Shown here: positions 1 through 5,090 of the stretch, piece by piece
Position numbering within the stretch: the first letter of the stretch is position 1
Layout of the letters: each line of letters begins with the position of its first letter
Virus record (IMG/VR): IMGVR_UViG_2698536348_000006
Span: 1 to 5,090 of that record
Strand: one strand, 5' to 3'
From: a virus
Lineage: Duplodnaviria > Heunggongvirae > Uroviricota > Caudoviricetes
Length of the DNA stretch: 5,090 bases
The notes under the pieces: generated by a model
Told to the model about the DNA's origin: nothing
The model's database searches: none
The model's input: the letters and a program-made list of their open reading frames with translations, nothing else
Position numbers and translations under genes: made by a program

Positions 1-1755
1 GCCACGAAAGGCTTTGATGAGCAGACCCGTCGCCTGAAAGAAAACATGGGGACACTGGAGACCTGGGCGGATAAAACAGGGAAGGCATTCAAATCGATGT
101 GGGATGCCATTCTGGATATCGGTCGTCCTGAGTCCTCAGCGGATATGCTCGCCAGTGCACAGAAGGCATTTGATGAGGCGGATAAAAAATGGCAGTGGTA
201 CCAGAGCCGGAGCCAGCGCCGGGGAAAAACCGCCTCTTTTCGTGCGAACCTTCAGGGTGCATGGGATGACCGGGAAAATGCCCGTCTGGGGCTGGCAGCG
301 GCCACGCTGCAGTCGGATATGGAAAAAGCCGGTGAACTGGCCGCCAGGGACCGGGCCGAACGGGACGCATCACAGCTGAAGTATACCGGAGAGGCGCAGA
401 AGGCGTATGAGCGTCTGCTGACGCCGCTGGAGAAATATACCGCCCGTCAGGAAGAACTGAATAAGGCCCTGAAAGACGGGAAAATCCTGCAGGTGGATTA
501 CAACACGCTGATGGCGGCGGCGAAAAAGGATTATGAATCGACGCTGAAAAAGCCGAAGTCGTCAGGAGTCAAAGTGTCAGCCGGTGAGCGCCAGGAAGAC
601 CGGGCACATGCTGCCCTGCTGGCGCTTGAAACTGAGCTCCGGACGCTGGAGAAGCACAGCGGTGCGAATGAGAAAATCAGCCAGCAGCGTCGCGATTTAT
701 GGAAAGCGGAAAATCAGTATGCGGTCCTGAAAGAGGCTGCCACGAAACGCCAGTTATCTGAGCAGGAAAAATCCCTGCTGGCCCATGAGAAAGAGACGCT
801 GGAGTACAAACGCCAGCTGGCTGAGCTTGGCGACAAGGTTGAACACCAGAAACGGCTGAATGAGCTGGCACAGCAGGCGGCGCGGTTTGAACAGCAGCAG
901 AGCGCGAAGCAGGCAGCCATCAGCGCAAAAGCCCGCGGCCTCACCGACCGTCAGGCGCAGCGGGAGTCGGAAGAGCAGCGCCTTCGTGACGTGTACGGTG
1001 ATAATCCGGCTGCGCTGGCGAAGGCCACATCTGCACTGAAGAACACCTGGTCTGCGGAGGAGCAGCTTCGTGGAAGCTGGATGGCCGGGCTGAAGTCCGG
1101 CTGGGGCGAGTGGGCGGAAAGTGCGACGGACAGTTTTTCGCAGGTTAAAAGCGCGGCCACGCAGACCTTTGACGGTATTGCACAGAATATGGCAGCGATG
1201 CTGACCGGCAGCGAACAGAACTGGCGTGGTTTCACCCGTTCTGTGCTCTCCATGCTGACAGAGATTTTTCTGAAGCAGGCGATGGTGGGGATAGTCGGGA
1301 GTATCGGCAGCGCCATTGGCGGTACTTTCGGTGGTGGTGCGTCTGCCTCCACGGGGACGGCCATTCAGGCTGCGGCGGCGAACTTCCATTTCGCGACCGG
1401 GGGATTTACGGGGACGGGGGGTAAATATGAACCTGCGGGGATTGTCCACCGCGGGGAGTTTGTCTTCACGAAGGAGGCAACCAGCCGGATTGGCGTCGGC
1501 AACCTGTATCGTCTGATGCGCGGGTATGCGGAAGGTGGTTATGTGGGCGGTGCCGGAAGTCCGGCGCAGATGCGGCGGGCGGAAGGCATTAGTTTTAATC
1601 AGAACAATCACGTGGTGATTCAGAACGACGGCACCAACGGACAGGCGGGGCCGCAGCTGATGAAGGCGGTGTATGACATGGCCCGCAAGGGGGCGCAGGA
1701 TGAGATTCAGGCGCAGATGCGTGATGGCGGCGTCTTTTCCGGAGGCAGGCGATGA
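1..1755 (+). CDS. H: Phage tail tape measure protein (lambda gpH-like), 5'-truncated by window edge
   Basis: Frame 1 is open from base 1 to TGA at 1753-1755 (track ORF 46..1755 is the first in-frame ATG only). Ala/Gln/Glu/Arg/Lys-rich coiled-coil-like N-terminal part, Gly-rich segment (IVGSIGSAIGGTFGGGASASTGTAIQ...GGFTGTGG, ~nt 1290-1430) and C-terminal ...HVVIQNDGTNGQAGP...RDGGVFSGGRR match my recall of the lambda gpH C-terminus. Stop overlaps the next gene start (ATGA). Confidence 0.9.
   Translation, partial: ATKGFDEQTRRLKENMGTLETWADKTGKAFKSMWDAILDIGRPESSADMLASAQKAFDEADKKWQWYQSRSQRRGKTASFRANLQGAWDDRENARLGLAAATLQSDMEKAGELAARDRAERDASQLKYTGEAQKAYERLLTPLEKYTARQEELNKALKDGKILQVDYNTLMAAAKKDYESTLKKPKSSGVKVSAGERQEDRAHAALLALETELRTLEKHSGANEKISQQRRDLWKAENQYAVLKEAATKRQLSEQEKSLLAHEKETLEYKRQLAELGDKVEHQKRLNELAQQAARFEQQQSAKQAAISAKARGLTDRQAQRESEEQRLRDVYGDNPAALAKATSALKNTWSAEEQLRGSWMAGLKSGWGEWAESATDSFSQVKSAATQTFDGIAQNMAAMLTGSEQNWRGFTRSVLSMLTEIFLKQAMVGIVGSIGSAIGGTFGGGASASTGTAIQAAAANFHFATGGFTGTGGKYEPAGIVHRGEFVFTKEATSRIGVGNLYRLMRGYAEGGYVGGAGSPAQMRRAEGISFNQNNHVVIQNDGTNGQAGPQLMKAVYDMARKGAQDEIQAQMRDGGVFSGGRR
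1741..1745 (+). promoter_or_regulatory. Shine-Dalgarno-like GGAGG upstream of M start
   Basis: GGAGG at 1741-1745, 6 nt before ATG at 1752; lies inside the 3' end of H, consistent with translational coupling. Confidence 0.5.
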
Positions 1756-2081
1756 AAACATTTCGCTGGAAAGTGAAGCCGGATATGGAGGTGAACTCGC
1801 AGCCATCGGTGCGTGAAGTGCGTTTTGGTGATGGGTATTCGCAGCGTATGGCGGCGGGGCTGAATGCTGACCTGAAAACATACCGTGTGACGCTTTCCGT
1901 GACCCGGGAGGAGGCCCGGCATCTGGAAGCGTTCCTGGCAGAGCACGGTGGCTGGAAGGCATTTTTGTGGAAGCCACCCTATGCATACCGGCAGATAAAG
2001 GTGACCTGTGCCGGGTGGTCTGCGCGGGTCGGGATGTTGCGCGTTGAGTTCAGCGCGGAGTTTAAGCAGGTGGTGAACTGA
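1752..2081 (+). CDS. M: Phage minor tail protein M (lambda gpM-like), 109 aa
   Basis: ATG 1752 overlaps the H stop (ATGA). Protein MKTFRWKVKP...VRFGDGYSQR...HGGWKAFLWKPPY...RVEFSAEFKQVVN closely resembles lambda gpM as I recall it, same length (109 aa). Stop TGA 2079-2081 overlaps the L start. Confidence 0.9.
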   Translation: MKTFRWKVKPDMEVNSQPSVREVRFGDGYSQRMAAGLNADLKTYRVTLSVTREEARHLEAFLAEHGGWKAFLWKPPYAYRQIKVTCAGWSARVGMLRVEFSAEFKQVVN

Positions 2082-2779
2082 TGCAGGACATTCATGAAGA
2101 AAGCCTGAACGAGTCGGTTAAATCAGAGCAGTCACCGCGGGTGGTGCTCTGGGAAATTGACCTGACGGTGCAGGGCGGTGAGCGGTATTTTTTCTGCAAT
2201 GAGCTGAATGAAAAAGGGGAGCCGGTCACCTGGCAGGGGCGGGAATATCAGGCATACCCGATTGACGGCAGTGGCTTTGAGATGAACGGGAAGGGCAGCA
2301 GTGCCAGACCGTCGCTGACGGTGTCGAATCTGTTTGGTCTGGTCACCGGGATGGCGGAGGACCTGCAGAGCCTGGTGGGGGCCACGGTGGTCCGCCGCCG
2401 GGTGTATGCCCGTTTTCTGGATGCGGTGAATTTTGTGGCGGGCAATCCGGAAGCGGACCCGGAGCAGGAGCTGAGCGACCGCTGGGTGGTGGAGCAGATG
2501 TCAGAGCTGACGGCCATGACAGCCTCGTTTGTGCTGGCCACACCGACCGAGACGGACGGGGCGCTGTTTCCCGGTCGCATCATGCTGGCGAACACCTGTA
2601 TGTGGACCTACCGCTCTGATGAGTGTGGTTACACGGGCGGGGCTGTGGCGGATGAGTTCGATAAACCCACCACGGATATCCGTAAGGACAGATGCAGCAA
2701 GTGCATGCGCGGGTGTGAGATGCGCGGCATGGTGGCTAATTTTGGCGGTTTCCTTTCCATTAATAAACTTTCGCAGTAA
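2081..2779 (+). CDS. L: Phage minor tail protein L (lambda gpL-like), 232 aa
   Basis: ATG 2081 overlaps the M stop (TGATG). Protein MQDIHEESLNE...VVLWEIDL...GERYFFCNE...GRIMLANTCMW...DRCSKCMRGC...NFGGFLSINKLSQ matches lambda gpL in length and motifs, including the Cys-rich C-terminal region. Stop TAA 2777-2779. Confidence 0.9.
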   Translation: MQDIHEESLNESVKSEQSPRVVLWEIDLTVQGGERYFFCNELNEKGEPVTWQGREYQAYPIDGSGFEMNGKGSSARPSLTVSNLFGLVTGMAEDLQSLVGATVVRRRVYARFLDAVNFVAGNPEADPEQELSDRWVVEQMSELTAMTASFVLATPTETDGALFPGRIMLANTCMWTYRSDECGYTGGAVADEFDKPTTDIRKDRCSKCMRGCEMRGMVANFGGFLSINKLSQ

Positions 2780-2861
2780 ATCCCGGTTTATGACACAGAC
2801 TGAATCAGCGATTCTGGCGCATGCCCGGCGGTGTGCGCCTGCGGAGTCGTGCGGCTTCGTG
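2675..2861 (+). repeat. 187-bp L-3'end / K-5'start junction unit, copy 1 (identical to copies 2 and 3)
   Basis: Direct comparison by eye: 2675-2861 = 3970-4156 = 4565-4751 with no mismatches I could find. Spans the last ~35 codons of L, the 10-nt intergenic spacer and the first 24 codons of K. Confidence 0.85.
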
Positions 2862-2924
2862 ATAAGCACGCCGGAGGGGGAGACTGGTGTATTCCCCGGT
2901 CTACCATATCGCCATTCAGAATGA
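2790..2924 (+). pseudogene. K: Truncated tail assembly protein K stub (about 31 native codons, then unrelated sequence to a stop)
   Basis: ATG 2790 follows the L stop by 10 nt, as for copies at 4085 and 4680. First codons MTQTESAILAHARRCAPAESCGFVISTPEGE match the lambda gpK N-terminus; homology ends near 2882 and the frame stops at TGA 2922-2924 (44 codons). The JAMM HSHPGG motif present in the other K copies is absent. Confidence 0.7.
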
Positions 2925-3042
2925 CGGGACTAATGGCCAGATAGGGCCGGAGGCGGCAGGCAGCCTTGTGCAACTGATTGACCAGCGGGTGCAGGCGGTG
3001 ATGCTGTCCATGCGACGTGACGGAGGAATACTGAGTGGCTGA
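2884..3042 (+). pseudogene. 3' remnant of a second, divergent tape-measure (gpH-like) gene with no start
   Basis: Frame 1 translation ...HIAIQNDGTNGQIGPEAAGSLVQLIDQRVQAVMLSMRRDGGILSG* ending at TGA 3040-3042 parallels the C-terminus of H1 (HVVIQNDGTNGQAGP...RDGGVFSGGRR*) but is clearly a different allele. It is in a different frame from the K stub, has no upstream ORF, and is followed directly by an M homolog as at the H1/M1 junction. Left boundary approximate. Confidence 0.6.
3022..3027 (+). promoter_or_regulatory. Shine-Dalgarno-like GGAGGA upstream of M2 start
   Basis: GGAGGA at 3022-3027, 7 nt before GTG at 3035; located in the 3' end of the tape-measure remnant, mirroring the H1/M1 arrangement. 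Confidence 0.4.
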
Positions 3043-3376
3043 GATAAAAACGCTGCATCTGGTCCCGCGTGAAGGGATGCAGGTGAGTGAGAAGCCGTCG
3101 GTGGTGAGGGTGCGGTTTGGTGACGGTTATGAACAGCGCCGCCCCACAGGGCTGAATCCTCAACTGAAGACGTTTCAGGCGGTGTTCCGGGTGACGGATG
3201 AGTCAACCCGGCGCTGGCTGGAAGAGTTTTTATCGTGGCATGGTGGTTACCGTGCCTTTTTGTGGCGACCGCCGAAACATAACCGGACGGTGAGGGTTGT
3301 GTGCCGTGAGTGGAGTGTCACGGATAATGCCCGGTACAGTGATTTCAGTTGCACGATAGAGCAGGTGGTGAACTGA
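3035..3376 (+). CDS. M: Phage minor tail protein M homolog, divergent allele (113 aa if GTG start)
   Basis: ORF in frame 2 ending TGA 3374-3376, overlapping the L2 start. Shares gpM core motifs with M1 (PSV.RVRFGDGY.QR, HGG..AFLW.PP, ..QVVN C-terminus) but roughly half the residues differ. Start uncertain: GTG 3035 has an SD at proper spacing; in-frame ATG at 3077 is the alternative. Confidence 0.75.
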   Translation: MAEIKTLHLVPREGMQVSEKPSVVRVRFGDGYEQRRPTGLNPQLKTFQAVFRVTDESTRRWLEEFLSWHGGYRAFLWRPPKHNRTVRVVCREWSVTDNARYSDFSCTIEQVVN

Positions 3377-4074
3377 TGCAGGATATTCACGAAGAAAGCC
3401 TGAACGAGTCGGTTAAATCAGAGCAGTCACCGCGGGTGGTACTCTGGGAAATCGACCTGACGGTACAGGGCGGTGAGCGGTATTTTTTCTGCAATGAGCT
3501 GAATGAAAAAGGGGAGCCGGTGACCTGGCAGGGGCGGAAGTACCAGGCATACCCGATTGACGGCAGTGGCTTTGAGATGAACGGGAAGGGCAGCAGTGCC
3601 AGACCGTCGCTGACGGTGTCCAATCTGTTTGGTCTGGTCACCGGGATGGCGGAGGACCTGCAGAGCCTGGTGGGGGCCACGGTGGTCCGCCGCCGGGTGT
3701 ATGCCCGTTTTCTGGATGCGGTGAATTTTGTGGCGGGCAATCCGGAAGCGGACCCGGAGCAGGAGCTGAGCGACCGCTGGGTGGTGGAGCAGATGTCAGA
3801 GCTGACGGCCATGACAGCCTCGTTTGTGCTGGCAACACCGACGGAGACGGACGGGGCGCTGTTTCCTGGTCGCATCATGCTGGCGAACACCTGTATGTGG
3901 GATTACCGGGGAGATGAATGCGGGTATAACGGTCCTGCGGTGGCGGATGAGTTCGACAACCCCACCACGGATATCCGTAAGGACAGATGCAGCAAGTGCA
4001 TGCGCGGGTGTGAGATGCGCGGCATGGTGGCTAATTTTGGCGGTTTCCTTTCCATTAATAAACTTTCGCAGTAA
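3376..4074 (+). CDS. L: Phage minor tail protein L, second copy (232 aa)
   Basis: ATG 3376 overlaps the M2 stop (TGATG) exactly as at 2079-2083; same 699-nt length as L1. Protein differs from L1 at only a few residues (REYQ/RKYQ, CMWTYRSDECGYTGG/CMWDYRGDECGYNGP, DKP/DNP). The track's 3349 start is an upstream in-frame ATG and probably not the real start. Stop TAA 4072-4074. Confidence 0.85.
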   Translation: MQDIHEESLNESVKSEQSPRVVLWEIDLTVQGGERYFFCNELNEKGEPVTWQGRKYQAYPIDGSGFEMNGKGSSARPSLTVSNLFGLVTGMAEDLQSLVGATVVRRRVYARFLDAVNFVAGNPEADPEQELSDRWVVEQMSELTAMTASFVLATPTETDGALFPGRIMLANTCMWDYRGDECGYNGPAVADEFDNPTTDIRKDRCSKCMRGCEMRGMVANFGGFLSINKLSQ

Positions 4075-4156
4075 ATCCCGGTTTATGACACAGACTGAAT
4101 CAGCGATTCTGGCGCATGCCCGGCGGTGTGCGCCTGCGGAGTCGTGCGGCTTCGTG
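3970..4156 (+). repeat. 187-bp L-3'end / K-5'start junction unit, copy 2
   Basis: Identical to 2675-2861 (offset 1295) and 4565-4751 (offset 595). Confidence 0.85.
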
Positions 4157-4669
4157 GTGAGAACGCCGGAGGGGGAGCGGTATATCCCTTGTGTGAATAT
4201 TTCCGCAGAGCCGGAGGCGTATTTTCGTATTGCGCCGGAAGACTGGCTGCAGGCACAGATGCAGGGGGAGATTGTGGCACTGGTCCACAGTCATCCCGGT
4301 GGTCTGCCCTGGCTGAGCGAGGCCGACCGGCGGCTGCAGATAAAAAGTGCACTGTCCTGGTGGCTGGTCTGCCGGGGGGACATTCATAAATTCCGCTGTG
4401 TGCCACATCTGACAGGACGGCGCTTTGAGCACGGGGTGACGGACTGTTACACGCTGTTCCGGGATGCCTACCATCTGGCGGGAATTGATATGCCGGATTT
4501 TGAGCGTGAGGATGACTGGTGGCGCAACGGTCAGAACCTTTACCTGGACAATATGGCGGTCACAGATATCCGTAAGGACAGATGCAGCAAGTGCATGCGC
4601 GGGTGTGAGATGCGCGGCATGGTGGCTAATTTTGGCGGTTTCCTTTCCATTAATAAACTTTCGCAGTAA
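4085..4669 (+). CDS. K: Chimeric tail assembly protein K: K N-terminal ~160 aa (JAMM/MPN domain) fused in frame to the last ~35 aa of L
   Basis: ATG 4085, 10 nt after the L2 stop. Residues 1 to ~160 (MTQTESAILAHARRCAPAESCGFVVRTPEGERYIPCVNI...VHSHPGGLPWLSEADRR...DCYTLFRDAYHLAGIDMPDFEREDDWWRNGQNLYLDNMA) follow lambda gpK. From ~4565 the DNA is identical to the L 3' end, giving C-terminus ...TDIRKDRCSKCMRGCEMRGMVANFGGFLSINKLSQ* (TAA 4667-4669). The C-terminal part of gpK is missing. Appears as the tail of track ORF 3824..4669. Confidence 0.6.
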   Translation: MTQTESAILAHARRCAPAESCGFVVRTPEGERYIPCVNISAEPEAYFRIAPEDWLQAQMQGEIVALVHSHPGGLPWLSEADRRLQIKSALSWWLVCRGDIHKFRCVPHLTGRRFEHGVTDCYTLFRDAYHLAGIDMPDFEREDDWWRNGQNLYLDNMAVTDIRKDRCSKCMRGCEMRGMVANFGGFLSINKLSQ

Positions 4670-4751
4670 ATCCCGGTTTATGACACAGACTGAATCAGCG
4701 ATTCTGGCGCATGCCCGGCGGTGTGCGCCTGCGGAGTCGTGCGGCTTCGTG
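4565..4751 (+). repeat. 187-bp L-3'end / K-5'start junction unit, copy 3 (L part follows K codons, not an L gene)
   Basis: Identical to the other two copies; here the L-derived portion is fused downstream of K codon ~160 rather than ending a full L gene. Identity with copy 1 continues to 4772 (= 2882). Confidence 0.85.
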
Positions 4752-5090
4752 ATAAGCACGCCGGAGGGGGAGTGGTATATCCCTTGTGTGAATATTTCTG
4801 CAGAGCCGGAGGCGTATTTTCGTATCGCACCGGAAGACTGGCTGCAGGCACAGATGCAGGGGGAGATTGTGGCACTGGTCCACAGTCATCCCGGTGGGCT
4901 GCCCTGGCTGAGCGAGGCTGACCGGCGGCTGCAGATAAAAAGCGCACTGCCCTGGTGGCTGGTCTGCCGGGGTGACATTCACAAATTCCGCTGCGTGCCG
5001 CACCTGACGGGACGGCGCTTTGAGCACGGGGTGACGGACTGTTACACCCTGTTCCGGGATGCCTACCATCTGGCGGGGATAACGCTGCCG
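4680..5090 (+). CDS. K: Tail assembly protein K (lambda gpK-like), 3'-truncated by window edge
   Basis: ATG 4680, 10 nt after the preceding stop; frame open to the window end (137 codons). Translation MTQTESAILAHARRCAPAESCGFVISTPEGEWYIPCVNISAEPEAYF...VHSHPGGLPWLSEADRR...GVTDCYTLFRDAYHLAGITLP matches the gpK N-terminus; about 95% nt identical to 4085-4560 with mostly synonymous changes. Confidence 0.85.
   Translation, partial: MTQTESAILAHARRCAPAESCGFVISTPEGEWYIPCVNISAEPEAYFRIAPEDWLQAQMQGEIVALVHSHPGGLPWLSEADRRLQIKSALPWWLVCRGDIHKFRCVPHLTGRRFEHGVTDCYTLFRDAYHLAGITLP

Follow-up and report, generated by a model that had tools for sequence, protein, structure and literature searches.

A three-fold L/K gene boundary in an Escherichia coli prophage contig is probably an assembly chimera of lambdoid tail modules

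In a 5,090-bp contig of prophage genes, the boundary between the tail genes L and K is present three times, each time with the same 187 nt. A preliminary description regarded this 187-nt core as an identical island between diverged flanks. The question raised by the locus is whether such an island reflects special conservation of the core, recombination among phages or the way in which the contig was put together. The whole stretch of DNA that was analyzed, hereafter the window, is the complete 5,090-bp contig CYDI01000111.1 of the draft assembly GCA_001285245.1 from E. coli, as identified by an exact protein match. A literature search for the accession GCA_001285245.1 returned nothing. The contig is continuous and free of Ns, carries only multi-copy prophage genes and is cut inside a gene at both ends. 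Based on the evidence below, it seems likely, with a probability of about 0.8, that the three-copy arrangement is an artefact of assembly or scaffolding and not a feature of an E. coli genome.

Layout of the contig and comparison of the three copies

The genes of the window were recognized as lambda-type tail genes from their open reading frames (ORFs) and Pfam families, and the series starts three times. The layout consists of H-M-L-K start, a single A, H' end-M'-L'-K' codons 1-160, another single A, and L end-K''. The individual features are as follows.

1-2882, plus strand: segment A, with H-M-L and codons 1-31 of K
1-1755, plus strand: 3' part of the tape-measure gene H in segment A (ORF; PF09718, Tape_meas_lam_C), running off the contig start
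1752-2081, plus strand: M, minor tail protein, lambda-like allele, in segment A (ORF; PF05939)
2081-2779, plus strand: L copy 1, minor tail protein of 232 aa (PF05100), with Cys173/182/205/212
2606-2665 (against 3901-3960), plus strand: substitution cluster between L and L', 20 of 36 mismatches, residues 176-195
2675-2861, plus strand: core copy 1, the last 34 L codons and stop, a 10-nt spacer and the first 24 K codons
2675-2882, plus strand: block R, 208 nt, the 3' terminal part of segment A, identical to 4565-4772
2790-2882, plus strand: 5' fragment of K, 31 codons (ORF), cut off at join J1
2883, no strand: join J1, a lone A between K (...GGGGGAG) and H' (CTGGTGTATT...)
2884-4563, plus strand: segment B, with the H' end, M', L' and codons 1-160 of K'
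2884-3042, plus strand: 3' end of H', about 50 codons of a different tape-measure gene, at the start of segment B; deposited as the 51-aa CTX03491.1
3035-3376, plus strand: M', a second allele family, in segment B, found in 12,870 index blocks
3376-4074, plus strand: L' copy 2 (PF05100), 97.4% amino acid identity to L
3970-4156, plus strand: core copy 2, identical to copies 1 and 3
4085-4563, plus strand: K' codons 1-160, JAB/MPN domain (PF14464), at the end of segment B
4085-4669, plus strand: K'::L C-terminus fusion ORF, 194 aa, in frame, made by join J2
4564, no strand: join J2, a lone A between K' (...GGTCAC) and the L 3' end (GATATCC...)
4565-5090, plus strand: segment C, with the last 34 codons of L, then K''
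4565-4669, plus strand: 3' fragment of L, last 34 codons and stop, at the start of segment C, identical to L
4565-4751, plus strand: core copy 3, identical to copies 1 and 2
4565-4772, plus strand: second use of block R, identical to 2675-2882
4680-5090, plus strand: K'' codons 1-137 (ORF; PF14464), running off the contig end

The JAB/MPN family PF14464 matches both K' and K'', and all three copies of K are cut short before the NlpC/P60 part. PF00877 (NlpC/P60) is present in the full-length 247-aa relatives of K.

The three copies of the core are identical base for base, as had been described. The length of the perfect stretch around the core depends on the pair compared: 196 nt for copies 1 and 2 (2666-2861), 187 nt for copies 2 and 3 (3970-4156 = 4565-4751) and 208 nt for copies 1 and 3 (2675-2882 = 4565-4772). 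The picture of an identical island with diverged flanks applies to copies 1 and 2 but not to copies 1 and 3. Because copy 3 starts at one join and copy 1 stops at the other, these two copies have no homologous flanks. Specifically, the left edge of the core (2675/4565) is the point at which copy 3 begins after the non-homologous join to K' at 4563/4564, and copy 1 runs to 2882 and is followed there by 3' sequence from another tape-measure gene. The identity between copies 1 and 3 is bounded on either side by a structural breakpoint and not by divergence.

Copies 1 and 2 differ at 36 positions over the homologous 818 nt (2065-2882 against 3360-4177). Substitution clusters adjoining the core had been noted and are present in this comparison, with 20 of the 36 mismatches in 2606-2665 and another three in 2862-2867. 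If mismatches were spread evenly, a perfect run of at least 196 nt would be found with P = 0.0014, so the patchiness between copies 1 and 2 is real. A perfect block longer than the core, of 212 nt, lies inside L (2327-2538). The neighboring gene is much less alike, with 59% nucleotide and 44% amino acid identity between M and M' against 97.4% amino acid identity between L and L'. A mosaic boundary at 2065/3360 lies 16 nt before the L genes start; there, the identity between the copies jumps to about 96% and the population diversity falls from 0.38 to 0.07. A 20-nt inverted repeat, 85% complementary, between the coding sequences of L (2344-2363/3639-3658) and K (4282-4301/4877-4896) is seen four times only through the duplication of both genes, and it is probably a chance match.

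Coding content and conservation of the core

The core codes for residues 199-232 of L (DIRKDRCSKCMRGCEMRGMVANFGGFLSINKLSQ), the stop codon, a 10-nt spacer and residues 1-24 of K. L belongs to the family of lambda gpL, as indicated by the match to PF05100 and by four conserved Cys ligands. In the structure of lambda gpL, four Cys residues are ligands of a [4Fe-4S] cluster, and Cys173/182/205/212 of L match them (PMC10721106, which credits Tam et al. 2013 for the biochemistry). Cys205 and Cys212 of this set lie within the core. The coding content of the core is the same as that of the gpL C-terminal [4Fe-4S] domain and the gpK N-terminal JAB/MPN domain of lambda. Unlike in lambda gpL/gpK, the third copy here is an isolated L tail placed in frame behind a truncated K', an arrangement found in no other record. 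The substitution cluster at 2606-2665 falls in the Fe-S loop of gpL, between Cys173 and Cys205, and it brings five changes (T176D, S179G, T185N, G187P and K195N). It also coincides with a local peak of diversity in the population alignment.

A search of the core against phage genomes, which had been proposed as a check, returned 100% identity in at least 11 records of Stx-converting or lambdoid phages. Among complete-genome E. coli records, 506 match the core at 99% identity or more, compared to 2 and 5 for the adjacent 187-mers of the contig. These low flank counts are due to rare alleles in this contig, and a 187-mer from the body of L (2339-2525) is found in 530 E. coli records. Prophage loci gave a similar result. 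The set comprised 92 loci (10 M'-bearing places plus 2 plus 80 further prophage loci); the exact core is present in 4 of them, and exact blocks in L and M' are present in 17-20. In an alignment of 78 distinct loci, made by MAFFT with fast settings, nucleotide diversity ranges from 0.04 to 0.09 in the core, much as in the remainder of L (0.03-0.09). The loci were selected by similarity to L', which lowers the diversity of L as a whole but has no bearing on how the core compares with the remainder of the gene. The same alignment gives 0.2-0.38 for the H' end and M' and 0.09-0.16 for K. Moreover, about 19% of the sites in the core are polymorphic at a frequency of at least 5%.

The claim that the core is more conserved than its surroundings is therefore not borne out: by diversity, by exact-block counts and by its 530 records, the body of L is equally or more conserved and widespread. 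The core is a common allele, made up of the tail of a generally conserved gene and the first 72 nt of K, and it is not an island. The mosaicism of lambdoid prophages is well known, with L conserved and M and K variable. In this ordinary sense the earlier suggestion of recombination or a shared mosaic block stands, since the mismatches are clustered, perfect runs of 212 and 196 nt occur and the block is 100% identical in Stx phages that are otherwise diverged; in the sense of a special island it does not. Ordinary mosaicism of this lambdoid type accounts for the patchy identity seen between the two real versions.

The two joins and their position on branch points

All of the H'-type parents examined match the contig from 2884 on, directly after the lone A of J1, and the 3' end of L begins at 4565, directly after the lone A of J2. 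Both joins lack an overlap of k-mer length, and each can be read as a blunt join plus one orphan A. J1 is out of frame, and J2 is in frame. The orphan A of J2 could be a genuine K' allele, as AGGCTT follows the same K' 31-mer in 9 of 36 loci; the end of K' would then be at 4565, which is not a branch point. Read in this way, J2 is a clean junction of the kind that genuine illegitimate recombination can leave; its motif, CAC(A/G)G, provides an exact microhomology of 1 nt, or an imperfect one of 4 in 5. J1 requires either a filler base or an allele that is present in 1 of 75 loci.

Neither join has a counterpart in the collections searched. In 5,426 complete E. coli genomes, no match spans J1. 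J2 is never covered by one BLAST piece in the complete genomes; its two sides match separately, at a distance of about 600 nt and in the normal L-K order. Aligned to these 5,426 genomes, the window as a whole covers only about 3,265 nt of a single, normal H-M-L-K module. Likewise, a 2,001-nt query that includes both joins occupies only about 1,680 nt, folded back on itself, in all top phage records of the 50,697 searched. An exact 32-mer over J1 and an exact 35-mer over J2 are absent from viral, species-representative genome and metagenome collections, which is weak evidence because these three collections hold few E. coli draft assemblies. The K'::L fusion protein is on record in contig CYDI01000111.1 only. 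M', by contrast, is found in 12,870 index blocks, and the order H-M-L-K-I-J is normal in 10 of the 10 places listed.

The positions of the joins were compared with the sites at which paralogous prophages diverge. For this, a de Bruijn graph with k=31 was built from the 92 independent prophage loci, and the terminal 31-mers of each segment were checked for alternative neighboring bases. All four of the segment ends (2882, 2884, 4563 and 4565) are branch positions at k=31. The background branch frequencies are 0.129, 0.024, 0.067 and 0.061, whose product is about 1.3e-5, or 1.5e-3 if only the two unambiguous downstream starts are counted; the test was devised with the junctions already known. 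In the 78-sequence alignment, the sites just past each segment end have minor-allele frequencies of about 18-57%, and their neighbors are often invariant. A branch point is also found at the true left end of the contig, and P0009, an incomplete K of 160 aa that comes from other draft assemblies, stops at residue 160 just as K' does. Contig ends in graph assemblers fall on branch sites, and biological breakpoints have no reason to do so. A comparison of segment ends with sites of paralogue divergence offers a cheap, read-free flag for chimeras.

The best identities of 1-2883, 2884-4563 and 4564-5090 in the 5,426 complete genomes are 97.4%, 98.5% and 99.6%, respectively, in different strains. 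A single complete genome with all three segments at about 100% was not found among the 5,426 complete E. coli genomes. Strain E110019 was considered as a parent and rejected; both flanks of the 187-nt core are perfect there, but only locally and at two different prophages. Each segment may itself be an in-silico mosaic of paralogous prophages, or else a new natural mosaic.

Origin of the arrangement

Two explanations treat the arrangement, or the core itself, as biological. If the structure were real, two illegitimate recombinations, by microhomology or template switching, would have taken place between two lambdoid prophages of the strain. M-L-K would thereby have become partly triplicated in a nested manner, and a gene would have arisen in which gpK (JAB) is fused in frame to the gpL Fe-S tail. 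The unbroken contig is consistent with this, as is J2, which can be read as a clean, in-frame junction with its five-base motif, and STEC-type E. coli hold up to 13-18 copies of these genes, so that many partners would be available. However, two independent non-homologous junctions would be needed within 1.7 kb, and both would have to fall exactly on prophage branch sites and together bound a single identical block of 208 nt. Neither of them is found in the 5,426 complete genomes or the 50,697 phage records, and J1 would still need its filler base or rare allele. Furthermore, recombination between prophages located at different chromosomal sites would imply large chromosomal rearrangements. 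Taken together, these points make a real structure unlikely.

The other explanation gives the core a function of its own at the L/K boundary, as a DNA or RNA element that acts, for instance, in translational coupling or as a recombination hotspot; selection at the nucleotide level would then preserve its identity as the flanks drift. The abundance of the core relative to the adjacent 187-mers, its complete identity in several Stx phages and the substitution clusters on both sides would fit such an element. Against it, the core is as diverse as the rest of L, about a fifth of its sites vary, its exact sequence is found in fewer loci than the blocks in L and M', and the L-body 187-mer is equally widespread. 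In addition, the L-K boundary is not uniform among prophages, as some have 1.6 kb of inserted genes there, or an indel of 5 nt. On this evidence, a functional element is very improbable. The insertion is found in one complete genome, CP169003.1 (L010:11057-12652), where genes for an Arc-like repressor and a P22-type antirepressor occupy about 1.6 kb between the L stop and the K start, within the spacer that the core region contains. The 5-nt length polymorphism lies in the L-K spacer or at the start of K and separates loci L006 and L008 from L002 (K start 11046 vs 11051).

The preferred reading is that the contig is a chimera, a head-to-tail chain of three assembler pieces that would derive from multi-copy lambdoid prophage tail modules. 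Three observations point to an artefact: the joins are unique, the segment ends lie on branch points, and a repeat node is used twice around an inserted piece. Segments A and C are probably one real locus of the form X-R-Y, because the terminal 208 nt of A are the initial 208 nt of C and block R is exact in only 1 of the 92 independent loci. Segment B would be the paralogous module of a second prophage, set between the two uses of R. The 187-nt core would then be the part of R that L'/K' of the second prophage happens to share, and the patchy identity around it would reflect mosaic recombination among lambdoid prophages.

The preliminary description had also pointed out that an assembler could use such a core to mis-join reads. 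This was right in spirit, as two of the pieces have the 208-nt block, with the core inside it, as their common end. The proposed path does not fit, as the joins are blunt, at 2883/4564, and lie outside the core. On these grounds, a simple de Bruijn mis-walk by way of the core was rejected. With joins that share no k-mer, such a mis-walk is insufficient, and a scaffolding or gap-closing step must be assumed. We infer that a scaffolder may have estimated a negative gap between the homologous pieces when it linked them, and that a placeholder of one base was later turned into A; the GapFiller paper and a scaffolder comparison do not document one-base joins, so the conversion of a placeholder to A is our own suggestion. 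A fresh tandem duplication in vivo was also rejected, on the basis of the 59% nucleotide identity of M and M' and the 36 differences between L and L' in 818 nt.

In several respects, the contig resembles the repeat-induced chimeric contigs of short-read drafts, such as those from the lambdoid prophages of STEC and EPEC. It is short and consists entirely of multi-copy prophage genes, its pieces end on branch points between paralogues, a repeat is reused, and the junctions are present in one assembly only. It differs from typical contigs of this kind in that its joins are blunt and bear a single A, and are marked neither by a stretch of Ns nor by a common k-mer. The case is of value mainly as a warning that chimeric contigs in public draft assemblies can mimic a conserved island or a signal of gene conversion. 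Two of its proteins have been deposited, namely the fusion ORF 4085-4669 (CTX03548.1 / WP_114052205.1 / UniRef100_UPI0006A0BF66, 'C40 family peptidase') and the 51-aa H' stub 2887-3042 (CTX03491.1, 'tail length tape measure protein'). The fusion CTX03548.1 and the stub CTX03491.1 are probably artefactual database entries.

In gene order, Pfam families and patchy identity, the contig is like the H-M-L-K-I-J modules of lambda, of Stx-converting phages and of the prophage pools of O157, O26, O111 and O103 strains. It also shares the features of mosaic lambdoid modules, in which M is highly diverged, L is nearly identical, substitutions are clustered and perfect blocks are common to Stx phages. 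In contrast, natural lambdoid modules have one copy of each gene, and none of the complete genomes or phage records has the start of K followed by the end of H, or the middle of K followed by the end of L. Some of the related modules contain additional genes or mobile elements. An IS21-family element lies between I and J in one of them (L002:12894-15196), an IS91-type element is found in the tape-measure region of another (L006:6995-8547), and several related prophages (L005/L007/L009/L012) carry a sodC gene between I and J.

Follow-up and report, generated by a model that had tools for sequence, protein, structure and literature searches.

The alternating order of K alleles in this DNA is, in our reading, an artefact of assembly: we put at about 0.94 the probability that the deposited record is a scaffold of three short-read pieces laid across two gaps of a single N each, and that the order of the alleles was produced by the assembly. 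The stretch analysed here, called the window throughout and 5,090 nucleotides long, is the whole of record CYDI01000111.1 (5,090 bp) from the draft E. coli assembly GCA_001285245.1. It holds three copies of a segment that runs from the 3′ end of the minor tail protein gene L across the intergenic spacer into the 5′ end of K. The pattern formed by these copies is real as text, and the feature is not real biology.

The description given in the earlier note, in which the two outer K copies match and the middle one differs, is borne out by alignment. Three sites distinguish the haplotypes, at offsets +72 (A/G), +74 (A/G) and +77 (C/A) from the ATG of K, and at each of them copies 1 and 3 share a SNP that is absent from copy 2. 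Translation of the K copies likewise returned the peptides that had been read from them, VISTPEGE in copies 1 and 3 and VVRTPEGE in copy 2. Copy 1 at 2861-2882 reads GATAAGCACGCCGGAGGGGGAG, with the identical string in copy 3 at 4751-4772, and copy 2 at 4156-4177 reads GGTGAGAACGCCGGAGGGGGAG; the letters of these 22-mers had been quoted correctly, whereas their coordinates had not, as the strings begin one base earlier and 2862, 4157 and 4752 mark the first variable base in each copy. The VIS haplotype together with its linked next site (…GAG-T) is intact in strain 95NR1, and the 96-nt VIS segment is matched at 99% identity or more in 593 records. The VVR haplotype with its own linked next site (…GAG-C) is present in the two other reference loci examined, and its exact 96-mer occurs in several genomes. 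The difference between the haplotypes is not chance noise, both complete haplotypes occurring in other genomes, and VIS and VVR are standing K alleles of lambdoid prophages. The unstated premise of the earlier description, that the three K copies follow one another on one continuous molecule, was not confirmed, because the deposited record has an N at 2883 and at 4564, between the copies.

The deposited record and its two masked Ns

A base-by-base comparison of the window with the deposited record revealed only two differences, at 2883 and 4564, where the record reads N and the window reads A. There is no other ambiguous base in the 5,090 bases of the record, and both Ns fall on the only two points at which colinearity with lambdoid H-M-L-K modules breaks; the chance that two random positions would each lie within 1 nt of two breakpoints is ~7e-7. 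Each join thus carries a gap character in the deposited record, and neither junction of the supposed tandem duplication is covered by unambiguous continuous sequence. The A shown at 2883 fits neither K, which reads C or T at that point in the reference loci, nor H′, which reads T. As the Ns stand exactly on both non-colinear joins, the record is a scaffold of piece A (1-2882), piece B (2884-4563) and piece C (4565-5090), whose contents are listed in Table 1. The gene at the head of piece A is cut off by the start of the contig and is annotated as a "phage tail tape measure protein" in the matching genomes. The contig is listed under two samples in the protein look-up described below, possibly as a GenBank/RefSeq pair. 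A literature search found no paper describing the GCA_001285245 / CYDI01 assembly.

Table 1. Features of the window, by piece (positions are those of the window)
Feature	Piece	Position	Strand	Basis or remark
H 3′ part, tape measure	A	1-1755	+	ORF 46-1755; called gene 1-1755; PF09718 Tape_meas_lam_C
Minor tail protein M	A	1752-2081	+	109-aa ORF; PF05939 Phage_min_tail
Minor tail protein L	A	2081-2779	+	232-aa ORF; PF05100 Phage_tail_L
K, first 93 nt (copy 1, VIS)	A, end	2790-2882	+	translation, alignment, site comparison
Gap 1 (N in record, A in window)		2883		K base 93 joined to H′ tail
H′, last ~159 nt, different tape-measure allele	B, start	2884-3042	+	complete-genome matches, annotated tape measure
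Divergent minor tail protein M′	B	3035-3376	+	113-aa ORF; PF05939
Minor tail protein L′	B	3376-4074	+	ORF list, Pfam, comparison with L
K, first ~479 nt (copy 2, VVR)	B, end	4085-4563	+	PF14464 Prok-JAB
Gap 2 (N in record, A in window)		4564		K base ~479 joined to L last ~105 nt
L, last ~105 nt	C, start	4565-4669	+	alignment; locus match in strain 95NR1
K, first 411 nt (copy 3, VIS)	C	4680-5090	+	PF14464; runs off contig end
208-nt dovetail, suffix	A	2675-2882	+	identical to piece C prefix 4565-4772
208-nt dovetail, prefix	C	4565-4772	+	second written copy of 2675-2882
Variant sites, copy 1	A	2862, 2864, 2867
Variant sites, copy 2	B	4157, 4159, 4162
Variant sites, copy 3	C	4752, 4754, 4757

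Colinearity of the pieces and absence of the joins

The locus and the joins were searched for in a reference set of 5,426 complete E. coli genomes. When the whole window was used as the query, at most ~3.26 kb of any record was matched, as three pieces, and these ~3.26 kb are the ordinary H-M-L-K locus. Taken separately, the pieces are unremarkable. Piece A (1-2882) aligns as one block over 100% of its length in 3,679 of the complete genomes, with a best identity of 97.4%; piece B, queried as 2884-4560, aligns as one block with a best identity of 98.6%; and piece C, queried as 4561-5090, aligns as one block with a best identity of 99.4% over its first 519 nt. Against the ordinary L-K locus of strain 95NR1, piece C shows 3 mismatches in 519 nt, one of which is the masked N at 4564. 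The pieces are therefore ordinary and colinear, at 97-99% identity, and only the joins are without precedent. A 251-nt query spanning join 1 reached at least 80% coverage in none of the 5,426 genomes, its matches beginning at query base 95, which is position 2884. These matches, which cover the start of the H′ stretch, have 99.4% identity and are annotated as tape measure, and the reference sequence upstream of 2884 is unrelated to K. In complete genomes the two halves of join 2 are matched separately, with ~600 nt between them and with L followed by K as usual. Searches with the window, the junction regions and the three pieces gave no colinear match to either join in the 5,426 genomes. The exact string of join 1 was also absent from IMG/VR, GTDB species genomes and JGI metagenomes, as was that of join 2 from IMG/VR.

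Comparison of the breaks with the reference loci revealed no overlap at join 1, and at join 2 the overlap is limited to CAC. Since the joined sequences share CAC at the most, the joins are neither k-mer overlaps nor homologous crossovers, and a chimera formed in a de Bruijn graph through a shared k-mer, which we considered as a possible origin, is ruled out by the same limit of 3 nt. None of the 5,426 genomes contains all of the pieces at 100% identity in separate prophages. With best identities of 97.4% for piece A and 98.6% for piece B, no one reference strain is therefore shown to carry A plus C and B as separate intact prophages. The alleles of this isolate in pieces A and B are not exactly represented among the complete genomes, although thousands of them carry the module.

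One consequence of the gap at 4564 is already present in the protein databases. The ORF that spans join 2 (4085-4669) encodes a 194-aa K::L fusion made of K residues 1-159, one codon ACN (Thr) and the last 34 residues of L. In an exact-protein look-up over ~15 billion proteins, this protein was found on a single contig, CYDI01000111.1 itself, under the entries CTX03548.1, WP_114052205.1 and UPI0006A0BF66 in nr, RefSeq and UniRef, where it is named "C40 family peptidase" or "tail assembly protein". All of these sources are NCBI-derived, with no Logan read assembly among them. The stored record shows the N at gap 2, and translation of its gene does not give the looked-up protein. Because it is found on this contig only, WP_114052205.1 is an artefactual database entry, and it shows that scaffold artefacts can seed protein databases. 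A 51-aa ORF downstream of join 1 (2887-3042) is deposited as CTX03491.1 and annotated "tail length tape measure protein"; it is no gene but a remnant of the C-terminus of H′ where piece B begins.

The dovetail, the proposed assembly history and its competitors

The match between copies 1 and 3 is part of a longer one. The last 208 nt of piece A recur with 0 mismatches, the three SNPs included, as the opening 208 nt of piece C, so that the same sequence stands redundantly at two piece ends, and piece B has no suffix-prefix overlap with either A or C. When A and C are merged across this dovetail, the product is an ordinary M-L-K locus; in 2,966 complete genomes at least 80% of it aligns as one block. 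Between pieces B and C there are 3 differing sites within the span of the dovetail and 21 further ones in the next 318 nt, and K copies 2 and 3 differ accordingly at 24 of 526 sites. Because the dovetail between A and C is exact over 208 nt, copies 1 and 3 are most likely one physical K gene, that of a first prophage, written twice.

The identity of the dovetail is, taken by itself, weak proof of one locus, as it extends over 208 nt only and 187 of these are also exactly common to piece B. The three pieces could then come from three prophages, two of which share VIS at the 5′ end of K, and copies 1 and 3 would be separate, distant genes. The VIS haplotype is common, as the 593 records that match its 96 nt at 99% or better show, and a single genome may have as many as 9 places that match the VIS 96-mer and as many as 18 that match the tail module. 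We regard this origin as unlikely, though it deserves serious consideration. The dovetail is exact from the first base of C to the last base of A, as would be expected of two read-based extensions of one locus, and the merged A+C is an ordinary locus, which makes one locus the simpler account. The choice between these two accounts does not affect the main conclusion, since the interleaving belongs to the scaffold and not to a molecule, whether copies 1 and 3 are one locus or belong to two prophages with the same allele.

Under the scaffold reading, the source is a draft genome assembled from short reads of a polylysogenic E. coli in which similar prophages are co-resident. Pieces A (H-M-L and K bases 1-93) and C (the L tail and K bases 1-411) most likely both derive from prophage 1, with the VIS haplotype. 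Piece B, which runs from the H′ tail through M′ and L′ to K base ~479, comes from a second lambdoid prophage of another H/M lineage that carries the VVR haplotype. The L-K region is nearly identical between the prophages, so that read pairs are ambiguous there, and it was there that the scaffolder chained the pieces. A read-based extension of the edges then probably wrote the shared L tail and K head at more than one piece end. With the piece from prophage 2 placed between two writings of the prophage 1 K, the outer copies match and the middle one differs. The order A-B-C had some read-pair support, since scaffolders need links to join contigs; in repeats such links are expected to be spurious.

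The form of the gaps and of the piece ends hints at how the joins were probably made. The exact repeats between pieces are 187-212 nt long, which exceeds any usual k-mer and rules out raw de Bruijn unitigs; the pieces resemble contigs that were lengthened at their ends with reads once the scaffold had been built. Where two contigs are expected to adjoin or overlap and do not, SSPACE puts in one "n". GapFiller lengthens the sequence on either side of a gap with k-mers taken from reads, and a gap is closed only when the two extensions meet at the size expected; those that stay open lie mainly in repeats (PMC3446322). That paper does not describe the single-N convention. The insertion of single Ns into scaffolds has been counted among "construction anomalies" (PMC5902842). 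A paired-end scaffolder and a gap closer such as SSPACE and GapFiller would be a plausible source of the two gaps in this record.

We also considered whether the piece ends could be branch points of the graph at allele-variable positions. The base that follows 2882 is C or T in the K alleles, and the one that follows 4563 is A or C. This is suggestive only, as VIS SNPs lie within 21 nt of the end of piece A; with VIS-specific SNPs just before that end, allele ambiguity alone does not explain why the piece stops at 2882. The end of the scaffold itself, at 5077-5090 (K offsets +398 to +405), falls in a cluster of differences between the K alleles, where copy 3 reads ...GGGATAACGCTGCCG and copy 2 reads ...GGAATTGATATGCCG. 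Such a cluster is an expected break point for a short-read assembly of co-resident prophages.

A different view would take the joins as real and the record as a prophage with partial tandem duplications of its tail genes (H-M-L-K′::H′-M′-L′-K′::L′-K), the Ns then being ambiguous calls at junctions of illegitimate recombination. It would require two illegitimate joins, one of K base 93 to the H′ tail and one forming an in-frame fusion of K residue 159 to the L C-terminus, with M-L-K partly re-duplicated. Some observations are in keeping with it: the K::L join is in frame, there is a 3-nt microhomology (CAC) at join 2 and a weak similarity at join 1 between K (GAG-TGGTATATCCC) and H′ (TCTGGTGTATTCCCC), and the scaffolder must have had some reason for the order of the pieces. 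We nevertheless consider both such a prophage and the pair of joins that it demands to be highly improbable. Both ambiguous bases lie exactly on the breakpoints (p ~7e-7) with no others in 5,090 bases, neither junction recurs in any collection searched, and the tail operon of such a prophage would have to contain cut-off parts of K and H. The "duplicated" units are, moreover, ~3-5% apart, and H′ and M′ belong to another lineage than H and M, so that this is not a recent tandem duplication. Units of one lineage that are nearly identical, as such a duplication would leave, were not found: over the 709 nt compared from the ATG, L and L′ have 33 differences, K copies 2 and 3 differ at 24 of 526 sites, and H′ and M′ are strongly divergent from H and M.

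This divergence is unevenly placed. The H tail and M (1588-2064 against 2884-3359) are divergent, and L and the 5′ end of K (2065-2882 against 3360-4177) are 95-100% identical, with the switch at the M/L boundary, a typical boundary of lambdoid mosaics. In the reference loci H is of a ~860-aa type and H′ of a ~1,080-aa type. Piece B has 24 mismatches to its nearest complete-genome relative, 13 of them in 3382-3570 and 5 in 4201-4256; this clustering fits either a fine-scale mosaicism of prophage alleles or a mixing of alleles during assembly.

The earlier note had offered two explanations for the matching outer copies, and they fared differently. In the first, three adjacent K paralogues underwent gene conversion or recombination that copied the VIS tract between the outer copies. 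That lambdoid prophages sharing a genome form mosaics and undergo gene conversion is well known, and the clustered, mosaic-like mismatches of piece B would be in line with such events. The proposal needs the tandem structure to be real, and at each join there is an N. Conversion would be expected to leave a bounded tract in diverged flanks on one replicon, whereas no base differs between copies 1 and 3 in the 208 that can be compared, which leaves no tract boundary, and both haplotypes, together with their linked downstream sites, occur as intact alleles in many genomes. We therefore abandon gene conversion between tandem copies, whose probability we judge to be close to negligible. The second explanation, that two prophage alleles were interleaved by an assembler, was essentially right, with the qualification that the interleaving took place at the level of scaffolding and gap filling, over two single-N gaps that were masked in the sequence as presented.

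Consequences and comparison with known systems

With N displayed as A, two scaffold gaps passed for real junctions, in-frame fusions and "tandem copies". A tandem K family, gene conversion among its members and a K::L fusion thus do not need explaining, and findings that rest on adjacency over 2883 or 4564 are void, among them a triplicated K, truncated K and H fragments and a K-L fusion. Other windows may carry masked Ns in the same way.

The joins resemble single-N scaffold gaps of the SSPACE/GapFiller type in several respects: an N stands at each non-colinear join, the sequences on either side have no overlap, the flanks are normal, a 208-nt repeat is found at two piece ends, and the joins lie in a prophage repeat present in multiple copies. 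Within the pieces, the DNA resembles the lambda-type H-M-L-K tail module of E. coli lambdoid prophages, whose K is a JAB/MPN plus NlpC/P60 protein ("C40 peptidase"), in gene order, gene sizes, overlapping start and stop codons and Pfam families, with PF09718, PF05939, PF05100 and PF14464 in order within pieces A and B, and the pieces are 97-99% identical to annotated prophage loci of thousands of E. coli genomes. Once the two artificial joins are removed no biological difference from such modules is left; what the record then contains is two H/M lineages with near-identical L and K. Near-identical L-K beside divergent H/M, with clustered differences, is also the picture known from the mosaicism of co-resident lambdoid prophages, for example in O157/O26/O111 STEC. 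That mosaicism differs from what had been proposed for this DNA in being a population-level background and not evidence of conversion among three tandem K copies.

Follow-up and report, generated by a model that had tools for sequence, protein, structure and literature searches.

Organization of the window

Can a single lambdoid tail operon carry two different alleles of the distal tail gene M? The question is raised by the stretch of DNA analysed here in full (5,090 nucleotides, hereafter the window), which bears lambdoid tail genes on its + strand and in which two divergent M genes, M1 and M2, are each followed by a copy of the gene L. The original prediction regarded M2 as a cassette swapped between near-identical flanks in a lambdoid module exchange, and asked which of the two M alleles, if either, is used.

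The window is the entire contig CYDI01000111.1 (5,090 bp) of a draft E. coli assembly, GCA_001285245.1. It starts within the tape-measure gene H and ends within the gene K. The two samples listed for this contig are probably its GenBank and RefSeq copies, because the K::L fusion protein described below also carries a WP_ accession. The sequence is multi-copy: similar DNA occurs at a median of 2 and at up to 14 places per E. coli genome.

Comparison of the window with itself reveals three repeat relations: 2065-2896 with 3360-4188 (95.3% identity), 3966-4482 with 4561-5077 (96.3%) and 2671-2896 with 4561-4783 (97.8%). The window is therefore composed of three partial copies of one gene order and does not present two M genes in one locus. 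The copies correspond to three blocks: block A (1-2882, H-M1-L1-K'), block B (2884-4563, H'-stub-M2-L2-K') and block C (4565-5090, the end of L and then K). The third partial copy at 4565-5090 and the abrupt junction at 4563/4565 that introduces it had been overlooked in the original prediction. The features are distributed as follows.

1-1755, + strand: 3' part of H, lambda-like tape-measure allele, block A; the open reading frame spans 46-1755, and the called gene spans 1-1755, contains PF09718 (Tape_meas_lam_C) and runs off the contig start
1752-2081, + strand: M1, lambda-type gpM (distal tail protein), 109 aa; matches PF05939 and lambda gpM
2081-2779, + strand: L1, minor tail protein L, 232 aa; PF05100 at 305.8 bits
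2675-2882, + strand: perfect direct repeat of 208 nt bracketing block B, second copy at 4565-4772, 100% identity
2790-2882, + strand: first 93 nt of K, end of block A, from base-by-base comparison with K and H' references; the frame then meets a stop at 2924
2883, no strand: junction 1, a single A, from base-by-base comparison
2884-3042, + strand: last 159 nt of H', a second, divergent tape-measure allele, start of block B, from the match to intact H'-M-L contexts; 51-aa open reading frame at 2887-3042
3035-3376, + strand: M2, gpM allele of the second prophage type, 113 aa, GTG start; matches PF05939 and is annotated at the same length in an intact prophage
3360-3376, + strand: natural mosaic boundary, where homology to the M1 type resumes 17 nt before the M stop, from the self-comparison, 30-nt windows and intact prophages
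3376-4074, + strand: L2, minor tail protein L, 232 aa; PF05100 at 308.6 bits
4085-4563, + strand: K2, first 479 nt of a K allele, end of block B, from base-by-base comparison
4085-4669, + strand: K::L fusion open reading frame, K2 reading into L at 4563
4564, no strand: junction 2, a single A, from base-by-base comparison
4565-4669, + strand: last 105 nt of L, start of block C, identical to 2675-2779 by block comparison and in frame with K2
4680-5090, + strand: K3, first 411 nt of K, continuing the K of block A and truncated by the contig end; intact prophages match at 99.4% identity

The first 208 nt of block C (4565-4772) repeat the final 208 nt of block A at 100% identity, including three SNPs in K that differ in block B. 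Since C agrees with A at the SNPs that distinguish B, blocks A and C belong to one prophage with the normal order H-M1-L1-K. Blocks A and B differ at 36 of the 818 positions of their aligned L-K part (4.4%), and their H and M regions are unalignable. With A and B 4.4% apart and C equal to A, the copies are not the product of a fresh duplication in situ. A genuine tandem duplication would start from near-identical copies and leave one type of junction; here the third copy equals A and not B, and the two junctions are different. Taken separately, every block is collinear with intact prophages: block A aligns to them in one piece at 97.4% identity, block B is contiguous with intact H'-M-L-K at 98.6%, and block C is collinear at 99.4%.

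M1 and M2 are both proteins of the gpM family

The Pfam profile PF05939 (Phage_min_tail, gathering cut-off 39 bits) matches M1 at 130.6 bits over positions 1-108 of its 108, and M2 at 101.9 bits over positions 2-108. Lambda gpM (PDB 8iyk_M) is matched with E-values of 2.4e-55 by M1, which aligns to it end to end (109 aa each), and of 1.5e-25 by M2, over residues 5-113. In a global alignment the two proteins are identical in 51 of 113 columns (45%), M2 being longer by four N-terminal residues (113 against 109 aa). The divergence at roughly half of the residues, the additional four amino acids and the retained family identity of M2 were thus all correctly foreseen, and M2 is, by these sequence matches, a true gpM homologue. 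As in lambda, M follows the tape-measure gene and precedes L, with overlaps between stop and start codons, both in the window and in intact prophages carrying either allele. Unlike lambda gpM, M2 is only about 45% like the M1 allele, and the prophages that carry it have head and tail-shaft genes that are not lambda-like.

Each allele is widespread. A search of about 15 billion proteins places the exact M1 protein and the exact M2 protein on at least 1000 contigs each. Within the phage collection, lambda, 434 and many Stx2a phages are of the M1 type, and phage 1717 and many Stx1a/Stx2c-converting phages are of the M2 type. The Stx2-converting phage 1717 (NC_011357.1) and related Stx1a/Stx2c-converting phages encode a minor tail protein 98-99% identical to M2, in the same position after a long tape-measure gene; in E. 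coli prophages it carries the RefSeq accession WP_000807964.1. The tape-measure gene preceding M in these prophages is of full length (3,243 nt in the reference prophage), in contrast to the last 159 nt found in the window.

At the DNA level, the segment from H' to M2 (2884-3380) is 99.8% identical to sequences present in 1,260 of the 5,426 complete E. coli genomes, always in the context H, M, L. The 3' end of H' and M2 are linked: all 1,266 matching records cover at least 80% of 2880-3380. The M2 allele is a genuine, very common and already known one, and comes from another E. coli prophage type. Regions of the M1 and M2 types also occur as separate prophages on one and the same complete chromosome; in NZ_CP027544.1, for instance, they lie at 926-930 kb and at 985 kb. 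As a separate observation, the M2 protein matches 350 places in 344 records of the phage collection, which leaves about six records with two gpM-like matches; these may be phages with a real second M, concatenated records or hits split in two.

The identity step at the M/L boundary

Between L1 and L2 there are 6 differences in 232 residues (97% identity) and 33 in 699 nucleotides (95%), in line with the identity of about 95% originally reported. In 30-nt windows the identity amounts to 36-73%, on the whole about 50%, over the 3' end of H and M, and rises to 96-100% from 2065/3360 onwards. The step is situated 17 nt before the M stop and the M/L overlap. An identity plot had been proposed as a check, with uniform divergence across M and L as the unfavourable outcome; the step found is sharp.

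The near-identical flanks ascribed to M2 exist only on its right side. The left flank (2884-3034) is as divergent as M itself and represents the 3' end of a different tape-measure allele, beyond which lies a junction without homology to a K gene cut at nucleotide 93. Upstream of M1 there is nothing equivalent to this K junction.

Most of the differences between L1 and L2 fall within about 60 nt (2606-2665 against 3901-3960; amino acids 176-195), where identity in 30-nt windows drops to 60-76%. This variable stretch forms a small mosaic patch within the C-terminal iron-binding domain of gpL, beside the cysteines of the motif CMW.YR..ECGY.

M is exchanged with the head and tail-shaft genes in intact prophages

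Lambdoid phages are mosaic, and comparative genomics has established that their modules meet in sharp boundaries at gene junctions. We compared two reference prophages, NZ_CP071711.1 of the M2 type and NZ_CP193495.1 of the M1 type. In the former, the capsid gene measures 1,938 nt and the tape-measure gene 3,243 nt, and there are a protein of the HK97-gp10 family and a tail completion protein of the gp17 type. The latter is lambda-like, with terminase, portal, S49 protease, decoration, capsid, FI, U, G and T genes and a 2,580-nt H. Between the two, no DNA homology was detected along a span of about 14.3 kb that comprises the small terminase, the head genes, the tail tube, the chaperones, the tape measure and M. 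The lysis genes are common to both, and homology returns 17 nt before the M stop, with L-K-I-J at 95-98% identity.

The abrupt step at the gene boundary is thus reproduced in independent genomes, at the same coordinate in NZ_CP071711.1 and NZ_CP193495.1 as in the window. A single-gene cassette would have homology on both sides; to the left of M, homology is missing through H and about 11 kb further upstream. With some 14.3 kb lacking homology upstream, M marks the end of a morphogenesis module and is not a single-gene cassette. The unit exchanged is accordingly the whole head and tail-shaft module, from terminase to M, with M as its last gene. In this respect the window resembles known lambdoid mosaicism, as the change from unalignable DNA to 95-98% identity at M/L recurs between two intact prophages, and it differs from the exchange of a single-gene cassette in that the exchanged block is about 14 kb long. 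Of the proposed lambdoid exchange, the sharp mosaic boundary at M/L stands, being the same in intact prophages, and the part that made M the swapped cassette finds no support, as about 14.3 kb differs and H' and M2 are linked.

Lambda gpM forms a hexameric ring whose beta-sandwich face docks the gpV tube and whose E-loops rest on the gpL/gpJ ring (PMC10721106). The boundary is placed such that M always travels with the tube and the tape measure and L-K-I-J are common to both types, which fits the position of gpM as the adaptor ring between tube and hub; M would thus remain with the tube to which it has to fit.

Both reference prophages display features of their own. In NZ_CP193495.1 (L005, 22446-26568) sodC is located between the tail genes I and J, and J is cut by an IS3 element. 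In NZ_CP071711.1 (L004, 13449-16033) the portal gene is annotated as frameshifted, so the prophage may be defective.

The two junctions are joined without homology

At junction 1, K ends at 2882 (...GGAGGGGGAG) and H' begins at 2884 (CTGGTGTATTCC...). The base between them, A at 2883, matches neither K, which has C or T, nor H', which has T, and the homology at the join is at most 1 nt. At junction 2, the last base of K is 4563 (...GCGGTCAC) and L is taken up again at 4565 (GATATCCGTAAGG...), with the three nucleotides CAC in common. The base at 4564 is again an A, in contrast to C in K and G in L, and is preceded by the 3-nt microhomology CAC. With homology of at most 1 nt at one join and 3 nt at the other, homologous recombination is ruled out. 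The presence of a single A at both joins could reflect the filling of a one-base gap in a scaffold or an untemplated base, or could be coincidental.

Two further routes to such joins were considered and rejected. A path of a de Bruijn graph through a shared k-mer is ruled out by the shortness of the common sequence, 3 nt at most. Exchange between prophages by unequal crossing-over or gene conversion is at odds with junctions at non-homologous positions and with sequence that is duplicated and not replaced.

Both junctions appear to be confined to this contig. The 101-mer across junction 1 is covered by none of the 5,426 complete E. coli genomes. For junction 2, the two halves of the 101-mer occur only in reversed order, about 595 nt from each other, in the complete E. 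coli genomes among the matches listed. The exact junction sequences, a 27-mer for junction 1 and a 29-mer for junction 2, are absent from IMG/VR, from the GTDB genomes (one per species) and from JGI metagenomes. In every E. coli and phage match listed, the window as a whole falls on one H-M-L-K copy, about 3,265 bp long. The proteins created by the junctions are equally isolated: the 51-aa H' open reading frame CTX03491.1 ('tape measure protein') and the K::L fusion CTX03548.1 each come from exactly one contig in the set of about 15 billion proteins. The fusion, K(1-160)::L(196-232), is named 'C40 family peptidase' (CTX03548.1 / WP_114052205.1); a Pfam search recovers from it Prok-JAB and the last 40 aa of Phage_tail_L only, with no C40 domain. 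The K::L fusion protein is a probable database artefact.

The claim of two M alleles in one locus rests on these two junctions, found nowhere else and lying in a draft contig that is multi-copy throughout, and it is not upheld. Most probably, the question of which M is used does not arise.

The ends of the blocks

Block A ends one base before a C/T difference between K copies. At that position (4773, codon 32 of K3) TGG (Trp) is found, against CGG (Arg) in K2 and in the reference K genes. K2 stops at codon 160, and the 160-aa 'partial' K of two other, unrelated draft assemblies ends at the same residue. The clusters of H' and K proteins are rich in partial proteins cut by contig ends.

We searched among H' alleles for a natural homology boundary at the left end of block B and found none: 1,251 full-length records align straight through. 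A contig break at the left end of block B could be explained only by SNP-level branching among multiple H' copies. In one complete genome (NZ_AP043639.1, 1360382-1360624), only M and the last part of H' remain, next to a major capsid gene; the arrangement has the appearance of a true internal deletion within a decayed prophage.

Discussion

Contigs of two resident prophages probably placed in series

When overlapping, near-identical repeat contigs are concatenated without being merged, false duplications arise in draft assemblies, and these form a known class of misassembly. Frequent misassemblies have been documented in real short-read E. coli contigs (PMC4889084). We consider it most likely that the window is not one genetic locus and that the assembler concatenated unmerged paralogous contigs of two resident lambdoid prophages. 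Blocks A and C would belong to one lambda-like prophage (H-M1-L1-K), with an identical overlap of 208 bases, and block B would be a 1.68-kb part of a second one, of the Stx-phage-1717 / CP-933X kind (the end of H', M2, L2 and K). The L-K DNA being about 95% identical, read pairs or a reference layout may have placed all three contigs at one position. The contigs would then have been written in series rather than merged, with a one-base spacer, now an A, at each join. The true neighbours of block B would be a contig ending in H' at ...AACGGCAGTGCGGGT and a contig beginning at nucleotide 480 of the K2 allele of K. That the joins were made by software and not by the cell is most likely, and it is with the same reservation that we assign them to this step of the software.

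The circumstances agree with such an origin: the contig is short, from a draft, multi-copy throughout and has both ends in repeats, and its blocks are collinear with intact prophages and share the 208-nt overlap between A and C. We favour it because the block ends look like contig ends (the SNP in K, codon 160 and the clusters of cut H' and K proteins), because C restarts inside A as an overlapping neighbour contig would, and because the copies are different alleles, the junctions are unique and M1-type and M2-type prophages coexist separately. The window resembles known false duplications in that its blocks overlap in the canonical order, its joins are without homology, the contig consists entirely of repeats and the third block restarts 208 nt back; it differs from them in having a single A at each join and no run of N. 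Several points weigh against concatenation. The spacer base A is predicted by neither parent sequence, a boundary at the level of the module is absent at the left end of block B, and the uniqueness of the junctions is equally expected of a rare real event. Moreover, a replicative template switch leaves the same signature, an insertion copied from a template, with a short duplication beside it and 0-3 nt of microhomology.

If the contig were correct, such a switch of the FoSTeS/MMBIR-like type would have led from nucleotide 93 of K in a prophage X to a position 159 nt before the end of H' in a prophage Y, with 1.68 kb copied there (M2, L2 and nucleotides 1-479 of K) and a return to X 208 nt upstream of the point of exit. 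The resulting tail operon would contain two M-L pairs, a fused K::L reading frame and an intact K. The structure of the window is exactly that of a templated insertion flanked by a 208-nt duplication, with 0-3 nt of microhomology and one untemplated base per junction; the essential genes survive (H, M1, L1 and K are intact as far as the contig runs), and donor and recipient prophage types coexist in single genomes. We nevertheless hold this event to be unlikely, as it requires two illegitimate switches within 1.7 kb and is represented by a single 5-kb draft contig in a comparison that took in 5,426 complete genomes and about 15 billion proteins. A random switch also has no reason to break at the sites where assemblies break (the SNP in K and codon 160 of K). 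Both ends of the contig lie within multi-copy repeat, of which it is made up entirely, and the identical odd base at both joins suggests a systematic process. Were the switch real, the operon would encode two incompatible distal-tail proteins, one suited to the lambda-type tube and one to a different tube, along with two L proteins and a fusion of JAB to the C-terminus of L, with every essential gene kept.

An artefact of another kind is less probable still. In library preparation, A-tailed fragment ends could give a single extra A. Chimeric library fragments or PCR chimeras bridging dead-end tips of the assembly graph, represented by a few chimeric reads and involving no scaffolding, would account for joins lacking the shared k-mer that a de Bruijn path needs, and the extra A could stem from such A-tailed ends. 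The ends of chimeric fragments are, however, expected to be random, and those seen here fall at copy-specific SNPs and recurrent contig ends, with C overlapping A as precisely as neighbouring contigs do. Scarcely credible, finally, is a true M-L tandem duplication in one locus followed by replacement of M alone through homologous recombination in conserved flanks, which would agree with the sharp identity step at M/L and the roughly 95% identity of L downstream, but for which there is no conserved left flank, as the 3' end of H' is as divergent as M; the K fragment further left is joined without homology, intact prophages differ over about 14.3 kb and not over one gene, L1 and L2 likewise represent distinct alleles, their differences clustered in a mosaic patch, and the third partial copy and the second junction are left unaccounted for.

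Significance of the contig

The M alleles, the gene order and the mosaic boundary at M/L are ordinary features of E. coli lambdoid prophages, and the biological value of the window is small. In practice, screens of draft assemblies will pick up 'duplicated, divergent' genes in short contigs made up entirely of repeats, and checking whether the junctions occur elsewhere quickly removes such cases. The probable artefact has now entered protein databases in the form of real proteins, CTX03548.1 / WP_114052205.1 and CTX03491.1.

The window also contains long open reading frames on the opposite strand. One of 410 aa (754-1986, - strand) lies opposite H and M1, and others of 100-220 aa extend antisense across L and K. 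All of these face well-supported genes, in DNA that is GC-rich, and are in all likelihood spurious.
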